This document shows, one piece after another, positions 1 to 64,000 of a stretch of 64,000 nt of DNA. The notes below the pieces were generated by a model. It was given only the letters and a program-made list of their open reading frames with translations, was not told where the DNA came from and made no database searches. This DNA is from a virus. Lineage: Duplodnaviria; Caudoviricetes. The stretch lies in the IMG/VR virus record IMGVR_UViG_3300036762_000188; one strand, 5' to 3'. The stretch's first letter is position 1, and each line of letters starts with the position of its first letter. The translations under genes were made by a program, and so were the position numbers.

Positions 1-636
1 TTAGTGGGTAGCCGCTTACGCGGCACTCACTTCGATGGAGAGAAGGATGTAGACGGTAAGGTTCTTCACAGCGATGTAGATACGCGTATAGTATATGCTG
101 TACCTATAGAGGATCGCGTTAGATGCAGTAGTTTTACTAGTAGGTTTAAAGAGGATACTGTAGCCTTTTTCTTAGATGACTACGCGCATAATCTACACCG
201 CGGTAGAAGCAATGAAATGACTATGCTGTTCAGTAATAAGGCAGTGGTGCATCCAGCTATGAAACCCTTAATGGACTTTAAGCATAGGTTTATAAATGAA
301 GTATCAGCTCTAGCTCACTTAAACCGTATTAATTCGGCTATAAACAATGTAGGTAATCCTCATATGACAGATAAGCGTCTGGCAGATGAGTTATACACAT
401 CCGAGTCTTTCATGCTAGGCATGCAATCTCAGTGTAGCGTACAGTATTTAAAAGATGTAATTCTGGGGGCGATACCTAGGGAAGATGCTGTAGAAGTGTT
501 GCATGGGCGATACCAATCCTTATCAGATAGAATATCTTCCGGGTATTATAATGCGGCTCCTTCTAATGCAGAGGTTGCAGAGGTACTGTCAGAAGTACAC
601 AGAGAGGTGTATAGGATCTTCGATAATGACCTCTAA
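1..636 (+). CDS. hypothetical protein, probably 5'-truncated by the window edge
   Basis: Frame is open from base 1; no recognisable motif. Confidence 0.6.
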   Translation, partial: LVGSRLRGTHFDGEKDVDGKVLHSDVDTRIVYAVPIEDRVRCSSFTSRFKEDTVAFFLDDYAHNLHRGRSNEMTMLFSNKAVVHPAMKPLMDFKHRFINEVSALAHLNRINSAINNVGNPHMTDKRLADELYTSESFMLGMQSQCSVQYLKDVILGAIPREDAVEVLHGRYQSLSDRISSGYYNAAPSNAEVAEVLSEVHREVYRIFDNDL

Positions 637-639
637 TAT

Positions 640-649
640 GTTATAAGTA
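640..649 (+). promoter_or_regulatory. GTTATAAGTA phage promoter-like motif
   Basis: Recurrent intergenic motif ahead of an RBS (AAGGAGG) and the ORF at 670. Confidence 0.6.
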
Positions 650-669
650 ATATAACTAAAGGAGGGCTT

Positions 670-912
670 ATGCAAGAGTTAATTTTACTAAATGAACATG
701 GTGAAGTTATATCGGAAGAAGATATAATCAAAGACAGGATTGTTAGTATGAGCGAGGCTATCCTAGCACGTTCTGACACCCTAATACGATTCTTTTCAAA
801 ACGCTACGTAGAGGCGTGGGTGCACGGGAGCTCATTAATGATGTCTTACAAAGGGCGTGAATATGTAATGGTAGTAAGTGCAGACACTGCTAAGCCCTGG
901 AGAATACCTTGA
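670..912 (+). CDS. hypothetical protein
   Basis: Strong RBS; stop overlaps an ATG (TGATG). Confidence 0.7.
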   Translation: MQELILLNEHGEVISEEDIIKDRIVSMSEAILARSDTLIRFFSKRYVEAWVHGSSLMMSYKGREYVMVVSADTAKPWRIP

Positions 913-946
913 TGCATACGCCTAGACGGTCTATACCGTCTAGGCA
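911..946 (+). repeat. duplicated remnant of the RNA ligase gene 5' end, with hairpin
   Basis: GATGCATAC plus GCCTAGACGGTCTATACCGTCTAGGCA matches 4108-4116 and 4140-4166; 11-bp stem at 920-945. Confidence 0.8.
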
Positions 947-969
947 CTAAAACTGGAGTACATACAGTA

Positions 970-1557
970 ATGGAAAAACCAATGACTAGACTGTTCGAAT
1001 GCTACGTTTATCGACCTATGCATATTGAGGCCGTTGAGATTATTGAGCGGTTAATTGCTAATGGTGCGAAGGTTTTTGACTCCATTTGTGGCATGGGGGT
1101 TGGTGGCAAAGAAGGCGTCTATGACAAGTACGATTGCTGGGGCTATCACTCAGGTTCCGGCACATACACATATGATGGGTATAGCCCCCTGGCCTCTAGC
1201 GCCAAACGGCTAACCATGCCAGAATTCCGCGCTGCTTTTCCTTGTGAGAAGTACGATGTACAAAATGACAAATGGTTGCCGGCTATAGGGGAGTGGTTTG
1301 AGGTATGGGTCGATACCGTCGGGTATTGGGCTAGAGCGCAGGCCAAGGCGCACATAGACGGTGGTGTACTGTGGCGTAACGGTTCGGACAGGTCTAGTTA
1401 CCAAGTGGCATTGCCTGATGAGGTACGTCCGCTTGAATCAGAGCGCGAGAAGTTTATTGAGGCTGCTATAGAGGCGGTTGGAGGTAGGCAGGCTGTTATA
1501 TCTGCGGATTCAGTATTCGGCAAACTCTACGACGCAGACTTTAAAGCACCGAAATGA
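970..1557 (+). CDS. hypothetical phage protein
   Basis: 195-aa ORF with upstream GGAG. Confidence 0.7.
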   Translation: MEKPMTRLFECYVYRPMHIEAVEIIERLIANGAKVFDSICGMGVGGKEGVYDKYDCWGYHSGSGTYTYDGYSPLASSAKRLTMPEFRAAFPCEKYDVQNDKWLPAIGEWFEVWVDTVGYWARAQAKAHIDGGVLWRNGSDRSSYQVALPDEVRPLESEREKFIEAAIEAVGGRQAVISADSVFGKLYDADFKAPK

Positions 1558-1591
1558 CTGATGAATTCGCGGGGCATTTTGGAGATAAGAA

Positions 1592-1792
1592 ATGAGGATT
1601 AGCAAAAAACAACTGGAACTCATCGTGCTACTAGAGCGCAGTGGAGGCATGTTCCGCAACGAACTGAATGAAGCGCAATACCCAAAGAGCCTTATAGATG
1701 CCATGATAGATAAGGGGTTGGTTGCTGAATTTAAAGGAAAACTCACAAGCTACACTGCCGACCACAAACTAAAGGCACGTAGCGTACAGTGA
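1592..1792 (+). CDS. small hypothetical protein, possibly winged-helix
   Basis: GGAG RBS; short helical basic ORF. Confidence 0.55.
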   Translation: MRISKKQLELIVLLERSGGMFRNELNEAQYPKSLIDAMIDKGLVAEFKGKLTSYTADHKLKARSVQ

Positions 1793-1992
1793 ATAGGGAT
1801 ACTGCAATGAATTTTGAGATAAAACTAAGTAGCGAAACCGGCGAAAAAGAGTTATATTTATTCGATGAATTCCAAGCCTCGTGGGACGCTAAAGTTAGTG
1901 ATATGAAAATTATTCAGTACGCCATCGGTCGAGCTGTAGAAATTGGTAAGGAAACCAAGGCTAAAGAGGTACGGGAAGCGCTCGGGCTATAG
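1789..1992 (+). CDS. hypothetical protein
   Basis: GTGA overlap with the previous gene. Confidence 0.55.
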   Translation: MNRDTAMNFEIKLSSETGEKELYLFDEFQASWDAKVSDMKIIQYAIGRAVEIGKETKAKEVREALGL

Positions 1993-2031
1993 TCCCAAGC
2001 TAGCTGGTATGTACCGAAGGTCTCATGTGTA

Positions 2032-2337
2032 CAACTAGATTTAGGTGTAAGTTCTGGGAGGTAGGCTTAGAAGCAGCCATCCTTTAAAGAGTAGGGTCTT
2101 TGCTCCTTGTGACAAAATAGCAACTCGAAGTACTTGAATTAGAGTTGTGAAAGTTGAACTAACCTCTATCCACTGATCACGGTAAGTTAGTTAAACGAGT
2201 TGCGTGGAGGTATAGTACCAAAGAGCTAGTAAGAACCTGTGAAATGACATAGGCATAGCGTGAGCGGTAGAAGTCATACCCGCCTAGCCGCCCTTTTGGT
2301 GTAACAACACACCAGAGCTTACACCTAAATCTAGTTG
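2032..2337 (+). ncRNA. structured RNA containing a split 23S rRNA H43/H44 (uL11-binding, GTPase-associated centre) mimic
   Basis: 26-bp closing stem 2032-2057/2312-2337 with one G-U; GGAGGTAGGCTTAGAAGCAGCCATCCTTTAAAGAG at 2057-2091 and GTGTAACAACACACCAG at 2299-2315; no long ORF. Confidence 0.8.
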
Positions 2338-2391
2338 GAAACCACGTATTAAAAGGCAGCGCTGTCCGCTTTGAATTATTTATTGTTGCTC
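2336..2391 (+). repeat. attC-like site 0
   Basis: AAC...GTCCGCTTTGAA...GTTGCTC. Confidence 0.5.
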
Positions 2392-2406
2392 TTGAGGGTA
2401 AGGATT

Positions 2407-2577
2407 ATGAAATATACAGAATGTAAACACGGGAACAAAGGCGCGAATTGCTTAGAGTGCATAACTGAATTTGAAATTGAACTTAAAAATGTATTTAAGA
2501 AAGGAGAACAGGTAAATAAAGTAAAAAGGCAGGCAGTAGTCGAATCACAGTACCGCGCAAATAAACGGCGCTGGTGA
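2407..2577 (+). CDS. cassette-borne small Cys/His protein
   Basis: ATG after AAGGA; CKH...CLEC. Confidence 0.55.
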   Translation: MKYTECKHGNKGANCLECITEFEIELKNVFKKGEQVNKVKRQAVVESQYRANKRRW

Positions 2578-2645
2578 GCAACCCAGAGTTAGTTTGCAGA
2601 ACGAAGCGGGGTGTAGAAATGTCAGAATTGAACGACTTGTTATCT
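2576..2645 (+). repeat. attC-like site 1
   Basis: GAGCAAC (2576-2582) is the exact reverse complement of the cassette start GTTGCTC (2385-2391); site ends in GTTATCT. Confidence 0.75.
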
Positions 2646-2906
2646 GTGATTGAGCCACAACCCCGAGGCATTAAATATATGCTTGGTGGTGAATCATGGA
2701 TGGATGAAAAAGACCAAAGCCCGATCAGACTTAATTGTGAAGAATGGGGCAATCTAGGGCCGATGGAACTAAACCCAGAGATAGAGCCTAATAAGGCCGG
2801 ACTTCGGGTCAAGTGTACGGAAACTATAGCACCAGAAAATGCCAGAGGTTTTACGGTAGTTGATGGTATTTATTATTGGACTAGATCAAGCGTGTGGGAT
2901 AGATAA
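2619..2906 (+). CDS. cassette-borne hypothetical protein
   Basis: Likely start MSELNDLLS lies within the right arm of the attC-like site. Confidence 0.55.
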   Translation: MSELNDLLSVIEPQPRGIKYMLGGESWMDEKDQSPIRLNCEEWGNLGPMELNPEIEPNKAGLRVKCTETIAPENARGFTVVDGIYYWTRSSVWDR

Positions 2907-2948
2907 CCCTTGCCATAAACGGCGGGTGAAGTCATAATGGGATTATAC
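2901..2948 (+). repeat. attC-like site 2 (shortened)
   Basis: AGATAAC is the exact reverse complement of GTTATCT (2639-2645); site ends in ATTATAC. Confidence 0.65.
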
Positions 2949-2963
2949 ACCAAGGAAGGTAGC

Positions 2964-3179
2964 ATGAATACGATTGATTTTTGTTTTTGGTTGCAAGGAT
3001 ATTTTGAAATTAGTGGTGATACTGAAATCACGAAAGAGCAGGTACAGGTCATCAAAGATCATTTGAGTCTTGTTTTTAAGCATGAGATTGACCCGTTGCG
3101 AGAGAAGCAGACTACTACACCTGCCAGCGTTTTAAATGCCGCGCATTCGCCGGTCAATGATATGCAGATTCGGTGCTAG
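2964..3179 (+). CDS. cassette-borne phage-type hypothetical protein
   Basis: RBS AAGGAAGG; FCFWLQGYFE...IKDHLSLVF pattern familiar from small phage proteins. Confidence 0.7.
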   Translation: MNTIDFCFWLQGYFEISGDTEITKEQVQVIKDHLSLVFKHEIDPLREKQTTTPASVLNAAHSPVNDMQIRC

Positions 3180-3181
3180 AC

Positions 3182-3233
3182 GTATAACCCAGAGCTTCGC
3201 CGAAGTGAGGTCTGAAACAGTGAACTGTTAGTT
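3182..3233 (+). repeat. attC-like site 3
   Basis: GTATAAC...GTTAGTT; GTATAAC pairs with ATTATAC (2942-2948) at 6/7. Confidence 0.7.
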
Positions 3234-3252
3234 CTTATCAAAAGGGTGATTT

Positions 3253-3447
3253 ATGAAGAAAGGTAAGGGTGGTCGTTGTAATTTAACAGCGTGCCAAACA
3301 CCGGAGGAGCCGGCTGAATGGTATAATCATGGCAGCCGCGCTTATTACTGTGAAGGTTGCGCAAAGATGCTGAATGAAGACCCGTTTAATAAGCGCGATG
3401 CCCAGGAAATGTTTGGGCATCCTCTTTGCACAATAGAAGAAACGTAA
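3253..3447 (+). CDS. cassette-borne Cys-rich hypothetical protein
   Basis: CNLTAC...YYCEGC putative zinc ligands. Confidence 0.7.
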   Translation: MKKGKGGRCNLTACQTPEEPAEWYNHGSRAYYCEGCAKMLNEDPFNKRDAQEMFGHPLCTIEET

Positions 3448-3498
3448 CCCAGGTTTGCTGTGAGCCACGGCGATTATCTAACCAGTGAATTGTTAGTT
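3442..3498 (+). repeat. attC-like site 4
   Basis: Stop codon lies within TAAC; shares CAGTGAAxTGTTAGTTC with site 3. Confidence 0.7.
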
Positions 3499-3517
3499 CA
3501 CGAAATGAGGATTAGTT

Positions 3518-3721
3518 ATGAATAGAATAGTAATTGACGCGGATGTTGTATGGCCTATTTCAATCGGTATGGTTCTCATAGTGCTGATAATTAATGTGAC
3601 AAGTTGTTCTGAGAAATTTAATCAACTAAAGCACGATGAAACGGTACTATACCTTAATAAAGGGTGTGAGCGAACTATTGTTGCCGGTGGTCCAGGTACA
3701 CATTGGATCTGTACCAAGTGA
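3518..3721 (+). CDS. cassette-borne small membrane protein
   Basis: One hydrophobic segment; GAGG RBS. Confidence 0.65.
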   Translation: MNRIVIDADVVWPISIGMVLIVLIINVTSCSEKFNQLKHDETVLYLNKGCERTIVAGGPGTHWICTK

Positions 3722-3770
3722 AATAACCCACAAACAGAGGCGAAGCCTGGCTTTATGCGCTTGTTAGTAG
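3718..3770 (+). repeat. attC-like site 5
   Basis: GTGAAATAAC pairs 9/10 with GTTAGTTCAC (3492-3501); site ends in GTTAGTAG. Confidence 0.7.
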
Positions 3771-3788
3771 CCTAACCGTAGAGATGAA

Positions 3789-4043
3789 ATGGAAAGAAAA
3801 GAATTCATTAAAAAGTATGGTGAGGTCGAGGTTACCTTCTCTCATTACTATAAATACACATTTACTTTTACTGGAGTCCTAGAAAATGGGAGTATTATAA
3901 GTGTGGATATTGGCGGTAACGCTGATGATATTTATCGCGAAGAGGTTAGTAATGATGAGAAACAAGTGATTTCACATTTAGAGCCGTATGCCGGGCGAGT
4001 TTATAATCAAGGCAAAGAAGTGCATAGTTTCTACGACTACTGA
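3789..4043 (+). CDS. cassette-borne hypothetical protein
   Basis: 84-aa ORF between attC-like sites. Confidence 0.7.
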   Translation: MERKEFIKKYGEVEVTFSHYYKYTFTFTGVLENGSIISVDIGGNADDIYREEVSNDEKQVISHLEPYAGRVYNQGKEVHSFYDY

Positions 4044-4091
4044 CAAAGAGCTTGCGTACCGCAGGTCACGCAGAATGAAGTGTTATTTCAC
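4037..4091 (+). repeat. attC-like site 6
   Basis: CTACTGAC pairs 7/8 with GTTAGTAG (3763-3770); site ends in GTTATTTCAC. Confidence 0.65.
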
Positions 4092-4108
4092 GAACTGAGG
4101 ATATCTAG

Positions 4109-5137
4109 ATGCATACACTTAAACTTTTGAAGGAATCAGGCTTAGACGGTCTATACCGTCTGGGCATCAGGCCTGTTAAGAGAGACGGGCTTATACTCTT
4201 GAATTATAGTCAAGTGGAAAGTCCTAAGTTTCACCCCGTAGTAAATGAATGTCGTAGCCTACTCTTAACAGAGGACTTACAATTAGTAAGCCGCAGCTTC
4301 GACAGATTTTATAATCATAGTCAAGTAGACTCTTCAGAGGATATATCTGATTGTGATGTTTTTGAGAAGATGGATGGTTCTCTTCTGAATATGTACTACC
4401 ATAACGGATGGAAGTATAGATTAAGTGGATCCCTGGATCTTAACCATGGAGTATGGGATCCTACCGGTCTAGACAGTACTACATGGAAAGACTACGTCAA
4501 TAAATGTATGGCTGACGCGCCTCTGCATCTGGCTAATGATCGTGATTGCACTTATATATTTGAGATAGTCGGTAAGAGTAATAAGATAGTAGTGCAGTAC
4601 CCTGAAGCTGATTATAGGCTACTAGCTGTACGGCATAGAGACGGGCGTTATATGCCTATACCTGAGGGTTTTAAACGCCCGCGCAGTTATAAATTCAGTA
4701 CATTAACGGAATGTGTACAGGCTGCTAACTCATTACCTAACCTAGAAGAAGGCTTCGTTATATATAAAGACGGCCCGATTTTAAAGGTCAAAAGTGACGT
4801 CTATATAAAGAGTCATCATATGCGCTTCAATGATATAAGCGCTCGTAGGGTGATGGACATGGTTGTAGAAGGTGATTATGATGAGTACCTCTCGGTATTC
4901 GCAGAACATAAACCTATGTTCGAGCCTTTTATACAAGCTGTAGAGCGTATGAGGCTTGATATGATCAGGCTTAAAGCGGAGAGTGAAGGTTATACTACTC
5001 AGGAATTGAGTAGAATGTATTCTGGAGTAGAACTTTCCATGATATGGTGGGTTAGAAGTGATCGCTCTATATATGAGAATCTAAAAAGTTCAAAGCCTAA
5101 TGCGCGCATTCGTTTATTTAAACATTACATGGAGTAG
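4109..5137 (+). CDS. rnlA: T4 Rnl1-like RNA ligase
   Basis: ECRSL, FDRFYN, motif I EKMDGSL, FE, EEGFVI, KVKS; followed by PNKP. Confidence 0.9.
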   Translation: MHTLKLLKESGLDGLYRLGIRPVKRDGLILLNYSQVESPKFHPVVNECRSLLLTEDLQLVSRSFDRFYNHSQVDSSEDISDCDVFEKMDGSLLNMYYHNGWKYRLSGSLDLNHGVWDPTGLDSTTWKDYVNKCMADAPLHLANDRDCTYIFEIVGKSNKIVVQYPEADYRLLAVRHRDGRYMPIPEGFKRPRSYKFSTLTECVQAANSLPNLEEGFVIYKDGPILKVKSDVYIKSHHMRFNDISARRVMDMVVEGDYDEYLSVFAEHKPMFEPFIQAVERMRLDMIRLKAESEGYTTQELSRMYSGVELSMIWWVRSDRSIYENLKSSKPNARIRLFKHYME

Positions 5138-5139
5138 AT

Positions 5140-5973
5140 ATGATAACATTAACGGTAGGGATACCGGGTAGCGGTAAGAGCACTTGGGCTAAAAAACAAG
5201 ATGCAGTAGAAGTTAACAGGGATATGATACGTAAATCACTATTCTGTAATGGTGATACAGACGCCATGTTTGAGTATCGGTTCACTTCAGATAAAGAGGG
5301 TATAGTCACTGCCACCTCTGTAGCGGCAGTATCTAGTGCAGTATCTGTCGGTAGGGATGTGATAGTGTCGGATACTAATTTAGTAGCCTCGACTAGGGAT
5401 AGGTATAAACTGTTGGCTAAAAACCTGGGAGTAGATTATAAGGAAGTAGTCTTCCCTGACATCGATAAGGCGTTTAAACGTAACCTACAACGCTCTATCC
5501 CGGTACCTATGCAGGTGATGTTGAATATGTATAGGCTATTCCGCCAGTATGAAGGAAGGACACCTTATACACCTGGAGCAGATCCTTGTATCATCTGTGA
5601 TCTGGACGGTACTCTGTATGACATGAACGGTCGCAGTCCTTACGCTGACGATGTGTCAGGTGATTTAGTAAACGAGGTGATACTGAACTTACTTCGTAAG
5701 GTAGAATACCCTATCATCCTCATGTCTGGTCGTAAGGAATCGGCCCGGGCTAGCACCGAGGCTAAGCTGGCAGAGGATGGTGTAGAATATGAGCGACTCA
5801 TAATGCGTGCTACTAGTGATAATAGGCCTGATTATATAGTTAAGGAAGATCTTTTTGATACGCACCTGTCTGATAGGGATGTATGGTTTATCTTAGACGA
5901 CAGGGCTCAGGTAGTTAACATGTGGAGGGCTAAGGGGCTTACATGCTTTCAAGTCGCAGATGGATATTTCTGA
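5140..5973 (+). CDS. pseT: polynucleotide 5'-kinase/3'-phosphatase
   Basis: GIPGSGKST, NRDMIR, SDTNL, HAD motif DLDGT, DDR, FQVA. Confidence 0.93.
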   Translation: MITLTVGIPGSGKSTWAKKQDAVEVNRDMIRKSLFCNGDTDAMFEYRFTSDKEGIVTATSVAAVSSAVSVGRDVIVSDTNLVASTRDRYKLLAKNLGVDYKEVVFPDIDKAFKRNLQRSIPVPMQVMLNMYRLFRQYEGRTPYTPGADPCIICDLDGTLYDMNGRSPYADDVSGDLVNEVILNLLRKVEYPIILMSGRKESARASTEAKLAEDGVEYERLIMRATSDNRPDYIVKEDLFDTHLSDRDVWFILDDRAQVVNMWRAKGLTCFQVADGYF

Positions 5974-6054
5974 ATGGGGTAGTGCCGGTATTAATGTTAC
6001 CGGCTACATATGTAGTAGAAGAGCTTTTTATATTTAATTTAATAGGAGTATTGT

Positions 6055-6360
6055 ATGGGATATCTATTTGCACTATCGATCGTGTGTATAGTAACTTCAC
6101 TGTTCACCGCTAAACTAGGCGTATTATACCTAGTGCTACTGGTGGCTAGTATTCTCGGCGGATTAGTGCTAGGTGGGTCTAAGCGGTTAGTAAAGGTTTT
6201 ACTGGTGGGGTTTATCATTATACCGGTAGTATACGCTGTTATGCCAGTTATAATGGCTATATACGGAGGCGTGGTATTAGGCTATACTATAGCACAGGCT
6301 TCTGATATCGGCAGGGTAGTAGGAGAGATTGTAGAAGGGATTGTAGACGCGATTGATTAA
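6055..6360 (+). CDS. small integral membrane protein
   Basis: Almost entirely hydrophobic; AGGAG RBS. Confidence 0.7.
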   Translation: MGYLFALSIVCIVTSLFTAKLGVLYLVLLVASILGGLVLGGSKRLVKVLLVGFIIIPVVYAVMPVIMAIYGGVVLGYTIAQASDIGRVVGEIVEGIVDAID

Positions 6361-6368
6361 GGAGTTTC

Positions 6369-6884
6369 ATGAATTCATGGCTTACTAGTGACTTACACGC
6401 AGGGCATGCTGGTATCTCACGTTTCCGGAAGATACCCGATGGCCTTACGAATGAGGAATGGCTAGAGAGGGAATGGGGTAAACACATAGGCAAGCGGGAT
6501 ATCGTGAGATGCCTAGGCGACAATGTGTTTACCCCTGAGATGATAGAGTGGCTTAAAGGACTACCAGGGACCAAACATGGTATTGGAGGCAATCATGACG
6601 ATCTACCCGCACATCTATATCTGGAGTGTTTCGCCACTTACCGAGGGATGGATCGTTACAAAGGTGTGTGGCTCACACATTCTCCGATGCATCCCGCAGA
6701 GTTACGTGGAAGGTTTAATGTTCATGGGCATGTGCATTATCAGAGCATAGACGACTGGCGTTATATTAATGTGTGCTGCGACAATCTATGGGAGAATATA
6801 GGTAGGCCCTTTATAACCCTGGATGAGCTACGGGCTACTATGGAATTAAGGAAGATTTCAAGGAAGGTGGAATTTGCGTTATAA
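6369..6884 (+). CDS. calcineurin-like metallophosphoesterase
   Basis: SDLH, LGD, GNHD, THSP, HGHVH motifs. Confidence 0.9.
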   Translation: MNSWLTSDLHAGHAGISRFRKIPDGLTNEEWLEREWGKHIGKRDIVRCLGDNVFTPEMIEWLKGLPGTKHGIGGNHDDLPAHLYLECFATYRGMDRYKGVWLTHSPMHPAELRGRFNVHGHVHYQSIDDWRYINVCCDNLWENIGRPFITLDELRATMELRKISRKVEFAL

Positions 6885-7053
6885 GAAACATGTGACACGA
6901 GATACAATACGTACTGTCCTAGCCGGCAGTACTAACAAAGAGCGCCTATGCGCTCTTTTTGATTCCATTGGTCTGTCCGAAGGCTTCGTAGTGTTCGAGG
7001 AGTCTAATGGTACGGTACAGGCAGTAGATATAACCATAAACTACGAGGATTGA
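6874..7053 (+). CDS. 59-aa hypothetical protein absent from the ORF track; paralogue of the next gene
   Basis: TTG start after AGGAAGGTGG; LAGSTNKERLCALFDSIGLSEGFVVF aligns with LKGETRKEFLENVYKTIGDDEVYLVF. Confidence 0.6.
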   Translation: MRYKKHVTRDTIRTVLAGSTNKERLCALFDSIGLSEGFVVFEESNGTVQAVDITINYED

Positions 7054-7054
7054 T

Positions 7055-7288
7055 ATGACAGTTTTATTTAAAGTGAACGGTGGGTCTATCTCTGAACGAC
7101 TAAAGGGTGAGACACGTAAGGAATTCCTAGAGAACGTGTATAAGACCATAGGTGACGACGAGGTGTACTTAGTTTTTAAACCGGTAGGCTTTAGATATAT
7201 GGCTACAGGTATACTCCCTATGCACCAAGCATGCCCATGGCCTGTAGTAAAGGATAGTACCCTGAACGATCTGTTACAAAAGCCTTAA
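7055..7288 (+). CDS. hypothetical protein
   Basis: GAGG RBS; 77 aa. Confidence 0.65.
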   Translation: MTVLFKVNGGSISERLKGETRKEFLENVYKTIGDDEVYLVFKPVGFRYMATGILPMHQACPWPVVKDSTLNDLLQKP

Positions 7289-7583
7289 GAAATGTAACAC
7301 GTTTGTAACACCATAATTCCAGCAATGGCGTGGCTTTTTCTTGATTTGTTACAAAAAAACATTGTTACATAAAATAATACACATACTATGAGAGAGAGAG
7401 GAAGAGGGAGGAATGTATATATAAATACACTATATAAGAAAAGTGTGTTTTTATATATAGGCCTCTCCCTCTCTCATAGTATGTGTGTGTTCTGGTGTTT
7501 CTGTGTTTTCTGTAACGACTCCTCCCCAGCCCGCATAGAAGCTAGGATCCGGCGTTACACGGGTGTTACAGGAATTGTTACAG
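7271..7583 (+). repeat. 313-bp origin-like element, copy 1
   Basis: About nine GTTAC/GTAAC iterons, an 18-bp inverted repeat (7379-7396/7469-7486) and an AT-rich core; inverted copy at 35606-35918. Confidence 0.9.
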
Positions 7584-7610
7584 TAAACTATTATAATCAA
7601 GGAGAAGATT

Positions 7611-8063
7611 ATGAAGACAGATTGTAAGCAGTTCCCTAAATCTATGCCTGTAATAGTTAATGATAAACCTAAGGGTGTCAACTTCAGGTTAACGGAGGTA
7701 TGTACAAACACCCTTATCTATAGGGGTAAACGCTTACCCAATAGAAGTGGAGGTCTTGTCGATATTAAGTGTAGTAGTGTTCATGGATATTCTAACCTAT
7801 ACACTTTAACTATCACAGCTAGGGCTGGGTATGAGTTCGACGGCGCTAGCATACCACGAGTTTCCTGGTCCATAGGACATCCTATGTCTCCTAAGTTCCA
7901 GCGTGCTGCGCTTATACACAATATCCTCTACGGGTTTCGTACGGATCGAGAGACCAACGATGAGCTATTCTACCAGTTATTACTAGAGGATGGCGTCAAT
8001 AAATTCAGAGCTAAACTGATGTGGACTGCGGTCCGCGTTGGTGGTGTATTTTACTATCTATAA
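7611..8063 (+). CDS. DUF1353-like protein
   Basis: FDGASIPR, AALIHNILY, AKLMWTAVRVGG. Confidence 0.75.
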   Translation: MKTDCKQFPKSMPVIVNDKPKGVNFRLTEVCTNTLIYRGKRLPNRSGGLVDIKCSSVHGYSNLYTLTITARAGYEFDGASIPRVSWSIGHPMSPKFQRAALIHNILYGFRTDRETNDELFYQLLLEDGVNKFRAKLMWTAVRVGGVFYYL

Positions 8064-8083
8064 GCGGCTTCGGCCGCTTTTTT
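8062..8083 (+). terminator. intrinsic terminator
   Basis: AAGCGGC-TTCG-GCCGCTT plus T run. Confidence 0.85.
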
Positions 8084-8095
8084 ATTGGGTGTAAT

Positions 8096-8335
8096 ATGGC
8101 AGAACATGAAGTGGCTATGGCCAGACTGCAGCGTAAGCTGGATAAGAAGGATAAGAGGATAGAGCGATTGGAGCAGCATATAGCTAGACTAGAGCATACT
8201 CTAGCTTGCAGGACGTTAGATCTTAAGTCTATAACACCTGATGTAACTAAGGCTGTGTCAGATGCGTTATGTAATGTACGGATGATACCTGTATTGGGCC
8301 CATCTAAAAGATTAGAAGTGAAGGTGGTAGAATGA
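8096..8335 (+). CDS. coiled-coil hypothetical protein
   Basis: Likely start MAEHEV downstream of the terminator. Confidence 0.6.
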   Translation: MAEHEVAMARLQRKLDKKDKRIERLEQHIARLEHTLACRTLDLKSITPDVTKAVSDALCNVRMIPVLGPSKRLEVKVVE

Positions 8336-8910
8336 CTAGATTTAAATGTGAACAGCGATACATAGTCTTGAAGTGTAAAGACCTTGACTACCTTGATAAC
8401 GAATCTATAGTGCAGTTGAATAATATTCAAATAGCTATAGATGATGGTAGAGCGTCCGATGGTAAACCACCGTTGAATGCAGTGGTAGTAGAGGAGGACT
8501 GGCCTGAATACGAAATGGTATGGCGCTCAATAGAGGCTAGATCAGTCTTAGCAACACCTACTCTCGCGCGGTGTCACATTGAGGAGGTACTTATGGAGAT
8601 GTTAGCTAACTTCCATAAAGAGATCCCTTTAGACTCTGGTATAGAAGGTTTAACCCCTGAGGCAGTATATGCCATACTCCACAGTAAACTGGCGTGCGAA
8701 TATCATACGGTAAAGGGTAAGAGTGTACCGGCCCCAGTAAAGGTAATACCCAGCATTTACTACTATGTATCAGATACCGGTAATGTACTTAGATGTGTAG
8801 TACATAGCAGTCCAACCGATATTGATAACTTCCGCCTTAAGACTGGTAACGTGTATCGTAATGAAGACGATGCCTTTTTGAATTATAAAGCTTCCGTGGA
8901 GTTACTATGA
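8332..8910 (+). CDS. two-domain hypothetical protein (RxxTGN family member 1)
   Basis: N-terminal RYIVLK...VVVEEDWPEYE phage domain; C-terminus shared with the next two genes. Confidence 0.7.
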   Translation: MTRFKCEQRYIVLKCKDLDYLDNESIVQLNNIQIAIDDGRASDGKPPLNAVVVEEDWPEYEMVWRSIEARSVLATPTLARCHIEEVLMEMLANFHKEIPLDSGIEGLTPEAVYAILHSKLACEYHTVKGKSVPAPVKVIPSIYYYVSDTGNVLRCVVHSSPTDIDNFRLKTGNVYRNEDDAFLNYKASVELL

Positions 8911-9266
8911 GTGAACTTATAGACGTACTCGATAAGATGCGTGCTAACTTAGCAGATGGTATACCTTTTAACCGCGGTATAGCCGGGGCCGACTTGCTCT
9001 ACGAAGATTTATCTAAGTGCTATGTGGTAAGGACTCACGTGGTCAACGGAGAGACTGTACCTGCACCCCTATCGTATCTACCAGCCCCATCTTACTTCTT
9101 CATAAATTCATCAGGGGCAGTCACTAGAGATTCTAACATTCGGTCACACGACGTGACAGAGGCCTATCCTGAGCTTAATCATACAGACACCTATCGTATT
9201 CGTACAGGTAATGTATTCAAAAGTAAACATGATGCTATGGTAAACTTATTGGCTACGATGAAGTGA
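8907..9266 (+). CDS. hypothetical protein (RxxTGN family member 2)
   Basis: VPAP...YFFI...RIRTGNVF. Confidence 0.7.
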   Translation: MSELIDVLDKMRANLADGIPFNRGIAGADLLYEDLSKCYVVRTHVVNGETVPAPLSYLPAPSYFFINSSGAVTRDSNIRSHDVTEAYPELNHTDTYRIRTGNVFKSKHDAMVNLLATMK

Positions 9267-9269
9267 CGG

Positions 9270-9461
9270 GTGGTATGTTACATAGACCTAGGAGACACTT
9301 ACTTCTACATAAGTGACGTCGGTACTGTAAATAAAGAGACTTACGAGAGAACTGCTGCAGACTGTTACAGGCTTGCCACAGGTAATACTTACTGTAGCCG
9401 TGAAGAGGCGGAGTCTTATATGATAGATGACATACGTAAAAAATATGAGGGTATTGTATGA
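9270..9461 (+). CDS. hypothetical protein (RxxTGN family member 3)
   Basis: YFYI...RLATGNTY. Confidence 0.65.
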   Translation: MVCYIDLGDTYFYISDVGTVNKETYERTAADCYRLATGNTYCSREEAESYMIDDIRKKYEGIV

Positions 9462-9501
9462 AGATAGAACTGAGAGCCCGTACTATAGTGAGAGGTGGTC
9501 T

Positions 9502-10398
9502 ATGAGATTAATAGGTATGACGCCTACCGGCGTTCCGCACTTAGGTCACTACGTAAGCATCCTGCGTAATCCACAGGACTCACTATGCTTAGTAGCAGAC
9601 TATCACGCTATGGTTAAAGGATCTACTGACCTACTAGGTAACAGTCGGGTGCTTCACGCAGCCTTCGAGGCGACAGGCGCTGATCCTACCAAAATCTACA
9701 CTCAGTCCAGTATACCAGAGGTCTTGGAGTTATATTGGATCCTCAACTGCATGACCCCTAAGGGTATGCTCAACCGCTCACATGCTTACGTCAGCGCCCT
9801 ACAGGGTGATCAGGGTCGTATACAGGCTGGTCTCTTCAATTATCCAGTGCTCATGGCTGCAGACATCCTGTTAGTCAATGCGGATACGGTAGTAATAGGG
9901 CGCGATCAGTTATCCCATATGGAGTTAGCAGCCTTCTTAGCTAACCGCTTCAACAAACGCTACGGCGAGGTGTTCCGCGTACCCGCGTATGAGGTAACTG
10001 ATATACTTCCCGGCAGGGATGGGTTGAAGATGGGTAAGAGCGCCGGTAATAGTATACCGCTGTTCTCTTCACCCGAGCAATTGCTTAAGGATATCAAAGG
10101 TATTAAGACGGATAGTAGACTCCCAGGGGAGCCTAAGGATCTTATACCTATCTTCGACTTGTGGAAGGCCTTCGCTACCGAGGAGCAGACGGAGGAGATG
10201 CGGGTAGCCTTCAGAGAGGGTATAGGCTGGGGTGACTTTAAGGTCAAGCTATTCAACCTTATTAACGATGAAATCAAGGACGCACGCGAGCGATACTATG
10301 AGCTAATGAATAAGCCATATCAGCCAGTAAACGACGTGTATTATACTGCACGCAGTACCTTAGATAAAGTCAAAGAGCTAGTATGGAGTAAGACATGA
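9502..10398 (+). CDS. trpS: tryptophanyl-tRNA synthetase
   Basis: PTGVPHLGHY (HIGH), ADYHA, YPVLMAADIL, GRDQ, KMGKS; start chosen after GAGGTGG. Confidence 0.92.
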   Translation: MRLIGMTPTGVPHLGHYVSILRNPQDSLCLVADYHAMVKGSTDLLGNSRVLHAAFEATGADPTKIYTQSSIPEVLELYWILNCMTPKGMLNRSHAYVSALQGDQGRIQAGLFNYPVLMAADILLVNADTVVIGRDQLSHMELAAFLANRFNKRYGEVFRVPAYEVTDILPGRDGLKMGKSAGNSIPLFSSPEQLLKDIKGIKTDSRLPGEPKDLIPIFDLWKAFATEEQTEEMRVAFREGIGWGDFKVKLFNLINDEIKDARERYYELMNKPYQPVNDVYYTARSTLDKVKELVWSKT

Positions 10399-11234
10399 AG
10401 AATTACTTAGACTTAATACACTACGTTAAAGATAACGGCCGTACCGCCCAGACCCGTAGCGGTGAGACCCTGCGCGTATTTGATTACAAGCTAGAATACG
10501 ACGTGCGCTATGGCTTCCCTGCAGTAACTACTAAACGACTACCGTTCAACCTTATATCCGGGGAGCTACTCTGGTTCCTTAACGGCTATACCACCCTGCG
10601 TAGCCTCAGAAGGCTCTCAGGGCTCGCAGAGGACGCGCGGACCATCTGGACTGATGATTACCTTAGATGGAGCGCTGGAAGCTCTGAGCGCCCTCTCAAC
10701 GACCCTCAGGACCTAGGTAAGCTGTATGGGTACCAGTGGCGTCGTGGGGTGGATCAGGTAGCCCGTCTGGTCGATACCATACAGAAGGATCCTACTAGCC
10801 GCTACCTACGTGTGGAAGCCTGGAATCCAGAGACGGTAGTTAACGGCGAGGCTGCCCTACCGCCCTGCCACACCGGCTTCACAGTATTCGTAGAGGATGG
10901 ATATCTAGATCTTAAATGGCGCCAGCGCTCTGTAGACGTGTTCCTCGGACTGCCCTTTAACATAGCCAGCTACGCGCTGCTACTACACATACTAGCCAGT
11001 ATCACTGGGCTAATCCCGCGCCGACTCATAGGCGATCTGGACGACGTGCATATTTACACGGCTCACATGAGCGCAGTGGATGAGCAGTTAGCCCGTACCC
11101 CTAAGGCTCTACCCACCCTGGTCATGCCGGAAATACCCTCCCTCCTCAGTGTAACTGATCTAACCTGCCATGACTTCAGATTAGACGGCTATGAACCACA
11201 TCCTACTATAAAAGCCCCTCTACTGGTAGGATAA
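10395..11234 (+). CDS. thyA: thymidylate synthase
   Basis: TTKR, ELLWFL, LPPCH, QRSVDVFLGLPFNIASY, HIY. Confidence 0.96.
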   Translation: MKNYLDLIHYVKDNGRTAQTRSGETLRVFDYKLEYDVRYGFPAVTTKRLPFNLISGELLWFLNGYTTLRSLRRLSGLAEDARTIWTDDYLRWSAGSSERPLNDPQDLGKLYGYQWRRGVDQVARLVDTIQKDPTSRYLRVEAWNPETVVNGEAALPPCHTGFTVFVEDGYLDLKWRQRSVDVFLGLPFNIASYALLLHILASITGLIPRRLIGDLDDVHIYTAHMSAVDEQLARTPKALPTLVMPEIPSLLSVTDLTCHDFRLDGYEPHPTIKAPLLVG

Positions 11235-11246
11235 TACCCGTATAGT

Positions 11247-11256
11247 GTTATAAGTA
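11247..11256 (+). promoter_or_regulatory. GTTATAAGTA promoter-like motif
   Basis: Intergenic, ahead of AAGGAGG RBS; TATAAGT sits in the loop of an imperfect hairpin. Confidence 0.6.
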
Positions 11257-11276
11257 CATTATACTAAGGAGGTACT

Positions 11277-11624
11277 ATGTACTTATATCGTCTAGAATCA
11301 TTTGATAAGTTTATAGGCTACGTCAATAGTGGCCCCTGGCGCTGTGACAATGCCTTCGCAGCAGGTATAGTACCTCATGACATAGATGATCTCTCTCATC
11401 CACATCCCTATGATGATGGACTTACTATACACGAAAACGAGGTGTGTGGAGTAAGGTCTATGAGGGATATAGACCACTGGTTTCCTCGTAGGTTTAAGAC
11501 CCGCTCTAAGTTCAGGGTAGTCAAGTATTACGTACCTACGGAGCACTGTAAGATCGGCCGCCGTCAGGTAGTATTCCCTGCCGAGAAGGCTCGAGTAGTA
11601 CACACCCTATACATCAAGGATTAA
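11277..11624 (+). CDS. hypothetical phage protein
   Basis: YRLE...HPHPYDD...WF...QVVF; strong RBS. Confidence 0.7.
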   Translation: MYLYRLESFDKFIGYVNSGPWRCDNAFAAGIVPHDIDDLSHPHPYDDGLTIHENEVCGVRSMRDIDHWFPRRFKTRSKFRVVKYYVPTEHCKIGRRQVVFPAEKARVVHTLYIKD

Positions 11625-11626
11625 AT

Positions 11627-12832
11627 ATGAAGAAAGCTATTATAATAGGTGGAGGTACGTTCTCACACGTCACCAGCCACCTATCACTGGCGGCGCCGGC
11701 CTTCGGTACTACTGCTAGATATCTGCACAGCATATTCCCGTCCGGTATGGACTCGGAATTGGTGCTGACTAAGATGGCAGATCCTGCTAGCAGTATAGTC
11801 ACTAACCGGGATTTAGAGGATTACGTTGATACTCTGATATCCCTCAACACCACTAAGATAGTATTCTTTAACCCTGCCGTATGTGATTTTGAAGGGTCCG
11901 TAAGCGGACACCAGGGTAAGTACTCTACTAGATTGAAATCCTCTGCTCCTGCCATCATAGACTTAACTCCGGCTGATAAGATCGTAGGCAAGATCCGTAA
12001 GAAGCGTAAGGATATACTCGTAGTAGCCTTCAAGACTACCTGCGGGGAGACTCGCGCCGAGCAGTTCCGCCAGGGTCTGGATATGCTTAAGCGCAACTCT
12101 GTTAACCTAGTAGTGGTTAATGATGTTAAGACGCGGGAGAATATGATTGTAACTCCAGAGGAAGGGGTGTACTACGGTACTCGAGAGGAGGTACTTAATA
12201 TGGCTGTAGAAATGGCGTACCTACGCAGCCATCTTAGTTTTACCCGCTCTACCGTAATAGCAGGCGACACGATACCATGGGTAAGTGATTTAGTACCTGC
12301 CAATTTACGCACCGTAGTTGACTGGCTAGTATCGGAGTCTGCGTACCATGTGTTTAATGGTGCTACTACGGGGCATTTCGCGGCTAAGCTAGGGCACGGA
12401 CATTTCCTGACTTCTATCCGGAAGACTAATTTTAACGACATCTTCACTAACGGTATGGTGGAGGTGCGCACTTCAGGCCTTGACGAGGTGATAGCCATAG
12501 GAGCTAAGCCTTCCGTAGGCGGGCAGAGTCAGCGGGTTATATTCGACGCTACTGATCTAGACTGCATAGTGCACTTCCACTGTCCACTACTAGAGGGATC
12601 TAAGGTACCGGTAGTATCACAACGTGAGTACGAGTGCGGCAGCCTTCAGTGTGGTATAAACACCCGCGATGGGCTTAAGAAGTTCGAACACTGCCTAGCG
12701 GTCATGCTGGACATGCACGGGCCTAACATAGTGTTCAGTAAGGATACTGATCCAGCGGATATCATAGAGTTTATCCGACTTAACTTCGACCTATCTAAGC
12801 CTACTAACGGCTTTAGTGAGGTCTACCTATAG
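11627..12832 (+). CDS. CoaB/DFP-like domain fused to a class II aldolase-like domain
   Basis: N-terminal GGGT, PAVCDF, VAFKT, VVVND; C-terminal GHFA, TSIRK, KPS, VHFHCP, HG. Confidence 0.65.
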   Translation: MKKAIIIGGGTFSHVTSHLSLAAPAFGTTARYLHSIFPSGMDSELVLTKMADPASSIVTNRDLEDYVDTLISLNTTKIVFFNPAVCDFEGSVSGHQGKYSTRLKSSAPAIIDLTPADKIVGKIRKKRKDILVVAFKTTCGETRAEQFRQGLDMLKRNSVNLVVVNDVKTRENMIVTPEEGVYYGTREEVLNMAVEMAYLRSHLSFTRSTVIAGDTIPWVSDLVPANLRTVVDWLVSESAYHVFNGATTGHFAAKLGHGHFLTSIRKTNFNDIFTNGMVEVRTSGLDEVIAIGAKPSVGGQSQRVIFDATDLDCIVHFHCPLLEGSKVPVVSQREYECGSLQCGINTRDGLKKFEHCLAVMLDMHGPNIVFSKDTDPADIIEFIRLNFDLSKPTNGFSEVYL

Positions 12833-13617
12833 TGGATATTTTGCAGCACGCTTACAATATAGGTGCCACACACATGTCAGTCTATGATACTTATTATAAG
12901 GATATAACCGCAGGTAGTTACATGATCTCCTTCTGCAAAATCCCCCAGAAGGGGGAGGATCCTGAGGCAAACTGGCATTACCGTAACGGCATACCTCAGG
13001 GTTTTTTTAAAGGGGATGTGGTAAAGATAGATTATACGCCCTTAGGTCCTAACCCAGAGCGTAATACCCCGGAGATGAAGCGGTTGAGATACGCTTACGA
13101 TAGGAAGGCTACTCATAGATCCACGACCGTCAACCTCTATTACAGAAACATTCTTAAAGGCGCGTCTTATGAAACCTGTACTGATGCTTCTGACTGGATT
13201 CATCGCAAAGGTAGCCCTGACGGTGACATAGTAGAGATAGACTATAGCCCGTTGCTCCTAAGAATCGCACCGCGTGATATGCGGTGTTTCGATAAGGTAT
13301 ACAGTGTTATAGGAGAGGCTGCTAAGGAGGAATTGCAGAGAGTCATTGATAGCATGCATACTAAAGGCTACTGTATCGAGGATATGATTAACAAACCCTT
13401 AGTCGATGCCTTTAATTGGAAGATCTCTCCTCAGGGAGATACTTTCTGGCAGGATATTAACAAAGGGCATACCCCCAGGGGTTATGTACAGACTACGGGC
13501 AACCAGTTTTCACAAGGGATTACGTGTATTATATCTAATGGATGCGATGAGTTACAGGTAGCTATGGATATTCTAACTTTAGCACGGGCTGAAGTACACC
13601 GTCTTACCAAGGAGTAG
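12832..13617 (+). CDS. hypothetical protein with a duplicated ATH...IDYxPL domain
   Basis: Two internal copies of AY..xATH...YY...W.H...GDxVxIDYxPL. Confidence 0.7.
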   Translation: MDILQHAYNIGATHMSVYDTYYKDITAGSYMISFCKIPQKGEDPEANWHYRNGIPQGFFKGDVVKIDYTPLGPNPERNTPEMKRLRYAYDRKATHRSTTVNLYYRNILKGASYETCTDASDWIHRKGSPDGDIVEIDYSPLLLRIAPRDMRCFDKVYSVIGEAAKEELQRVIDSMHTKGYCIEDMINKPLVDAFNWKISPQGDTFWQDINKGHTPRGYVQTTGNQFSQGITCIISNGCDELQVAMDILTLARAEVHRLTKE

Positions 13618-13620
13618 CTC

Positions 13621-14061
13621 TTGATAAAACTAAGTATCAGGCAATTGAAACGCGCCCTTGACGTATCTGCCACTCACGTAGATCCTATAAGTAAACCCTA
13701 CCGCTTTTGCAAAGGAGTTAACAGGGTAACAGGAGAGTACCTGTCTAGATCTCCTAAGGACTCTGACTGGGTGCATAATGGTCTACTTTACGGTAATGCT
13801 TTCCATCTATGTAAGATAGACTTTCAGCCGCTCTTACGGTCCGGTGAGTACCTAGTATTCCCTCTTCACTCCTCTTTGATCGGCAGGAAGGTTGTATTCA
13901 ACGGTTACGCCAAGCATGGGCTTAATAAGTACGAGAAGGGAGTAGCTTACACTATAGAGGAGCACTCCGGAGGCGGTATAGGTCCTTTAGATGAGGATGG
14001 GTCTATACCCACGCCTAACTGCTACAACAGCTATGTATTTACACTGGAGGGTGGATCATGA
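13621..14061 (+). CDS. hypothetical protein with the same ATH domain
   Basis: SATH...DWVH...IDFQPLL. Confidence 0.6.
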   Translation: MIKLSIRQLKRALDVSATHVDPISKPYRFCKGVNRVTGEYLSRSPKDSDWVHNGLLYGNAFHLCKIDFQPLLRSGEYLVFPLHSSLIGRKVVFNGYAKHGLNKYEKGVAYTIEEHSGGGIGPLDEDGSIPTPNCYNSYVFTLEGGS

Positions 14062-14990
14062 AGTATAGGATGAGACCGTTAGTAGTAGACGCCGTTCAGT
14101 GGACTGGAGATAATCTGCTAGAGGTGACTAGACATCTGGGTAACAAGGTTAATGCCATGGATCGGCGATGGGAAGACTACGTAGATTTAGTGGCGCGTAG
14201 AGGCTTGGAGATACAGTCACTAAGAGGTAGGATACCTGTAAACATAGGTGACTACATAATTAATGACTCCTGGTATAGCGTAGTTGATCCTGCGACTTTC
14301 AAGAAGCTCTATGAGCTGGTAGAACCCTATACTTTTACTCTACGTAAGACCCAGGGTTATAGTGAGTTGGTCATGCGCCGGGCAGAGATCACTGAGACTT
14401 CACTGGCAGATGAGGATTCTAACTCATGCGCCTCCTGTGAGAATACAATAGAGCCGAGTGGACCTGTTATAAGTACTACGTATACACAGGAGAAACTTAT
14501 GAATTTAGATAACAAAGCAGTAAGAACAGGAGTATTGGTTAAGCAATATTTATTATTGCGTATCCTAGAGAACACCAGCACTACTGTGCTGCGCAAGGAT
14601 TTATCAGGCTGCCCAGACATACTAAACCGGCGCAATCTGGCTACGTTAATCGATCCACTGCTACGCCGTGGGTGGGCTACTAGCCAGGAGTCGCTGGTAG
14701 AGGGGGTATACTGGTATAACATAACTTCCCTAGGGTGTTTGATATTATCCGAGTACTTCGGTAAGTCAATATCCCGCGCTAACGCCATTAAGGCTTTAGA
14801 GTTCTCACATCACTTCTGTGATGTAACCACTCTACAGCTTAAGGCTATGATGGAGCTTCGGAGGGGCCGTGAGGTACGCCCTGGACATCCGGTAGTTATG
14901 CTGGAGAAGAAGGGTTTAGTGGAAGAGGGTCACCTCACCGCTAGCGGGGCGCATGCGCTAAGTGTAATGCGCAAGCTGTTCAAGAAGTAA
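14058..14990 (+). CDS. phage protein fused in frame to a probable winged-helix gene starting at 14499
   Basis: N-terminal KYRMRPLVVDAVQWTG...GDYII domain; internal promoter motif, RBS and ATG. Confidence 0.6.
   Translation: MKYRMRPLVVDAVQWTGDNLLEVTRHLGNKVNAMDRRWEDYVDLVARRGLEIQSLRGRIPVNIGDYIINDSWYSVVDPATFKKLYELVEPYTFTLRKTQGYSELVMRRAEITETSLADEDSNSCASCENTIEPSGPVISTTYTQEKLMNLDNKAVRTGVLVKQYLLLRILENTSTTVLRKDLSGCPDILNRRNLATLIDPLLRRGWATSQESLVEGVYWYNITSLGCLILSEYFGKSISRANAIKALEFSHHFCDVTTLQLKAMMELRRGREVRPGHPVVMLEKKGLVEEGHLTASGAHALSVMRKLFKK
14466..14475 (+). promoter_or_regulatory. GTTATAAGTA motif, intragenic
   Basis: Followed by AGGAG and an in-frame ATG at 14499. Confidence 0.55.
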
Positions 14991-15008
14991 ACATTAAGGT
15001 TGCAACGC

Positions 15009-15018
15009 GTTATAAGTA
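15009..15018 (+). promoter_or_regulatory. GTTATAAGTA motif ahead of the ter cluster
   Basis: Flanked by two GTTGCAAC palindromes. Confidence 0.6.
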
Positions 15019-15075
15019 TAATGTGTTGCAACCGCCTTCTTAGCGGAAGGCACCTTTTTAATTAGGAGAAATACC

Positions 15076-15675
15076 ATGGACTTTACCAAAATACCTGCAG
15101 GCGTACATACAGCTAAGCTGAACTTCAGCAAAGCCACTTTGGCTACTAGCGTAGAGCTATCGGCCAAAAATCTCCGCGTGGAGATGTTCTGGGAAAATGA
15201 AGGTGACGGCGAGTTAATCGCGGTCCTTACCGAAGCCGGTAAGATGATACCCGGTGCAGACGCCTCGGACAGCTACAAGCTGAACGGTGCTTTGTACTAC
15301 CACAATAAATCTCTGCCGGGCCTTAAGCACCTGGGTGACTGCCGTGAAGGCGGTGACGGCGATCCGTCTACCCCGGAAGAGACTATTAGCATTAACTTGT
15401 CTGAAGTAATGGTTAATGAGATCAGTCTTATCGTCGGTACTTCAAGCGAAAGCGAACCTCTGCCGTTAGGCAAACTGGGAGGCTGCCGCATGCTCCTAGT
15501 GGATGATGATACTAACGACGTGCTTCTGGGCACTGAAATCGTGGATGCTGATAACACATCTAACGAGATCTGTACGCTTAAGCGCGACAACGGTCGTTGG
15601 TTCTACGAGAAGACTGGTCGCTCAATCGGCAAGTCTGCCATGGCTATGGCGGACGTGTACGCTTCCTATCAGTAA
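15076..15675 (+). CDS. TerD-family stress protein
   Basis: LKHLGDCREG...ETISINL, ICTLKRDNGRW. Confidence 0.8.
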   Translation: MDFTKIPAGVHTAKLNFSKATLATSVELSAKNLRVEMFWENEGDGELIAVLTEAGKMIPGADASDSYKLNGALYYHNKSLPGLKHLGDCREGGDGDPSTPEETISINLSEVMVNEISLIVGTSSESEPLPLGKLGGCRMLLVDDDTNDVLLGTEIVDADNTSNEICTLKRDNGRWFYEKTGRSIGKSAMAMADVYASYQ

Positions 15676-15713
15676 GTTTAAAGCCCTCCTACGGGAGGGC
15701 CTCTGGAGACAAT

Positions 15714-16325
15714 ATGAATTTCAACCTTGATTTTAGTAAAGCCCAGACTATATCTGCTGGCCAGACCATTCAGTTCGCTAAAGATAACCCTGGTCTGACC
15801 AAGGTACGCGCTGAGCTATACTGGCAGAGCGAGCATGACGCTGACGTCAGCGTATTAGTGCTTGAAAACGGTAAGATTCTACCTGGGTTAATGAACTCAG
15901 ATAGTAATTCTACCAAGGGCATGCTCTGGTATTTCAACCCTGTACTACCAGGGCTTAAGCATAGCGGAGACGTCCTGGAGTCTACCGGTACTGGACCGGA
16001 AGAGACTATTTACATCGACCTGTCTAAGACGGAAGGTGACGAGCTGCTGATAGTAGCTTCTACCGACTGCGGCGGGGTGGCCGGTCAATCACTACCAGGC
16101 GTACCATTCGGTAAGGTACGCAATTGTAAGATCCTGATCATCAACGATCTTACCAACGAGGTATTATACTCGTATGAATTGGACGAAGACTTTAGCACCT
16201 ACACCTCTGTAGAGATGGCTTCTTTCTACGTCCGTAATAATGAATGGCGCTTTAAATCCCGCGGTGTTGGTGTAGCCAACACTCCACATGGCCTAGAAGG
16301 CATCTACCTCAAGTATAAAGGTTAA
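15714..16325 (+). CDS. TerD-family stress protein
   Basis: DADVS, HSGD, EETIYIDL, FGKVRN, YELDEDFS, NNEWRFK; start after GGAG. Confidence 0.88.
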   Translation: MNFNLDFSKAQTISAGQTIQFAKDNPGLTKVRAELYWQSEHDADVSVLVLENGKILPGLMNSDSNSTKGMLWYFNPVLPGLKHSGDVLESTGTGPEETIYIDLSKTEGDELLIVASTDCGGVAGQSLPGVPFGKVRNCKILIINDLTNEVLYSYELDEDFSTYTSVEMASFYVRNNEWRFKSRGVGVANTPHGLEGIYLKYKG

Positions 16326-16327
16326 TT

Positions 16328-16957
16328 ATGTTAAACTTCGCTAAAGTACAACCTGGTTCTTCCCTGAATTTCGCCAAGGATACCGGTGTATTACACTTCG
16401 GTATGAACTGGTCTACTATGAAAAATGGAAGTTCCGTCGACTTGGACGCCGGTATTCTAATCGCTAAGAAGTCCTCAGTTAAGGGTTTCCTAGGCTTCGG
16501 TAGTAAGTCATCTGCGGAAGTCGTAGAGTTCTGTAACTTCGGATCTCCTCTAGTACCAGGTGATCCGCGTGGATCTAAGCGTCGTGCTACCGCTCGTATC
16601 ACCCATAGTGGTGACGATCGTGTCGGCGACACCAGTCTTGACTACTCAGACAATGAAGTAGTCTCATTCGACCCGGCTTCCCTGAAAGAAGACGAAGTAG
16701 CTTTGATCGGACTGTGGTCTTTCCAAGGGCATAACCTTAAGGATGTCCCTCGTGCAGGCGTGCGCGTATACAAAGGGGCGCCTAATGCGCCTACTGAAGC
16801 CCTGGCTGAAGTAGATCTTACTGATATGTCGGGACGCAGTCTTACACTGGGCTCTGTGACATTCGAGAACGGTGCAGCGGTATTCCGTAGCATCGGTAAA
16901 TGCGGTAATTCTACATACCCTAGTGACTGGTCTAAGGAGGCCTTAGCATATGTTTGA
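16328..16957 (+). CDS. TerD/TerZ-family stress protein
   Basis: GMNW, VDLDAG, HSGDDRVGD...DNE, SFQG. Confidence 0.88.
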   Translation: MLNFAKVQPGSSLNFAKDTGVLHFGMNWSTMKNGSSVDLDAGILIAKKSSVKGFLGFGSKSSAEVVEFCNFGSPLVPGDPRGSKRRATARITHSGDDRVGDTSLDYSDNEVVSFDPASLKEDEVALIGLWSFQGHNLKDVPRAGVRVYKGAPNAPTEALAEVDLTDMSGRSLTLGSVTFENGAAVFRSIGKCGNSTYPSDWSKEALAYV

Positions 16958-17375
16958 TGCAGCGTCTATCTTGAATAAAGTGATGAATGCACTGCCTGCC
17001 GCTGTCAATGACGAGCGTCAGTACGTTAAGTCCCTATCTGCAGCACTGACTCTGTCAGTAGCAGCTGACGGTGTGTACGAAGCCGGTGAGTTTCAGCAGG
17101 CTTGCGATTATATCTCCAAGGATACTGTGGTAGTACGACACGATATGCAGGAGATCTCGTTAGACTACTTCCGCGGTTACGTTAAGTACATCGAAGAAGC
17201 TATGAAGGCTAATGATCATAACTTCGTGATGATGCGTCAGGAACTACTCAACGAGGTCAAGAAGACTCCGTCTGAGTATAACCGTACGCTGCGTAACGTA
17301 TTAACTGATCTCAAGCGATACGTTGAAGTGGCTGCTGAGCGTAAAATGATCGAGTCCATGGAGGCCGTTCTATAA
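16950..17375 (+). CDS. TerB-like protein
   Basis: VAADGVYEAGE motif, C-terminal AERK; ter context. Confidence 0.7.
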   Translation: MFDAASILNKVMNALPAAVNDERQYVKSLSAALTLSVAADGVYEAGEFQQACDYISKDTVVVRHDMQEISLDYFRGYVKYIEEAMKANDHNFVMMRQELLNEVKKTPSEYNRTLRNVLTDLKRYVEVAAERKMIESMEAVL

Positions 17376-18475
17376 TGGAAACCCTTATGATGGCATGGCC
17401 GTTCCTGGCTATCTTAGCTGCAGGTTATATTCTAAAGTATAGCTGTGACAGCTTCGAAGGTTCTGCCGGCTATCTAGGGCGTAACATGGCACCCGGTATT
17501 AAGGGTGCCACTGTCAATGCCGTAGGTAGTAGTATGCCGGAGTTATTCTCCGTGGTAGCCTGTCTATTCTTCTTTAACGACCCGCAGATGTTTGCAGTAG
17601 GCTTAGGTATTACTGCTGGTTCTGCTATATTTAATGGTTGTATCATCCCAGCTCTAAGTATTCTATGGGCCCGAGATTCTAAAGGCAAACCTGTAGATAA
17701 AATAGTGCTGGATCGTAACTCCCTGCTACGTGATATCTTCTGGGTATTACTAGCCGAGATATCTCTAGTTATCCTGTTAGGGTTCAATGATCTTACCATC
17801 TGGGGTGCCGTAGCTCTTAACGCGATCTACGTAGGGTACGCCTTTCACTTATACTGGGATAGCCGTGGTACCCCGAGTGAATCTGACTACGAGGAGGAGC
17901 TTATGGATGATAAGGGTGTAGTAGGCAATTTACTGACCTTCAACCTTAACGGATTGATGTTCGGCAATAGTAGTTATACAGCTCGCTCAGCCCTATTCGT
18001 CCTGCTAGGTAGTGTAGTGGTAATCGCCGCGGCATCACATCTGCTAGTAGAAGGGATCGTCGGTATACCGGCAGTGGTAGAGGCTACTACAGGTTGGGTA
18101 CTACCTAACTTCTTCGTAGGCCTAGTACTAGGTGCTGCAGCGTCGTCTGTCCCAGATCTCATCCTGTCCGTCAAGGATGCTCGTAAGGGTAATGGAATGG
18201 ACGCCGTGTCTAATCCGCTAGCCTCTAATACTTTCGATACTACCATATCCATAGGCCTGCCTTTACTGGCATGGTTGCTGTGGACCGGTGCCAATGGTAT
18301 AGAGCTTACTCAAGGTGAAGGTCTTACTGAGCTACGTATGTCTATCATAGCGGTTACGATCGCAGTGGCAGCATCACTACTCTTTAAGTACAAGGCAGTT
18401 ACACGCGGTGTAGCATGGACCCTACTCAGCATCTATGCTGGCTGGGTAGCCTTCGCTGTAATGCTTATGAGTTGA
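17375..18475 (+). CDS. Ca2+:cation antiporter (CaCA/YrbG-like)
   Basis: Alpha-1 GSSMPE...GSAIFN and alpha-2 ASSVPD...ASNTFD repeats; about 10 TM segments. Confidence 0.9.
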   Translation: METLMMAWPFLAILAAGYILKYSCDSFEGSAGYLGRNMAPGIKGATVNAVGSSMPELFSVVACLFFFNDPQMFAVGLGITAGSAIFNGCIIPALSILWARDSKGKPVDKIVLDRNSLLRDIFWVLLAEISLVILLGFNDLTIWGAVALNAIYVGYAFHLYWDSRGTPSESDYEEELMDDKGVVGNLLTFNLNGLMFGNSSYTARSALFVLLGSVVVIAAASHLLVEGIVGIPAVVEATTGWVLPNFFVGLVLGAAASSVPDLILSVKDARKGNGMDAVSNPLASNTFDTTISIGLPLLAWLLWTGANGIELTQGEGLTELRMSIIAVTIAVAASLLFKYKAVTRGVAWTLLSIYAGWVAFAVMLMS

Positions 18476-18485
18476 CTATGTGAAT

Positions 18486-18517
18486 TATTCCTGGTAGGGT
18501 ATACTCTACCAGGAATA
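18486..18517 (+). terminator. long hairpin after the antiporter gene
   Basis: TATTCCTGGTAG/CTACCAGGAATA 12-bp stem; no T run. Confidence 0.5.
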
Positions 18518-18531
18518 TCTCAGGAGAGATT

Positions 18532-18930
18532 ATGATAGTAGATAAAGGACATGTCTTACACCCTCTGAGGGAGATAACTCTAGATGAGATAGTGTACCCT
18601 ACCGCAGTACACGCTATATGCATAGCTAATCTATATCTAAATAAGGTTAATATCGAGTATCCCGAGGAGTTTCAAGCGGAAACACTTCTGGATATGTGTG
18701 ACTTCACTACAGAGGAATGGAATAGCAAAGCGTTCAATATAGTATCACGCGTGGTGCACGCTTTTTTTAATTGTTACGGCGATGAACTACAGCAGTACTC
18801 TGAGGAGATGCTAGAGGGCGTTATCACTCTGGACGTGGGGTCTAAGATAGGTATGATTGAAGAAGGTGAGAGTTTACGTGGGGCTAATTATTGGGGCAGG
18901 GTAATAAAAATATACTTGGAGAATATATGA
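18532..18930 (+). CDS. hypothetical protein
   Basis: AGGAG RBS; 132 aa. Confidence 0.65.
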   Translation: MIVDKGHVLHPLREITLDEIVYPTAVHAICIANLYLNKVNIEYPEEFQAETLLDMCDFTTEEWNSKAFNIVSRVVHAFFNCYGDELQQYSEEMLEGVITLDVGSKIGMIEEGESLRGANYWGRVIKIYLENI

Positions 18931-19547
18931 GATATAATGAAGATGGCACTAAGATGTTACCGGCAGCCTTTATCATAGGCATACACGTGGTGCTACTACT
19001 GTCAGGTATGTTATTTGGCGGTCTTATTCTTAATTCCGTAGAGAACACGGCTGAAGGCTCTATGATTCACTCAGAGTTCGATGGGGTGTGGACGGTGTTT
19101 ATGACTATGACTACCATAGGCTTCGGCGACTTCTACCCGGTTACCGCGTTAGGAAGGCTAGTAGTTATGGTATCGTTCTTCTTCGGTGCCTATAATGTTG
19201 GCGTTATAATAAACACTATGGTATCTAGAATTGGTAATAAGGACTCGTCTAATGACTTCCTAATGAGGAGTATCGCAGAGCTGCTTCGTAAGATGGAGGC
19301 TATGGAGTCATGCATGGAGTACAGTAATAAGGAGCATCATCTAGATGCTATACTTCTAGAGTCCTCTTATAAATCTGATCAGGTGACAGGTAGGATAGCC
19401 CTGGGTCGCGATTCCTCAGGGCTGCACATAGTCAGTATATACGGTACTGCAGACTCAGGGGATTTCAACCGCTGGATACCGTGTACCGGATATCTTGATG
19501 CCTTACGTAGGTATCGCACTATTATTAAAGATCCGAACCTCGTTTAG
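18927..19547 (+). CDS. two-TM potassium channel
   Basis: W..FMTMTTIGFGDFYPVTALGR selectivity filter between two TM helices; ATGA overlap start. Confidence 0.92.
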   Translation: MRYNEDGTKMLPAAFIIGIHVVLLLSGMLFGGLILNSVENTAEGSMIHSEFDGVWTVFMTMTTIGFGDFYPVTALGRLVVMVSFFFGAYNVGVIINTMVSRIGNKDSSNDFLMRSIAELLRKMEAMESCMEYSNKEHHLDAILLESSYKSDQVTGRIALGRDSSGLHIVSIYGTADSGDFNRWIPCTGYLDALRRYRTIIKDPNLV

Positions 19548-19956
19548 TACGCTCCTCTAGTTTACCGACTATAATAGCTAGACCATTATTAGTCTTGATA
19601 AGCTCAGAGGTGCTAGTAGACAGTAGATTAACTGCGTCAGCTAGGTTTTCAAGAGCCGTGATGGATCTGGCTGACGCTACTTCTAGTGCGTTTACCTTTA
19701 TCTCCATAGCTATCAATCTACTACTCTGCCTCTCTACCCTCTTATCCATCTCCTGCATATTAACTACTACAGTATTCGTGTTGTCTATAGCTTTTTTTAG
19801 CTCCTGCGCATTTGTCTCAAGTATAGCTAATCGATTACCCTGAACTGCTAGAGTCTTCTCTGTCACTATCCACGCACCGCCTAGGCTCATAACCAAGGTG
19901 ATCAGTGCTGTTACCAACGCGACTAGGAGGCTTTTATCCATCTGTATATCTGCCAT
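19525..19956 (-). CDS. membrane-anchored coiled-coil protein, possibly lysis-related
   Basis: N-terminal TM helix then long heptad pattern; AAGGAG RBS. Confidence 0.6.
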   Translation of the reverse strand: MADIQMDKSLLVALVTALITLVMSLGGAWIVTEKTLAVQGNRLAILETNAQELKKAIDNTNTVVVNMQEMDKRVERQSSRLIAMEIKVNALEVASARSITALENLADAVNLLSTSTSELIKTNNGLAIIVGKLEERTKRGSDL

Positions 19957-20012
19957 GCATTACTCCTTGTCTGTACTTTTATTTTACTAAAATAATGGTA
20001 AAGGAGATCTAT

Positions 20013-20339
20013 ATGCAACATCCGATTATATCAACAAATAGCCTGACTATAGATGGCTCTCTACTTACGCCAGCATACATGGCACCTTTTCGACCTAAAT
20101 ATGGGCACGAAATAACTTACGGAGAGGCATACTTATCCAACACACAGATCGATCATCTAAATAATCTAGCTAAGCGTTATGGATTTAGGGATGCAGCAGA
20201 GGTGGATGAGATCCGGTCACGTCAAGTACGAACAGGGCTAACACTTATAGAGAGGATACGGGGAGTACCTAGTAAAGTGGTTAGTGACTACAATAGACCT
20301 ATTAATATAGCGAGAGATTTATGGGCGCGGGAAATTTAA
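20013..20339 (+). CDS. small protein sharing the tape-measure N-terminal motif
   Basis: AAGGAG RBS; IDGSLLTPAYMAPFRPKY. Confidence 0.7.
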   Translation: MQHPIISTNSLTIDGSLLTPAYMAPFRPKYGHEITYGEAYLSNTQIDHLNNLAKRYGFRDAAEVDEIRSRQVRTGLTLIERIRGVPSKVVSDYNRPINIARDLWAREI

Positions 20340-21697
20340 AGGAACACCAGCAGAGAGTGGTGGATAACGAGAGTAAGGTTGTATACCACGGGCTAGGCTC
20401 GGGTAAGACCCTTATCGGTCTTACTGAACTGGCCCGGGCGGCTAAGAATGGCGGTAGAGGTATCTTCGTAGCACCTACGTCTCTCGTCAATAACGCCCGT
20501 AAGGAGATAGCCAAGCATAACATAGACATAGGCGACGGTGTCATAGTCAGTCCGACTAAGCTAATGCTTAACCCCGATGATTATAAGGATAACTATGACG
20601 TTATGGTCATAGACGAAGCGCACGCCATGCGTAATCCCGGTAAGAAGACTTCCGTACTAAAGAGTATACGTAACGATTCTGCACGTATCATCCCTATGAC
20701 AGCCTCTGCTATGTACAACGATGTATCTGATATAGCACCTCTAGTCAATCTAGTGGCCGGAGATAAGCTATTACCTGAGACCAGGGGTGAGTTTTATGGT
20801 AGATACGTTAAGACCGTAGATGATCCATTTACATTGGGTAATATTATAGGTAAAGCCCGCGGCGTACACTATGATATAGCTCGTAAGGGAGAATTGCGTA
20901 AGGTACTGAATTCTTTTGTAGATAGACATGATACTGATAAAGGTCCCGAGTTCCCTACTACTACGGAAGAGACTATAGCAGTGCCGATGTCAGAGCATCA
21001 GCAGAAAGTATACGATTATGCTATGAGTGCCATACCATCTGATATACGCGCTAAGGTTAACTCTGGAGTAGCACTAGATGCTAAGCAGGTAGCTAAGTTA
21101 CAGGTATTCATGACAGGCCCTCGCATGGCAGCACTATCCTCTGCATATATAGATAAGAGTAGAGATGATAGCGCTAAGATAGATGCTGCCGTAGGCAGAG
21201 TAGTCGCTAGATCAGAGGAGCCTAATTTTAAAGCCCTGGTGTATTCTAACTTCATCGAAGGTGGCTTAGAGCCATATGCACGTAGGCTTGAAGAGAATGG
21301 TCTAGGAGATAAGTATCAGATATTCAAAGGCGGATTATCCTCTAAAAAGCGTGATGAGATAATCTCTTCTTATAATAATGGGGATAAACCGATACTACTA
21401 GTGTCTTCTGCAGGTTCAGAGGGTCTAGATCTTAAGGGTACTCGAGTAACACAGGTTCTAGAACCTCACTTTAACGAAGAGAAGATCAAGCAGGTTATAG
21501 GACGTAGTGCACGATATATGTCTCATACACATCTGCCAGAAGATCAACGTAATGTCCACGTAGAGAAGTATATATCGGTTACTAGGCCGACTATGTGGAG
21601 CGCCAGTAAGCCCACCGTAGACGGTACTATATCTGCGTCTGCGGGTATTAAAAATGATTTAATAAATAAGGTAAAAGCCCTGATACGTAACCAATGA
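20321..21697 (+). CDS. SNF2-like superfamily 2 helicase
   Basis: HGLGSGKT, DEAH, MTAS, GSEGLDL, QVIGRSAR. Confidence 0.92.
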   Translation: MGAGNLKEHQQRVVDNESKVVYHGLGSGKTLIGLTELARAAKNGGRGIFVAPTSLVNNARKEIAKHNIDIGDGVIVSPTKLMLNPDDYKDNYDVMVIDEAHAMRNPGKKTSVLKSIRNDSARIIPMTASAMYNDVSDIAPLVNLVAGDKLLPETRGEFYGRYVKTVDDPFTLGNIIGKARGVHYDIARKGELRKVLNSFVDRHDTDKGPEFPTTTEETIAVPMSEHQQKVYDYAMSAIPSDIRAKVNSGVALDAKQVAKLQVFMTGPRMAALSSAYIDKSRDDSAKIDAAVGRVVARSEEPNFKALVYSNFIEGGLEPYARRLEENGLGDKYQIFKGGLSSKKRDEIISSYNNGDKPILLVSSAGSEGLDLKGTRVTQVLEPHFNEEKIKQVIGRSARYMSHTHLPEDQRNVHVEKYISVTRPTMWSASKPTVDGTISASAGIKNDLINKVKALIRNQ

Positions 21698-21698
21698 T

Positions 21699-21708
21699 GT
21701 TATAAGTA
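21699..21708 (+). promoter_or_regulatory. GTTATAAGTA motif
   Basis: Occupies the 27-bp gap ahead of the ORF at 21725. Confidence 0.6.
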
Positions 21709-21724
21709 TTAAAAGGGGATTATT

Positions 21725-22024
21725 ATGAAGAAATTAATTATAGCCGCACTACTGCTGTGCACTCAGGTGCACGCAGATGACTACGATAATTATGGATATT
21801 ATCCTGGATACTTGGTATGGGCTTATCAGAACTGTAAGACGAATATAACCAGGCCCGTTGTAGTACTTTATATGAAGGAGGCTACCCAAAGGTTCCCTAC
21901 TGATGAGGAGTTCTACAGACTAAAAGTATTCCAGATGGAATATTTAGACAGGATATCCAAAGAGATAGGCATGCGCACTGTATGCCTAGTCTTTGAGGAT
22001 AGTTATTTCGGAGGAGGCTTATAG
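21725..22024 (+). CDS. exported hypothetical protein
   Basis: Signal peptide MKKLIIAALLLCTQVHA. Confidence 0.7.
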   Translation: MKKLIIAALLLCTQVHADDYDNYGYYPGYLVWAYQNCKTNITRPVVVLYMKEATQRFPTDEEFYRLKVFQMEYLDRISKEIGMRTVCLVFEDSYFGGGL

Positions 22025-22036
22025 CCTCCTTTTTTT
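22012..22036 (+). terminator. terminator between convergent genes
   Basis: AGGAGGCT-TAT-AGCCTCCT plus T run. Confidence 0.8.
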
Positions 22037-23639
22037 AGATAAAGAACTTCTCTGTAGTATAACTAGAATCGCCTAGAGCAATAAAACCTGCAGGCTTAGC
22101 GGCTACGAAAGACGCATCATCTGTGATGAGCTTAATACTAACTCCTGACGGCGCGTCATTCATAGTAGACAGCAATAGTACAGGTATAGTACCTAATGGA
22201 CTAGTTAAGACTACATCTAGAGCAGGGTCTACTGGGTATGCATCCTCGTGGAGTACATCACCGTATATAGTCAAGGTGCTAGTAGTAGGGTCGTACGCGT
22301 ATCCTAATCTCACATTAGAGTCTATTAACTCAGCAGACATCATATATGGGTTAGAAGGATCAGTAGCCAGCTGCGTTATACAATACTCTAGCGGCAATCC
22401 TACATTGATATAACTACCTGCTACGTCCGAGCTTAGTATCAGATCTGCCGCCGATACATTCAATCCTACTATCACAGATAGTATAACTGTTATATCTTCC
22501 TTAGCTATGTCTATCTCGAAATACACTGGCTCAGTTATATTCGTAAGATTAATACCTGCAGAGGCACCTGACATATCCACTGTAGCATCGAAGTATACTT
22601 CATTGTATCCAGCGGCAATAGTACCTATAGTCATACTCGCCTCTCCTAACAGGCTATCGACTGCAGGCACAGCTTCAAATAAAGCTAGCACCTCAAGAGG
22701 GTCGACTACAGGGTAATCATCAGGGTTTAAAGGATCGCTCCCTACAGCTATCTCACCTGTGTCACTATATCCATCTCCATCCGAATCTACCAGGGTATAC
22801 ACGACCTCTCTCATCAAGTACTTACCTGATAATCCATACTCCGTGCCATCTACTTCGTAGACTATAGAAGTTCCATTAGTAGCGAACATATTAGCCTTTG
22901 CCGCCGATATATGTATTAGACCACTTCTATCATAAGATAAGATCTTAGCGTCTTCTTTAAAAGATAACACCCAGTCGAAGCTGTCGGATACCTCTGCTCT
23001 ACCCGGTCCTTTAACGCTGTGTATAAGTTCTCCGTCACGATCATCGTAGTATAGGGTATTACTATCGTTACTACGATATACTACCTTATAATCATCGTCT
23101 CCTATAACTCGTACCTGAGCTAGCGATCCTGTTATAGTGCGCACCGGTAAATAACTAGTACCTATACGTCTGTATAGCTTGAGATCGGTCTCGTTGATCA
23201 AGGCCAATAAAGTGCCACCGTCTGATATTATCGCTCTCTGATAGTCATCAGTAGGTGTTACGAAAGTTCCAACTACACTGAAGTCACTATTATTGTACAT
23301 AGTATGAGTTCCAGCACCCATGACTATGGTATAATTAGCCGACATACTAGTAAATAATCCAGTACTACCTACCTGCACGCCATCTATGTATGCCACGCCA
23401 CCGCTATGATACAGTACGCTGTCACTACCTAGATACACCGCGTCATCTACTTCGATAGGATAGGTAGCTATCACATTAAAGTCTAAATCATATAAGTAGA
23501 GAGAAGTATCCCATGTCAGTATACGGTTTGAGTATACCTTTATACCACGGGTGTTGCGTGAGCCTATACTCACGCTTTTCTTAGTGTCCATCACCGTCAG
23601 CGCTTCCACTGCCGACACTCTGTTATAGCTATCCATCAT
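22035..23639 (-). CDS. putative tail/receptor-binding protein, beta-rich with an acidic Ca-binding repeat
   Basis: Last gene of the fibre operon; DSDGDGYSD..E...GSDPLNPDD. Confidence 0.6.
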   Translation of the reverse strand: MMDSYNRVSAVEALTVMDTKKSVSIGSRNTRGIKVYSNRILTWDTSLYLYDLDFNVIATYPIEVDDAVYLGSDSVLYHSGGVAYIDGVQVGSTGLFTSMSANYTIVMGAGTHTMYNNSDFSVVGTFVTPTDDYQRAIISDGGTLLALINETDLKLYRRIGTSYLPVRTITGSLAQVRVIGDDDYKVVYRSNDSNTLYYDDRDGELIHSVKGPGRAEVSDSFDWVLSFKEDAKILSYDRSGLIHISAAKANMFATNGTSIVYEVDGTEYGLSGKYLMREVVYTLVDSDGDGYSDTGEIAVGSDPLNPDDYPVVDPLEVLALFEAVPAVDSLLGEASMTIGTIAAGYNEVYFDATVDMSGASAGINLTNITEPVYFEIDIAKEDITVILSVIVGLNVSAADLILSSDVAGSYINVGLPLEYCITQLATDPSNPYMMSAELIDSNVRLGYAYDPTTSTLTIYGDVLHEDAYPVDPALDVVLTSPLGTIPVLLLSTMNDAPSGVSIKLITDDASFVAAKPAGFIALGDSSYTTEKFFI

Positions 23640-24967
23640 TACTCCCAGTACAATAGTACATCGGTATCATATAAAAGTGGTTCAGTGTCGTAGAATACAG
23701 CCCCTTCCGTGTTAACAGTATTAGGTACTGATACACTATCTAAAGGATATACTACAGGTACATTTAACGCACTGCCGCCTATCGATTCTCTAAATTTCAC
23801 TAGAACAAACTCTCCTCCAGACAATCCTTCGATAGCCACCCTGGTGATATCGTAATCATCATTACGTGTAGCAGTGTATCCTGAAGAACTCTGCAATCTA
23901 CCATCTATGATCAATTCTATCTCACTGGCGGCTACCGGTAAGTCTATTACTAATCTACTAGCGATAGCGTATCCAGATATCTCATATAACTGACGTAAGT
24001 TACTGAGACGGTAGTATTCAGCCACAGAGTATATCTGCTCTGGAGTAAATATACGTGGGATGCTTATCTTATCTATAAGATCCTGCTCAGTAGCATCAGG
24101 TACACCTATAGTAGGTGCATCTAAACCGCCTACCTTGCGATACGCATTTATAACGCCGCGATCAGTGCTTATAGATAGTGTATTAGATACTACGGACCAT
24201 CCCGTGATAGCATAATTACCTGTCAGATTATCATCTAGTAGCCATATAGCACTCTCGTGTAGGATAGCTGGATACACACCGGAGGTATTAACCACCGGCA
24301 CTCCATTATTAACTACCCATTTCTGAATAGTCTCCCCTACATGCAACTCCTGTAGCTGCCTACTCTCGGTCTCTATGAAGTACTGGTATCCTTCTTTTAT
24401 CTTAGAGAATCTGCTACTCAGAGACTCTACCTTAGAGCCATCGTCTATAAGGTATGTATTAGGATCAGGCCACGCCGAGCGCTGACCTTGGTACACCTCT
24501 AAGGTAGTACCTGCAGGGTAACTTGTACTAAGGGTTATAGAGGATTCGCTGGTAGTGGTATAATCTCTAGGAGATGACAGCAGAGTGTTATCTGCGTTTA
24601 CGCCGCTAATGTAATACTCAGTACCCTCTGTAGTAACCTGCTGCAGATCTACTACTAACTGCCCGTCACTCAATTCTACTCTTTCAGTACGTGCCGCGGA
24701 GAAGGATATACCACCTGCAGAAGCCCTGCCTATAAGCAGTAGTTTAGCACCCTCGGCTAACGGAGTGCTTAGCGTAATACTACCATTAGAAGCTGTGTAA
24801 TCTTCAGACGCACCTGAGAAGAGGCGTATCCCATTTAGATATACCTCTTCATTATCCTGCGTGAAGGTTAGAGGGAACGTAATCTCCCCTCCTGAAGCGG
24901 TATACTGTAATCTGTCTACTATAGATCCACGATCCAAATAACTGGCTACTGTAGAACTTAAACGCAT
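23639..24967 (-). CDS. tail fibre-associated structural protein
   Basis: VYLNG.RL...DYT repeats; N-terminal half paralogous to the next gene. Confidence 0.7.
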   Translation of the reverse strand: MRLSSTVASYLDRGSIVDRLQYTASGGEITFPLTFTQDNEEVYLNGIRLFSGASEDYTASNGSITLSTPLAEGAKLLLIGRASAGGISFSAARTERVELSDGQLVVDLQQVTTEGTEYYISGVNADNTLLSSPRDYTTTSESSITLSTSYPAGTTLEVYQGQRSAWPDPNTYLIDDGSKVESLSSRFSKIKEGYQYFIETESRQLQELHVGETIQKWVVNNGVPVVNTSGVYPAILHESAIWLLDDNLTGNYAITGWSVVSNTLSISTDRGVINAYRKVGGLDAPTIGVPDATEQDLIDKISIPRIFTPEQIYSVAEYYRLSNLRQLYEISGYAIASRLVIDLPVAASEIELIIDGRLQSSSGYTATRNDDYDITRVAIEGLSGGEFVLVKFRESIGGSALNVPVVYPLDSVSVPNTVNTEGAVFYDTEPLLYDTDVLLYWE

Positions 24968-24977
24968 TTGTAACTCC

Positions 24978-26054
24978 TTAGAAGGTACTACCTTCTACTA
25001 GCCAGTCACTACCGTAGCGTACACCGCGATATACTGACAGCGGACCTGGGGTGAATGTTATAGACCAAGATGCAGGTACATTTAAAGTACCGCCTTGATC
25101 ATCCACTATAAGAGTGAATGAATCCTTAGCCGACATAGTAATATTGACAGTGGTAGCTGCTGCTATCACTATCTCAGTTATACCATCGCGTATTTCACAG
25201 TCCGTAGTGTAAGAAGCTCTTACAGGAGCTACTCTTCTGTGAAACACGTAGGTGCGCAGTACGTTATCCGTACCTCTAATTCCTAGCTCCAGAGGTTCCC
25301 CGGGCGTTATAGTCTCTATGTCACCATATATACTATAATTGTCCTGAGGGTCATAGAACACACCGTCATACAATACGGTAGTGAACACGCCGTTATCGTC
25401 CGGTATCTTATCTGTGTAGCGCTGCAGATATGTCCCGATAGTAGCAGTGGAGTAATACCGATTCTGGGCCGTCTCATAATCAGAGTCTATCATAGTAGCT
25501 GCTAGGCGGTCTGATAGACGCATATTAGTCTTACCATCATAGACTATAAAGTCATTGGGGTTAGGCCACGCAGGACGTACGCCTTGATATACTTCCAGTA
25601 CCGTCCCCGCTGCGAAGCTAGACGCCAGTGTTATAGTAGTGGGGTCTGCTATTGTATAATCAGTACCGCTTATTAACTTGCGGCTATCATTGACGTTACT
25701 TACGTATAGCTCTATACCCTCTGTAGTCAGTGAGGCTAATGATACTGTTAGCTGGCCGTTACCTAACGTAATAGTCTCAGAGGCGGAGTTAAACCCTTTA
25801 AAGTCTTGTTGGTTAGAACGCCCTATTAGGTGCACATGCTCCCCTCCTACGAGAGGGGCTGCGAATATAACCGATTCACCATTATATACGTAGTCTAATG
25901 GACTAGACTTACGTAAACCATCTAGGTAAACTTCTTCTACTCCAGGTAGTGATTTAAGCTGGAACTCCGTAGCGCCTGCCAGAGCTGTTACTACTCTGGT
26001 GTCTGTTATAGAGGACCTATTTACATAGTCCCCTGTGTATGAACTTAATCTCAT
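24978..26054 (-). CDS. tail fibre-associated structural protein
   Basis: MRLSS start, VYLDG, DYT, LEVYQG.R.AWP.PN shared with the previous gene. Confidence 0.7.
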   Translation of the reverse strand: MRLSSYTGDYVNRSSITDTRVVTALAGATEFQLKSLPGVEEVYLDGLRKSSPLDYVYNGESVIFAAPLVGGEHVHLIGRSNQQDFKGFNSASETITLGNGQLTVSLASLTTEGIELYVSNVNDSRKLISGTDYTIADPTTITLASSFAAGTVLEVYQGVRPAWPNPNDFIVYDGKTNMRLSDRLAATMIDSDYETAQNRYYSTATIGTYLQRYTDKIPDDNGVFTTVLYDGVFYDPQDNYSIYGDIETITPGEPLELGIRGTDNVLRTYVFHRRVAPVRASYTTDCEIRDGITEIVIAAATTVNITMSAKDSFTLIVDDQGGTLNVPASWSITFTPGPLSVYRGVRYGSDWLVEGSTF

Positions 26055-26064
26055 GTCTCACCTG

Positions 26065-27297
26065 TTAATATTTGTAGAATAGCACTGCGCCTACAGGGGA
26101 ATTCATAGGGTACCATGTATTAGAAGACTTACCTACGCTGAAATTAGGTAATCCTACGATTAACCCATTATCGCTCCATGCTACAAAAGCATTTTCATTA
26201 GTCTGAGTTACTCCGAAGGACGCAACGTCATTAACATCTAGCGTACCTACACTTCTGTATCCAGGGTCCTGATGTAGGTATTTACGCATTACCAGTATAC
26301 CAGACGAAGTACCCATAGCCACCGCTATAAAATCATTGTGCTTACTTATCGATACCGGATACCCAGCTGGAGGGGCTGTAGGGGCCAACACCTCGGTTAT
26401 AGTGTTAGAGGTCTCATTATATATAAATATTTTAAGAGGAGCACTATTACCGTTAGCCCCTATAATCACCTCGTCGCCATCACCTCTACCTATACAACTA
26501 AGTATTAGACCTGAGGAGCTTACATCCAGTATAGTAGTGAAAGATGATGACCCTGGTACCAATTTTCTTAAGGTAGAACCATCTATATTGTATAAATTGA
26601 CAGATGTACACTCTCCTCCGTTAACCCTTATATTATTATTAGAGGAGTATGATGCCAATACAGGTGTAGATACGAAATTTCCTGTAATACTGTAGCTGTA
26701 AGTATAACCACGACCAACTGCATATAGATAATTACCATCTCCTGATAAGTATCCCTTACTCCCATGAGCATTTAGAGTAGCAGGTTGAGCAGTGGACACT
26801 ACTCCAGATATAGTGTTATCGCTAGCTATATCGTATATCGTATAACCAAGCCCGCTAGATTCAAAGATCTTTCCGGTAACTACCATTCTAGACCCGTCGC
26901 TATTCATATGTACGCGTAGAGGGATAGGATAGTTACTAGCCAATTGAATAGACTTAACGTTACTTACTGTGCCAGTTCCTAAATCGTCGGTAGGCAGATC
27001 CCCTACATACACCGTAGTAGTAGTAGCCCACGCTACCTTAGAGCCTCTGCAACATACATCGTAACCTTTGAAATAGTTATCTACATCTAAGGCGAAAGTT
27101 CCGGTAGAGGAGTGCTCATACACTCCAGTGAACCCCTGGTTAACAGGAGCATGCATTTTACCACGTAGATCCTGTAAACTAAAAGGGTTTGATAGTGCTT
27201 GCACTGCCGCATCTGTACTAGACACGGCTGATCCTACGGGATAATCCAGTTCGTACTGAATATTCTGAAAGCTTATACTCCCTGTTTTAGCGAACAT
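26065..27297 (-). CDS. putative fibre-tip adhesin (beta-propeller-like)
   Basis: Follows the S74-chaperone fibre; N-terminal TGSISF..I..EL attachment-like segment. Confidence 0.6.
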   Translation of the reverse strand: MFAKTGSISFQNIQYELDYPVGSAVSSTDAAVQALSNPFSLQDLRGKMHAPVNQGFTGVYEHSSTGTFALDVDNYFKGYDVCCRGSKVAWATTTTVYVGDLPTDDLGTGTVSNVKSIQLASNYPIPLRVHMNSDGSRMVVTGKIFESSGLGYTIYDIASDNTISGVVSTAQPATLNAHGSKGYLSGDGNYLYAVGRGYTYSYSITGNFVSTPVLASYSSNNNIRVNGGECTSVNLYNIDGSTLRKLVPGSSSFTTILDVSSSGLILSCIGRGDGDEVIIGANGNSAPLKIFIYNETSNTITEVLAPTAPPAGYPVSISKHNDFIAVAMGTSSGILVMRKYLHQDPGYRSVGTLDVNDVASFGVTQTNENAFVAWSDNGLIVGLPNFSVGKSSNTWYPMNSPVGAVLFYKY

Positions 27298-28967
27298 ACC
27301 TGCTCCTTTAGCTCCTTGATAGCCTCTATTAAGAGTCCTACTAAGTTACCGTAAGCTACAGAGTAGTACTCGTCCTCATGCACTGCTTCTGGTATAACCT
27401 TCAGCACTTCCTGTGCGATAACACCTATATTACGCTTACCGTCCTTATCGAAGTATACTCCTCGCATGGCAGAGACTTTAGCTAGAGCATTATCTACAGT
27501 CACTACGTTCTCTTTAAGACGTGCGTCTGACAGACCTGTTATGTTACCTGATGTAGACAGTACACCTGAAGTACTAACAGTCATCACGTTAGTACCGCCA
27601 CTGTTCTTCCACTCCTGGATAGTACCGGTCGTAGTACGCGTAGCTGATATAGCTACTCCAGAAGAGGATGGAGTTATAGAATCAGTGCTAGCCACTAAGC
27701 GTATGGTATACCACACTGAAGATGTCACTGATACTCGTATAACCATATTACCAGGAGCAGCCGATGATAACTTAGTTATACGCTGTACGCGGTATCCTGT
27801 ATTTGCTTCAACATAATTCTCTACTACTACCTGTCCACTTAGCGTACTGGCAGCAGATCCATTCTGAGCCGTGTAAGTAACGCCGTTAGTGCAGATAAAT
27901 ATACCATTGTAATCCTCGTTACCCCATATAGTATCTAAGTTGAAGTTACTAGTAGTAACGTTACTTCTACCTCTATATCTACTAATCATATCGTACACTG
28001 ACAGTACCGCGTCTGCCGATGCTATCTTACCAGTTACGTCCGTAGATATTATCTCAGCTAAATCTACAGGAGCGTTAGTAGTAGGGTTTATACCGTATAC
28101 TTCTACTGAAGTATTCACAGAGCCAGGCACAGTAGTATTGGCTGATAGGTCCCACCCAGTATATGTATTACTTAGCGAGCTACCTACAGCAGTCGCCCTT
28201 ACTATACTAGCCACACCCGGAGCATCTACGCTTATGTTAGCACATATCGCACTGCCTACTAATACTGCTTCACAGGTGATATTAAAATCACCGTTCTGTT
28301 CTATATAGAATACAGTGTCTACACCATTAGTACCGGCTGAAGCCTTAGTAATAAGTACAGAGGCCTCCCCTTTGGTAGTAGATAACTCTACACGTATGCG
28401 GTAGTTACTAACCGAATGTATTATAGGGGTAGTAAGTGCTATAGAGGAAGTGTACGCTACTGGATTTACCGGAGACGTCAGATCTAATAGAGAACTAGTG
28501 TTGCGTAATGCGTTACGTAAGTTATCCTTTAAGCTAGACATATCCACCCTACCGGTTAAAGCAGTAGGAACTTCATCAGGAGTGAGAACTTCGTCCAGAC
28601 CTGATATAGTGGTTACAGGTATATTACCCTCGTCTGTTATTACGCTAGTGGCGCCCATCACTGATAGGGTACCACCATTCAGGGTGGCAGTAGACACTCC
28701 GTTATACTGGTATAGATTACCTGCCTGGTCGAATATTATGACCCCACTAGATAAGTCCATACCGGCCATCAGTGGTATCACTCTACGGCCGAATATCAAG
28801 GAGTAATCCTCTGTATTAGGCTGGAACACGTTACCACTGGCCAGGATTAAACCCTGACCGGTGGATACTACCGTACCTCGCAGAGTAGGAGTCCCCGGGA
28901 CTTCTACTAGCATTCCATTAGTAAGATGCGCTTGACTCAATTGAGTAAGACTGTTAAAAACTCTCAT
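27273..28967 (-). CDS. tail fibre with C-terminal peptidase S74 intramolecular chaperone
   Basis: SDARLKENV...GVIAQEV...VAYGNLVGLLIEAIKEL. Confidence 0.9.
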   Translation of the reverse strand: MRVFNSLTQLSQAHLTNGMLVEVPGTPTLRGTVVSTGQGLILASGNVFQPNTEDYSLIFGRRVIPLMAGMDLSSGVIIFDQAGNLYQYNGVSTATLNGGTLSVMGATSVITDEGNIPVTTISGLDEVLTPDEVPTALTGRVDMSSLKDNLRNALRNTSSLLDLTSPVNPVAYTSSIALTTPIIHSVSNYRIRVELSTTKGEASVLITKASAGTNGVDTVFYIEQNGDFNITCEAVLVGSAICANISVDAPGVASIVRATAVGSSLSNTYTGWDLSANTTVPGSVNTSVEVYGINPTTNAPVDLAEIISTDVTGKIASADAVLSVYDMISRYRGRSNVTTSNFNLDTIWGNEDYNGIFICTNGVTYTAQNGSAASTLSGQVVVENYVEANTGYRVQRITKLSSAAPGNMVIRVSVTSSVWYTIRLVASTDSITPSSSGVAISATRTTTGTIQEWKNSGGTNVMTVSTSGVLSTSGNITGLSDARLKENVVTVDNALAKVSAMRGVYFDKDGKRNIGVIAQEVLKVIPEAVHEDEYYSVAYGNLVGLLIEAIKELKEQVCSLKQGV

Positions 28968-28968
28968 G

Positions 28969-30657
28969 TTATACCTCTATTAAAGCTCTAAGTTGTGCCA
29001 CTTCGTCTCGAAGAGCGCTTACCTCACTAGTAGTTAAAGAGCCTCCTTGATAACTGAAAGCTTTTATAGCCGCTACTACAGTGCTGTGATTAGGTAGATT
29101 ACGACTACCTGTGTTATCCGTTATAGTAAGCGGAGTTGTTACCGCCGGGTCCGTACCATCTAGAGATAAAACTGCTACACGGTAATCAGAGCCTACAGGA
29201 AGGCCGGCCTGCACCACATCTATACTATAAGTGTTAACGCCGTCGGTGAGCGTAGGGTGACCGTGGGCTTTTACCACTTCATCTCGATGCTCTCCAACAT
29301 ACTTAGTAGAAGTGACGCCTGAAAACACACAGGCGGATACTCTCCAGTAATAATCACTACCCGGGTAAGAGTTACCTCCGGTACCCTTAACTCTCCAGAA
29401 TTTATGGGGAGCCGCTTCCGTACTAGTTATTGAGAACCATATGTTATTTATGGCACTACCCCCAGTGGCGCTTATGGACGCAGCCGACCACACTATTCCA
29501 TTATCAGAATACTCCAGTCGTATAGAGGTTGGTATATAACTAGGTCCTTGATCCTCATCTGTGTGAATCTGTACCTGAGTGATACCTACCGGTGCGTCAA
29601 ACTGATACCCTATGTACTTATCACTAAACTTAACGTACGTAGAGGTAGCAGTATCATTATCCCATAGATTAACGGTACTAGCAGACTCAGTAGTGTCTAA
29701 CCAGCGGCCTAGCTTACCATCACTTAACACTGCAGGTAGTGGATTTGCACCGATAGTATCTGAGCTATCCCATATCTGTAAGAAATCACCACCGTAGTCC
29801 GGTAGGGACACCGTGTCAGCACCGCTACCCTTAGTAAGGTAATCTACTAGCTCAGGGTATACAGAGCGGGTGATAGTCTGCCCTCTACAGTATAACCATC
29901 CATCTGGTAATACGTTATGTGGGTATAATCCTATCATACCTACAGGAGCGTCTGCCACCTTAGTAGCACCAGCTACGCCTATGTGTCGTACTCGTATCTC
30001 TGAATTCTGCACAGACCCGAAGATAAGAGTATTAGCAGTAACTGAGTATTCTGAGGTCGGTACCACTAACCCATTACGTACTATAAGTAGCGACTCTCTA
30101 CTAGGAGGTACTCGTGATAGTAGGTAAGAGTTGTTACCTGCCGGGTAACTCTCTTCAGTTATCTCACTTATGTTGTACGGATGATTTACCTGAGTAATCT
30201 CCCATTTATTCTCAGCGAAAATCAACTGTACGAATGCATTCTTAAGGTCGATTATCAGGCTAGACTCATCTTCAATAGTATCTAGTCCAGAGGGTACTAC
30301 AGTAACAGGCTCTTCATTAAACACACCGAATCTATCGGCTATAGCTACTAGTGTGCCTATGGCAGGGTTATTTGGAAGGGTGATAGTGATACCACCTGAT
30401 GCAAGGTATCCTACTTTATCTAGAGCAGATACGTCCGTGGTAGCGGTAGTCCATTCTAGACCGAACGAAGGGAAGTCCTTCCATGTCAATGTAGTATCGC
30501 CGCCGACTATCTCACTGCCTAGATACTTACCGCTAGACCCTGCTAGGACTGGTACGTCACTTAGATCATCCCATCCTAGGTAATTCCTAAGCGCATCCTG
30601 TATGTATTCTAATAGTTCCGGGGATATGGTAGATATCCCTACTTTAGTTATGCTCAT
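28969..30657 (-). CDS. tail fibre protein with collar domain and discoidin-like domain
   Basis: PVGMI...PDGWLYCRGQTITRSVYPEL collar motif; start MSITK after GAGGAG. Confidence 0.85.
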   Translation of the reverse strand: MSITKVGISTISPELLEYIQDALRNYLGWDDLSDVPVLAGSSGKYLGSEIVGGDTTLTWKDFPSFGLEWTTATTDVSALDKVGYLASGGITITLPNNPAIGTLVAIADRFGVFNEEPVTVVPSGLDTIEDESSLIIDLKNAFVQLIFAENKWEITQVNHPYNISEITEESYPAGNNSYLLSRVPPSRESLLIVRNGLVVPTSEYSVTANTLIFGSVQNSEIRVRHIGVAGATKVADAPVGMIGLYPHNVLPDGWLYCRGQTITRSVYPELVDYLTKGSGADTVSLPDYGGDFLQIWDSSDTIGANPLPAVLSDGKLGRWLDTTESASTVNLWDNDTATSTYVKFSDKYIGYQFDAPVGITQVQIHTDEDQGPSYIPTSIRLEYSDNGIVWSAASISATGGSAINNIWFSITSTEAAPHKFWRVKGTGGNSYPGSDYYWRVSACVFSGVTSTKYVGEHRDEVVKAHGHPTLTDGVNTYSIDVVQAGLPVGSDYRVAVLSLDGTDPAVTTPLTITDNTGSRNLPNHSTVVAAIKAFSYQGGSLTTSEVSALRDEVAQLRALIEV

Positions 30658-30698
30658 CGAGTTCTCCTCATGCATGCTTCAATATACCTTTATTTTAT

Positions 30699-30708
30699 GT
30701 TATAAAAG
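30699..30708 (+). promoter_or_regulatory. GTTATAA motif variant
   Basis: Divergent intergenic region ahead of the RuvC-like gene. Confidence 0.45.
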
Positions 30709-30733
30709 CTATGGGTAGCCAAGGAGTACCTTT

Positions 30734-31195
30734 ATGAATTTTTTAGGAATTGACCCTGCTATACGCACATGCGCAGTGTGTGTACGTACGGAAGGAGGTT
30801 ACTCTACTTCACTGTATGACCTGTCTAAAGTACCACTAGGTAGTATAGTGGGTATACTAGACGAGTTAGTAGGTGACACAGAGATCGAAGGCTTAACCAT
30901 GGAACGCTTCGTGGCGTTTAAAGGGATGCAGACCGGGCATTCTGAAGGGATACTCATGGTAATAGGGGCTATACTAGGATGGGCATACCAGAGAGGTATC
31001 CCTGTTACCTTGAGGAGGAGTATTGAGTGGAAGTCTAAGCTATCATTAGAGCTATTCAAACAGGGGTTCCGTAATAAGAATGAAGGGCTTAACAAGGGCT
31101 TCTCCCTAGACGCTGCAGAATTTATTACAGGGATTAGATTTAAAACGGATCACGAGGCAGATGCAGCATGTCTCGCTTATATGGCTGATGTATGA
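30734..31195 (+). CDS. RuvC-like Holliday junction resolvase
   Basis: LGIDP, central E, EWK, DHEADA. Confidence 0.85.
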   Translation: MNFLGIDPAIRTCAVCVRTEGGYSTSLYDLSKVPLGSIVGILDELVGDTEIEGLTMERFVAFKGMQTGHSEGILMVIGAILGWAYQRGIPVTLRRSIEWKSKLSLELFKQGFRNKNEGLNKGFSLDAAEFITGIRFKTDHEADAACLAYMADV

Positions 31196-31902
31196 GAAAA
31201 TATACTGAGTATCAAGGATGTATACTGGAGTCGGTAGATATTGATGGTAAACCTATGGCTAAGATGGATCTTATCCTAGAGAGCATAGTACCTAGTGGAT
31301 GGAGGGACTATGAGCAGATTCTTAACTCTGAAGTAGATCTTACGGAAGACTTACAGGTATGTAGGCTAGGCGTCGCAGATGGGAAACCTGGGTTGTATAT
31401 ACCCGTGTACAATATAAGTCGCTGGCTGTATACTATAAAACTCCGCGACGTTAATAGTAGGCTTAAGAACCTATTCAGGTTGTATAGAAGGGACTGTGAG
31501 AAGTCTTTTAGGTTAACCTGGGCTATGCCGGTAGGAGAGCTGCACTATCGCAGTATGAGCACTCCTTACGTAGAGCCTACCGGGGTCACTATAGCTGACC
31601 TAGCCAACTTCATGGAGAGCGAAGGTATCGAGTTGAATATGAGAGCTGATAGCGCTCTAGACGTTTTATATGAGCTGGCTGCTTCTAATAAGTCGGGCGT
31701 AGGAGGAGTTAAGCTTAAGGAGATGCTAGAGTATATAGAGGACCTTCCTTTTTCAGACCATATCATGGGATATATAGAGGAGAAGATTTCTATAGGATTA
31801 CCTGAGTCATACTCTGGGTTGTCTGAATACTTAACCCGTATTAATACTCTGATATCTTTCATAATCACACAGTTCTTCGGAGAGAGAAATGCCGTTAAAT
31901 AA
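31192..31902 (+). CDS. protein with a P22 antirepressor N-terminal-like domain
   Basis: IDGKP...W....IL...DGK...IP....RWLYTI....V......LYRRDC pattern. Confidence 0.55.
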   Translation: MRKYTEYQGCILESVDIDGKPMAKMDLILESIVPSGWRDYEQILNSEVDLTEDLQVCRLGVADGKPGLYIPVYNISRWLYTIKLRDVNSRLKNLFRLYRRDCEKSFRLTWAMPVGELHYRSMSTPYVEPTGVTIADLANFMESEGIELNMRADSALDVLYELAASNKSGVGGVKLKEMLEYIEDLPFSDHIMGYIEEKISIGLPESYSGLSEYLTRINTLISFIITQFFGERNAVK

Positions 31903-32509
31903 AATCCACGATATCGTAGATGATGCAGAGGACCAGGTAGGAGTGGATGTAGAACATTCTACTCGTATAGGCCTGGCGCGTAACACAGTCGAGCAAGCCA
32001 TACCTGTCATACTACACCCTAATGACATCCCTCGTTTAATACAGGGAGTCCCTAAGATGAAGGCTATTAAGAGCTTCGATAATACAGTGCTGCACGTACG
32101 TATTAATGGTGTGCACGTGGCTGTACTATTGGTGTACACGGAAGAGGGTATACGATGCATCCCGTATTCAGAGAGAGATGGTAAGTGGTGTGTGTACGAC
32201 TTATACATTTTACTCAGGGGTGAAGATCTTATCCTACGTGGTATACATCCATTGATGGATGAAGTAGATGAGATATCAGGTATTACCATGGAGCATGTAG
32301 AGGCACTGACGTCTCTGTGCTGGGCATACCTGTACAAGATGGATGTAGGCGAGATATCCGTTGTAGAGGACTCTGAGGATTTTACCAAAATCAACAGTAA
32401 ACGTTATAAGAATAATAAGACTAAGTTAATAAATGACTGGGAGATTTCATGGTCAGACTCAGACTCGCCCTCTACTTACTCAAGCGAAAGCTCCGACGTA
32501 ATAGTATAA
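31889..32509 (+). CDS. hypothetical protein
   Basis: GGAG RBS; overlapping operon. Confidence 0.65.
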   Translation: MPLNKIHDIVDDAEDQVGVDVEHSTRIGLARNTVEQAIPVILHPNDIPRLIQGVPKMKAIKSFDNTVLHVRINGVHVAVLLVYTEEGIRCIPYSERDGKWCVYDLYILLRGEDLILRGIHPLMDEVDEISGITMEHVEALTSLCWAYLYKMDVGEISVVEDSEDFTKINSKRYKNNKTKLINDWEISWSDSDSPSTYSSESSDVIV

Positions 32510-33078
32510 AGGTAACTCGGCCGAGTATAAACTCGGACCAGGTGCGTAGTACTGCGGCAGTGGCAGTAGCTTCCGCAGCCATATCCATATCTGTTATAGG
32601 TGGTAAGTTAGCGGCTACAGGAGCTCCTTTGTTAATGCCACACTTACTACTAGTAGGCGCCGTCTGTGGCCTAGCGGCAGGCGCAGTATGGTATAATCTA
32701 CCGGCATCAAAGAAGCCGCTGTCTAAGGAGGATATAGAAGACCTGGGCGACATTGTCCTAGCCACCAACCTTAGTCCTACAGGTAAGACTGCAGACTTGA
32801 TGGAGGTGGTGTACGAGACCGTGCTGGGTAGGCAATATGTGGAGCACTCTGACTTAAGCTCCGATGTTAAGGACGAGTTCCCTACCACGGTAAGTGCAGT
32901 AAAGTCCGATGTACGTAATATACGTGATACTACGCTGAAACCCGTAGACGATTGTGATGATGGGGATTGGATAGAGAGGCAGTATCAAAAAGATGCTCTG
33001 TCAGAGGCTAAGGAACGGATGCTAGCCCGCGGCAATAATAAGGGTAAGTACGCAGGTCCTTACATACCTAAACTATGA
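32449..33078 (+). CDS. hypothetical membrane protein
   Basis: Two hydrophobic segments; GGAG RBS. Confidence 0.6.
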   Translation: MVRLRLALYLLKRKLRRNSIKVTRPSINSDQVRSTAAVAVASAAISISVIGGKLAATGAPLLMPHLLLVGAVCGLAAGAVWYNLPASKKPLSKEDIEDLGDIVLATNLSPTGKTADLMEVVYETVLGRQYVEHSDLSSDVKDEFPTTVSAVKSDVRNIRDTTLKPVDDCDDGDWIERQYQKDALSEAKERMLARGNNKGKYAGPYIPKL

Positions 33079-33344
33079 AGTTTCTAGCATTATTGAATAT
33101 CAACCGTAAATACACTACGTCCTATCGACAGGGCGTAGAGGTAGAGTACTCTATACGCATACCTGGATTCCACGGAGAGCTTACTAAGCGTATGTCTCCT
33201 GCTGAATTAGACAAGTTCATAGCAGAGAGCAATGGTAAGGCTAAGGCTGCTGTCGGGGAGTCTAGTATGAGTATGGGCAATGCCATTTCTAGGATGATGA
33301 GGCGTACACTAAATGGAAGAGTGGAAGGAAGCAGGGAGGAATAG
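33075..33344 (+). CDS. hypothetical protein
   Basis: ATGA overlap. Confidence 0.6.
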   Translation: MKFLALLNINRKYTTSYRQGVEVEYSIRIPGFHGELTKRMSPAELDKFIAESNGKAKAAVGESSMSMGNAISRMMRRTLNGRVEGSREE

Positions 33345-33648
33345 TGATGGAAAGGCCGACGTAGGTAAAGTACGTGCAGGCCTTCTATACACTCAGTTCG
33401 GCGATAATTTAATGGAGGTAGCGGAGGTTCTTACGTTCGGGGCTGCCAAGTACCCCAAGCCTCCGCTAGATGATTCATGGAGAGATGTTCCGGGAGGGTT
33501 TAATAGATATCAAGACGCTTTATATAGACATATCCACGCGTACTTGACTAAAGGTGAGGTTTTAGATCCAGAGTCAGGCAGACACCACCTAGCACACGCT
33601 ATATGTAACATATTATTCTTAATGGAGTTAGAAAATGTTCAATCGTAA
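33313..33648 (+). CDS. dATP/dGTP diphosphohydrolase-like protein (DUF5664-type)
   Basis: KADVGK...VLTFGAAKY...W...ALYRH...DPESGRHHLAHAICN. Confidence 0.85.
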   Translation: MEEWKEAGRNSDGKADVGKVRAGLLYTQFGDNLMEVAEVLTFGAAKYPKPPLDDSWRDVPGGFNRYQDALYRHIHAYLTKGEVLDPESGRHHLAHAICNILFLMELENVQS

Positions 33649-33880
33649 GAAAGACAGTATGAGCGCTATCCTGGAAGATTTCACTGCTAGAGCGGATTCA
33701 GTTAAAACTACTAACATCGCTAAGGCACAGATGGCTGATACTGAAGCTCAGGAGTTGGAAGAGCGCTATCTTAAGCAGAAACAGGCTATCGCAGCCCGTA
33801 AGGCCGAGGCTACTCAGGAACTAGAGTCAGCAGACGTGTTCATGGAGAACATCGATAAGCTGTTCAAGGCGCGCCTGTAG
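33635..33880 (+). CDS. coiled-coil hypothetical protein
   Basis: GGAG RBS; helical. Confidence 0.65.
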   Translation: MFNRKKDSMSAILEDFTARADSVKTTNIAKAQMADTEAQELEERYLKQKQAIAARKAEATQELESADVFMENIDKLFKARL

Positions 33881-34311
33881 TGAAGCCGCGGACTTTAATG
33901 AGCATAGCCCACGACGTAGCGACTGACAGTAAGTGTGTTAGCCTACAGGTAGGATGCGTGCTGGTTAAGGACGGGCATATTATATCCACCGGAGTTAACG
34001 GTACCCCTAAGGGGTACGTTAACTGTAATAGTGTATGGTCGTGTAGATGTCCCGAGCACAGTGCCTGGTCTGAGAAGTTTGAAATACATGCAGAGATGAA
34101 CGCTATAGGCTTCTGCCCGGTGTCTGTAGAAGGCTCTACTGCGTACGTAACTCACTCCCCCTGCTTCCCCTGCGTTAAGCATATGATAGCATTTGGTATT
34201 AAACATATTATATATGCCGAGCGCTATTATAGAAGTACGGATGCTGAGATAGAGGAGATTGAGGAATTCTGCAGAGTTAAGCAGGTGTCCTATAACATAA
34301 TGGGGGACTAG
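33880..34311 (+). CDS. dCMP deaminase
   Basis: QVGC, GVNGTP, HAEMNA, SPCFPC. Confidence 0.93.
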   Translation: MKPRTLMSIAHDVATDSKCVSLQVGCVLVKDGHIISTGVNGTPKGYVNCNSVWSCRCPEHSAWSEKFEIHAEMNAIGFCPVSVEGSTAYVTHSPCFPCVKHMIAFGIKHIIYAERYYRSTDAEIEEIEEFCRVKQVSYNIMGD

Positions 34312-34312
34312 C

Positions 34313-34771
34313 ATGAAGGCCATTTTCGCATGTGGTAGACAGGGTGAGTTCGGGTTGCTAGGTGGTATACCCTGGATTCAGCCTGGAGATCTTAAGCAGT
34401 TTAAAGAGTACACTATGGGAGGGACTCTTGTGATGGGTAGAAATACCTTCGAGAGTCTTCCCTGTAAGTTACCCGGTCGTAGACATGTAGTCATCTCCTC
34501 GCGTAGCGAGTTCGATGGTAAACAGCCGGATGTTGTAATCCGTAGTATATACGATGCCCCTTCAGACGGAATAGTCATAGGAGGAGCGCGTGTAATAGAA
34601 GAAGCACTTCTCTCAGGACTGTGTGAGGAAGTGTCGATAACCTATATGGACGGGAGCTTCGAAGCCGACGTACGTATAGATCTGCCGATTATATCGGAAT
34701 GTCTATCAATGATGAGTTACATGGCCACTAATGAGCCTTGGGGAGTGAGAGTAATATGGAAGCACCGGTGA
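34313..34771 (+). CDS. folA: dihydrofolate reductase
   Basis: IPW...DLKQFK, MGRNTFESLP, LPGR, IGGA. Confidence 0.93.
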   Translation: MKAIFACGRQGEFGLLGGIPWIQPGDLKQFKEYTMGGTLVMGRNTFESLPCKLPGRRHVVISSRSEFDGKQPDVVIRSIYDAPSDGIVIGGARVIEEALLSGLCEEVSITYMDGSFEADVRIDLPIISECLSMMSYMATNEPWGVRVIWKHR

Positions 34772-35181
34772 TTTACAGTTTGTACGAAAGCCTACTGGCT
34801 GAATACCATTCTGCAGAGGATAAAACCCGCGCTAAACGGGCGATAGCTATGTTTGATTCAGGTGAAGTACATGAAGACGTACTCCACAAGGAGTTGTTCC
34901 GTCTAGCTTTATTAGAAGACAGGCTGAAGGTACTTGCTATAGCGGAGTTTCAGGCTTTAGAGCCTGGACGCTTCGGTGCCCAGTTGAAATCTGATGCGCT
35001 GAACATTCTCCTGCGTAGTACTCGATACAATGCGGTGCAAGAGCTAGAGGTGCTGAATGATAAGGTATCGAGCGTCTTCAAGATGCATTGCGTAAAGGCG
35101 ATACTCGAAGTAAACGCTGAGATAGCCACGCTCAAGGAGTCTAGTATGCCTGAAGGGCGCCTCTCAGCATTATGGGGATAA
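34756..35181 (+). CDS. hypothetical protein
   Basis: Likely start MEAP. Confidence 0.6.
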   Translation: MEAPVIYSLYESLLAEYHSAEDKTRAKRAIAMFDSGEVHEDVLHKELFRLALLEDRLKVLAIAEFQALEPGRFGAQLKSDALNILLRSTRYNAVQELEVLNDKVSSVFKMHCVKAILEVNAEIATLKESSMPEGRLSALWG

Positions 35182-35204
35182 CCGGCTTCGGCCGGTTTGT
35201 TTTT
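35180..35204 (+). terminator. intrinsic terminator
   Basis: AACCGGC-TTCG-GCCGGTT plus T-rich tail. Confidence 0.8.
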
Positions 35205-35213
35205 AGGATTAAT

Positions 35214-35600
35214 ATGAGCATAATTTTAAAGTATCTGGATTACAAGACGTATGCTGTAAGAACCTGTAATAAAGAATTAGAAGAGTGTATAGATAAGGTT
35301 ATCCTTTCTATAAACAATCTAGATAAATATATGAGCAGTCGTATAGGTAAGAAGGGTACCGCGCAGGTTCATAACGACATTCTTATACAGATGAGAAACT
35401 GCTTAAACAGTAGTTTTCGTAGAGAGTGGCTTAATATAATCCTCCAACTCTACAATGATAGCAAGCACCCTGTGCATAGGCCTCACATACCTATAGATGG
35501 TATTTACATTTATGCAGTGGTAGATGAGGTGAGGCGGTTAACCGAGGTGTCTGAATCTATAATCGAAGGACTTAGATTTAGTCGGCATATCCCGTTATAG
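35214..35600 (+). CDS. hypothetical protein
   Basis: Start MSIIL after AGGA, downstream of the terminator. Confidence 0.6.
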   Translation: MSIILKYLDYKTYAVRTCNKELEECIDKVILSINNLDKYMSSRIGKKGTAQVHNDILIQMRNCLNSSFRREWLNIILQLYNDSKHPVHRPHIPIDGIYIYAVVDEVRRLTEVSESIIEGLRFSRHIPL

Positions 35601-35605
35601 CCACT

Positions 35606-35918
35606 CTGTAACAAATCCTGTAACACCCGTGTAACGCGGGATCCTAGCTTCTATGCAGGCTAGGGAGGAGTCGTTACAGAAAACACAGAAACACCGGAAC
35701 ACACACATACTATGAGAGAGGGAGAGCCTTATATATAAAAACACACTTTTCTTATATAGTGTATTTATATATACATTCCTCCCCCTCCCTCTCTCTCTCA
35801 TAGTATGTGTATTATTTTATGTAACAATGTTTTTTTGTAACAAATCAAGAAAAAGCCACGTCATTACTGAAATTAGGGTGTTACAAAAGTGTTACATTCC
35901 AGGATGCTTTTGTAACAG
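35606..35918 (-). repeat. 313-bp origin-like element, copy 2 (inverted)
   Basis: Reverse complement of 7271-7583 with scattered substitutions. Confidence 0.9.
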
Positions 35919-35938
35919 TCTTAACGGCTGCAGATTAT

Positions 35939-35948
35939 GTTATAAGTA
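35939..35948 (+). promoter_or_regulatory. GTTATAAGTA motif with no downstream ORF
   Basis: Exact match followed by three hairpins. Confidence 0.55.
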
Positions 35949-35952
35949 CTAT

Positions 35953-36015
35953 GGGGTGTTACGTATGTAATACTCCTTGTCTCTGTGATTGACAAGTCGG
36001 GGGTTTATCCCCCGA
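35953..36015 (+). ncRNA. candidate three-hairpin small RNA
   Basis: GGGGTGTTAC/GTAATACTCC, CTTGTC/GACAAG, TCGGGGG/CCCCCGA. Confidence 0.35.
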
Positions 36016-36025
36016 TCTGTTTAGA

Positions 36026-36415
36026 TTAAACGAGCTCGAAGTGCACTAGGTCATTGAAGGTCTGATCTTTAGTATAACCATCTCCATCCCAGTCACCACC
36101 CCATCTTATTTTTATCCCCATGGACTCTGCTACTGCCATAACGTAACCGCCGAATATATGGAACCTGCCTGTATCATCCCAGTCGATCGGGTAGGGTGCT
36201 ACATCTACCGCTATGGACGGTAGAGTATTATGTTTACTATCGGGCCATTTTTTAGTACTGGCACCTTTATCATACGCTGCGTTCTGCTCAGATTCAGTAC
36301 GAGTACCGCATAGTATACTACAGTCCCTGTACTTAACTACGGCTTCGAATAATAGTTGTATATCAGGATGGCATGTATCAAGCCTATCCCTGCTGGTCTT
36401 CCCAAAGCTAGCCAT
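36026..36415 (-). CDS. endolysin, M15 L-Ala-D-Glu peptidase family
   Basis: RT..EQ, SKH......AVD, RWGGDW, DLVHFEL. Confidence 0.92.
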   Translation of the reverse strand: MASFGKTSRDRLDTCHPDIQLLFEAVVKYRDCSILCGTRTESEQNAAYDKGASTKKWPDSKHNTLPSIAVDVAPYPIDWDDTGRFHIFGGYVMAVAESMGIKIRWGGDWDGDGYTKDQTFNDLVHFELV

Positions 36416-36463
36416 AAGGCCCTCCTAGTTAGTTTTGAGACCTACCTTAGGGTAGGCCTTAGT

Positions 36464-36814
36464 TCACGCTGGAAACGTCTCTACGGACGTCGTACCGTCT
36501 ATCTGGTAGTCTTCTATGAGCAAAGAGAACGCTGACTTAACCACCGCTATCATACTCATCAACTCAACCTTGCTATTAGACTTCAGTATGCCCGTGTTAG
36601 TACGAGCTATTCTCTGCCCGAAGTTACTGGACTTCGGTGTATACACGGGGTATTTATCTATATCCATAAATCTAAGGATAGCTACAAAATCCCCGAGCGA
36701 GCCATCGGGCTCTATTGACCATAAGAAGACTTCCGTAGGGAAGTCCTCTGTAAGGTCCACTAGTTCCAGTTCGGCAACCCATCCTCCCTGGTACTTAGTG
36801 GAAATCTGTAGTTT
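36464..36814 (-). CDS. hypothetical structural-operon protein
   Basis: ORF coupled to the baseplate operon; start uncertain (36820 or 36838 possible). Confidence 0.5.
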   Translation of the reverse strand, partial: KLQISTKYQGGWVAELELVDLTEDFPTEVFLWSIEPDGSLGDFVAILRFMDIDKYPVYTPKSSNFGQRIARTNTGILKSNSKVELMSMIAVVKSAFSLLIEDYQIDGTTSVETFPA

Positions 36815-37310
36815 AGACATACTTAATAGTCCATTCAAATATTAAAGAGAATGCATCGGTCTTAGGGATGCTCCTGAACGTCTTAATATTGAACATACTA
36901 CCTGATGCTTTAAACAAACCACATTCAGTTATACTCTCACCGTTAGCCTCATCGCTGTTAAGTGAGAACACTACTGTTATATACGCCTGTGTAGTATCAG
37001 CAGGATCTGATACGATTATATCTATATCAGAGTTAACTCCTGATATAGGACCATACAATCCAGTACGGGCAACGCCTGGAGTCCTAGGACGTTTACCCTC
37101 GGGGTCTATCGTACCGTCGTTACCCACTTTAAAAGAGGTTATTAAGTCTAAAGGAGCTGCTGCATCGTGTAGAAACGCCAGATGGGCCCTACGCGATGCC
37201 ATAGTGATAAGGTTCTTTTCGTTATCAACTAGAACCTCTTCTTCTCCAGTATTAAACCTGCGTTTAACAGTAAGAAAACCTTCCATACTACTATTATCTA
37301 CGATTTTCAT
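36813..37310 (-). CDS. baseplate/tail-fibre attachment protein
   Basis: NLIT...EANG..ITECGLF...MFNIKTF..IPKT pattern. Confidence 0.7.
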   Translation of the reverse strand: MKIVDNSSMEGFLTVKRRFNTGEEEVLVDNEKNLITMASRRAHLAFLHDAAAPLDLITSFKVGNDGTIDPEGKRPRTPGVARTGLYGPISGVNSDIDIIVSDPADTTQAYITVVFSLNSDEANGESITECGLFKASGSMFNIKTFRSIPKTDAFSLIFEWTIKYV

Positions 37311-39235
37311 TATACTCTCCTAGGTATTTTCCAACCATTAAAATTAGTTCCGCGAGTCATGTTGTAGACATCACCCCTGCCATTATCGTATAGTCCACCT
37401 GGTCTACCACGATCTACTAAGAATGGAGCTCCGTTACGGCTGACAGTACCCCTGGTAACCGGAGCATTTAATACTTCCACTACCTCTATGTGCTCACTAT
37501 CCTCTGCCATCAATGCAGTAGACGCTACAGTAGGCTCATACACTATCATAGATACGCTCCAGGTATCATCAATGCATGGGGATATAAGCAAGTCCGCCTC
37601 TGCCACATCAGGAGCATACGCATTATAGGCGTATATAGATAGTTTATGATCTAAAGGTAACTCATTAGTATGAATGCCAGTCTTACCCTCTCTACTAACC
37701 GCGTCGCTACGTATAATCACCATACCGGTAAGTTCTATACCTAGACGTGCTTCTAGTTCATACTTATCAGCCAGGTATAACCCTACCATCTGATCACCTC
37801 TGACTACACGCTCTACTCCGTCATAGGTCATACTGGCCGGGAATACTCTGGTTATATAATAAGGTACATCTGTAGTATTACCTCTAATGCCTCTAGTCAC
37901 CTTACCTCTATTACGTGGAGATGCTAGAGTTCCGCGGCTACCATATATAACTGCCAGCTTATCCAAGTCCCATGAATTAGGGTCCTCGAAGATAGGCTCA
38001 TATCCTGCATAAGATCTATCACCCTGTCCTACCATATTGTTAAGTTCGTAACTTATGCTATTACGATTATACCAATGCTTTCCGCGGCTAAATACCTGGA
38101 GGTTACGTCTCATTAATCTTATATCAGGAGCGCTTATGCATGTCTCGTTGGAATAGTTCTTCAGTGTGAAGTCTAAACTCTCCTCCATGGATACTTTATC
38201 ATCCGGTATAGGTACTTTCCATACGAATACAGGGAATGTCCATGATGGACGACTATACGTCACTAACCGATTAGCTATGTTAAAGGCGTCTATATCACCT
38301 GCAGGCCTAGTTATAAGCACTTCGAATATATGATACTTAGCCTTCTGCATAACAGAGTCTCCTAGAGATCCTGGTATACAACGCCCTAGAGCAGACGAAT
38401 TACTAGCAGGTAGAAGTTCATTAGGTAGATATATGTTGTACCACCAACCGTCTTCTTTTATGTAATCGATAATCTCTACCCAAGTATCTATCACCTGCCC
38501 TTCTATCAACACATCCCCTACGGTTACATTTGGATTGTAACCGTAAGGTATACGATATGAGTTGGATGAAGTGATTATCACGTAATCACCGGTATCGACG
38601 TCTTCGAATATATCTAGTACTTCTTCAGTATCCCTGGCGTAAGGCATGCCCATAGCCATGTTAATACCCTTCTCTACATGAGCCATAGTAGGGCCGTTGG
38701 TGTAGAGGAAGTATACACCCTCTAGGAACGCCTTATAATTATCTAATGATTTATCTTTATCAAATCCTACCAGCCTACCATATGATTTATAAGCCCAACC
38801 ACCATCGAAGACTACGTCGTTCAGCCATACTGCGTACTGCCAGGACCCATCGGTATTATGGCGTATAGGGAACTTGTAATCACTTATAGGCTTCTGTAAG
38901 CGTAGTACTCCGTCTACGATCTCAAACTCTCTATCTAAGTACAGAGTTTGAGTAGGTAGTACACTACGGTTAGTTATCGTAGCAGCCTGTACGTCTCCTA
39001 CAGAGAACTCAGTGTCAGATATATAATTATGAGACCCCAATAGTAGGAGTGATATCTCTGCGCTATGGTAATCTTGAACGTCCTCTAGGGATATGCCAGA
39101 GGTGCGCTGTAGGAAGTAGCTATACGCCTCTGACAACAGTTTAGTCTCCTGCTCCAATACTCCATCTACGATGTCGGTACTAGAGAAGAATTCTGTCCAA
39201 AAATCAGATATGCCGTACAGGTATGCCATGTTCAT
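37310..39235 (-). CDS. baseplate wedge-like protein
   Basis: Follows the baseplate J-like gene; YK.FL.G.YFLYTNGPT. Confidence 0.65.
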   Translation of the reverse strand: MNMAYLYGISDFWTEFFSSTDIVDGVLEQETKLLSEAYSYFLQRTSGISLEDVQDYHSAEISLLLLGSHNYISDTEFSVGDVQAATITNRSVLPTQTLYLDREFEIVDGVLRLQKPISDYKFPIRHNTDGSWQYAVWLNDVVFDGGWAYKSYGRLVGFDKDKSLDNYKAFLEGVYFLYTNGPTMAHVEKGINMAMGMPYARDTEEVLDIFEDVDTGDYVIITSSNSYRIPYGYNPNVTVGDVLIEGQVIDTWVEIIDYIKEDGWWYNIYLPNELLPASNSSALGRCIPGSLGDSVMQKAKYHIFEVLITRPAGDIDAFNIANRLVTYSRPSWTFPVFVWKVPIPDDKVSMEESLDFTLKNYSNETCISAPDIRLMRRNLQVFSRGKHWYNRNSISYELNNMVGQGDRSYAGYEPIFEDPNSWDLDKLAVIYGSRGTLASPRNRGKVTRGIRGNTTDVPYYITRVFPASMTYDGVERVVRGDQMVGLYLADKYELEARLGIELTGMVIIRSDAVSREGKTGIHTNELPLDHKLSIYAYNAYAPDVAEADLLISPCIDDTWSVSMIVYEPTVASTALMAEDSEHIEVVEVLNAPVTRGTVSRNGAPFLVDRGRPGGLYDNGRGDVYNMTRGTNFNGWKIPRRV

Positions 39236-40674
39236 AGGTTTACTCCTAAAAGCTTAAAGTTAGATACGGCGGTAGCTTCGTACGTATCTGTCAGCTCAGT
39301 CCATGTGTCAGTCAACAAACCACCTCTAGGTATAAGCTGATACCATACCTTACTATCCGTGAAGGAGAAGTCTGTCAATCCACTATCAACTATAGCGTTG
39401 AAGATACCGCTCTTATATATAGTACCACCTTCTGGTATAGAGTCTACATAACTCTTTATACGCGACTCGCAGTCAGACGGGATGTCAAAGGGGGACACTA
39501 TGTCTACCTTTATCATAATCGGCTGGAACGCCCTCACTAGATAGTTAGCTAATACTACTCTGTTATCCGGTAGGTCCATCCAATCCTGTATAGAACCTAC
39601 CCCTACTAGCACTTTAGATGTGAAAGTGGCAGTAGTACCTGCAGATAATATCATGTTTACACGAGTAGTCTGCTTAGATGACAGTCCGAATTCATCAGCG
39701 TCTACTGAGACTGTATATGGGGCAGCTGCGTCAATACTATCTAAGTATCCTTCTAAGAAGCTACGCGTTACCTCCAGTACAGGCCCTTCTATCTCTATAG
39801 CACCAAATTCATCTACGGTATACTGCCTAGTATCTTCCACTATCTCTGTATTGCATAGTACGTCTACGTGTCCTCCGATATGTATATCTACACCATCAAT
39901 ATTCACTAAATCCCTACTCATATCGGGATCCCCCATACCTACCACCTTGACGTTCTTAACGTATGAGAAATTATCCTGTATCTTACTTTCGATAGAAGGA
40001 TCATTAATAAGGTTACGGGTAGATATAGATGAGTACGATCTCTTAACCATATCAGTGTTAGTCTCTTGGCTAACAGCGTACTGTTTAAGATACAATATCT
40101 CACCCTTTACCATGTAAGGTGAGAATAGAGTGAAGTACAATAAGTCCCCTGTCTCCTTATTGTAAAGCTCATCAGCCTTATCGGAGTATAGGTCCACGTC
40201 ATAAAACCACAGCCCTTCCGATGCATCGTATGTAAAATCCGATTGTAGTACCGTAATAGCCTCAGATAGATAGAACTTAAGTTCATTATCCGTAGAGAAA
40301 TACGCCGATGACGGTATGATAATAGCCGCCGGCTCACTCTGCGGGAATGAGAAGAATAGGCGAGCTCTAACTATGGATTGATTACCAGACTTACGGGTTA
40401 TGAAGAAGTTAGATAATCTCTTGTCTACTACGTCACTAGGCGTGTCATCAGTTATGTCCGTTACATCGGTGCCTTCGAAGTAGTAGTCTAAGGCTTTCTT
40501 TACAGATGCTATCAGCACCGCATTCGGGCGTACTACCATATCACGTATGGCCGTACCTACACGGAAATCATAGTCTGGGAACTTACTGCTTAGATACTGC
40601 TCGGAGAATACCTCCGCCTCTAACAGATCTTCCGAGGTTATCTCTAATCCTCTTATAATAGAAAAAATATCCAT
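39232..40674 (-). CDS. baseplate J-like wedge protein
   Basis: DFRVGTAIRDMVVRP, NFFITRKSG, ETN, DPDMSRD, GGHVDV. Confidence 0.8.
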   Translation of the reverse strand: MDIFSIIRGLEITSEDLLEAEVFSEQYLSSKFPDYDFRVGTAIRDMVVRPNAVLIASVKKALDYYFEGTDVTDITDDTPSDVVDKRLSNFFITRKSGNQSIVRARLFFSFPQSEPAAIIIPSSAYFSTDNELKFYLSEAITVLQSDFTYDASEGLWFYDVDLYSDKADELYNKETGDLLYFTLFSPYMVKGEILYLKQYAVSQETNTDMVKRSYSSISTRNLINDPSIESKIQDNFSYVKNVKVVGMGDPDMSRDLVNIDGVDIHIGGHVDVLCNTEIVEDTRQYTVDEFGAIEIEGPVLEVTRSFLEGYLDSIDAAAPYTVSVDADEFGLSSKQTTRVNMILSAGTTATFTSKVLVGVGSIQDWMDLPDNRVVLANYLVRAFQPIMIKVDIVSPFDIPSDCESRIKSYVDSIPEGGTIYKSGIFNAIVDSGLTDFSFTDSKVWYQLIPRGGLLTDTWTELTDTYEATAVSNFKLLGVNL

Positions 40675-41141
40675 TAAGATATACCTGCGCTAGTGAATGG
40701 TAGTGCTATAGGAGCTGACTCACCACCCTTGGTTATTATACGGACTCTCAAATCTATACCATCTCTGGTAGTGTTCATAGAAGTAACTTCGACTCTATCA
40801 AGTTGAGAATTGACGTCAGCTCGTGGTGAGTTCAGGATCTCCTTAGTTCGAGTAGCAGCCACCTCTACATAGTCTTTAATGAGAGATTTAATTCTAGATG
40901 AGGTAGGTGAAGCACTTATAGATTGAAAGTCTGTCCCTATGTTATGTAGGACATCACTACCTTTAGAGGTTATAAACATCCTCAGGAAAGTCTGTGCCAC
41001 CTTCTGCACCCCACTTATACGTCTAGGGGTCTTATCCATCTCAGGAAGTACTGTACCCGTAGGAAATCCTTCAGGATAGGTAAGTACTAGCAGATCGTAT
41101 CTACCTCCTGTTTCTAAGTTTACTGTAGTACCTATTCTCAT
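40674..41141 (-). CDS. gp25-like baseplate protein
   Basis: ISGVQKVAQ.F....ITSKGSD....IGT; position upstream of the J-like gene. Confidence 0.7.
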   Translation of the reverse strand: MRIGTTVNLETGGRYDLLVLTYPEGFPTGTVLPEMDKTPRRISGVQKVAQTFLRMFITSKGSDVLHNIGTDFQSISASPTSSRIKSLIKDYVEVAATRTKEILNSPRADVNSQLDRVEVTSMNTTRDGIDLRVRIITKGGESAPIALPFTSAGIS

Positions 41142-41494
41142 AGCTTACCTATCATATGTGAGTCATTTATCTCTGCATTATACTTAACTCTACCTAGTAT
41201 AACTTGGTTTTCCGATATAGAGTCTGCGAATATAGCAGCACGTGAAGTGTGGTATAGACCCCTCTCTTTGATAAAGGATATCGCATCATAGTATGATTTC
41301 AAGAGAGCCATCTCAAATATACTAGGCCTGTTAGACGCCACTGCACTTATAAGGGCCTCTACTTCGTTTAGCGATGGTACTACTACATCGGCCGGTTCTT
41401 TAGGAGGGGTGCCGTCTGTTGCGTATAATCCTACACTCTCCATTAGAGAGTATAGGTTACGATAGAATTCATTCAGGTCTTGAGTAACCATCAT
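41138..41494 (-). CDS. hypothetical protein
   Basis: Start MMVTQ after GGAGG. Confidence 0.55.
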   Translation of the reverse strand: MMVTQDLNEFYRNLYSLMESVGLYATDGTPPKEPADVVVPSLNEVEALISAVASNRPSIFEMALLKSYYDAISFIKERGLYHTSRAAIFADSISENQVILGRVKYNAEINDSHMIGKL

Positions 41495-42185
41495 ATTCCT
41501 CCAGTAAACCACGTACTTTATTAACCAGTTTACGGTGGGAGTAATTGAGCTTATTAACATCCATACCGTGGACGCTACTCATCTCTTCTTGCGACAAGCC
41601 TTTGAATCGGCTATCCAATAGACTCCTCTCCTCATCAGTAAGACTGCTACGTACGTGGTTCATTCTAGTAGCGTCATCTGAGTACTCCGACGCAGCACCT
41701 AGGTATTCCAAGTTACCCTCATGAACGTCCTGGTATAGGTTAGACTGAAAATCAGTAACCTCCTTCTCCTTCCAGCCTAGTCTGAGAGCCAGCTCTGCAG
41801 GCGTAGGCTCCTTAAGAAGTTCAGACGATAGATCATCATAAGCTTTTTTGTAGTACTTAAATTGACCCTGTTGCTTAGCCTCTGACATACGCACTACGTT
41901 CTGGTACGTATAGTTAAGCCTGGAAGCCTGGGCTATATGGTTAAACACGTGTGTACTTAACTTAGCCCCTTTAGAGGGATCATATGAGTCTATAGCCGAC
42001 GCAGCATGCTTAGCTATCTCCGCCTTCAGGGCGCTATCCGGTAGTGATCCAGCTAGTGCCTTGAACTTCTTCTGCAATATAGGATGTAGAGCCATTACTA
42101 GACGTGTTCGATCTTTTTTAGATCCAGATTTTAGATATTGATCATATATCTCATCTTCTTGGTAGTTAGCCACTATAAACTCCAT
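41469..42185 (-). CDS. sigma-70-family (FliA/SigF-like) sigma factor
   Basis: AIDSYDPSKGAKLSTH (region 2), EPTPAELALRLG (region 3), LTDEER...GLSQEEM (region 4). Confidence 0.82.
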   Translation of the reverse strand: MEFIVANYQEDEIYDQYLKSGSKKDRTRLVMALHPILQKKFKALAGSLPDSALKAEIAKHAASAIDSYDPSKGAKLSTHVFNHIAQASRLNYTYQNVVRMSEAKQQGQFKYYKKAYDDLSSELLKEPTPAELALRLGWKEKEVTDFQSNLYQDVHEGNLEYLGAASEYSDDATRMNHVRSSLTDEERSLLDSRFKGLSQEEMSSVHGMDVNKLNYSHRKLVNKVRGLLEEYDGYSRPE

Positions 42186-42813
42186 AATACGCGATGATCA
42201 TAAGGGCTCTTTCTAAGTGACCCTGTATGCTCTTTAAATATTCTAACTCATCAGGTGGTACACCCTTGAGTCTGTTACACAAACCGTCCATCTCTCTATG
42301 ATTAGTGATGGTACTCCATAGAGTGTAGTGATACGGTAGCGGATCTGCAGGTATTACTTTATACCCCAGCAATGACCCGGAGTAAGTATTAGCCAGGAAA
42401 TTCTGATAAGATGCAGCGTCCCCTGTAAGCTCCATGTAAGAGCCTATTATACCACTATCATACGCTCCATACCTAGCACTACTACCGTAGTAACATAGAG
42501 AGCACACTCCATTAGAGGTACACGTACTACCATCCCGGACTCTAACATAATAAGTACCTACTGATAATAGGGATGATACCGTACTCTCAGATATAATCTG
42601 GTTAGTACCCAATTCAATAAGACCTTCTATAGACGTCAGAGTAGATACTCGACGCCCTATCTTGGTATCACAATCCGCTTCTACACATAATATTTTAGGG
42701 GATAGTATCTTTTTTGCAAAGGCTTTTAGCGGTGCATCTGTATCGGGTAAATACTCATAATTGAATACATTCTGCAATACATAATTATTACTATAATCTC
42801 TAGTGCCTATCAT
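42166..42813 (-). CDS. protein resembling the second Zn-binding segment of RNA polymerase beta-prime
   Basis: EADCDT..G...VRVRDGSTCTSNGVCSLCYYG parallels EDDCGT...VRS...C....GVC..CYG. Confidence 0.65.
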   Translation of the reverse strand: MIGTRDYSNNYVLQNVFNYEYLPDTDAPLKAFAKKILSPKILCVEADCDTKIGRRVSTLTSIEGLIELGTNQIISESTVSSLLSVGTYYVRVRDGSTCTSNGVCSLCYYGSSARYGAYDSGIIGSYMELTGDAASYQNFLANTYSGSLLGYKVIPADPLPYHYTLWSTITNHREMDGLCNRLKGVPPDELEYLKSIQGHLERALMIIAYYGVYSG

Positions 42814-44099
42814 CCTCCAACCCTCACTGAACCATCTGATTTAAGAACTACCGATACTGAACCGCTTGATATAGTAGCATTAAGACGGGCCACTATATTA
42901 GATAATGATACTATAGTCAAAGAGTTTAGTATATCGCGCTCTTTAGTAGACACTTGCGATAAAGACGCTATGCCTCGCAAAGATCCCTGTAGAGATAGCT
43001 GTCTTACACTCTTAGCTGCGGAGGTCTGAGGTACAGACTTAGAGCCTAACACTGTAGGATTGCCTCTATACTTAATACGGTTGGCTAGCGTCTCAGGGAA
43101 GTTCTGAGTGCGTATAACCAGAGATTCTAGATTAGCTAGAGTACCGTATACGTTACGGGTGGCATTATCTACAGTACGTAACGCTGCGTCTAATCCGAAC
43201 TCTACAGCATCTAGATAGGCCGCTATCTCCTCGCCATAATCACCTACGTATCCTACTAGATCTGTTATTAACCCTGTAGCAGCCGATATCACATCGGTAG
43301 TGAAGGAGAAGAATGACGTCAGATCAGCAGCGGAGAACCCTATAGCACTACCTATAGTGGGCAGGGATCCTAGCTTAATAGCATATGGATTATTAAGTAG
43401 ATTAACCCTATCCTCGGCAGAGTACCTACGTAGCGATTCTACTGCTGACGCTGTAACTGTAGGATCGGCAGGACGATGTCCTAGACTGACAGTCTCTATG
43501 TCACCCTCTATGGTATCCTGGAACGGTACTAGGGTGAACTCCTTAGCTATCATAGTAGCGTTGAACTGTACGTCAGTGTCTCTATCGGATTGATTACTAA
43601 CCTGCACGCCCATAAAAGCCCCTATCCACTGGGAGTTATGGGTAGTAAGCTCTACGTAGCCGTAGTTCTTAGCAGCTGCAGTACCGCTTATAAACTTGCG
43701 ATACATAGTTAAGAACTTGATAAAGTGATCGTTATCCAGATCATCTACCAGTAACCCACTTATGGATAGCACTACTGGAGCCTGCCCATAGAAGTACACC
43801 ATACTCTCACCACCAAAGGCTTGTACTATCTGACTCTTCTCTTGTATATCGTAGGACATACTCTGTAGGATGAAGTCTACGTACCCATCGTCGGATACTA
43901 GCTTGTCTAATATAACAGCTTCGTATGAAGATACTTGAGAACGCATGTATGCTATATCAGCGTCCTCCGGCAGTCTAAATCTTATAGTGGCTACATTAGA
44001 ATAAGTATCCAGTAGGCCTTGGTATCTAGGGCGTACCGTCAGTAACCTTTCTGTATTCTGGTCTATACGTCGAAATTTATCGTCGATCATATTACTCAC
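42810..44099 (-). CDS. tail/baseplate structural protein
   Basis: DFILQS.....QEK.QIV..FG....YFYG..P; position in tail operon. Confidence 0.6.
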   Translation of the reverse strand: MSNMIDDKFRRIDQNTERLLTVRPRYQGLLDTYSNVATIRFRLPEDADIAYMRSQVSSYEAVILDKLVSDDGYVDFILQSMSYDIQEKSQIVQAFGGESMVYFYGQAPVVLSISGLLVDDLDNDHFIKFLTMYRKFISGTAAAKNYGYVELTTHNSQWIGAFMGVQVSNQSDRDTDVQFNATMIAKEFTLVPFQDTIEGDIETVSLGHRPADPTVTASAVESLRRYSAEDRVNLLNNPYAIKLGSLPTIGSAIGFSAADLTSFFSFTTDVISAATGLITDLVGYVGDYGEEIAAYLDAVEFGLDAALRTVDNATRNVYGTLANLESLVIRTQNFPETLANRIKYRGNPTVLGSKSVPQTSAAKSVRQLSLQGSLRGIASLSQVSTKERDILNSLTIVSLSNIVARLNATISSGSVSVVLKSDGSVRVGG

Positions 44100-44853
44100 C
44101 TAGGTCTACCGGAACTGCCCGGTCAAACATTATCTGTATGTTCTCCTGGAGTACTAGATCACTACTATTAATCCCCAGGCTTAAATTGGCTATGTTACAA
44201 TTCTCTAAGTAAACAGCCTCTAAGAAACTCTTAACCTCGTCCGTATCCTTAGATACCGCGTCTGCTTTAGTGCGGAATATCACCATGATACCAAACGGTA
44301 CACATGCCTGAGCCGACGCTATATTAAGCCATAGATTACCGCTACCGGCTGAGTTACGTGTAGTAGGAGCATACGCAGTATCCTCTGTAACGAAAGCGGC
44401 TTCTTTAGTAAGTGCCCTTATTAGGTTACTCTGGTGCGCCAGCATCTTGCTTATGTTAAGAGAGCTTATAGTCTTACCCCTAGTGAAGTACGTTACGTCA
44501 CTACCTAACTCCCATACAGGTCGTAGTTGATTATCCTGGTTATACTGTACACCGGTTATCAGACCTATAGGGTGATACGGTACCTTACCGCCTTCCGCTA
44601 ATCTAGGAGGACCTGCTAGTATAAGAGTAGTGTCTGGCGTCACTGATTGGGCGGAGAATACGTCCAGAGTATACTCAGTATTTAGTCTATCTACATTACC
44701 GCCCTTCCAATCCCACGACCACGGAGCCTCACTATTGTCTGAGGCTGCAGGTAAACCTACAAATAGATTCTCTTTCTTAAAGTACGATGATAGGCCTGTA
44801 TCATATATACTCCCCTCCCCCTCTCTAGGAAGAGGTAGTAGTTTCCACGTCAT
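44092..44853 (-). CDS. tail tube-like protein
   Basis: PIGL.......Q...L..VWELGS...YF; YLENC.I...LQENIQIMFDR. Confidence 0.65.
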   Translation of the reverse strand: MTWKLLPLPREGEGSIYDTGLSSYFKKENLFVGLPAASDNSEAPWSWDWKGGNVDRLNTEYTLDVFSAQSVTPDTTLILAGPPRLAEGGKVPYHPIGLITGVQYNQDNQLRPVWELGSDVTYFTRGKTISSLNISKMLAHQSNLIRALTKEAAFVTEDTAYAPTTRNSAGSGNLWLNIASAQACVPFGIMVIFRTKADAVSKDTDEVKSFLEAVYLENCNIANLSLGINSSDLVLQENIQIMFDRAVPVDLGE

Positions 44854-45104
44854 ACATCACCTCGCATAACCTTGGTAGTCATAATAGTATAAGCATAGCT
44901 TATCATAAGCTCCTGCATCTTCCTGCTATTCTTACGCAGTACGAAGCACTCGCGGGCGCTACTATTATCGGATAGTAGCTCCTTTACGGAAGTAGGTATA
45001 AATAGTTTATTCCTACGGATATCTGCTATCTTCTCAGGCCTGCTAAGCTCTCTGTCTGATAGGTCTAGGGTCGGAACCCTAGACACTCCATCTTTAATTT
45101 CCAT
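44850..45104 (-). CDS. hypothetical protein
   Basis: Translationally coupled in the tail operon. Confidence 0.6.
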   Translation of the reverse strand: MEIKDGVSRVPTLDLSDRELSRPEKIADIRRNKLFIPTSVKELLSDNSSARECFVLRKNSRKMQELMISYAYTIMTTKVMRGDV

Positions 45105-47844
45105 TTATACCTCTCTGCCTACGTAACATCTCAGAGTTATTCTTAAGCCTATCAAGTTCGTTATTGACGTCACGTAGTCTAGTGTTAAGCTTGCCGAACA
45201 TTGATACAGTACCGTCGTCACTGCCTAGTACCCTACTAAACTCACCCATACTAACAACCGCCTCCTTCATGTACTCCACACCTTCTATATCTATACCGGT
45301 GCTAGGGGCCTTGATGGATGCCTGCGTAGTGTTAATCTCTTCCTGCAGGTCTAAGAACTTATTAGCAGACGCCTCTGCCTTACCACCTACAGCCTTCCAT
45401 CTACTGCTAAGGTTCTGTACTAAAGCGTCTCTATCTAAGGTAGGCATACCCTCTGTCATAGCCCTTATGGCCTTCTGGAAGTCTTCCTCTTTAGTTAGAT
45501 CTAGCCCATTTATAGTATCGGCCTGTACATTAGTGTAGAAGTCTCTGAAGCGCTTCTGGTCGTCTACAGACTCTTCACCCTTATCCCATTTAGATATCTC
45601 TTCCTCCGAGAATCCTGCAGCTGCAAGAGCTTTACGTGCACGCTTACTATCTCTACTATTAGGATCGCCTCCGATAACACGCTTGACGTTGGCCAGTAAC
45701 CCCTTCTCGATACCCTCACTAGCTCTGATAGAGCCCATTAACCCGCGGAACTCATCGTCGTCGAATATCTTAAATTTATCACGATACAGACTATCATCCC
45801 TACCTTTAGTACCAGTACGATTAACTGACAGGCCTTTCATATCACGTGCCGCTATCTTAGCGTCTATCGTAGACTCTGTATCGAAGATATCACCTCTTCG
45901 AATAGCGTTTAGTTCTACCAGTGCGTCCGTATCTACGGTAGGTCCGGATAGCACCTTACGGGATAACCTTCGTACATCTTCATCGAATGAAGCGGTTCCT
46001 TCAAGTAGCTTAGCCATGATACCGTCGTACTTAGAGTCTCTCTGGAATCCCGAGTCAGTACCATTACGACGCTTACCGCGTTTACCTACTTCTATACGGG
46101 ATAGTCCATCGTCCATAACAGCGTATTGGCGAGCAGGGTCGTCTATACCGTACCCCGCGAAACCTAGGTAATTCATAAGATCTTCAGCACCACCTGAGGC
46201 TATGTTAAGCCATCCTGCAGTATCATCACCGAAGTTCTTAATACCACGCTTAGCTCTTACTAAACCTCTCTCCATCGCACCTATAATAGGTACTCCCTGG
46301 TTTGCCAAGCCACTCTCTTCTAGAGTATTAACAAATCTATCAGTGTTAGAGGCTCTTCTAGCGGATGACGCCATAGCTATACTCTTAGAATCTTTAAGAG
46401 ATTCGTTCTCCAGTACTGCAGCACGGAATACCTGTGGATTCATACCGTTCATCTGAGCTACGTTAGCCAGCTTACTAAGAGTAACCTTCTCATTGCCGTA
46501 CATAGATTTCAACTGAGTAACTAACTGCTTAAGTATAGTAGTACCTGCAGTCTCTCCCTCCATAAACTTCTGAGAGTATACGCTACGGTTCATATACATA
46601 TCTCCCATAGCCTCCATAGGGTTGCCTCGGCGACTGAAGTCCCCTAACGCACCGTCTATAGAATCCGCCCCGGTCATACCCATTAGTACGGACCAGTGAT
46701 CGGTAGCAGCCTCCATAGCCCCTTGAGTAACTAGCTGAGTAGCACCTTCTACACCACCTAGTGCTGCCATCTGGGAGTTACTCACTAGACCAGAGCGATA
46801 CGCGTTGGTAAAGCCAGCGTAAGCTCCCATAGAGGTTTTCATACCGACGGTAGGTGCCATACCAGCCTGTTGGAATATTAAATGCCCCTGGGCGCCTACA
46901 GAGTCTACCATCTGACCGATACTAACCCCGGCCACACCTGCCATACTAGCTATCTCTGACATGGCCGCGGACATCTGGCGATTATTAGTTAAACCTGCGC
47001 GCTTTAGCTTGGCTAAATAATCTACTGCCTCTTTAAAATCACGGTTACCAGTGACGTCCTGGATGACCTTAATGGTATCTACCGTGCTCTTAACCGCCTC
47101 TACTATACTATCGGAATCCATCATAGTGAATTCTTGTAGAGTACCTGCCTTCATAGCCAGGTCTGCTATCTCCTGTACATCCATACCGTCGAAGCGTTGA
47201 TCATCCACTCCGATTTTATTGATCTTCTCTGCAAGCTGCGCAGAGCGCATAGCACCTACACCGCGTCTACCGTTAAGACCTGCACCGGTATACACTTTAG
47301 ATAGATTATCTTGTAGAGCGCCTCGCCCCTCTCTAATAGAAGAGTAGTTATCCACGAAGCCTGTGTTAACTATACTAGTAGCTGCAGTAGCTGCTGCTAT
47401 AGGGAGTAACATACCTCCGATCATACCACCAGCGTATCCTGCGGCCCCACCTAGTACACTGCCCATACCTAAACTACCAGCGGCGCGCGGGATCATACCT
47501 GCACCTACCTTGGTAAAGCCTCTTGATACTAAAGAGCCTAGGCCGCTAACACCAGCTCTAGCTATTCCAGCCCCTAACTTCTCACCACTACCCTTCAGCA
47601 TCTTATTAGCTGCCCACCAGGTGGCAAGAGGCACTCCTACGTTCTGTGCACCCCAGGCCAAACCGTCAGCAGGGGCACTAGCTATATCTCGAAGATATGG
47701 CTCGTTCTCCATGTATGGGTTATGGTACGCAGGACGGAAGTTGGCCATGTACGCCGGGGTCATGAGGGATGGATCTATTCCATAACCCTCATACGTAGAC
47801 ATAGGTGACGTGAACTGTGCCTGATATGGATCTAATCTATCCAT
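45094..47844 (-). CDS. tape measure protein
   Basis: 916 aa, Ala/Gly-rich helical, hydrophobic Gly-rich segment; tail operon downstream of frameshifted chaperones. Confidence 0.75.
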   Translation of the reverse strand: MDRLDPYQAQFTSPMSTYEGYGIDPSLMTPAYMANFRPAYHNPYMENEPYLRDIASAPADGLAWGAQNVGVPLATWWAANKMLKGSGEKLGAGIARAGVSGLGSLVSRGFTKVGAGMIPRAAGSLGMGSVLGGAAGYAGGMIGGMLLPIAAATAATSIVNTGFVDNYSSIREGRGALQDNLSKVYTGAGLNGRRGVGAMRSAQLAEKINKIGVDDQRFDGMDVQEIADLAMKAGTLQEFTMMDSDSIVEAVKSTVDTIKVIQDVTGNRDFKEAVDYLAKLKRAGLTNNRQMSAAMSEIASMAGVAGVSIGQMVDSVGAQGHLIFQQAGMAPTVGMKTSMGAYAGFTNAYRSGLVSNSQMAALGGVEGATQLVTQGAMEAATDHWSVLMGMTGADSIDGALGDFSRRGNPMEAMGDMYMNRSVYSQKFMEGETAGTTILKQLVTQLKSMYGNEKVTLSKLANVAQMNGMNPQVFRAAVLENESLKDSKSIAMASSARRASNTDRFVNTLEESGLANQGVPIIGAMERGLVRAKRGIKNFGDDTAGWLNIASGGAEDLMNYLGFAGYGIDDPARQYAVMDDGLSRIEVGKRGKRRNGTDSGFQRDSKYDGIMAKLLEGTASFDEDVRRLSRKVLSGPTVDTDALVELNAIRRGDIFDTESTIDAKIAARDMKGLSVNRTGTKGRDDSLYRDKFKIFDDDEFRGLMGSIRASEGIEKGLLANVKRVIGGDPNSRDSKRARKALAAAGFSEEEISKWDKGEESVDDQKRFRDFYTNVQADTINGLDLTKEEDFQKAIRAMTEGMPTLDRDALVQNLSSRWKAVGGKAEASANKFLDLQEEINTTQASIKAPSTGIDIEGVEYMKEAVVSMGEFSRVLGSDDGTVSMFGKLNTRLRDVNNELDRLKNNSEMLRRQRGINGN

Positions 47845-47845
47845 C

Positions 47846-49972
47846 TTAATCCTCGTAATCTAAAAATGGACTAGCCTCATTAGGTACTCGAGTAGTTCTG
47901 CCGTAGCTATCTACTTGCTCTACCGTACCGTTATCTATCCAGTCCTTCATTTGTATAAAGTCAAAGTCAGCTAGGCTTACTATGTTACGGGCTATCAGTA
48001 CTCGCTGGTCACTGCTGCTATAATTAGAGTCTGTGCTCCATGTACCTGCATCACGTGTAAAATCCCTTACCAACCCTGACTTATCCTGTAAAAGTGCTGG
48101 TTCCGCAGCACCTACTCCGAGGACATCTCCATAATAATAGCATGCTAACTCGTAAGCTTTAGCGTTACCGTATATACCAGGATCATCTTCAAATCCTAAC
48201 GTCGCCGCCATTGCAGGTGGTACGGCAGGAGGTTTAAACATCATTAACTCACTTATAGTAGACACACTGGCCATACTATAACTAGTAGTAGCAGAGCCCA
48301 TGGCACTTATACTATGAGATACGCCTACGCATAATCCGTGAAAACTCTCAGCATAAGGAGATGGATCCACTATATCCATAGGATAACCTACCACCGGGTA
48401 TGGGTTGAAGTCTCCCTGTGCCTGTGCTGTACGAGATCTATATGCTTCTATAGAGTACTGCTGATCCACCCATAGAATCATCATCCTGGCCCACGGGGTT
48501 AATCCAGCCTTATCGCTGAAAGGGTTGAAGCGGTCCTCACCGTCGTACATAGCCTTCCAGAAATTAACAGCTTTAACCTTCTGAGCAGATACGTCTACGC
48601 TAAATAAAGTCTCTGACCCTTCCTTACGCTGAAGGCCGTGTCCCATTATATTGTATATCTCAGGGACTCCTATTAACCTAGGATTTATACCGCTACCCCA
48701 CTCATATTTACCTATAGTATTTATATGTGGTCTAAGGGTATCCTGTAAGTTACCAGAGCCTCCGCGAGCCACCCTTACTGAATGTGGAGCTGTATACGTC
48801 TGAGCCTGGGCGGCACCTTCTGCTCCGGACTGAGGACCTCCAGGTATGGGGTACGCCACGTTCATAACCCTAGAAGGTATATCAGAGAATGCGCTACTGA
48901 CAGATATAGAGTTAACTAGCTGTGGCATGACCACGTTACATATAGGCGCATAGTATGTAGGTAGCGTAGGCTTAACAGTATACTCTATGCCCGTATTAGT
49001 AGGGCTATTCATGACAGTCATAGAGTAGTCTATAAGTGCCAAGTACTCCATGAAATAATCATAGAACGAGGACACCTCTGGATTAACTGATTGCAGACCG
49101 GCCTTTAAAATACGAACCGTCATAGCTATCTCAGCCTGATTACCTATAAATGTCTTATACTTCAGAGGTAGTATTATATCGAAAGGAGAGCCATCCCCTC
49201 CAGCCTTGCTCTCTTTAGAGTAGCTGACCCTGTCACTATCCACACCTGATTCTAATACAGGATGACCGCTGAGCTTATCCCAGAACTGCAGGCCGTCCTC
49301 TACTAAAGCTTTATACATAGTATTCAAGGCATCATTATCGCCCTTGACTCTAGATTGTATAACAGCTTCACTACCTATAAGTCTCTCTTCTGTAGAGGTA
49401 GGTATATCGGATGTACTCACTCTAGACAGAAGTCTATCCCAGTACACCTTCATGACTCCCGGGCTGCCCTTCAATCTCTTAAACTGCTCCTCTGAACTAG
49501 TAGAGCGCTCCCCGCTACGTCTATTAGCCACACTCTTAAGTGCTTGGTGTATAGCCGCTTCGTGAGATATATCGTTTGACTGACTTATAGCTACTTGAGT
49601 TTCTACAGGGGCTAGGAAGCTCTGTGCCCCGAACCTAACTAATATCTGCTGGAGAAGTGTCACTGAATGCCTTGCAGATAATGACATGGAGCGTTGAGCT
49701 CCGTCTGCACCGTTATACTTAGACTCTTCTATACCAGTTATTACTCCTGAGAATAACTGCTTGTAATCACTATCCTCTGTTCCAGTGGCTAGTGGATCTA
49801 AGAAGAATATATGTACCTTAGGCTGGTAGTTTTTACATAAAGCGGATAGGGATGTATGAGGCGGGACTTCTATTCTAGCAGTGGGTACGGACCCGAATGC
49901 GTTATCAACAGTAGCTCCTAGAAAGGGTATTTCTACCCCCTCTACGAATACTTTAAAATCACGGTATTTCAT
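47846..49972 (-). CDS. baseplate hub-like protein
   Basis: KVFVEGVEIPF, LFSG.I, APICNVVMP, FNPYPVVGYP. Confidence 0.65.
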   Translation of the reverse strand: MKYRDFKVFVEGVEIPFLGATVDNAFGSVPTARIEVPPHTSLSALCKNYQPKVHIFFLDPLATGTEDSDYKQLFSGVITGIEESKYNGADGAQRSMSLSARHSVTLLQQILVRFGAQSFLAPVETQVAISQSNDISHEAAIHQALKSVANRRSGERSTSSEEQFKRLKGSPGVMKVYWDRLLSRVSTSDIPTSTEERLIGSEAVIQSRVKGDNDALNTMYKALVEDGLQFWDKLSGHPVLESGVDSDRVSYSKESKAGGDGSPFDIILPLKYKTFIGNQAEIAMTVRILKAGLQSVNPEVSSFYDYFMEYLALIDYSMTVMNSPTNTGIEYTVKPTLPTYYAPICNVVMPQLVNSISVSSAFSDIPSRVMNVAYPIPGGPQSGAEGAAQAQTYTAPHSVRVARGGSGNLQDTLRPHINTIGKYEWGSGINPRLIGVPEIYNIMGHGLQRKEGSETLFSVDVSAQKVKAVNFWKAMYDGEDRFNPFSDKAGLTPWARMMILWVDQQYSIEAYRSRTAQAQGDFNPYPVVGYPMDIVDPSPYAESFHGLCVGVSHSISAMGSATTSYSMASVSTISELMMFKPPAVPPAMAATLGFEDDPGIYGNAKAYELACYYYGDVLGVGAAEPALLQDKSGLVRDFTRDAGTWSTDSNYSSSDQRVLIARNIVSLADFDFIQMKDWIDNGTVEQVDSYGRTTRVPNEASPFLDYED

Positions 49973-50118
49973 GTGTCCACCTGCCTCATAACGCTTTTAG
50001 ACTCTAATACCCTACGCTGACCTACGATACCTCCCATTGTATTAGGATCCGTGTAGGTCCCACGTAATACTCCTATAACAGACTCTACCTGATTGACGAA
50101 GAGTTTCTCAGGTGTCAT
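49969..50118 (-). CDS. 49-aa hypothetical protein absent from the ORF track
   Basis: MTPEKLFVNQ...RQVDT fills the gap and ends in an ATGA overlap with the next gene. Confidence 0.5.
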   Translation of the reverse strand: MTPEKLFVNQVESVIGVLRGTYTDPNTMGGIVGQRRVLESKSVMRQVDT

Positions 50119-50473
50119 CTTTACTAGCTTTGTCTTGGCCATTTAATCCTCTCACTACTAATGCACCGTTCTCTCTATGTAGAGTAGGTTGGGTGCCTCT
50201 GGTCTGAATAATGTATTCTGCCATCATACGTTCATGTCTATCGTCAGTTACTGCTTGGTACAGGGACTGAGCCATGTGCTTGCGATGCATAGACGCTGTA
50301 AGTTCTGCATTACCCAGGGAAGCTGCAGCCTCGACCATTAATCTACGACTATCCGTAAGCTTACTCTTAACTAACCAGCCTCTCAGGGTACGATCTTTTA
50401 TAGAGCCTAGCGCGCCTGGATCAACTCCAGATGCGTATAGTTCTACCCGCATGCATGCCCATGGCTCTTTTAA
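50108..50473 (-). CDS. -1 frameshift extension of the tail assembly chaperone (GT-type)
   Basis: The -1 frame is open from the slippery site: LKEPWACMRVELY... Confidence 0.75.
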   Translation of the reverse strand, partial: LKEPWACMRVELYASGVDPGALGSIKDRTLRGWLVKSKLTDSRRLMVEAAASLGNAELTASMHRKHMAQSLYQAVTDDRHERMMAEYIIQTRGTQPTLHRENGALVVRGLNGQDKASKDDT

Positions 50474-50976
50474 AAATTTTCAGAGCCATATGTTACGGCT
50501 TCGCGCACCTTGTTATCAAACTCTATGAGCTTCTCTACCAACTTCTCAGTTACAGGAGACGGTATTTCATTACGTATAAACTCATATATCTCATCTGGCT
50601 TCTTATCGGCGAAATTCTTAGAGCAGTACGAGATCATTGAATGTGCTAATGTCATAGTAGATACTACAGACGTATACGCGCTTATACTCTTAAATTCCTG
50701 TCGATCAACTGCACGTGCTATGTTAACATCGGCACCTGTAGTACGAGTACGGAATACGACTGAGTTAGTCTTACCTATACGCACCGTCTCTTCATAATAT
50801 CCTTGGAACATAAGAGCGTCATATATAGCTAACGCTGCAGTATCCACTTTAGCGTCTACTTTAGCGTCTACTTTAGCGTCTACTTTAGCGTCTACTTTAG
50901 CGTCTACCTCAGTAGTCTCTGCCTCGGAACCTAGAGAAGGTTCAGTGAAGTCAAATGTAAAATCATCTTTGTTCAT
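50470..50976 (-). CDS. tail assembly chaperone (G-type)
   Basis: Acidic 168-aa protein ending in A AAT TTT TAA, upstream of hub and tape measure. Confidence 0.75.
   Translation of the reverse strand: MNKDDFTFDFTEPSLGSEAETTEVDAKVDAKVDAKVDAKVDAKVDTAALAIYDALMFQGYYEETVRIGKTNSVVFRTRTTGADVNIARAVDRQEFKSISAYTSVVSTMTLAHSMISYCSKNFADKKPDEIYEFIRNEIPSPVTEKLVEKLIEFDNKVREAVTYGSENF
50846..50905 (-). repeat. five perfect 12-bp tandem repeats encoding VDAK
   Basis: ACTTTAGCGTCT x5 on the plus strand. Confidence 0.95.
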
Positions 50977-51007
50977 GTTAAAAATCCTTTGGGTTGTTAT
51001 AGATATT

Positions 51008-52618
51008 TTACTCTACGAACGTGTAGTCGCCGGTTAGATACTGATATCCTAAGTTGGCAAATACAACGCTATGGAACCAATCGTCTGGTATATTAGGGTC
51101 TTTTATGTATAGGCGTCTACCTGTCCTAGTCTCCTCCTCGTAGATAGCTAGCGCATCATTCCAAAGCCCTTCTGTTAGATTCCAGTTCGGAGTAGCGAAT
51201 CTGTGAACACCTAACCTCATCTTCATCATAACGTTATCCATGGCCTGTGTACGATCTGCTGCCAGGAAATTACCATTACTATTCCAGTACAATCTGGTAT
51301 TAGAGGTTACGTATTGACACATGATGACCTTATCTCTACCTAGCTTATTGGCCATTAGTTCTGCCTGTAGTACGCCTACTCCGCGGTCAGAAGCTACTAT
51401 ACTAACATTCCACTTCCTGGCTATCTCACACACTCTATCGACTTGATCTAGTATCTTACCCTCTGATAGCTTAGTAGCCTCTAATAGTATCATTCCTCCG
51501 GTAGAATCAATACCTATAACAGACACTACCGTCATGGAGGACTGTGATCCAGATACCGACCAGTCTACTCCTAATACTACGTTGGTTATAGACTTAGCCC
51601 TGCTTAGCATCTCTCCTGATAGATTGGACCCGTCTGGGCTAGGCCATTCAGTCCAATCAGGTACGCAACATCCCTGAGCCTCTCCTAGAGATAACGATGA
51701 TGCCCCTAGGTCCGTGGCTAGTCCGAATATCTCATTGGCTATTAATGTAGGTGTATACATTACACCTTTTCTAGATAAGTCTACTTTAGCGTATAACCTC
51801 TCCCATTTACCAGGCTTGCAGTTTGCCCCGAATATAAGCTGTGGCAGGTGCAGGCCTTGTCTCTTAACTCCGGGTTTGGTTGAAACCCACTGCCCACCGT
51901 TAAATGAGAATGGGCTATGGCAGTAAGGACATACTAGAGTCTTAGGGTTAACACACATCTCCATGCACAAATCGTATTCATTAGGTATGACCCATTTACT
52001 ACACTTATCGCACTTCTTAACGAACTCCATCTGATTAGTAGTCAGCCATAGCTGCTCTAAGGTGTTCGCAGTAGACTTACTAGTCCCGGTGAATATCTGG
52101 TATCCGTAATCTGAAGTGTTAAGAACCTCGGCTATGACGGGTATGATATCTATTGATACATCCTGCACCTCGTCTATACATAATAGATCCGCAGTGATAC
52201 CACGCACCCTATCGGCGTCCGCACCTGTCTGCGCGTATGACAGGATGACTTCTGACTTATTATTGTAGCTCTTATGGAATACGTTACCTACGTCTTTACT
52301 ATTAACAAAGAACTTCTTGATGAACTTAGAATCGCGGAATATATCTAGGTACCCTACAGAAAAGCGTTTAGTCTGAGTCTGGGACGGAGATATGTATAGG
52401 CTGGTAAACCAAGGCTGAGAGATAGATCCTATATTTATACGTCCGCCTAATCCTAGAGATTTACCTACCTGTCTAGCAGCCTTAACCACTAGCACCTCTG
52501 GGTACATGTCATATATAAGACGTTGAGGATCATAGTCAGGTTCAAATCTTACTCTGGAACCTTTGAAGTCCAGGATCGCCTGTGCGTACTTAGACCCTGT
52601 AGCTTTTATAGTGGGCAT
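51008..52618 (-). CDS. terL: terminase large subunit
   Basis: ARQVGKS Walker A, RVRG, CIDEVQD Walker B, GT, CxxC pairs, GVDW nuclease motif, PDDWFHS. Confidence 0.9.
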   Translation of the reverse strand: MPTIKATGSKYAQAILDFKGSRVRFEPDYDPQRLIYDMYPEVLVVKAARQVGKSLGLGGRINIGSISQPWFTSLYISPSQTQTKRFSVGYLDIFRDSKFIKKFFVNSKDVGNVFHKSYNNKSEVILSYAQTGADADRVRGITADLLCIDEVQDVSIDIIPVIAEVLNTSDYGYQIFTGTSKSTANTLEQLWLTTNQMEFVKKCDKCSKWVIPNEYDLCMEMCVNPKTLVCPYCHSPFSFNGGQWVSTKPGVKRQGLHLPQLIFGANCKPGKWERLYAKVDLSRKGVMYTPTLIANEIFGLATDLGASSLSLGEAQGCCVPDWTEWPSPDGSNLSGEMLSRAKSITNVVLGVDWSVSGSQSSMTVVSVIGIDSTGGMILLEATKLSEGKILDQVDRVCEIARKWNVSIVASDRGVGVLQAELMANKLGRDKVIMCQYVTSNTRLYWNSNGNFLAADRTQAMDNVMMKMRLGVHRFATPNWNLTEGLWNDALAIYEEETRTGRRLYIKDPNIPDDWFHSVVFANLGYQYLTGDYTFVE

Positions 52619-52659
52619 ATACTGTCCTTTTTTAAGTATGATAATTACCTATATTTTAT

Positions 52660-52669
52660 GGTATAAGTA
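52660..52669 (+). promoter_or_regulatory. GGTATAAGTA motif variant
   Basis: Divergent intergenic region ahead of AGGAG RBS. Confidence 0.55.
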
Positions 52670-52693
52670 CTATAGTGAGTTTAGGAGTCTACT

Positions 52694-53242
52694 ATGGGCA
52701 TTAGAGACGTTATGGAGATTGAGGGGTATGTATGCGACCACAAGGCATACATAGACATAACACTTTTCAGGACTCTTGATAAGAGAGTCTTAATGATAGA
52801 GTCTTTGGCTCATATGGGTAGAGTGGTGAGGATACTTTCGAAAGAAGGTTTGGATATCTCATTACTCTACCAGTTGTACATAACTACCGGCTACTCTTCT
52901 GCATGGAGTAGAAGTGCCAAGGCTAGGGGGCTGGCGTCTTACATAAAAGCCTATAAATGCAAGTATAAGAGTATACCTGCATTCTTAGAGGCTTGCTACC
53001 TTACTGGTATTAATGGGGATTATATCTATATACCAGACCTAATAGGTAGTACGGAGGGCGTCACGGAAGAGCTAATTGATAAGGCTGAAGAACTTAGCGA
53101 ACGCGTACTCTTGGAAATTAATAACAAATACGTGGATGACAAAATAGAGGAGCTTGAATTACGGATGAAAACATTGAAGCTAAATATAGATACTAGCCTC
53201 TTGCAGTTTCTGGAGGCTCTAAGGAGTAAACATGAGACTTGA
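52694..53242 (+). CDS. hypothetical protein
   Basis: AGGAG RBS. Confidence 0.65.
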   Translation: MGIRDVMEIEGYVCDHKAYIDITLFRTLDKRVLMIESLAHMGRVVRILSKEGLDISLLYQLYITTGYSSAWSRSAKARGLASYIKAYKCKYKSIPAFLEACYLTGINGDYIYIPDLIGSTEGVTEELIDKAEELSERVLLEINNKYVDDKIEELELRMKTLKLNIDTSLLQFLEALRSKHET

Positions 53243-53657
53243 CAGATTATTAAACAGCATGTCTGATATGACACCGTCTGCAGAGAAAGATCTCTGCACA
53301 TTACCCTTTATAAAGATGGGTGTCGACGCAGTAGCGTCTACCTCTTCACAACTATTCTACCGTTGCATGCGAAACGGTGATCTTATAAAGGACGCCATGT
53401 CCGGCAAGCTATTGATAGTGGACATGGTTATAGATACCCCGCTAAATGATATATTAGTAAGGTACCTAATGGAACTACAGCAGCACGGTTATTCTAGACA
53501 TCCCGATAGGTTGATACTAGAATTATTGGCCGCAGTAGTATCTTACGGAGAAGACTGCCTTCGTAAGAATGATATAGTGGGCGCATGTAGAGTGCAGTCC
53601 GAATGGCGCAAGATAGGCGCTGTATGTGAAGAAGTATGGGTTAACATAGCGGCCTAG
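53232..53657 (+). CDS. hypothetical protein
   Basis: AAGGAG RBS. Confidence 0.65.
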   Translation: MRLDRLLNSMSDMTPSAEKDLCTLPFIKMGVDAVASTSSQLFYRCMRNGDLIKDAMSGKLLIVDMVIDTPLNDILVRYLMELQQHGYSRHPDRLILELLAAVVSYGEDCLRKNDIVGACRVQSEWRKIGAVCEEVWVNIAA

Positions 53658-53671
53658 GCCGCTTAACTATA

Positions 53672-53703
53672 GGAGCAGGTACCCCCCCCCTGCTCCATTT
53701 TTT
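53672..53703 (+). terminator. intrinsic terminator
   Basis: GGAGCAGG/CCTGCTCC stem plus T run. Confidence 0.75.
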
Positions 53704-53713
53704 AGATTACGCA

Positions 53714-53723
53714 GGTATAAATA
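53714..53723 (+). promoter_or_regulatory. GGTATAAATA motif variant ahead of nrdA
   Basis: Intergenic, just after the terminator. Confidence 0.45.
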
Positions 53724-53793
53724 CAATGTGGTATTGACATGGCTACCTCTGCGTATTAACATTGCAGGTAGTTTTTTACATTAGGAGAAGTTG

Positions 53794-55599
53794 ATGACTG
53801 AGTACTTAGGTATTAATATCGATTACAGTAGAGATCGAATTATACCGGAACAGGGATTGTTAATGTTGACCACTAAGGGTTTCTATAAAACTGAGTGGGA
53901 GGGTTCTCCTCAAGAATCTTTTGCTAGAGCATCTACTTGCTACTGTTTCGGCGACTATGAATTAGCTAAGCGTATATATGACGCAGTGTCTAGTAAATGG
54001 TTTACATTCGCCAGTCCAGTGCTGAGCACCGCTATTGAGATAGAGTGGCCGCGGGACTTGAGAGATTTCGAAGCTTATGGAGATTGGCTAGAGGATAACA
54101 TAGACACTCCATCAGGCCTGCCTATAAGTTGTTTCTTAAATAGTATTGAGGACACTAAGGAGAGTCTAGTAGACACGCGTACGGAGGCTAACCTGCTGAG
54201 TATGAGTGGCGGCGGTATCGGTGTATACTTTGGTAACCGCTCCCCAGATGAGAAATCTACAGGTGTAATGGCGCACTTAGCTGGATGGGACGCCGACTGC
54301 CTATCATATAAACAGACCAGCTCACGCCGCGGTAGTATAGCAGCGTATTTAGATATCACTCACCCTGAAATCATTAAGTTCATACGTACCCGTAATCCTA
54401 TCGGCGGTAAGAACTTTAACATAAATACAGGTGTTAACATTACCGATAAGTTTATGAAAGCCGTTATAAATGGCGATGACTATGAGCTTATCGATCCTAA
54501 GCATGGACCTACGGGGATATTCCTATCAGCACGAGAAGTGTGGGAAGATTTAATGGATCAGCGCTTTGAGACCGGCGAACCGTACCTATGTTTCATTGAT
54601 ACTATCAATCGTAGCCGTCCGCCACAGATAACTAAGGCCCTGTATAATGTCCGCCAGAGTAACCTATGTTCAGAGATTACTCTTATGACGTCTAATAAGC
54701 GTACGGCTGTGTGCTGCCTATCGTCTCTAAACTTGGATAAGTACGATGAGTGGAAGGATACTACGCTAGTAGCAGACTTGGTAAGATTCTTAGATAACGT
54801 GCTAGAGTACTTCATTAGACTGGCCCCTCCGGGTTTAAGCAAGGCAGTATACTCCGCCCGTAAAGAGCGCGCTATAGGCCTCGGTACTTTAGGGTTCCAT
54901 AGCTATCTACAGCGTAAAGGCGTACCATTCGAGTCCGGTGGTCTAGGAAGCGCTTCACAGATAAACTTTAACATATACCGTAATATCAAGGCCCAGGCAG
55001 TAGAGTCTAGTAAGGTACTGGCTAGTGAACGAGGAGAGCCTGATGACTGTGTAGGAAGCGGCATGCGTAATAGTCATTTACTGGCTATAGCTCCTAACGC
55101 CAGCAGCTCATCCCTTGTCAACGTCAGTCCTTCTATCGAACCGTGGGCCGCTAACGCGTTCTCTGCCGAAGGTCGTGCCGGTGCATTCTTGATAAAGAAC
55201 CCGCACTTAGTAACGGCTTTAGAGGAGTTAAATCTTAATACTGCGGATATGTGGGCTCGCATAGTTAAGGCAGAGGGTTCTATTCAGGGTATAGAGGAGA
55301 TTCCCGAGAGCGTACGTAGAGTATTTAAGACTAGCTTCGAGATAGACCAGATGTGGATCATAGAACACGCTGCTATCCGGGCTCCTGAAGTATGCCAGAG
55401 TCAGTCGGTGAATACCTTCTTGCTGCCCGGCAGTACTGCTCAGATGGCTAGTGATATCTGTATTGCCGCCTGGGCTAAAGGCGTCAAGTCTTTATATTAC
55501 TGCCGTTCAGATGCACCGGTCAGCGCCAGTGTATCACGATCGGATACCGTACGGTCTAGTAAACCCTCCGAGCCAGCGTGCTTATCTTGTGAAGGATGA
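53794..55599 (+). CDS. nrdA: ribonucleotide reductase class I alpha subunit
   Basis: ASPVL, PISCF, GGGIG, QSNLCSEI, CCLSSLN, APNASSS, SQS, KSLYYCR, C-terminal CLSCEG; no ATP cone seen. Confidence 0.96.
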   Translation: MTEYLGINIDYSRDRIIPEQGLLMLTTKGFYKTEWEGSPQESFARASTCYCFGDYELAKRIYDAVSSKWFTFASPVLSTAIEIEWPRDLRDFEAYGDWLEDNIDTPSGLPISCFLNSIEDTKESLVDTRTEANLLSMSGGGIGVYFGNRSPDEKSTGVMAHLAGWDADCLSYKQTSSRRGSIAAYLDITHPEIIKFIRTRNPIGGKNFNINTGVNITDKFMKAVINGDDYELIDPKHGPTGIFLSAREVWEDLMDQRFETGEPYLCFIDTINRSRPPQITKALYNVRQSNLCSEITLMTSNKRTAVCCLSSLNLDKYDEWKDTTLVADLVRFLDNVLEYFIRLAPPGLSKAVYSARKERAIGLGTLGFHSYLQRKGVPFESGGLGSASQINFNIYRNIKAQAVESSKVLASERGEPDDCVGSGMRNSHLLAIAPNASSSSLVNVSPSIEPWAANAFSAEGRAGAFLIKNPHLVTALEELNLNTADMWARIVKAEGSIQGIEEIPESVRRVFKTSFEIDQMWIIEHAAIRAPEVCQSQSVNTFLLPGSTAQMASDICIAAWAKGVKSLYYCRSDAPVSASVSRSDTVRSSKPSEPACLSCEG

Positions 55600-55859
55600 A
55601 TGTAATGAATAGTAATGAAGCGATAATCCAGGCCCTTGATTCGGTACGTAGACTATACGCTAAGGAGATAGATGATATTGACAGTAAGATACGTACGGCT
55701 GCTGGTATGGGGAAGTTCTATGTGTCCATAGATCTAACTGATTACCGTAGTGATATCACTCCTATGAAGGACGCCTTAGTTAACTTGTATAGATATAAAT
55801 CTTTCACCGTGAAGTTACCTTTACCTGGTAGCGTGATTAACCTGGAGTGGCCTTTATGA
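55596..55859 (+). CDS. hypothetical protein between nrdA and nrdB
   Basis: ATGA overlaps at both ends. Confidence 0.65.
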   Translation: MNVMNSNEAIIQALDSVRRLYAKEIDDIDSKIRTAAGMGKFYVSIDLTDYRSDITPMKDALVNLYRYKSFTVKLPLPGSVINLEWPL

Positions 55860-56854
55860 TTATCTTTGAGCCTACACGTACGTACCACCCGTTTAAGGCG
55901 GCGTGGGCCATGGAGCTGGCAGAAGAACACTCTATCAGTCTATACTGGGATAAGCATCAGCTTGAGTTTACGGATGACATCCGTCAGTATCACTCTAAGG
56001 ATGGCCTTAAGACTGCTAACGTCAGCCATGAGTCTAACAAGAACATGCTGGCTAAAAATCTTAGCGTATTCACCCAGAGTGATGTAGCGGTAGGAGAGTT
56101 GTACTGCCGACTGCTACCTTACGTTAAGAACAATGAGATACGCAATTGGTTCATGGTGGCTGCTGCCCGTGAATCTACGCACCAGAGATGTTACGCTGCT
56201 GCGGTGGAGGAGTTAGGGTTCCCCGAGTCTACATGGGGTGAGTTCATGGAGTATAAAGCCATGAGCGATAAGATCGATCTTATTAGTGCTGCTAGTGAAG
56301 ATCTATCTAAGCCTATAAACTTCGCTAAGACTCTAGCACAACTTCTGTTGGCTGAGGGTATTGCCTTATTCGGAGCCTTCGCTAGTATGCTCAATCTTAA
56401 GCGCTTCGGGCTTATGATGGGTGTTAACAAGATTAACGAATGGTCACTTCGAGATGAAGAGCGTCACGTATACGGTAACATACTCGCGTTGAACGACGTC
56501 AAGTCTTACCTAACCGATGTAGAGTTGGTAGAGTTAAATGAGTTCATAGTAGAGGCAGTTACTCGTTATCGTGCAGCTGAGCATAAGTTCATCGAGCTAG
56601 CATACGAGATGGGTCCTCAGGAAGGTATGACTGAGGGAGACATGAAGGACTACATAGATTACCTATGTGATTTACGATTAGAGCGTCTAGGGCTAGATCC
56701 TATCTACGGCACTAAAGATAACCCTTTAGAGTGGATGGATTGGTTACTAACAGGGCGTAAGCACGTTAACTTCTTTGAGAATCGTGTATCTCAGTATGAT
56801 CACTTAGGATTGATAGGTGGTGTAGAATACGATAAGTACGCATCTTATCTATAA
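55856..56854 (+). CDS. nrdB: ribonucleotide reductase class I beta subunit
   Basis: FTQSD, ESTHQRCY, EGIALF, WSLRDEERH, NFFENRV..Y. Confidence 0.96.
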   Translation: MIIFEPTRTYHPFKAAWAMELAEEHSISLYWDKHQLEFTDDIRQYHSKDGLKTANVSHESNKNMLAKNLSVFTQSDVAVGELYCRLLPYVKNNEIRNWFMVAAARESTHQRCYAAAVEELGFPESTWGEFMEYKAMSDKIDLISAASEDLSKPINFAKTLAQLLLAEGIALFGAFASMLNLKRFGLMMGVNKINEWSLRDEERHVYGNILALNDVKSYLTDVELVELNEFIVEAVTRYRAAEHKFIELAYEMGPQEGMTEGDMKDYIDYLCDLRLERLGLDPIYGTKDNPLEWMDWLLTGRKHVNFFENRVSQYDHLGLIGGVEYDKYASYL

Positions 56855-56887
56855 GGGTACCCCCTCTTACTTAAAAAGAGGGGTTTA

Positions 56888-56897
56888 GTTATAAACA
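56888..56897 (+). promoter_or_regulatory. GTTATAAACA motif variant ahead of the poly-Ubl gene
   Basis: Intergenic, after a CCCCTCTT/AAGAGGGG hairpin. Confidence 0.45.
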
Positions 56898-56942
56898 TAT
56901 TGTAAGGGAACTTACGATCTCCAATATTTAAAGGAACATTAA

Positions 56943-58034
56943 ATGTCTAATACTATCGTTAATATCCCAGGCCGTGAATCACAAACTCTTACTGGTATGG
57001 TCCTGAGCGAGAAGGAAGTTCGCGACGCGTACGCAGGTGTGATCGACCTCGGTTCTTACGTAGCCACTACAACTAAATCTGGAGATGATACTATTATCAC
57101 CTTCGCTAACCGTACTGGCACTAAAGGTGCTGATACTATCGTTAATATCCCTGGTCGTGAGTCTCAGACCCTTACTGGTATGGTCTTGAGCGAGAAAGAC
57201 GTCCGTGACGCGTACGCAGGTGTAATTGACCTAGGCTCTTACGTAGCTACAACTACTACTTCAGGCGGTAACACTGTTATTACCTTCGCTAACCGTACTG
57301 GCACTAAAGGTGCTGATACTATCGTTAATATCCCAGGCCGAGAATCCCAGACTCTTACGGGTATGGTCCTGAGTGAGAAAGACGTCCGCGATGCTTACGC
57401 AGGTGTGATTGACTTAGGCTCTTACGTAGCTACAACTACTACTTCAGGCGGTAACACTGTTATTACCTTCGCTAACCGTACTGGTACTAAGGGTGCCACT
57501 GCAGTGATTATTGATGGTGTCCAGGTCCTGTCTACTCCGGTAGATATGGATGAAGAGGATGTGCTGGATATCCTTGAGTCGGGCGCCTTTGGCGATGTCA
57601 CTGACTACGAGTATACTACTCAGGAAGTAGGTAATACTACCTTCATGACTTTCACCCCAGTTATGGGTGAACTCGAGGCTCTTTTAAATAAGAACAAGCC
57701 TGTAGATTTGAAGGCCCTATTACTGCAAGGGCTAGTTGATAGTGACTCTTCAGACTTAGAGGAAGATGAGGGTGAAGACTATTATTGTTTTGATGAGTTT
57801 GATGAGTTTGATGAAGGCGAGGAGGACGAAGACGAGGTAACCTCTACCGAAGTTATCATCGACGGTATGACGCCTCGTGTTCTACAGGGCATCATAATGG
57901 ATGCTAGTATGCTGATCGCAGCTTACCGTGACACTATTGACTTAAGCCAGTATGTAGCAGAAGAGCGTGTGCAGGGCAGTGTACTTAAGGTATATTTTAC
58001 AAAACGCCAAGGTGCTAAAGGTGCCCTGGCGTAA
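56943..58034 (+). CDS. polyubiquitin-like precursor (PRTRC protein C-type Ubl repeats)
   Basis: Three 61-aa units ending TFANRTGTKG, a divergent fourth unit, an acidic linker, and a fifth unit ending FTKRQGAKG-ALA; adjacent E1/E2/JAB genes. Confidence 0.8.
   Translation: MSNTIVNIPGRESQTLTGMVLSEKEVRDAYAGVIDLGSYVATTTKSGDDTIITFANRTGTKGADTIVNIPGRESQTLTGMVLSEKDVRDAYAGVIDLGSYVATTTTSGGNTVITFANRTGTKGADTIVNIPGRESQTLTGMVLSEKDVRDAYAGVIDLGSYVATTTTSGGNTVITFANRTGTKGATAVIIDGVQVLSTPVDMDEEDVLDILESGAFGDVTDYEYTTQEVGNTTFMTFTPVMGELEALLNKNKPVDLKALLLQGLVDSDSSDLEEDEGEDYYCFDEFDEFDEGEEDEDEVTSTEVIIDGMTPRVLQGIIMDASMLIAAYRDTIDLSQYVAEERVQGSVLKVYFTKRQGAKGALA
56946..57494 (+). repeat. three tandem 183-bp coding repeats
   Basis: Unit boundaries at 57128/57129 and 57311/57312; differences are mostly synonymous. 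Confidence 0.95.
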
Positions 58035-58040
58035 TTAAAT

Positions 58041-58062
58041 AAGGGGCTTCGGCCCCTTTTTT
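58041..58062 (+). terminator. intrinsic terminator after the poly-Ubl gene
   Basis: AAGGGGC-TTCG-GCCCCTT plus T run. Confidence 0.88.
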
Positions 58063-58079
58063 ATTAAGGGTATTTTAAG

Positions 58080-58601
58080 ATGGATTTTAGATCTTCTTGC
58101 ATGGCAAGAATACGCACTCTATTAGAAGAGTACGGTTCTACTAACGGATTACACCTACCAATCGGAGCTATAAATAGCACTTTAGGTTATATAGGGCCTT
58201 CAGGAGGCGTCTCTAATAATAATAATAGATTAATTTACTTAATGGTGGGCGCCTTGACAGAACCTGCCAGTTATAACCACTGGCTTTTAAATGGCAGATC
58301 TATACCTATATATCTAGAGCATAACGCTAGTGTATGTATAGGCGTAGTGAGTGGGTATAGAGAACAGTTAATGGAGCAGCTCGAAAGGCTACATGGGGCT
58401 ACTGTATCTATCGTACACATGAGTGATACAGTGTCTACTGTAAGGATTAGATTTCAAGGAGGAACCCTTGAAGGCGTTATGGCTTCTTTAGTGCAGTTAC
58501 GACAGATTATATCTGATATGGTTCTTAGTGGCAGGGCGTATGGATCTACTATACCTAACGTAAGTTATATGCTAGAGGAGGGTTCACATGGAACTTCTTG
58601 A
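58080..58601 (+). CDS. hypothetical protein in the Ubl locus
   Basis: 173-aa ORF coupled to the downstream operon. Confidence 0.6.
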   Translation: MDFRSSCMARIRTLLEEYGSTNGLHLPIGAINSTLGYIGPSGGVSNNNNRLIYLMVGALTEPASYNHWLLNGRSIPIYLEHNASVCIGVVSGYREQLMEQLERLHGATVSIVHMSDTVSTVRIRFQGGTLEGVMASLVQLRQIISDMVLSGRAYGSTIPNVSYMLEEGSHGTS

Positions 58602-58860
58602 GGCTATACTCGCCGTAGAGTCTAATGTAGCCGCGTCCCCTTTAGACGCAGCCGCAGAAGAGCTAATGACATTAGAAGCCAGGGTCCCTGATATCAGCTC
58701 TATAAGTGAGGTACTGCGCGTATTAGAGCGTGGCAATGACCTGCTTAACACTATCAATAGAGGTCCAGATCGTTACTGGCATAGCACATATAATAGTGTG
58801 TTCAACTTACAAAGGATATTATCCGTACCAACTTGTTCAGCAGGAGTGATTTATGTCTAG
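58588..58860 (+). CDS. hypothetical protein in the Ubl locus
   Basis: GAGGAGG RBS; overlaps both neighbours. Confidence 0.65.
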   Translation: MELLEAILAVESNVAASPLDAAAEELMTLEARVPDISSISEVLRVLERGNDLLNTINRGPDRYWHSTYNSVFNLQRILSVPTCSAGVIYV

Positions 58861-59485
58861 TTTAATTATAAGCATGGACCGTAAGGATATCGTAACCGTA
58901 AAGGATGCTACAGGCAGCCACTTGAAAACTATGTCGGTAACGTCATTTATAAACCTGCTTAAAGCCCTTAATCCAGAGGCCGTGGATTCCGTAGGGCGCC
59001 CTATATCCCTTCCTACCAGTATACTTACCATAGCAGGTTCCCCTGCTCTATATAGTATATCTATGTACTTTCCCGAAAAAGAGGCTGTTGTACGGTGTAG
59101 CGGCACTAATTATAACATCGTACTCCCTAATATAGTGCTAGAGATAGACCTGACCGAAGGTCCTGGATGCTGGACTATCACTAGAACTAGATGGATAATG
59201 ACTGACAAGAGCCGGGTTGATTATAAACCTGAGTACGGTAAAGTTCTAGCTATGCCTAACGTGTATAGCGGCGGCAGTATGTGCTACGGCGGTAACGCAC
59301 TACCCGGCAGGATCTACCATGATTGGACTATACTAGATAGCCTGTATCATGATGTATTACTGAAATCTCCATTCAACAATGACCTAGGTGTACCTGGAGT
59401 TGGTGCAAGTGCCGACGACTGGTTAAAAACCCTTAGCGATCGCCGACTTAACGGTGATAAATTCCCATATGAAAGATTCTTCTGA
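58853..59485 (+). CDS. prokaryotic E2-like protein (Prok-E2_D/PRTRC protein B type)
   Basis: LPNIV, MPNVYSGGSMCYGGN with candidate catalytic Cys, SPFNNDL. Confidence 0.8.
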   Translation: MSSLIISMDRKDIVTVKDATGSHLKTMSVTSFINLLKALNPEAVDSVGRPISLPTSILTIAGSPALYSISMYFPEKEAVVRCSGTNYNIVLPNIVLEIDLTEGPGCWTITRTRWIMTDKSRVDYKPEYGKVLAMPNVYSGGSMCYGGNALPGRIYHDWTILDSLYHDVLLKSPFNNDLGVPGVGASADDWLKTLSDRRLNGDKFPYERFF

Positions 59486-59492
59486 GGCTAAT

Positions 59493-60566
59493 ATGTCTAT
59501 TATCATAAACCCTATTACTACCGTGTTACTTAATCATACAGAAGTGGATGACCCTAAGTACAATCACTTCATGTTCAAATATGTGCTGGAGAAGGACCTG
59601 ACGTTAACTAGTACGTCTGTCATGACCGGTGGACGGTTTATCAAGAAGTACATAGCCAACCTGGCCGGTAAGAAACTACCTGCCGACGAGATACAGCCAC
59701 TAGTTAACGGGGTTAAGATCCCTATCCTCATCATGCATCAGATCCATAAGTTCTTCATTGATGTTATGAAATTGCATTCTGGCAGTGAAGCGCAAGCTTT
59801 TGTGGTCATGAGAGACGGTGAGTACAAGATATTAATCCCTGAGCAGACAGTAAGCGGGGCTGCTGTAACCTATGACCTGACTAAGGAATTATTACCGGGC
59901 GATATTATAGTTATGGATATACACTCCCATAACTCTATGGCTGCGTTCTGGTCCGGTACAGATAACCGTGATGATAGTAAGAATACATGGATCTCTGGAG
60001 TATTCGGCAAGGTAAATACTAAGCTGGAGTATAAGTTCCGCTTCAGTGATGCTACAGGGTCTCATTATGATCTTGACATTAAGGACGTCTTTGAAGAGGC
60101 TGCCGAGGTATCGATACCTGCAGAGTGGGTATCTAATGTAAAAAAGTCGGTACTCTCACGAGCGCCTATAAGCAATTACCCCGGGTTATACCGAGGCCCT
60201 TCGAAGCCGAAGAAGTGGAAGCAGAGCCCGGGCTCTTTAGAATGGGTTGGTGGAACAGACTATTCAGAGGATGATCTATCCTTAGATACAATGATCACCT
60301 CTCTAGAAGATGCCTTAGTGGAGGACGAGTTGGTAGATATAATGACAGACATGATCGACCCGTATGCAGGGGATCGCCTAATGGTTAGTAAGGTACTGTC
60401 TAGTCTGGAAAACGCCTTCAGTGGTAACGGTAATATAGACGTATCGTTCCCTATAGGTGCCGAGAACCTATTCCATAAAACTCACACTGTATTATCAGGA
60501 TATGGTACCGATAACAGTACCATACTGACGTCACTAGCTACCGTAAAGGGTATGTACAATGTTTGA
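59493..60566 (+). CDS. JAB/MPN+ metallopeptidase (PRTRC protein A type) with C-terminal extension
   Basis: E...PEQTVS...DIHSHNSMAAFWSGTDNRDD fits ExnHxHx7SxxD; start MSIII after GAGG. Confidence 0.9.
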   Translation: MSIIINPITTVLLNHTEVDDPKYNHFMFKYVLEKDLTLTSTSVMTGGRFIKKYIANLAGKKLPADEIQPLVNGVKIPILIMHQIHKFFIDVMKLHSGSEAQAFVVMRDGEYKILIPEQTVSGAAVTYDLTKELLPGDIIVMDIHSHNSMAAFWSGTDNRDDSKNTWISGVFGKVNTKLEYKFRFSDATGSHYDLDIKDVFEEAAEVSIPAEWVSNVKKSVLSRAPISNYPGLYRGPSKPKKWKQSPGSLEWVGGTDYSEDDLSLDTMITSLEDALVEDELVDIMTDMIDPYAGDRLMVSKVLSSLENAFSGNGNIDVSFPIGAENLFHKTHTVLSGYGTDNSTILTSLATVKGMYNV

Positions 60567-61464
60567 GAGAAAATTTGAAAGCATAATATCTACAGTAGTA
60601 GTTATTGGATGCGGAGGTACTGGCTCTCGAGCCATACCTTTGATGGTGCAGATACTTAAGAATAGCCCTCGGGCGTTAGCGCCTCGCTTAGTACTTATCG
60701 ATGATGACGTAGTGGAGCATAAGAACTTAGCACGTCAGAATTTTATCAACCAGGATGTTGGCAGAAGTAAGGCAGAGGTATTGGCCGAGAGGTATTCTGT
60801 TGCAATGGACTTCCCTATTGTATCCAATAAAGCTCGTATATCTGGTAACAATCTCGTAAATGTAGTAGATCAAGCTATGCATGGAAGAGGTTGGCCTTCT
60901 ATCCGTGGTACACATAGTCCTATATTCATACTATGTGTAGATACCATGGAGGCTCGCATGGATATACTAAAACAGTTGCCGGGTGGATCTATTGTAATAG
61001 AGGCTGGTAACGAGGATACCTTCGGTAACGTCACGGTGTTTGACGTAAGTGAATTCCGAGGTGCTAACGAAGCAACTCCATTCTATGGAACTGTGGAGAT
61101 ACCTGTAATACCAGCCCCGGTAGCACGATACGAACATGCATTAAAAAACCCGTCGGTTAAAACGGGTTCCTGTGCAGATTTAGATCAATCTGCTGCCATC
61201 AACAACTTGATGGCCGCAGGGATAAACACTATACTCCAGAATATATCGTATGGTATACCTCTAAGATATCGTACTAAATTCTATGATCTGGCAGGTAGTG
61301 ATCATACAGAGATAATGAACGTACACTGGTATAATCAGGAGTATAAGTGTGCTGGTATAAAAACTGCGATGCCAATGGCACATACGGCTAGGGCTGATGC
61401 TCTGAATCGAGACTTAGCAGCAGCCCGTAAGATACCTAAAGAACTACTTGCTGCTATAGCCTAG
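60559..61464 (+). CDS. ThiF/E1-like adenylating enzyme
   Basis: VIGCGGTGS, IDDDVVEHKNLARQNF, DVGRSKAEVL, CVD....R, GN, GSCAD...Q...IN. Confidence 0.93.
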   Translation: MFERKFESIISTVVVIGCGGTGSRAIPLMVQILKNSPRALAPRLVLIDDDVVEHKNLARQNFINQDVGRSKAEVLAERYSVAMDFPIVSNKARISGNNLVNVVDQAMHGRGWPSIRGTHSPIFILCVDTMEARMDILKQLPGGSIVIEAGNEDTFGNVTVFDVSEFRGANEATPFYGTVEIPVIPAPVARYEHALKNPSVKTGSCADLDQSAAINNLMAAGINTILQNISYGIPLRYRTKFYDLAGSDHTEIMNVHWYNQEYKCAGIKTAMPMAHTARADALNRDLAAARKIPKELLAAIA

Positions 61465-61727
61465 TAGTAAGTAGGCTTTTGCATAGCCTGCATTCCAAGT
61501 CCTGCTACCGACCCAGCTCCGTAACCCTTTAGTACTGTACTCCCTGCTACACGCAGGGCTGATACTAGTGCTTTAGGGTCTTTTTTAGCTATAGCAGCTA
61601 ATAGGGCGGGGGCGGCTAAACCTGATGCAGAAGCAACTCCTATCGCACCACCTGTAAGAGCGGCAACTCCGTAGTCAGGGTCGAACGCCTTCTTCTCTAG
61701 CATTCTAGCTTTTTCCAGTAAAGACAT
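61461..61727 (-). CDS. small Gly/Ala-rich protein, possibly virion
   Basis: LEKKAF followed by glycine-zipper-like hydrophobic segments. Confidence 0.6.
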   Translation of the reverse strand: MSLLEKARMLEKKAFDPDYGVAALTGGAIGVASASGLAAPALLAAIAKKDPKALVSALRVAGSTVLKGYGAGSVAGLGMQAMQKPTYY

Positions 61728-62154
61728 TTTTCTTCTCCATTAATATAGTTAACATCCTGCGGAATCCGAATACCGCCACGAAAATACCTATGATTATCCA
61801 GGTATACCAATCCGGTACTCCGGTCTTTAGAAATTCGAAGCCGGCCTTGACATTATCTTGAGTCTGAGGGAAAAATGAAGCTACGAATGGCGCTAGGAAA
61901 ACTAGCATAACGAATTCATCCTTCCAGGAATTCTCCTGACTCTTAACTGCTAGCATATCTAGATCATTCTGGGCGTCTGCGTCTCTCTGCATACGCACGA
62001 TAGAGGCATTGGCCTCTGCCTCTATAAGTCTTATTCTAGCATCTACTTCAGCAGCTTTAATGTTAAGCTTCTGCTCCTCAGTCATAGTCTTACGATCCTG
62101 CCATTTACCCACCAGTTCAGTAACCGGTGATATAAGAGCTGACCATATACTCAT
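61705..62154 (-). CDS. putative holin (3TM/GTA-holin-like)
   Basis: SWKDEF + TM, PDWY + TM + FGFR. Confidence 0.7.
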   Translation of the reverse strand: MSIWSALISPVTELVGKWQDRKTMTEEQKLNIKAAEVDARIRLIEAEANASIVRMQRDADAQNDLDMLAVKSQENSWKDEFVMLVFLAPFVASFFPQTQDNVKAGFEFLKTGVPDWYTWIIIGIFVAVFGFRRMLTILMEKKNVFTGKS

Positions 62155-62381
62155 TCTAAATCCTTGCGCCTCTCTTTGGAAGCCGCGGTAGAACTATCAC
62201 TTACTTGGAACTTACGCATCTCCAAGCCATTATCATCGTAAGTAGTTAGGATACCCTGAGCTTTATCCCATTCCCAACTACCCTCAGCCTCTACTAGTAG
62301 GCTATCCACTTTAGCGTCTATCTCTACCATGTACTGATATAGCTCAGCCATAGTTGGATTAAGAGGATCTACTGGTGTCAT
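62151..62381 (-). CDS. hypothetical protein
   Basis: Coupled minus-strand operon. Confidence 0.6.
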   Translation of the reverse strand: MTPVDPLNPTMAELYQYMVEIDAKVDSLLVEAEGSWEWDKAQGILTTYDDNGLEMRKFQVSDSSTAASKERRKDLE

Positions 62382-62832
62382 TTATCATCGCCTCTATATA
62401 AGTGTCCGCGGCTTTAGTAGCGTCACTGGTGATTAACTTCTCGTTACTAAACCTAGCTAACAGAGGGTGGTAAGGAGGTAGTCCTTCTGAGTTAAGTACG
62501 TATCGCACCACCGCTGTTATCATAGGAGATTCTACGTCATCTACTAACTCGGACAATACGTGCAGGGCCCACACCAACTCCAGAGAGGTAGGCATGTGCG
62601 TAAAGTACTCATCAGGATAGTATAAATTAGAAACCTCTATGAATCGCAGGAAGTAATCAGCATAAGTAAGGAATTCCTCTGGATTACGATGTAGTGATAT
62701 TAAAGTAGTCAATACCGCGTAGTCATTTTCTGTAAAGGACACTCCTAAGTCTAAGCTCAGAGTCTCAGGTTCCAACTCCCAATACTCTTCATATTTATTA
62801 GAGAGCATTTTATCTAGCTTAAGTATGTTCAC
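62359..62832 (-). CDS. hypothetical protein
   Basis: WELEPETL motif; coupled operon. Confidence 0.65.
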   Translation of the reverse strand: MNILKLDKMLSNKYEEYWELEPETLSLDLGVSFTENDYAVLTTLISLHRNPEEFLTYADYFLRFIEVSNLYYPDEYFTHMPTSLELVWALHVLSELVDDVESPMITAVVRYVLNSEGLPPYHPLLARFSNEKLITSDATKAADTYIEAMINDTSRSS

Positions 62833-63626
62833 ACTAAATCACCTATAAGACCTTTATGCGCTGAATCCAGTGCCTCTACCGCCTCTGGACCTGCGTCTAT
62901 AGCATCAACTATCTCCTGCCCCATCACTCTACGTATATCGTCAGCTTTTGACACTAAAAGCTCATAGGATACCTGGCGTCTACCTAGGTTTATAAGCTCG
63001 TCGGGGCGACGGACTGTGAAAGCCTCTTTCTCAAAACATTTATGCAGACCGTTCTTACTATCCAACATACGTACCATACCGCAGATAGATCTATTATCCT
63101 CCACAGTTAGCTTACTAGTATTAGTACTCTGTATGAACGAAGCTATTTTAGTGAAGTTATCATCACCTGTATAGGATGCGCGCCATGACAATGCGTTAAC
63201 TGCAGACTCTTTATTCAAATGTCCTGCGCCGGCATAAACCTTTAGATCGTCCGAGATACCTATAGAGTCATGCAGGGCTACACATGCTGACGCTACTTTC
63301 TCAAAATCTACGTGTATACCTGATAGATATTCTCTTAGGAAGTCCTCTTCAGATTCCACGTTAGAAGCGACCTTAGTCATAGAGTTAGTTAAAGCAGTTA
63401 CTTTATCTCTTAGATCGTATAGAGATACTGCTTTATTAACTCTCATTAGAGTATCGTAGTCTACTACTTCATGAGCCATTTTCTCCATGTACGCCAGTTC
63501 TAGCGCAGATACCAAGGTCTCGTTCATACTACCTGTAGGGAATGATTGTTCCAGGCTGGCAGTCTTTATCAGGGGAGCTATCTCAGGAAGCAGCTTCACC
63601 ATATTATTTATATTCTTGATAGGCAT
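62829..63626 (-). CDS. KxA-motif-rich putative virion protein
   Basis: KTAS, KMAH, KVAS, KVAS, KIAS, KEAF. Confidence 0.6.
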   Translation of the reverse strand: MPIKNINNMVKLLPEIAPLIKTASLEQSFPTGSMNETLVSALELAYMEKMAHEVVDYDTLMRVNKAVSLYDLRDKVTALTNSMTKVASNVESEEDFLREYLSGIHVDFEKVASACVALHDSIGISDDLKVYAGAGHLNKESAVNALSWRASYTGDDNFTKIASFIQSTNTSKLTVEDNRSICGMVRMLDSKNGLHKCFEKEAFTVRRPDELINLGRRQVSYELLVSKADDIRRVMGQEIVDAIDAGPEAVEALDSAHKGLIGDLV

Positions 63627-64000
63627 TATTTCCCGTATCCTTCTATGTAATTCATTAGTTTCTCAGCTTCCGTCATACTATGCTCGTAGCCGTCAGTATC
63701 GCCGCTTTCACCCATAGCCTTAGCTTTAGCCACCAGGTCGTGTACATGCGGTTTGTAGTACTCGTTAACCTCTCTTTTAGTAGGGGCTAAATCTACTCCA
63801 CTCATTAATATATTTTTAGAGTTAGTTTTTAAAGTATCAGATACTATACTAGGCTTAGGAACGTGTCCAGTAAGCATGAATAGGTTAAGATCATCCTCAC
63901 CCTTTATATTACGCAGCGATCCTACTACATCAGCCTGATTCCTGTTACGCGCCCTATCAGTTAGTACCTCTGCTATAGTCCCACCGAGCGTAGCTACACC
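63626..64000 (-). CDS. hypothetical protein, 5'-truncated by the window edge
   Basis: Frame of the 63626-63877 ORF stays open to 64000 (GVATLGGTIAEV...). Confidence 0.65.
   Translation of the reverse strand, partial: GVATLGGTIAEVLTDRARNRNQADVVGSLRNIKGEDDLNLFMLTGHVPKPSIVSDTLKTNSKNILMSGVDLAPTKREVNEYYKPHVHDLVAKAKAMGESGDTDGYEHSMTEAEKLMNYIEGYGK

Follow-up and report, generated by a model that had tools for sequence, protein, structure and literature searches.

The DNA analysed here, referred to as the window throughout, is a 64,000-nt (64-kb) stretch from a large, myovirus-like phage that has Vibrio phage D69 and Salmonella phage Arash among its distant relatives. At positions 2032–2337 of its + strand lies a non-coding RNA of approximately 306 nt, the two ends of which together rebuild part of 23S rRNA, namely the site of uL11 binding and of the translation GTPases. 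The surrounding genes and the parts of the RNA are given in Table 1. On the + strand of 2039–2370 no ORF of at least 30 amino acids was found. Small ORFs on the same strand are situated on either side of the RNA, and neither promoter nor terminator consensus sequences were discovered in its vicinity. No tRNA gene was located anywhere in the 64 kb.

The RNA is contained in a 3.2-kb segment between duplicated 5' ends of the RNA ligase gene (900–946 and 4097–4166). The duplicates of the ligase start region (27 nt at 93% and 28 nt at 79% identity) bracket the small ORFs as well as the rRNA-like RNA. Based upon this layout, the segment from 900 to 4166 looks like an accessory island inserted before the ligase gene. 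A 43-nt direct repeat (72% identity) was also observed at 3215–3257 and 3480–3522; it ends in ATGAA just before small ORFs starting at 3253 and 3518, and may be a repeated cassette serving the regulation or translation initiation of small early genes.

Table 1. Features of the RNA at 2032–2337 and neighbouring genes in the window (positions in parentheses in the first column, and four-digit positions beginning with 10 or 11 elsewhere, are E. coli 23S rRNA numbers)
Feature	Position	Strand	Remarks
Nucleotidyltransferase (phrog_388)	4–636		Upstream of the RNA
Closing stem, 5' arm	2032–2057	+	Pairs with 2312–2337; last bases CUGG (2054–2057) correspond to 1052–1055, top of H42
H43 equivalent (1056–1081)	2058–2083	+	T-loop-like 1065–1073 loop, A1067 at 2069; from the Rfam LSU alignment
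Junction UUAAAGAGU (1082–1090)	2084–2092	+	Contains A1088 and G1087, the partner of C1102; near-invariant across the family
Peripheral insert domain	2093–2294	+	202 nt, several helices; closed by A2093–U2294, three G-C pairs and U2097–G2290
UUUG linker	2295–2298	+	Leads from insert to H44; family-specific, without equivalent in rRNA
H44 equivalent (G1091–A1103)	2299–2311	+	Pairs G2299–C2308 and U2300–A2307; loop GUAACA; A1095 at 2303; then A1101, C1102, A1103
Closing stem, 3' arm (from C1104 on)	2312–2337	+	Complement of 2032–2057
RNA ligase 1-like protein (PF09511)	4109–5137		1.8 kb downstream of the RNA
Polynucleotide kinase (phrog_505)	5140–5973		Downstream of the RNA ligase

Architecture of the rRNA-like RNA

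For the 5' piece (2054–2092), the corresponding E. coli 23S position is obtained by subtracting 1002 from the window position. A first-pass annotation of this DNA had assigned 2054–2091 and 2299–2315 to 23S helices 43 and 44; the sequence agrees, the first piece covering the top of H42, H43 and the junction and the second the 23S rRNA from G1091 onwards, and the equivalents of A1067 and A1095 had been correctly placed at 2069 and 2303. The enclosing stem of 26 bp with one G-U that it described was recovered both by a reverse-complement check and in the minimum free energy (MFE) fold, the single U-G lying at 2052/2317. This fold (-105.1 kcal/mol, z -4.8, with 0/100 shuffled sequences equally stable) reproduces the H43 hairpin in addition to the closing stem. 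The compensatory replacement of C-G by U-A at 1092–1099 can likewise be read at U2300/A2307, and is unique to the window copy within the family described below.

The material that is extra with respect to rRNA amounts to 206 nt (the 202-nt insert and the linker) and is located between U1090 and G1091. The ends of the insert, AGGG(U) at 2093–2097 and (G)CCCU at 2290–2294, are paired with one another and are followed by UUUG at 2295–2298. An insert of about 200 nt closed by AGGGT/GCCCT had been proposed initially; this holds for the window, but not as a fixed element of the RNA, since the inserts of family members range from approximately 25 to 340 nt. By sequence and predicted fold, the RNA at 2032–2337 reproduces, within a stem of its own, the minimal 23S domain for binding of uL11 and thiostrepton (E. 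coli 1051–1108), with a variable domain branching off between U1090 and G1091. The autonomous rRNA domain of 58–60 nt folds alone and binds thiostrepton, while uL11 binding needs its tertiary fold (PMC6239185).

When the whole 64-kb window was compared with Rfam 15, no match at gathering score was found. In a permissive scan, 2056–2106 aligned to the H43 region of the archaeal LSU model (24 bits, E 4e-5), a match of only 51 nt which does not reach the LSU gathering score of 50 and has no continuity into H42 or H45, the flanks being the self-complementary stem. A match to snR3 in the same scan was attributed to chance. The DUF805b motif (RF02914, 35 nt) also appeared below threshold, with 10.9 bits in the window and 20.3 bits in family member L020 against a gathering score of 35.6. 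Its consensus (...CUuAAaAGAGUAGGcA) recalls the 3' strand of H43 and the start of the insert in the phage RNA, but it spans only some 27–31 nt of the latter and the DUF805b hairpin is different. The Infernal comparison with Rfam that had been recommended therefore gave no full-length match to any described family, and no description of such an RNA was found in the full-text literature of PMC and bioRxiv; the opinion that it belongs to no named family, and with it the novelty of the RNA, stands.

Family members and conservation of the rRNA core

A covariance model, R1, was built from 29 short-insert members, the window not being part of the seed. R1, the kind of model that had been proposed for this RNA, matched the window at 2046–2323 with 97.6 bits (E 5e-25; model positions 1–183). 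In all, 79 members were collected from viral contigs, MAG and isolate contigs (phage-like in the contexts that were checked) and cultured phages. Besides the R1 match, the window copy possesses two further features by which membership was judged, namely a private stem directly outside G1055–C1104 and, after U1090, a helix-closed insert followed by UUU(G/A). Distant blastn searches recovered the H43-like sequence (40 nt) from unannotated regions of cultured phages, the carriers being Pseudomonas phages pf16, Milchi, Astolliot and UNO-G1W1, Aeromonas phage 4_4572 and Xanthomonas jumbo phage XacN1, in which it lies mostly among tRNA genes. Cronobacter jumbo phage GAP32 is a member as well (88 bits), and Vibrio phage 2.275.O gave a divergent partial match only. 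The match in Paenibacillus phage Pd_22F (L220; MZ092003.1, approximately 83.9–84.1 kb) was rejected as a mimic, being true 23S sequence: it looks genuine, with H42–H45 continuous, and represents either a true capture or host DNA that was carried along or entered the record during assembly.

An exact-pattern scan of IMG/VR returned 91 loci, among which only L035 and L079 are true rRNA. All of the others have one architecture, consisting of the private stem, GGRDGUD, the H43 loop, UUUAAAGAGU, a helix-closed insert, UUU(G/A), GCGUARNAGCACAC and the stem again; among the IMG/VR contigs listed, 34 of 80 are longer than 100 kb. Scanning bacterial genomes (one per species) for the 3' motif yielded about 21 real members among the 120 matches listed, most of the matches being due to chance. 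The taxa assigned to the MAG and isolate members include Clostridia, Ruminococcus, Chloroflexota, Acidimicrobiales, Bdellovibrio-like bacteria, Flavobacteriaceae, Thioploca and Neisseriaceae, and nearly all of these members are situated in large tRNA arrays or beside phage-type genes. The family as a whole is one of phages and phage-like contigs assigned to many bacterial phyla.

The most compact and most divergent members are L140:3124–3224 and L167:5919–6019, found on Oscillospiraceae and Eubacterium MAG contigs with tRNA arrays and tmRNA. Their insert measures about 25 nt, and their H43 loop, GGAUUGAAAGCGUCC, carries A1067G and G1068A together with a covarying A-U pair at 1064–1074. On L184 two family copies (3992–4348 and 5200–5390) with different inserts share one tRNA array. 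The tRNA-rich viral contig of L020 encodes a GOLLD RNA (Rfam RF02032, 164.8 bits) at 685–1176 on the - strand in addition to its family member at 4483–4601.

In the seed alignment, 95.7% of the cells are paired as against 73.3% in shuffles, and double-sided changes number 161 as against 52. The alignment of 79 sequences, which was fitted to R1 and is hence biased towards the model, gave 94.6% versus 69.7% paired cells and 487 versus 150 double-sided changes; for either alignment the observed values were reached by 0/500 shuffles. In the larger alignment 17 of 23 pairs change on both sides, and partners slid out of register are only 33–56% paired. Judged by these alignments, the secondary structure of the phage RNA family is under selection. 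The first-pass annotation had regarded the RNA as a selected structural mimic rather than rRNA debris and had singled out a lack of covariation among homologues as evidence to the contrary; the 79 homologues covary strongly and bear it out.

Changes on both sides were seen in 9/9 pairs of the closing stem (79 sequences) and, family-wide, in 4/4 pairs of the insert-closing stem. In H43, 99.8% of the family's stem cells are paired: 1058–1080 is G-C in 36, U-A in 26, A-U in 14 and C-G in 2 members, C1064–G1074 becomes A-U in three, and 1057–1081 becomes C-G in two. The 1082–1086 pair also covaries (U-A, C-G, A-U; divergent members). At the junction two pairings are possible, one of U1090 with A1101 (U-G where 1101 is G) and one of U1090 with the last linker base, which would be U-G in 44 members, U-A in 6 and C-G in L047.

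Conservation of single positions was counted in subsets that had been retrieved without reference to the half being scored (n=21 for the H43 half, n=50 for the H44 half), with two misregistered rows corrected by eye. In the H43 half, G1071 and C1072 are kept in 21/21, A1067 in 17/21 (G in the remaining 4) and G1068 in 14/21. In the H44 half, G1091, C1092, G1093, A1098, G1099 and C1100 are kept in 50/50, U1094 in 49/50 and A1095 in 47/50; the linker UUU(G/A) is present in 48–49 of the 50. U1060 and A1088 are invariant. Since G1071/C1072, 1091–1100 and 1092–1099 are fully kept and A1067 and G1068 are looser, the positions that determine the fold are at least as constrained as the bases contacted by factors or thiopeptides. 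Below 1051/1108 the helix is generic, with variable sequence and length and no conserved H42 sequence, so that only the uL11 domain is copied and the uL10 site lower in H42 is not. This weakens the earlier suggestion that the RNA might titrate uL10-bL12.

The phage RNA resembles the GTPase-associated centre of 23S rRNA (1051–1108) in its secondary structure, in the near-identical sequences of the H43 and H44 loops, and in the conservation or covariation of U1060, A1088, G1071/C1072 with 1091–1100 and 1092–1099, 1058–1080 and 1082–1086. It differs from the centre in lying outside rRNA genes, phage-encoded among tRNA genes, in its private stem, and in the branch of 25–340 nt and the UUUG linker that follow U1090. 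It also has A rather than U at 1101, and A1067 and G1068 are not invariant.

Genomic setting and the insert domain

A tRNA gene is present within 2 kb of 56 of 78 members, and 280/280 such tRNAs are on the same strand as the RNA; in 38 of 78 the distance is within 50 nt, and often 0–13 nt from the stem. The RNA is probably co-transcribed with the tRNAs, and their adjacency suggests that its ends are set by tRNA processing. Since 22 of the 78 members are without a nearby tRNA, location in a tRNA array is typical, not defining. No conserved protein neighbour was found, the best neighbour cluster occurring in 5 of 78 loci, and a general link to RNA repair genes is unsupported, with a Rnl1 homologue at only one member locus besides the window. 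The window copy and its nearest relative, L076, share the RNA alone and not the flanks.

Where no tRNA is near, the closing stems are longer (median 13 vs 9 bp, one-sided p = 0.019), and the four longest (25–31 bp), including that of the window, are all in tRNA-free settings. The helix in the window has 26 bp, against a criterion for RNase III of about 22 bp or more. Processing of the long stems by RNase III instead of tRNA enzymes is plausible, in that it fits these lengths, which falls short of proof.

The setting recalls rnaC and rnaD of phage T4, which likewise belong to a tRNA array, share its strand and are presumably released by tRNA-processing enzymes. These are stable small RNAs of unknown function with no homology to the phage RNA family, and their candidacy as members was dropped: R1 finds nothing in the T4 tRNA region (best 7.6 bits, E 0.06, with filters off).

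The inserts vary in length across the family, from roughly 25 nt in L140/L167 and 47 nt in L017 to a maximum of 340 nt, and fall into subtypes. A 3' GNRA-type hairpin module, G(G/U)CACC-CCG-GNRA-CGG-UAAGG, is shared by about 20 of 59. The subtype of the window insert is common to L076 and L058, with 23 predicted pairs maintained through double changes; the support from covariation is partial. No similarity between the inserts and the rest of 23S rRNA was found, nor did they match Rfam, including its group I introns.

A sarcin-ricin motif is absent from the window RNA. The sarcin-ricin loop was also discarded as a family feature, the relaxed pattern occurring in 8 members as against 7.5 expected from shuffles, and the 'AGUAGAGAGG' of pf16 was discarded as such a motif, not being conserved within the pf16 insert subtype. 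The only convincing case is L026:3686–4070 (- strand), where a full sarcin-ricin-loop hairpin is present at an insert offset of approximately 270, with a GCAU stem, an AGUA/GAA bulged-G element and a C-G pair closing the GGGA loop. As this RNA has both a copy of the uL11 domain and a sarcin-ricin hairpin, it copies both rRNA elements of the factor-binding site.

Possible functions of the RNA

Our leading reading, in which the function is inferred and to which we assign a probability of roughly 0.5, is that the RNA is a trans-acting uL11-binding decoy that acts off the ribosome. A host component of universal occurrence is the probable ligand, given that no phage partner gene is apparent and that the family extends over many host phyla. 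The RNA would be transcribed abundantly as part of a longer molecule, from which it would be freed in most members by tRNA-processing enzymes and, in the window copy with its lack of tRNA neighbours, by cutting of the 26-bp stem, probably by RNase III. Once free, it would take the rRNA fold and bind host uL11 away from the ribosome, leaving a smaller pool of uL11-bearing ribosomes. In the least certain step, uL11-dependent signalling, such as the activation of RelA during infection, would then be weakened.

The principle of an off-ribosome RNA imitating the rRNA site of a ribosomal protein is known from the leaders of ribosomal protein operons (e.g. the L10 leader, RF00557). Those are cis-acting 5' UTRs of bacterial operons and partial, loose mimics, whereas the free-standing phage RNA reproduces an entire folding domain almost exactly, lacks a downstream gene common to the family and matches no leader in Rfam.

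Several points speak against the uL11 decoy. To strip tens of thousands of ribosomes would require tRNA-like abundance, and the conservation of A1095 (47/50) and of the H44 loop is not obviously required by a ligand that recognizes the fold only. The insert and UUUG linker, placed as they are inside H44, could be an obstacle, either through a change in the fold or by blocking the uL11 surface. Conn, Gutell and Draper reportedly described, in 1998, a natural base triple (1072 with 1092–1099) that changes at all three positions together; the window copy has U1092–A1099 yet keeps C1072, so its tertiary fold may be weaker.

Other readings have to be weighed against this one. That we are dealing with rRNA debris picked up by the phage, or with part of an rRNA exon split by an intron (group I or other), has next to no likelihood: Intron_gpI went unmatched on window 1900–2450 (E <= 10) and on 13 other member loci (E <= 1), inserts can be as short as about 25–47 nt, and their ends pair together and covary, unlike those of group I introns. 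The flanks, moreover, are a covarying private stem and not H42/H45, and the genuine rRNA obtained in the same searches (L035, L079 and L220) looks different. What invites the idea is that, minus insert and linker, AAAGAGU joined to GUGUAAC resembles continuous rRNA, and that the final bases of the 5' side and of the extra segment are U and G respectively, the pattern seen at group I splice sites. It is also very improbable that the RNA acts in cis or is selfish, be it as a signal for processing or stability of the surrounding polycistronic mRNA, as a uL11-sensing leader of the downstream ORF or as a mobile cassette without function in trans. The window copy lends itself to such an explanation, as it has small ORFs of its own strand on both sides, no consensus promoter or terminator nearby, an island flanked by duplicated ligase 5' ends around it, a stem of RNase III size, and flanks that differ from those of L076, with which the RNA itself is shared. 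Most members, however, are flanked by tRNAs and not by ORFs, so there is no common downstream gene to regulate, and a bare processing site would not need the entire rRNA tertiary core to be conserved.

The main rival, which we consider somewhat unlikely, is a decoy for whatever attacks H43/H44, so that a toxin of the host or of a competitor (for example an RNA ADP-ribosyltransferase or nuclease) or else a thiopeptide would be soaked up and translation would continue during phage infection. Members are located in phage tRNA arrays, for which a proposed role is the replacement of tRNAs that host defences have cleaved. A toxin directed at this site does exist (PMC8661411), in that Tre23 ADP-ribosylates bases 1095–1098 of 23S H44 and blocks the GTPase activity of EF-G (PMC8661411; PMC13768812); it is, however, an interbacterial toxin, and a literature search found no anti-phage system aimed at this site. 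The H44 loop is kept as a toxin decoy would predict (G1093 and A1098 in 50/50, U1094 in 49/50, A1095 in 47/50), whereas the variable A1067 and G1068 would weaken a thiopeptide sponge. The window RNA precedes the genes for RNA ligase 1 and polynucleotide kinase by 1.8 kb and the XacN1 copy is next to a 2'-5' RNA ligase, which counts for this reading, but the association with RNA repair is not general (one other Rnl1 locus). Distinctly unlikely, in our estimate, is a free-standing platform that binds EF-G, IF2, RF3 or RelA, with or without uL11, and retunes host translation. The domain copied is the docking site of these factors (PMC6239185; PMC8661411), but the RNA has no uL10/bL12 site and A1067 is G in 4/21. 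The sarcin-ricin hairpin in the L026 insert would agree with a platform, but the motif is absent in the window RNA and not enriched in the family (8 vs 7.5 expected), and the inserts are dissimilar to the rest of 23S rRNA. Munishkin and Wool are said to have found in 1997 that EF-G binds oligoribonucleotide mimics of both sites, which also counts in its favour.

The uL11 decoy remains the reading that we prefer. The broader proposition, that large phages of many phyla carry a free-standing copy of the uL11/GTPase centre which acts in trans, either through capture of uL11 and silencing of RelA-type signalling or as a decoy for attacks on the site, we would put slightly short of even odds. The translation-related components that phages are known to supply include tRNAs, tmRNA, ribosomal proteins and translation factors. 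A mimic of an rRNA domain would add to these a new class of phage RNA directed at translation, and with it a further level of translation control by phages, and would be the first known viral RNA to imitate a whole rRNA folding domain. Should it bind uL11, it would be a natural probe of uL11 exchange on ribosomes and of the link between uL11 and RelA during infection; should it be a decoy, it would indicate that defences or toxins directed at this part of the ribosome have gone unrecognised. Since the family is large and strongly conserved and occurs in cultured phage-host pairs (Pseudomonas putida/pf16, Cronobacter/GAP32, Aeromonas and Xanthomonas), its function is directly testable.

The RNA belongs to a widespread phage family, normally encoded in tRNA arrays, which is absent from Rfam 15 and for which a description was not found in the full text of PMC or bioRxiv. 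It merits an entry in an RNA database because phage annotations leave the locus blank or call spurious small ORFs over the RNA. In Pseudomonas phages Milchi and UNO-G1W1 (L002 1530–1661 and L004 1572–1679, respectively), small hypothetical ORFs, which are probably spurious, are annotated over the RNA on the opposite strand.

Follow-up and report, generated by a model that had tools for sequence, protein, structure and literature searches.

We consider it probable that six integron-type cassettes form a relic array in the interval 2345-4091 of the window (the whole 64-kb stretch of DNA examined here, from the 149-kb orphan genome of a large lytic phage that is uncultured), an array that lacks an integrase and is decaying, with cassettes that run backwards and a host integrase as the enzyme that recombined them. 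An array of this kind, in which attC sites cluster and no integron integrase accompanies them, is termed a CALIN. The reading is carried by homology of the intergenic sites to a site family of other phages, a complementarity rule that joins the two ends of a unit, the position of the natural junctions, the sharing of a cassette between phages and the absence of a recombinase from the DNA searched.

Location and content of the array

The array belongs to the accessory early region of the phage and consists of six small co-oriented ORFs (U1-U6) that are mutually unrelated, no paralogy having been found among the six units. The ORFs, the sites that separate them and the boxes at the site edges (E, end box; S, start box) are listed in Table 1.

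Table 1. Features of the array (positions in the window; numbers after boxes give the first position of the box)
Feature	Start	End	Strand	Description
Site 0	2345	2391	+	Probable, degenerate first site with start box S1 GTTGCTC (2385-2391); family resemblance and S1/E1 pairing
U1	2407	2577	+	56-aa Cys-rich ORF; ORF list
Site 1	2576	2645	+	E1 GAGCAAC (2576), spacer, S2 GTTATCT (2639); E1-type family member
U2 ORF	2679	2906	+	Likely start 2679; longest ATG call from 2619
Site 2	2901	2948	+	E2 AGATAAC (2901), shortened spacer, S3 ATTATAC (2942)
U3 ORF	2964	3179	+	phrog_28500; likely start 2964; longest call from 2937
Site 3	3182	3233	+	E3 GTATAAC (3182), E1-type spacer with internal deletion, S4 GTTAGTT (3227)
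Putative U4 cassette	3188	3447	+	C of AAC box, spacer, S4, ORF, stop TAA
Segment missing from strain L002	3202	3468	+	Deletion or insertion polymorphism; L002 without U4
U4 ORF	3253	3447	+	64 aa, Cys-rich, phrog_13772; mobile cassette gene
Site 4	3441	3501	+	E4 AACGTAAC (3441), E1-type spacer, S5 GTTAGTTCAC (3492)
U5 ORF	3518	3721	+	67 aa; ORF list
Site 5	3718	3770	+	E5 GTGAAATAAC (3718), spacer, S6 (TT)GTTAGTAG (3763)
U6 ORF	3789	4043	+	84 aa; ORF list
Site 6	4037	4091	+	E6 CTACTGAC (4037), E1-type spacer, S7 GTTATTTCAC

The U1 gene was also called on the Logan contigs L001 and L002. Homologues of U3 occur in phages of Caulobacter, Rhizobium and Pseudomonas; for U1, U5 and U6 no PHROG match was found. 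The cargo of the array is phage-type, as a preliminary description of this DNA had proposed. The N-terminal half of U5 looks hydrophobic by eye. The likely start of U2 is at 2679, since site 1 reaches 2645 and a GAGG lies 11 nt upstream of this ATG, and the PHROG profile match of U3 begins at residue 10, which fits a start at 2964. Both starts are backed by family alignments, and with them the start boxes at 2639 and 2942, which fall inside the longest ORF calls, would be located in 5' UTRs.

An RNA ligase gene (4109-5137) directly follows site 6, and a polynucleotide kinase (PNK) gene was also identified. In distant relatives the RNA ligase gene is found beside or near PNK and the array is absent, which indicates that the array is lineage-specific. 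Close relatives of the region were found neither in INPHARED (megablast) nor in IMG/VR (searches with the RNA ligase protein and with an exact 39-mer). The window contains no tRNAs and gave no match to Rfam, either at the gathering threshold or at E<=1. A transposon-like reading with terminal inverted repeats and target duplication was rejected, as no direct repeats flanking the units were seen by eye.

Complementarity between the ends of the units

All twelve box strings named in the preliminary description were found where it had placed them (Table 1). The start box matches the end box of its own unit at 7/7 positions in U1 and U2, 6/7 in U3, 9/10 in U5 and 7/8 in U6; E5 is complementary to S5 at nine of ten positions and to S7 (4082-4091) at all ten. 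AAC is present at five of the six ORF ends (U6 has GAC in the window) and GTT at six of the seven start boxes (S3 has ATT). In the near-identical strain L002 the U6 end carries AAC, which gives a perfect 10-mer pair, TTGTTAGTAG/CTACTAACAA (10/10).

Judged from the window alone, the start/end complementarity is weakly above chance. An exact AAC-anchored 7-mer partner exists for 0.74% of AAC sites, and for 17% when one mismatch is allowed. The true pairing of starts and ends is the best of 720 permutations (p 0.0014) with start windows of our own choice, and the same test with neutral windows returns p 0.003-0.17. The same pairing score is reached by 6 of 87 other genes versus 3-4 of the six array units. 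The spacers also have motifs in common that are confined to the array: the 19-mer CAGTGAAnTGTTAGTTCAC has three matches against 0.05 expected, all of them within the array and none elsewhere in the 64 kb.

The GTTAGTT at 2588 was considered for the role of U2 start box and discarded: by family alignment it lies inside site 1, the true box being the GTTATCT at 2639. RNA pairing of the unit ends was uninformative as a test: terminal helices form on the exact unit and are often gone when 10-nt flanks are included.

A family of homologous sites in other phages

Spacers homologous to those of the window, with the form nnnATAAC...GTTATnnn, were identified in marine phage contigs and in Pseudoalteromonas phage H101. 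The ATAAC and TGTTAT elements are invariant across 16 sites of this family, and each of the six spacers of the window gives an alignment above shuffles with sites of L006, L007, L013, L014 and H101 (p<=0.005). Site 1 aligns over its full length with L014_c and L006_b (score 60.5; shuffle mean 38.3, sd 3.9), site 4 with L006_a (61.5; shuffle mean 35.2), site 6 with L006_b (50.5; shuffle mean 33.8) and site 5 with L007_a (p 0.005). The top family match of site 2 is H101_A, that is PH101_attC2, with about 21 of 24 positions identical over the first 26 nt (count by eye). Site 3 shows an 8-nt internal deletion in the alignment, and the segment 3181-3230 is about 79% identical to E1-type sites of L012, L013 and L014. 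Read by eye, the degenerate site 0 is similar in its 3' half to the corresponding half of family site L013_b, and 2371-2412 matches positions 361-402 of L007 at 81%.

The family occurs in three phages of very different type, namely a lambdoid-like one of 39 kb, H101 with 132 kb and the 149-kb phage of the window. Its E1 type is present in copies that are 95-100% identical and joined to many unrelated genes, and a central GCGTAGCGA motif is common to the H101 and L006/L007/L013 sites. The broad pattern GCGTAGCGA-N(8-38)-TTGTTAT gave at least 119 mostly single matches in IMG/VR, which are probably due to chance and were set aside. A 22-nt block of the E1 site is absent from 185,579 bacterial species genomes; hence a host integron with sites of this kind is not known.

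Among 13 units of the relatives, the start of a unit matches its own end at 7-8 of 8 positions, and the variable triplets are complementary at 34 of 39 positions (permutation p<1e-5); matches within a site are mostly just 5-6 of 8. Together with the sharing of U4 described below, the homology of the spacers to the attC-like phage family and this R-box complementarity support the integron-type origin that the preliminary description had assigned to the units. Judged by the refuting condition set in that description, the window taken by itself fails to sustain the idea, and it is the relatives that rescue it. Integron-type arrays in lytic phages have been on record since 2023, and IntI1 recombined attC1 and attC2 of H101 with attI1 at frequencies not different from those of attCaadA7, with junctions at the R box (Qi et al. 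2023, PMC9892861).

Mobility of the U4 cassette and polarity of the junctions

Gene U4, together with its upstream spacer, recurs in the arrays of L006-L011 with 88% nucleotide and 97% amino acid identity. The blastn homology extends over 3180-3450 of the window for L006 and 3181-3450 for L007; it is the sole similarity of these two contigs to the 64-kb window, and the neighbours of U4 in L006 and L007 are unrelated. Both in the comparison of the window with L006 and L007 and in that of L006 with L007, the homology blocks start and stop at ATAAC boxes, with divergence on both sides, and the spacer downstream of U4 is a different one in each of the window, L006 and L007. The gene therefore appears to be linked to its upstream spacer and not to the downstream one. 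Remoter homologues of U4 (61-79% identity) are found in tightly packed operons without sites and are uninformative on junctions.

As judged from these alignments, the stop codon with its (T)AA|C box appears to be where the natural junctions fall, and a cassette appears to consist of spacer plus ORF, which is the reverse of bacterial integrons. This polarity is drawn from one cassette in three contexts and from a reading of the primer table of Qi et al. with its colour coding lost, where the 'bottom-strand' (Forward) primers correspond to the coding strand of the H101 ORFs and thus fit the junction polarity. The preliminary description had placed the crossover at G|TT on the coding strand; none of the natural junctions is found at that point.

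Folding of the sites

The sites of the window are 48-70 bp long and mostly shorter than canonical ones, as had been noted before, and the attC-like fold expected of them is absent on either strand. In the minimum-energy fold of single-stranded DNA the R boxes are paired in none of the six window sites versus 11 of 18 homologous sites of relatives, and the mean dG is -4.4 versus -8.0 kcal/mol. Individual window sites have dG values of -3 to -5 kcal/mol with z about 0 on either strand, and the H101 sites, taken as positive controls, have values of -7.5 to -9.8. A covariance model derived from the four sites of H101 found no significant match in the window (best E 3.2). RNAalifold predicted no pairs on a MAFFT alignment of 16 sites, in which the variable stems are misaligned. 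The coding strand gives the stabler single-stranded DNA fold in 13 of 17 sites of relatives and in five of six window sites. The E1 type, the commonest in relatives, folds poorly as DNA, and its G-U pairs favour a hairpin at the RNA level.

Strain variation

The loss of U4 in L002, the only strain-level indel, is a microhomology deletion and not a site-specific cut. The L002 junction reads ...AGAGCTTCGCC|ACGGCG..., with a 3-nt GCC microhomology (3199-3201 and 3466-3468), and joins two adjacent E1-type spacers in mid-spacer, at neither R box. As regards gene gain and loss at the crossover point of the R box, the U4 blocks end at ATAAC boxes, in line with a crossover at AA|C on the coding strand, and the L002 indel lies mid-spacer at GCC. 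Three AAC-side boxes differ between the two strains and the partner box shows no compensating change; in L002, the substitution 2902 G>A breaks the E2/S2 pair, and one A of the site 3 AAC (3186) is missing.

Search for a recombinase

No match to integrase families was found among the window ORFs tested, which included all those of 250-480 aa, in agreement with the earlier remark that an integrase is absent near the array. The hallmarks of a complete integron (intI, attI, Pc) were likewise not found next to it. PF00589 is absent from the complete H101 genome, from the complete genome of the 39-kb phage that has terminal repeats and holds L012, and from two IMG/VR fragments. A search for a gene conserved beside the arrays of the window, L006, L013, L014 and H101 yielded no candidate.

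Proposed mechanism

Each spacer of the window would be a diverged and shortened copy of an attC-like hairpin that is intact in other marine phages, the intact form being nnnATAAC, an imperfect stem-loop and (T)TGTTATnnn. A cassette would be a circularisable unit in which the variable triplet that follows GTTAT, upstream of the ORF, pairs with the triplet that precedes ATAAC, at the stop codon; such pairing is to be expected when the cutting and joining of circles always takes place at the same point of a folded single strand. This strand is apparently the coding one, and the crossover would take place within the stop-codon box, at (T)AA|C. Since no tyrosine recombinase was found among the window ORFs tested or in the relatives searched, the enzyme would be a host integron integrase that acts during infection. 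The sites of the window have lost most of the hairpin and several core bases, and the array is now probably not shuffled, its changes arising by ordinary illegitimate or short-homology deletion.

A wider version of this model can be put forward only tentatively. In it, unrelated marine lytic phages (the 39-kb lambdoid-like, 132-kb H101 and 149-kb types) might share a pool of backwards cassettes and borrow a host integrase, and TTGTTAT would double as a promoter-type motif (TGTTATAAGTA in the window phage). If true, every cassette would arrive with its own expression signal.

The array would show large lytic phages gaining and swapping small accessory genes singly, as a 260-bp U4 unit with its edges on defined site boxes is common to otherwise unrelated genomes. 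The computational finding is also tied to homologous sites that are already proven integrase substrates, and it indicates that these phage arrays are oriented opposite to those of bacterial integrons. The short non-folding spacers that give the array its decayed look would probably escape structure-based attC finders; therefore, surveys made with such finders may undercount phage arrays.

Alternative explanations

It is rather unlikely that the spacers are composite regulatory cassettes akin to the PeSLs (promoter-early stem-loops) of T4-type phages, in which a stem-loop that ends or stabilises the upstream mRNA is combined with a TGTTA box of promoter type and with a ribosome-binding site. 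The only route of gene shuffling would then be homologous or microhomology recombination between the repeats, and the complementarity of starts and ends would stem from RNA pairing around a cistron or from coincidence. The TGTTA element stands at a constant distance of 27-28 nt upstream of the ATG in four units, and SD-like sequences (GAGG, GGGTG, GAGA) are located 5-8 nt past the 11-nt box. This box has the core and geometry of the over-represented phage motif TGTTATAAGTA, which has seven exact copies (GTTATAAGTA core), all on the + strand, and the window encodes a sigma-like ORF (41469-42185). The E1 hairpin contains G-U pairs and the top-strand RNA is the stabler in most of 19 sites; furthermore, the L002 deletion is the exact outcome of recombination between adjacent repeats, and the literature describes PeSL arrays of six ORFs that show indels (PMC4122927). 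However, the spacers lack a sigma-70-type -35/-10 pair and a U-tract terminator: a promoter consensus scan gave one 10/12 match (site 2), and terminator-like elements numbered none on the + strand and one on the - strand (in site 6), with counts at shuffle level. A box that served as a -10 element would fall outside its own transcript and could not pair there, the 19-mer is confined to the array within the 64 kb, and homologous sites were recombined by IntI1 in the experiments of PMC9892861. Finally, regulation leaves unexplained the unit-specific covariation of three bases that are about 200-550 nt apart (13 units, p<1e-5). Purely regulatory PeSL-like spacers with cherry-picked complementarity were our first reading, dropped as the main explanation after the evidence from relatives. 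The regulatory and cassette readings are nonetheless compatible, as a site upstream of an ORF could serve both.

An integron-like system run by an unrecognised phage recombinase, either non-PF00589 or encoded beyond the DNA read, in place of a host IntI appears improbable. It would agree with the occurrence of the site family in three very different phage types, none of them with PF00589, with the lack of the E1 block in bacterial species genomes, and with a reversed polarity and stop-codon crossover that are unlike bacterial integrons. On the other hand, no gene is conserved next to the arrays of the window, L006, L013, L014 and H101, and IntI1 alone was enough to recombine the H101 sites in E. 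coli (PMC9892861). That these are ordinary intergenic regions with short complementary words and shared motifs but no mechanism is very hard to believe, since the permutation p of up to 0.17 with neutral windows and the one-mismatch partners at 17% of AAC sites are set against significant homology to a conserved site family, local motif enrichment, the complementarity rule of the relatives (p<1e-5) and the passage of one gene between genomes with nothing else in common.

Comparison with known systems

The H101 array (PMC9892861) resembles that of the window in its co-oriented small ORFs, its ...ATAAC - hairpin - TTGTTAT... sites, the lack of a phage integrase and its hypothetical phage-type cargo. 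In contrast to the H101 sites, those of the window are shorter (48-70 bp), have GTTAG, GTTGC or ATTAT in place of GTTAT, show no fold and escape the H101-built model. In the portions of PMC9892861 considered, the complementarity rule across units, the linkage of a gene to its upstream site and the presence of one cassette in unrelated phages are not described.

The array is also similar to the T4-type PeSL/PmSL elements (PMC2839356, PMC4122927), which are spacers with a stem-loop and a promoter-like sequence between small ORFans of a hyperplastic region. Gene-sized indels arise there between close strains via adjacent copies, and the L002 deletion is of this kind. Unlike PeSLs, the window spacers contain neither a sigma-70 -35/-10 pair nor a terminator with a GC stem and U tract; covarying inverted words around each ORF and a role as integrase substrates are not reported for PeSLs.

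Like the sedentary chromosomal integrons of bacteria (Vibrio VCR-type), the array is built of single-gene cassettes with R''/R' inverse core sites (...AAC / GTT...). The start of a cassette complements its own end in both, clearly so in the homologous phage arrays and weakly in the window, and a near-identical type of site (E1 in the phages) is attached to many unrelated genes. The integron core-site consensus is RYYYAAC/GTTRRRY, and the phage core ATAAC/GTTAT deviates from it at some positions. Unlike bacterial integrons, the window array has no intI, attI or Pc, and the carriers are lytic phages. The gene is moreover opposite to the polarity of the site: the site precedes the gene, and the crossover box shares bases with the stop codon.

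Array layout and shared motifs

Six small co-oriented ORFs (U1-U6) lie between a folded non-coding region and an RNA ligase/polynucleotide kinase (PNK) gene pair (see the table), and comparison of these ORFs with one another revealed no paralogy. Two of them, U3 and U4, fall into PHROG families without an assigned function, with homologues scattered over unrelated phages. The phage itself is an orphan: its RNA ligase is 40% identical to the best cultured relatives, and in a set of 5.8 billion proteins a 99% strain variant is followed by a next match at 43%. The non-coding region directly 5' of the array is formed by a 31-nt inverted repeat (90% complementary) around 254 nt of hairpin-rich sequence; it has no Rfam match, and part of it is 90.6% identical to sequence of Pseudomonas phage pf16 that carries no annotation. 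In the early region, the gene next to thymidylate synthase encodes a homologue of class I aminoacyl-tRNA synthetases of the Trp/Tyr type (PF00579, E 7e-40).

All twelve strings quoted in the preliminary description were found in place. The spacers have more in common than AAC and GTT, namely (T)AACCCAG(AG) at the stop codon, a small GC-rich hairpin and, in four units, TGTTA located 27-28 nt upstream of the ATG. The 19-mer CAGTGAAnTGTTAGTTCAC occurs 5' of U4, of U5 and of the RNA ligase gene; these three copies are the only ones in 64 kb, against 0.05 expected.

Features of the window and of related contigs
Feature	Sequence	Position	Strand	Remark
Folded non-coding region with inverted repeat	window	2027-2342		upstream flank of the six-ORF stretch
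Match to phage pf16	window	2046-2096
Array	window	2345-4091
End box of U5 (E5)	window	3718-3727		GTGAAATAAC
Start box 5' of RNA ligase gene (S7)	window	4082-4091		GTTATTTCAC
RNA ligase/PNK pair	window	4109-5973		downstream flank of the six-ORF stretch
Aminoacyl-tRNA synthetase homologue and thymidylate synthase	window	9427-10398, 10395-11234	+
238-aa ORF	window	41469-42185	-
TGTTATAAGTA copies	window	639, 11246, 14465, 15008, 21698, 35938	+	15008 copy reads CGTTATAAGTA
TGTTATAAGTA near-copy	window	52659
'E1' site	L006	4919-4980
'E1' site	L007	46-106
'E1' site	L013	4027-4088
'E1' site	L014	5187-5248
99-aa ORF unit	L006	5251-5579
99-aa ORF unit	L007	372-697
Replication genes, then array	L013	333-2674, then 3319-4338

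A site family in phage H101 and marine relatives

Qi et al. (2023, PMC9892861) described attC clusters in virulent phages, Pseudoalteromonas phage H101 among them. The cloned H101 sites have the form ...ATAAC - hairpin - CTTGTTAT..., and their recombination with attI1 by the integron integrase IntI1 did not differ in frequency from that of attCaadA7; the junctions lay in the R box (PMC9892861). We located four sites of this form in H101. Together with spacers of two metagenome contigs carrying a U4 homologue (L006 and L007) and of contigs retrieved from IMG/VR by the spacer pattern (L012/L013 and L014), they constitute one family, in which ATAAC and TGTTAT are invariant and a central GCGTAGCGA motif is common to several sites. 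Each of the six window spacers aligns with family members at scores above those of shuffles (p<=0.005): sites 1, 3, 4 and 6 match a very conserved type, 'E1', and site 2 matches PH101_attC2 (H101_A). The proposed start boxes at 2639 and 2942 proved to be true family boxes in these alignments, which places the probable starts of U2 and U3 at 2679 and 2964.

The 'E1' site, about 57 nt long, is 94-100% identical across contigs with unrelated flanking genes. Its hairpin includes G-U pairs, which are present on the coding strand only; the block has no match in 185,579 bacterial species genomes.

Thirteen units of the relatives (H101, L006, L007, L013, L014) have family sites at both ends. In eight of them the 8-mer GTTATnnn 5' of the ORF is the reverse complement of the unit's own nnnATAAC at the ORF end, and in the remaining five it differs by one base. 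The variable positions are complementary in 34/39 cases, a value equalled by none of 100,000 permutations, and the two boxes of one spacer mostly match at just 5-6 of 8 positions. This pattern would be expected if the units had once been circular, with the site stem closed by both ends and one fixed cut point. Unrelated 99-aa ORFs in L006 and L007 have identical start boxes (GTTATTGC) and end boxes (GCAATAAC), reflecting either coincidence among limited triplets or gene replacement within a cassette frame.

U4 as a shared cassette and the crossover point

A U4 homologue with a 97%-identical protein is found in other metagenome contigs with differing gene contexts (L006-L011). Window positions 3180-3450, spanning the spacer 5' of U4, U4 and TAACCC, are 88% homologous to L006 at the DNA level, and by tblastx this block is the sole similarity of L006 and L007 to the whole 64-kb window.

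The complementarity rule alone cannot place the cut, because both strands of a site read ...AAC...GTT.... The crossover had been assigned to G|TT; three lines favour the AAC box on the coding strand instead. First, the block shared with L006 starts at one ATAAC box and stops at the next. Second, L006 and L007 are identical through the upstream spacer and U4 and near-identical until ATAACCCTA; past this point their next spacers show a gap and numerous mismatches, and unrelated ORFs follow. Third, in the primer list of Qi et al., those placed where aadA7 has its bottom strand carry the coding-strand sequence of the H101 ORFs. Coding-strand folds of the sites are also slightly more stable. From these few cases, the chances are roughly balanced that the cut falls at this AAC box and that a cassette comprises a spacer plus the downstream ORF including its stop codon.

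State of the array in the window

The start/end complementarity first described for the array is present in the strings but is of modest significance within the window. The true pairing tops 720 permutations under the first window definition, and neutral definitions give p values of 0.003-0.17; the same score is attained by 6 of 87 other genes versus 3-4 of the six units, and 0.74% of AAC sites have an exact AAC-anchored 7-mer partner. L002, a Logan contig from a near-identical strain (97-98% identity), differs in three end boxes: the U2 pair is broken by 2902 G>A, U3 no longer ends in AAC because one A (3186) is missing, and 4042 G>A turns the U6 pair into a perfect 10-mer. E5 is the exact reverse complement of S7 (10/10), which may be the trace of an older event, the insertion of U6 into a once-intact E5...S7 site. 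U4 is absent from L002; the junction lies mid-spacer in a 3-nt GCC microhomology (3199-3201/3466-3468), about 25 nt upstream of the supposed G|TT, and the deletion lies between two adjacent E1-type spacers.

The attC-like fold anticipated for the spacers did not materialize: bottom-strand ssDNA folds no better than shuffles, and forced R-box pairing costs energy. R boxes are paired in the minimum-energy fold of 0/6 window sites versus 11/18 in the relatives (mean dG -4.4 versus -8.0 kcal/mol), and the window sites went undetected by a model derived from those of H101. Site 3 lacks 8 nt of the E1 hairpin, and three start boxes carry GTTAG. The spacer type 3' of U4 differs from both L006 and L007, suggesting that the array once underwent a deletion at the conserved TAACCC; the loss of U4 in L002 is a further one. 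Given the unpaired R boxes, the failure of the H101 model, the lost 8 nt, the GTTAG boxes and the deletions, we read the array as a relic now changing by ordinary recombination.

Origin of the array

The initial tests (folds, L002 junction, end boxes, no integrase among the ORFs searched) spoke against integron-type cassettes, yet this remains the best explanation of origin and a reasonably probable one; on this reading the array is a decayed example of a kind described in 2023. On those tests alone, the closest fit seemed to be with purely regulatory spacers, like the promoter-early stem-loop (PeSL) cassettes, combining terminator and promoter, of T4-type phages (PMC4122927). Such spacers would account for the constant geometry and the promoter-like box, as well as for the G-U-rich hairpin of E1 and the deletion in L002; in keeping with this, the TGTTA box has the core of the over-represented TGTTATAAGTA motif and lies equally far from the ATG. 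The covarying triplets and the IntI1 result are left unexplained, and we consider a purely regulatory role unlikely, although regulatory and integron-type functions may coexist in the spacers.

The TGTTATAAGTA motif is strongly over-represented in the window. Its GTTATAAGTA core has seven exact copies, on the + strand only and mostly 27-35 nt 5' of a start codon, often within short dyads (e.g. GTTATA-AGTAA-TATAAC at 640); TGTTAT is common to this motif and the GTT-side box of the cassette sites. The 238-aa ORF matches Sigma70_r3 weakly (E 3e-5, slightly short of the Pfam cut-off) and could be a phage sigma-like factor reading phage-specific promoters.

No integrase family was found among window ORFs of 250-480 aa. 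PF00589, detected in 14/14 control genomes, is absent from complete H101, a complete 39-kb phage with terminal repeats and two further fragments. That an unrecognised phage recombinase lies behind an integron-like system seems improbable.

Within the site family, L013 is a fragment 99.9% identical to this 39-kb phage (the genome holding L012). Its array directly follows genes for an O-like replication initiator and a DnaB-like helicase in a lambdoid-like layout, and so presumably likewise in the complete phage; lambdoid phages have their nin-type accessory region at this position. The homogeneity of the 'E1' sites, in turn, resembles that of the VCR sites of Vibrio superintegrons.

Follow-up and report, generated by a model that had tools for sequence, protein, structure and literature searches.

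Eukaryotic polyubiquitin is made as head-to-tail units with a short removable cap and with GG followed by M at the junctions; peptidases release the units, and units identical in protein sequence have diverged synonymously. Among bacterial ubiquitin-like (Ubl) systems, the PRTRC cassette (ParB-Related, ThiF-Related Cassette; NCBIfam TIGR03734-03741) appears to correspond to operon type 6d of Iyer, Burroughs and Aravind 2006 (PMC1779556). Bacterial systems composed of E1, E2 and Ubl are antiviral, and one of them, Bil (BilABCD), conjugates its modifier to a structural (tail) protein of the phage (PMC11601596). Tail assembly of the lambda type involves a Ubl domain, within tail assembly protein I, and the JAB-NlpC/P60 protein K (Iyer et al. 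2006). We found no paper describing a phage-encoded system of the kind reported here and, in the literature, no biochemistry or experimental test of it or of any PRTRC system.

The window, i.e. the whole stretch of DNA analysed, comprises 64,000 nucleotides of a virus of the Caudoviricetes (IMG/VR record IMGVR_UViG_3300036762_000188) and is phage DNA encoding a large terminase subunit, tail fibres and a baseplate wedge protein. The first-pass annotation had placed six co-oriented genes at 56943-61464, next to nrdAB. All six open reading frames were found there on the + strand, encoding a poly-Ubl precursor, two orphan proteins (X and Y), an E2, a JAMM/JAB peptidase and a ThiF-type E1 (Table 1), with nrdA and nrdB upstream (Ribonuc_red_lgC, E=6.5e-99; Ribonuc_red_sm, E=3.3e-45). 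Although no biochemistry is available, we consider it probable that this locus is an intact ubiquitin-like conjugation cascade, distantly related to the PRTRC/type 6d cassette but devoid of ParB, and a core module of a clade of virulent-type phages of roughly 170-190 kb.

Table 1. Coordinates of the genes, precursor segments and predicted expression signals of the Ubl locus in the window.
Feature	Position	Strand	Remarks
Terminator-like hairpin closing the nrdAB unit	56861-56883	+	8 pairs, then TTT
Ubl gene leader with putative promoter	56884-56942	+	AGTTATAA, TGTAAGG, AAAGGAA ribosome-binding site
Poly-Ubl precursor	56943-58034	+	363 aa
Ubl units 1-3	56943-57128, 57129-57311, 57312-57494	+	61 residues, GTKG at the end of each
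Ubl unit 4	about 57495-57677	+	without GxKG
Acidic linker of the precursor	about 57678-57848	+	between units 4 and 5
Ubl unit 5	57849-58022	+	GAKG at the end
ALA cap	58023-58031	+	three residues, after unit 5
Hairpin resembling an intrinsic terminator, between Ubl and enzyme genes	58041-58064	+	stem-loop, then T-run
X, orphan protein	58080-58601	+	173 aa; conserved in position only
Y, small orphan protein	58588-58860	+	90 aa; stop overlaps E2 start
E2-like conjugating enzyme, Prok-E2_D / PRTRC_B type	58853-59485	+	210 aa
JAMM/JAB metallopeptidase	59493-60566 (likely start)	+	ORF open from GTG at 59454; 59454-60566 = 370 aa
ThiF-type E1	60559-61464	+	301 aa; single adenylation domain

The precursor gene contains a 183-bp repeat (56950-57496; 3.0 copies, 88% matches, Tandem Repeats Finder), and the repeated units ending in GTKG or GAKG described in the first-pass annotation are indeed present. 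Units 2 and 3 have the same protein sequence but differ at 16 codons, every change being synonymous, which shows that each Ubl unit is under strong purifying selection. The AlphaFold2 (AF2) model of unit 1 is a β-β-α-β-β β-grasp (pLDDT 86.5) with a free and flexible RTGTKG tail. Structural matches found with VIA-align are of middling strength (Z 4-5.5) and consist mostly of MoaD, ubiquitin, SUMO and ISG15, while Foldseek returned no significant match for the unit model. The number of units varies from 1 to 5 among relatives, whose Ubls end in TG[TNA]KG, mostly immediately before the stop codon. Since the gene of single-copy relatives stops directly after this motif, its Gly is inferred to be the working end, and the multi-unit forms must therefore be cut at this point; some precursor junctions carry linkers.

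The motifs previously quoted for E2, JAB and E1 were all recovered and are conserved in orthologues. In the E2 motif (MPNVYSGGSMCYGGN), all of 16 orthologues retain Cys144, Asn136 and Gly146, and nearly all retain Pro133. The invariant Cys144 sits within PNxYxxGxMCxGxN and is predicted to be the catalytic residue, although its alignment with the canonical E2 cysteine is not confirmed. Pfam Prok-E2_D (PF14460) is matched by 12 of the 16 orthologues (best E=5.4e-10) and PRTRC_B (TIGR03737) by 10, whereas the E2 of the window itself reaches only E=0.12 against Prok-E2_D. Its AF2 model adopts a UBC fold (pLDDT 82). The best 26 VIA-align matches are UBC-family chains, headed by UbcH10 at a middling Z of 6.0, with BubB among the weaker ones (Z 3.7); Foldseek gave no significant match with this model.

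The peptidase carries the complete JAB motif (E112; H157-S-H159, seven residues, S167, two residues, D170), and these residues, together with R61, are invariant in 14 orthologues. It narrowly exceeds the Pfam Prok-JAB cut-off (25.6 bits against 25), has PRTRC_A (TIGR03735, E=4.5e-16) as its sole NCBIfam match, and possesses an extra N-terminal domain and a variable C-terminal tail. Judging from a GAGG ribosome-binding site and the N-termini of orthologues, the ATG at 59493 is likely to be its true start. The E1 motifs GCGGTG (GCGGTGSR), NLxRQN (RQNF), CVD and SCADL are invariant in 3 orthologues; the protein matches Pfam ThiF with 50.4 bits (cut-off 28.1) and, best among NCBIfam models, PRTRC_ThiF (TIGR03736, E=2.7e-18), and Cys205 is its predicted thioester cysteine.

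Such a set might also serve sulphur transfer without any protein tagging: after adenylation by E1, a ThiS/MoaD-like Ubl would acquire a thiocarboxylate and undergo trimming by JAB, along the lines of the CysO or QbsE pathways, and would supply a phage-specific thio-modification of a nucleotide or cofactor. MoaD chains do figure among the VIA-align matches of the Ubl model (Z 4.3-4.9), E1 has secondary matches to ThiF, MoeB and TcdA, and JAB peptidases are known to pair with sulphur-carrier Ubls in other pathways. However, a UBC-fold protein is conserved in every locus and its Cys is invariant, and Pfam and NCBIfam revealed no rhodanese, cysteine desulphurase or sulphur-acceptor enzyme in the operon. 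Moreover, a 3-5-copy precursor would be needless for a catalytic carrier, and the Ubl tail is G-x-K-G as opposed to the GG of ThiS and MoaD. We therefore regard a sulphur carrier as highly improbable.

The conjugation cascade had been assigned to the PRTRC type, and each of its four core parts is indeed nearest to PRTRC families. Nevertheless, direct matches to the PRTRC models remain below their curated cut-offs, and the other evidence is indirect, coming from orthologues or profile comparison. By hhalign, the phage Ubl profile matches PRTRC_C-like Ubls with 96.9% probability (E=2e-10), and di-Ubl homologues carry a precomputed PF14454 Prok_Ub domain, but the PRTRC_C model itself does not match the Ubl units of the window. 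ParB, said to be lacking, is absent from the locus and likewise from five clade genomes that are complete or nearly so; PRTRC_D and PRTRC_E were not found in the phage set either. Given the sub-threshold or indirect matches and the silent PRTRC_C model, the phage cassette is, as far as sequence comparison can tell, a distant ParB-less sister branch of PRTRC/type 6d and not a strict member. The X position, between Ubl and Y/E2, is occupied by a gene of 173-413 aa in all 26 loci, yet X has zero matches in Pfam, NCBIfam and PHROG and none by hhalign to the X proteins of relatives. A gene of 80-104 aa fills the Y position in 22 of 26 loci; Y shares a C-terminal [FY]V with its relatives, its family search gave zero matches, and neither X nor Y is related to the same-position proteins of PRTRC-like loci.

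The order Ubl-X-Y-E2-JAB-E1 is kept in 26 of 26 related loci, answering the earlier call for a synteny comparison across phages. A terminase-anchored search recovered the system in 37 of 37 contigs, the denominator being restricted to those with enough sequence, down to about 40% terminase identity, and an E2 profile search yielded 202 cluster representatives at E<=1e-30. The cassette is thus a core module of the clade rather than an accessory island. The suggestion that the phage is lytic also fits: isolates related to the window are all of virulent type, and a search of 185,579 species genomes with E1 signature peptides turned up only two relatives, both distant. All clade members sampled carry the cassette, cultured Salmonella and Vibrio phages among them, making its purpose now testable.

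This distribution bears on a possible role in counter-defence, whereby the cassette would interfere with ubiquitin-like immunity of the host, for example Bil or type II CBASS, or tag and disarm defence proteins, with JAB stripping host tags from phage parts. The antiviral activity of bacterial E1/E2/Ubl systems and the tagging of a phage tail protein by Bil (PMC11601596) lend it some appeal, since the phage JAB could undo such tags, and one weak NCBIfam match links E1 to an anti-phage 6A-MBL cap2_3 protein. Anti-defence genes are, however, usually patchy across related phages, unlike this set of fixed order and universal occurrence in the search; a deconjugase alone would suffice for tag stripping, leaving a full cascade and an amplified Ubl gene unnecessary. 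Furthermore, Ubl and E1 are not of Bil type (the phage E1 being single-domain, BilD tandem), and no cassette protein matched a Bil-type model, PRTRC families being nearest. Counter-defence hence seems unlikely to us.

A promoter-like motif and a terminator, both conserved, flank the Ubl gene. This gene follows the hairpin CCCCTCTT-loop-AAGAGGGG, and its leader contains a variant, with one base changed, of TGKTATAA, a motif of which the window contains 21 copies where 8.5 +/- 2.9 would be expected. Of 19 relatives, 18 carry TGGTATAA at a distance of 55-100 nt upstream of the start of the Ubl gene, the equivalent site in the window being AGTTATAA. The earlier proposal that the locus stands behind a variant of the phage's own promoter motif is well supported by this conserved position and enrichment; promoter function as such is inferred. 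In sequence, TGGTATAA is similar to an extended -10 element. Behind the gene, AAGGGGC-TTCG-GCCCCTT is followed by TTTTTT, and a GC-rich hairpin with a T-run occurs at the equivalent position in 19 of 20 loci.

We propose the following mechanism, each step of which is inferred from sequence and comparison. The Ubl gene would be transcribed from its own TGGTATAA-type promoter, with most transcripts ending at the hairpin, so that the tag would be in large excess over the enzymes; read-through would yield the translationally coupled X, Y, E2, JAB and E1. The JAMM peptidase may cut after each G-x-K-G and remove the ALA cap, giving three 61-residue Ubls and one larger di-Ubl (unit 4, acidic linker, unit 5). 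E1 with ATP would then adenylate the exposed C-terminal Gly, take the Ubl onto Cys205 and pass it to Cys144 of E2, and thence to lysines of target proteins, with X and Y as candidate specificity or adaptor factors; the peptidase could possibly also reverse the tag.

Nothing identifies the target. Our best guess, a tentative one, is that the phage tags virion or assembly proteins of its own. The operon adjoins the terminase gene, in divergent orientation, in 22 loci and converges on conserved genes labelled 'structural' in the Arash record, an arrangement that may hint at the target. E2 and E1 homologues are themselves labelled 'structural protein' in that record, the label denoting detection by mass spectrometry in a particle preparation (PMC10585845). 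As ribonucleotide reductase, primase, ligase and helicases were present in this preparation too (PMC10585845), the label shows expression, not virion location.

Host proteins come a close second, as a guess almost equally tentative. An active cascade would tag them in bulk, causing their inactivation, relocation or destabilisation, much as phage ADP-ribosyltransferases and kinases act on host proteins. A Ubl gene built for high supply suits the modification of many targets en masse, a sigma-70-type holoenzyme could read TGGTATAA early in infection, and the status of a conserved core module is consistent with an essential role in takeover. Conversely, the hosts range from Salmonella to Vibrio and the E2 and JAB orthologues share only 23-38% identity with the window proteins, whereas a shared target would need high conservation; a fixed site amid packaging and structural genes is likewise atypical of early takeover genes.

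Taking the locus as a conjugation cascade, its position among known systems can be outlined. The lambda-type tail pair likewise combines a phage-encoded β-grasp domain with a JAB peptidase amid structural genes, but lacks E1 and E2, and its Ubl forms part of a tail assembly protein rather than being a free modifier whose terminal Gly can be activated. Bub (type 6E / DUF6527) is also a diverged bacterial ubiquitination-like pathway in which an operon-encoded peptidase frees the Ubl from a precursor; its E1, E2 and peptidase belong to other families, and it is chromosomal and linked to defence regulators. Bil shares the separate Ubl, E2, JAB peptidase and E1 but is host-encoded and anti-phage, and its BilD has tandem domains as opposed to the single adenylation domain of the 301-aa phage E1. 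PRTRC has the same four core parts (ThiF-type E1, JAB with an extra N-terminal domain, Prok-E2_D type E2 and small Ubl); in both, the E2 lacks the His of the HPN motif and additional uncharacterised partner genes lie within the operon, and the K[KR]AGTKG end of the PRTRC_C-like Ubls recovered here parallels the R/K-TG-T/N-KG end of the phage Ubl. The phage set differs in missing ParB, PRTRC_D and PRTRC_E, in its unrelated X and Y, in a Ubl that is often a cleavable multi-unit precursor, and in its carrier, a large virulent-type phage with the core module by the terminase gene instead of a plasmid or integrative element. That precursor resembles eukaryotic polyubiquitin in design, sharing head-to-tail units, a terminal cap that must come off, the predicted release by a peptidase and synonymous divergence between identical protein units. 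Its junctions, however, read G-x-K-G then A, some with linkers; one unit lacks the cleavage motif, so that a di-Ubl with an acidic linker is predicted; and the processing enzyme would be a JAMM peptidase from the same operon.

The window encodes phage proteins such as a large terminase subunit, tail fibres and a baseplate wedge protein, and it carries six co-oriented genes in the order Ubl-X-Y-E2-JAB-E1, in which X and Y are orphans and the other four would make up a complete ubiquitin-like (Ubl) conjugation pathway with its own peptidase. Both genes of a class I ribonucleotide reductase, nrdA and nrdB, were found beside the set, nrdB lying directly 5' of the Ubl gene, so that the adjacency to nrdAB claimed in the first-pass annotation is borne out. 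The E2, JAB and E1 motifs quoted in that annotation were likewise each found, and each is invariant in the aligned orthologues. Successive genes from X to E1 overlap or almost touch, an arrangement compatible with translational coupling. Positions are collected in the table below.

Positions of features in the window and in related loci (L numbers denote loci on viral contigs)
Feature	Sequence	Position	Remarks
Six-gene set	window	56943-61464	co-oriented; starts directly after nrdB
Terminator-like hairpin and T-run	window	58041-58064	3' of Ubl gene; strong; same position in 19 of 20 loci
JAMM peptidase gene start, likeliest	window	ATG 59493	GAGG upstream
JAMM peptidase gene start, alternative	window	GTG 59454	less likely
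TGKTATAA sites (three of those found)	window	3319; 30698; 52659	
Repeated stretch of ~200 bp	window	7289-7510; 35680-35900	inverted, 28 kb apart
ORF gp251c, annotated	Arash, OQ632216.1 (L002)	102-320	72 aa; other reading frame than Ubl
Ubl frame, unannotated	Arash, OQ632216.1 (L002)	107-307	66 aa; end RRTGTKG-stop
E1 frame	D69, OZ195729.1 (L001)	7001-7978	open from ~6980
JAB gene with insert	L011	4487-6929	
Extra ORFs between JAB and E1	L019	6301-6923	
Small genes (tails in text)	L029	3383-3833	~3.5 kb upstream of JAB and E1 pair
Small gene (tails in text)	L039	3200-3412	~3.5 kb upstream of JAB and E1 pair
Small gene (tails in text)	L081	3899-4081	~3.5 kb upstream of JAB and E1 pair
Ubl within a longer protein	L085	1372-2001	zinc-ribbon-like tail

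Among 50,697 phage records, the only isolates with a terminase more than 50% identical are Vibrio phages D69, D148 and D181 and Salmonella phage Arash, and the E2 is likewise confined to these four; megablast of the locus DNA against these records gave zero matches. Scanning viral contigs with the single E1 sequence retrieved no relative and an alignment query was needed, with which 24 IMG/VR contigs with close E1 relatives were obtained (the complete-looking ones are 165-183 kb). Together with D69 and Arash these form a set of 26 loci, and the synteny search suggested by the first-pass annotation was fully positive, the order Ubl-X-(Y)-E2-JAB-E1 being kept in 26 of 26. A terminase-anchored search of IMG/VR, which is independent of E1, yielded 37 contigs in which the sequence upstream of the terminase gene extends for 7.5 kb or more; E2, JAB and E1 are all inside this flank in 35, and in the other two E1 is farther off. 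Since all 37 possess the system, it is universal in the clade, to about 40% terminase identity. A decaying remnant is rejected in view of the conservation of E2, JAB and the Ubl units and of the presence of the system across the terminase-anchored contigs. The position of the operon is constant, with the terminase on one side and conserved convergent genes on the other. In 22 loci the divergent terminase gene stands just upstream of the Ubl gene, whereas in the window the two are separated by nrdAB and small genes. This distribution bears on the possibility that the operon serves counter-defence, a reading that we rank lower and consider unlikely because anti-defence genes are rarely universal.

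Beyond the clade, an E2 profile searched against 1.84 billion entries matched 746 cluster representatives, 202 of them at E<=1e-30, while for two E1 signature peptides, within the limits of the patterns used, 185,579 species genomes contained no more than two relatives, both distant. Viral contigs of 142-206 kb that are not Arash-like carry small genes ending EKAGTKG, KLGDKG or KRAGEKG (L029, L039 and L081, the first with two such genes in tandem), and their proximity to a JAB and E1 pair points to related cassettes in further lineages of big phages. On smaller contigs with PRTRC-like cassettes (ParB-Related, ThiF-Related Cassette; L085, L086 and L087), a Ubl ending K[KR]AGTKG sits at the N-terminus of a longer protein, followed in L085 by a CxxC...CxxC tail; release of these Ubls, too, would require cleavage.

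The product of the first gene has 363 residues. Tandem Repeats Finder detects a 183-bp unit in three copies, and units 1-3 are each 61 residues long with the C-terminus RTGTKG. Unit 4 keeps the strand pattern, lacks G-x-K-G and is followed by a very acidic linker, and unit 5 ends in GAKG with a three-residue ALA cap behind it. Units 2 and 3 are identical as proteins, and because the 16 codons at which they differ are all synonymous, the repeat is no assembly artefact; it must be old and subject to purifying selection. The number of units per Ubl gene is 1, 2, 3 or 5 in the relatives; a wider search returned 46 multi-unit proteins, one of which has the window's design: a unit lacking the motif, then an acidic linker, then a final unit with a cap. 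TG[TNA]KG ends the Ubl gene in every one of the 26 loci, and most single-copy relatives have a stop codon immediately 3' of it. From sequence alone, this motif-then-stop arrangement is the best evidence from which to infer that the Gly forms the functional C-terminus, at which multi-unit precursors are cleaved. In Arash the Ubl is encoded in a frame overlapping the annotated ORF gp251c and is itself unannotated; proteomic searches on the deposited proteome would therefore miss it.

A model of unit 1 built from a 19-sequence alignment (pLDDT 86.5) has the topology beta-beta-alpha-beta-beta, with strands at residues 3-7, 14-17, 39-46 and 49-56, a helix at 23-30 and a C-terminal tail of low confidence. 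In an all-against-all VIA-align comparison with this model the best 50 chains were mostly beta-grasp, with Z of only 3.5-5.5, and the matches included MoaD, ubiquitin, SUMO, ISG15, NEDD8, FAT10 and GB1; Foldseek found no significant match for it in the PDB. The model is consistent with a minimal beta-grasp, and the support is weak, as expected at 62 residues. Kinship with PRTRC_C and Prok_Ub was never detected directly and rests on profile-profile comparison, precomputed Pfam labels and a shared tail. PRTRC_C (TIGR03738) and Prok_Ub did not match single units of the window or its relatives at E<=10, and TIGR03738 did not match five clade genomes. A profile of 19 phage units, however, aligned end to end over 59 columns with PRTRC_C-like Ubls of other viral contigs (hhalign 96.9%, E=2e-10), ten two-unit (di-Ubl) homologues bear a precomputed PF14454 (Prok_Ub) label, and the [RK]-x-G-T-K-G tail is common to phage and PRTRC_C-like Ubls. 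The units can hence be described as small Ubls of PRTRC_C/Prok_Ub type whose C-terminal Gly is conserved.

The extended -10-like motif TGGTATAA precedes the Ubl start by 55-100 nt in 18 of 19 relatives, and at this place the window has AGTTATAA, in agreement with the earlier description of the locus as standing behind a variant of the phage's own promoter motif. The extended -10-like TGKTATAA is over-represented in the window (21 sites versus 8.5 +/- 2.9 in shuffles), and its perfect longer form, TTTATGKTATAAR, occurs in both divergent intergenic regions adjoining the tail-fibre and terminase genes. Of the promoter candidates drawn from the window by itself, TTTATGKTATAAR was weakly enriched, and TAWAACATATT and TGTTAGTTM showed no enrichment; the motif was found instead by comparing relatives. 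Because a promoter-like motif precedes the Ubl gene and a hairpin with a T-run follows it, this gene looks like a strongly expressed unit of its own, and we infer that the enzyme genes may be fed by read-through. Elsewhere in the window, both copies of the inverted repeat of about 200 bp fall in long intergenic regions; each is palindromic in parts and includes several TGTAAC/GTTACA repeats.

The best of 15 NCBIfam matches of E1 is TIGR03736 (PRTRC_ThiF; E=2.7e-18, 66.2 bits versus a cut-off of 144.75), and Pfam ThiF is matched with 50.4 bits (cut-off 28.1). The motifs GCGGTGSR, NLxRQNF, CVD and SCADL are invariant in the aligned orthologues, as are G17-G22, R59, Q60, D128 and C205; the motif set of the E1/ThiF/MoeB adenylating superfamily is thereby complete, the roles of the residues being inferred from the family. 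By sequence, the closest solved structure is MccB (1.2e-7, N-terminal part only), and the same search with E2 and JAB gave no useful match. In the D69 locus the open E1 frame encodes the GCGGTGSR loop and lacks any ATG, GTG or TTG upstream of residue 75; for want of an early start codon the record holds a truncated 251-aa E1 without the nucleotide-binding loop, and translation probably begins at a non-canonical start or is coupled to the JAB gene.

For JAB the sole NCBIfam match is TIGR03735 (PRTRC_A; E=4.5e-16, 59 bits versus a cut-off of 101.8), and Prok-JAB is matched just above its cut-off of 25 (25.6 bits). An extra domain of roughly 95 residues, with Arg61 invariant, stands at the N-terminus of the protein, whose JAMM/MPN+ motif, E112 ... 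H157-S-H159-x7-S167-x2-D170, is invariant in 14 orthologues. In three loci (L011, L014 and L016) the JAB gene is broken within the catalytic motif (...DIHSH / NTMGSFFSATDDRDD) by a 1.1-kb insert with a 290-aa ORF on the opposite strand containing LAGLIDADG-like FIAADGC and YHDGDGC, which looks like a homing-endonuclease element or intron at the gene's most conserved site. Several of the loci L017-L025 have two or three extra ORFs of 56-97 aa between JAB and E1, and the window has none.

The E2 contains PNxYxxGxMCxGxN, with an invariant Cys144 and F or M replacing the HPN His, as in E2s of Prok-E2_D/PRTRC_B type. Alone, the window protein matches Prok-E2_D weakly (E=0.12); among 16 orthologues, 12 match PF14460 (best E=5.4e-10) and 10 match TIGR03737 (PRTRC_B), curated cut-offs not having been compared in either case. 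Its model (pLDDT 82) shows the UBC order of elements, namely helix 29-39, strands within 57-117, the Cys144 loop and helices 158-170 and 187-199. Compared with 48,161 chains by VIA-align, its top 26 matches were all of the UBC family, led by UbcH10 at a middling Z of 6.0 (rmsd 3.9 A, 121 residues aligned), and Foldseek against the PDB gave no significant match; we consider the predicted structure to be a UBC (E2) fold. Cys144 is putatively the canonical E2 cysteine, as inferred from the PN...C spacing, the superposition not being readable from the output. Conservation of the E2 and the multi-copy nature of the precursor both speak against a role of the Ubl as a sulphur carrier, which we regard as highly improbable.

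No match was found for X and Y in Pfam, NCBIfam or PHROGs, and the ESM Atlas offered only unnamed clusters or scores below 0.9. With hhalign, the window's X reached a probability of 0.1% against the X proteins of its relatives, and X again 0.1% against the same-position proteins of PRTRC-like loci, which themselves have no match in NCBIfam. None of 29 X and Y proteins matched the PRTRC models, PRTRC_D and PRTRC_E included, at E<=0.5.

In the pathway that we infer, the Ubl precursor would be made in excess, and the JAMM peptidase would cut after G-x-K-G and take off the ALA cap. E1 would then adenylate the Ubl and bind it as a thioester on Cys205, from which it would move to Cys144 of E2 and be joined by isopeptide bonds to lysines of the targets; the same peptidase may reverse the tagging. 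As to the targets, we tentatively favour virion or assembly proteins of the phage, because of the core-gene status of the operon, its fixed terminase-side position and the supply-heavy Ubl gene. Host proteins come second, as a possible and somewhat doubtful choice. A more specific form of the virion or assembly reading, which we offer as speculation, is that late in infection the phage E1 and E2 attach the 61-residue Ubls and the acidic di-Ubl to these proteins as a consumable building block, for covalent decoration, cross-linking or an assembly checkpoint. In the records of Arash, D69, D148 and D181 the operon genes are labelled 'hypothetical' or 'structural'. The 'structural protein' labels of Arash cannot be taken as proof of virion location, as the particle preparation also held replication enzymes (PMC10585845); these mass-spectrometry labels show that the operon proteins are made, and virion location is not shown.

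Should virion tagging prove true, the clade would comprise the first known bacterial viruses whose morphogenesis needs a self-encoded Ubl cascade. In full-text literature searches we found no paper on a phage-encoded E1/E2/JAB/Ubl cascade and no functional study of PRTRC or operon type 6d, which have been known from sequence since 2006. The function of the class is testable by standard phage genetics and proteomics, since cultured relatives exist: three Vibrio phages and Arash, for which S. Typhimurium ATCC 14028 serves as plating host. A polyubiquitin-style precursor and its peptidase in one operon also provide a small model for Ubl processing.

To our knowledge, the characterised bacterial Ubl conjugation systems (Bil, type II CBASS and Bub) are all host-side and anti-phage; here the phage itself owns a complete cascade, kept as a core module across deep divergence. 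In type II CBASS (Cap2/Cap3) a fused E2-E1 conjugates a cGAS-like enzyme, without a separate Ubl, whereas in the phage E2 and E1 are separate genes, there is a dedicated Ubl gene, and no nucleotidyltransferase was found in the operon with Pfam or NCBIfam. Bil (BilABCD; architecture according to PMC11601596) differs in its E1, that of the phage being a single 301-aa ThiF domain. Assignment to the PRTRC class, as proposed in the first-pass annotation, holds insofar as PRTRC is the nearest family for E1, JAB, E2 and Ubl; strict membership does not follow, every match to a PRTRC model being below cut-off or indirect. Its observation that the locus has no ParB was correct for the six genes and their neighbours, and the ParB_N domain is absent from five complete or near-complete clade genomes, control genomes being positive. 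TIGR03739 also had no match in the five, but there the control genomes were silent too. ParB and the PRTRC_D/E partners are features of the cassette that the phage set is without. The PRTRC cassette in turn seems to correspond to type 6d among the operons of Iyer et al. 2006 (PMC1779556). In that type a fast-evolving partner protein accompanies a Ubl, an E1, a JAB that has an additional N-terminal domain, and an E2 in which the histidine of HPN is missing. Judged by sequence, the phage gene set is a distant sister of the PRTRC cassette and not a strict member of it.
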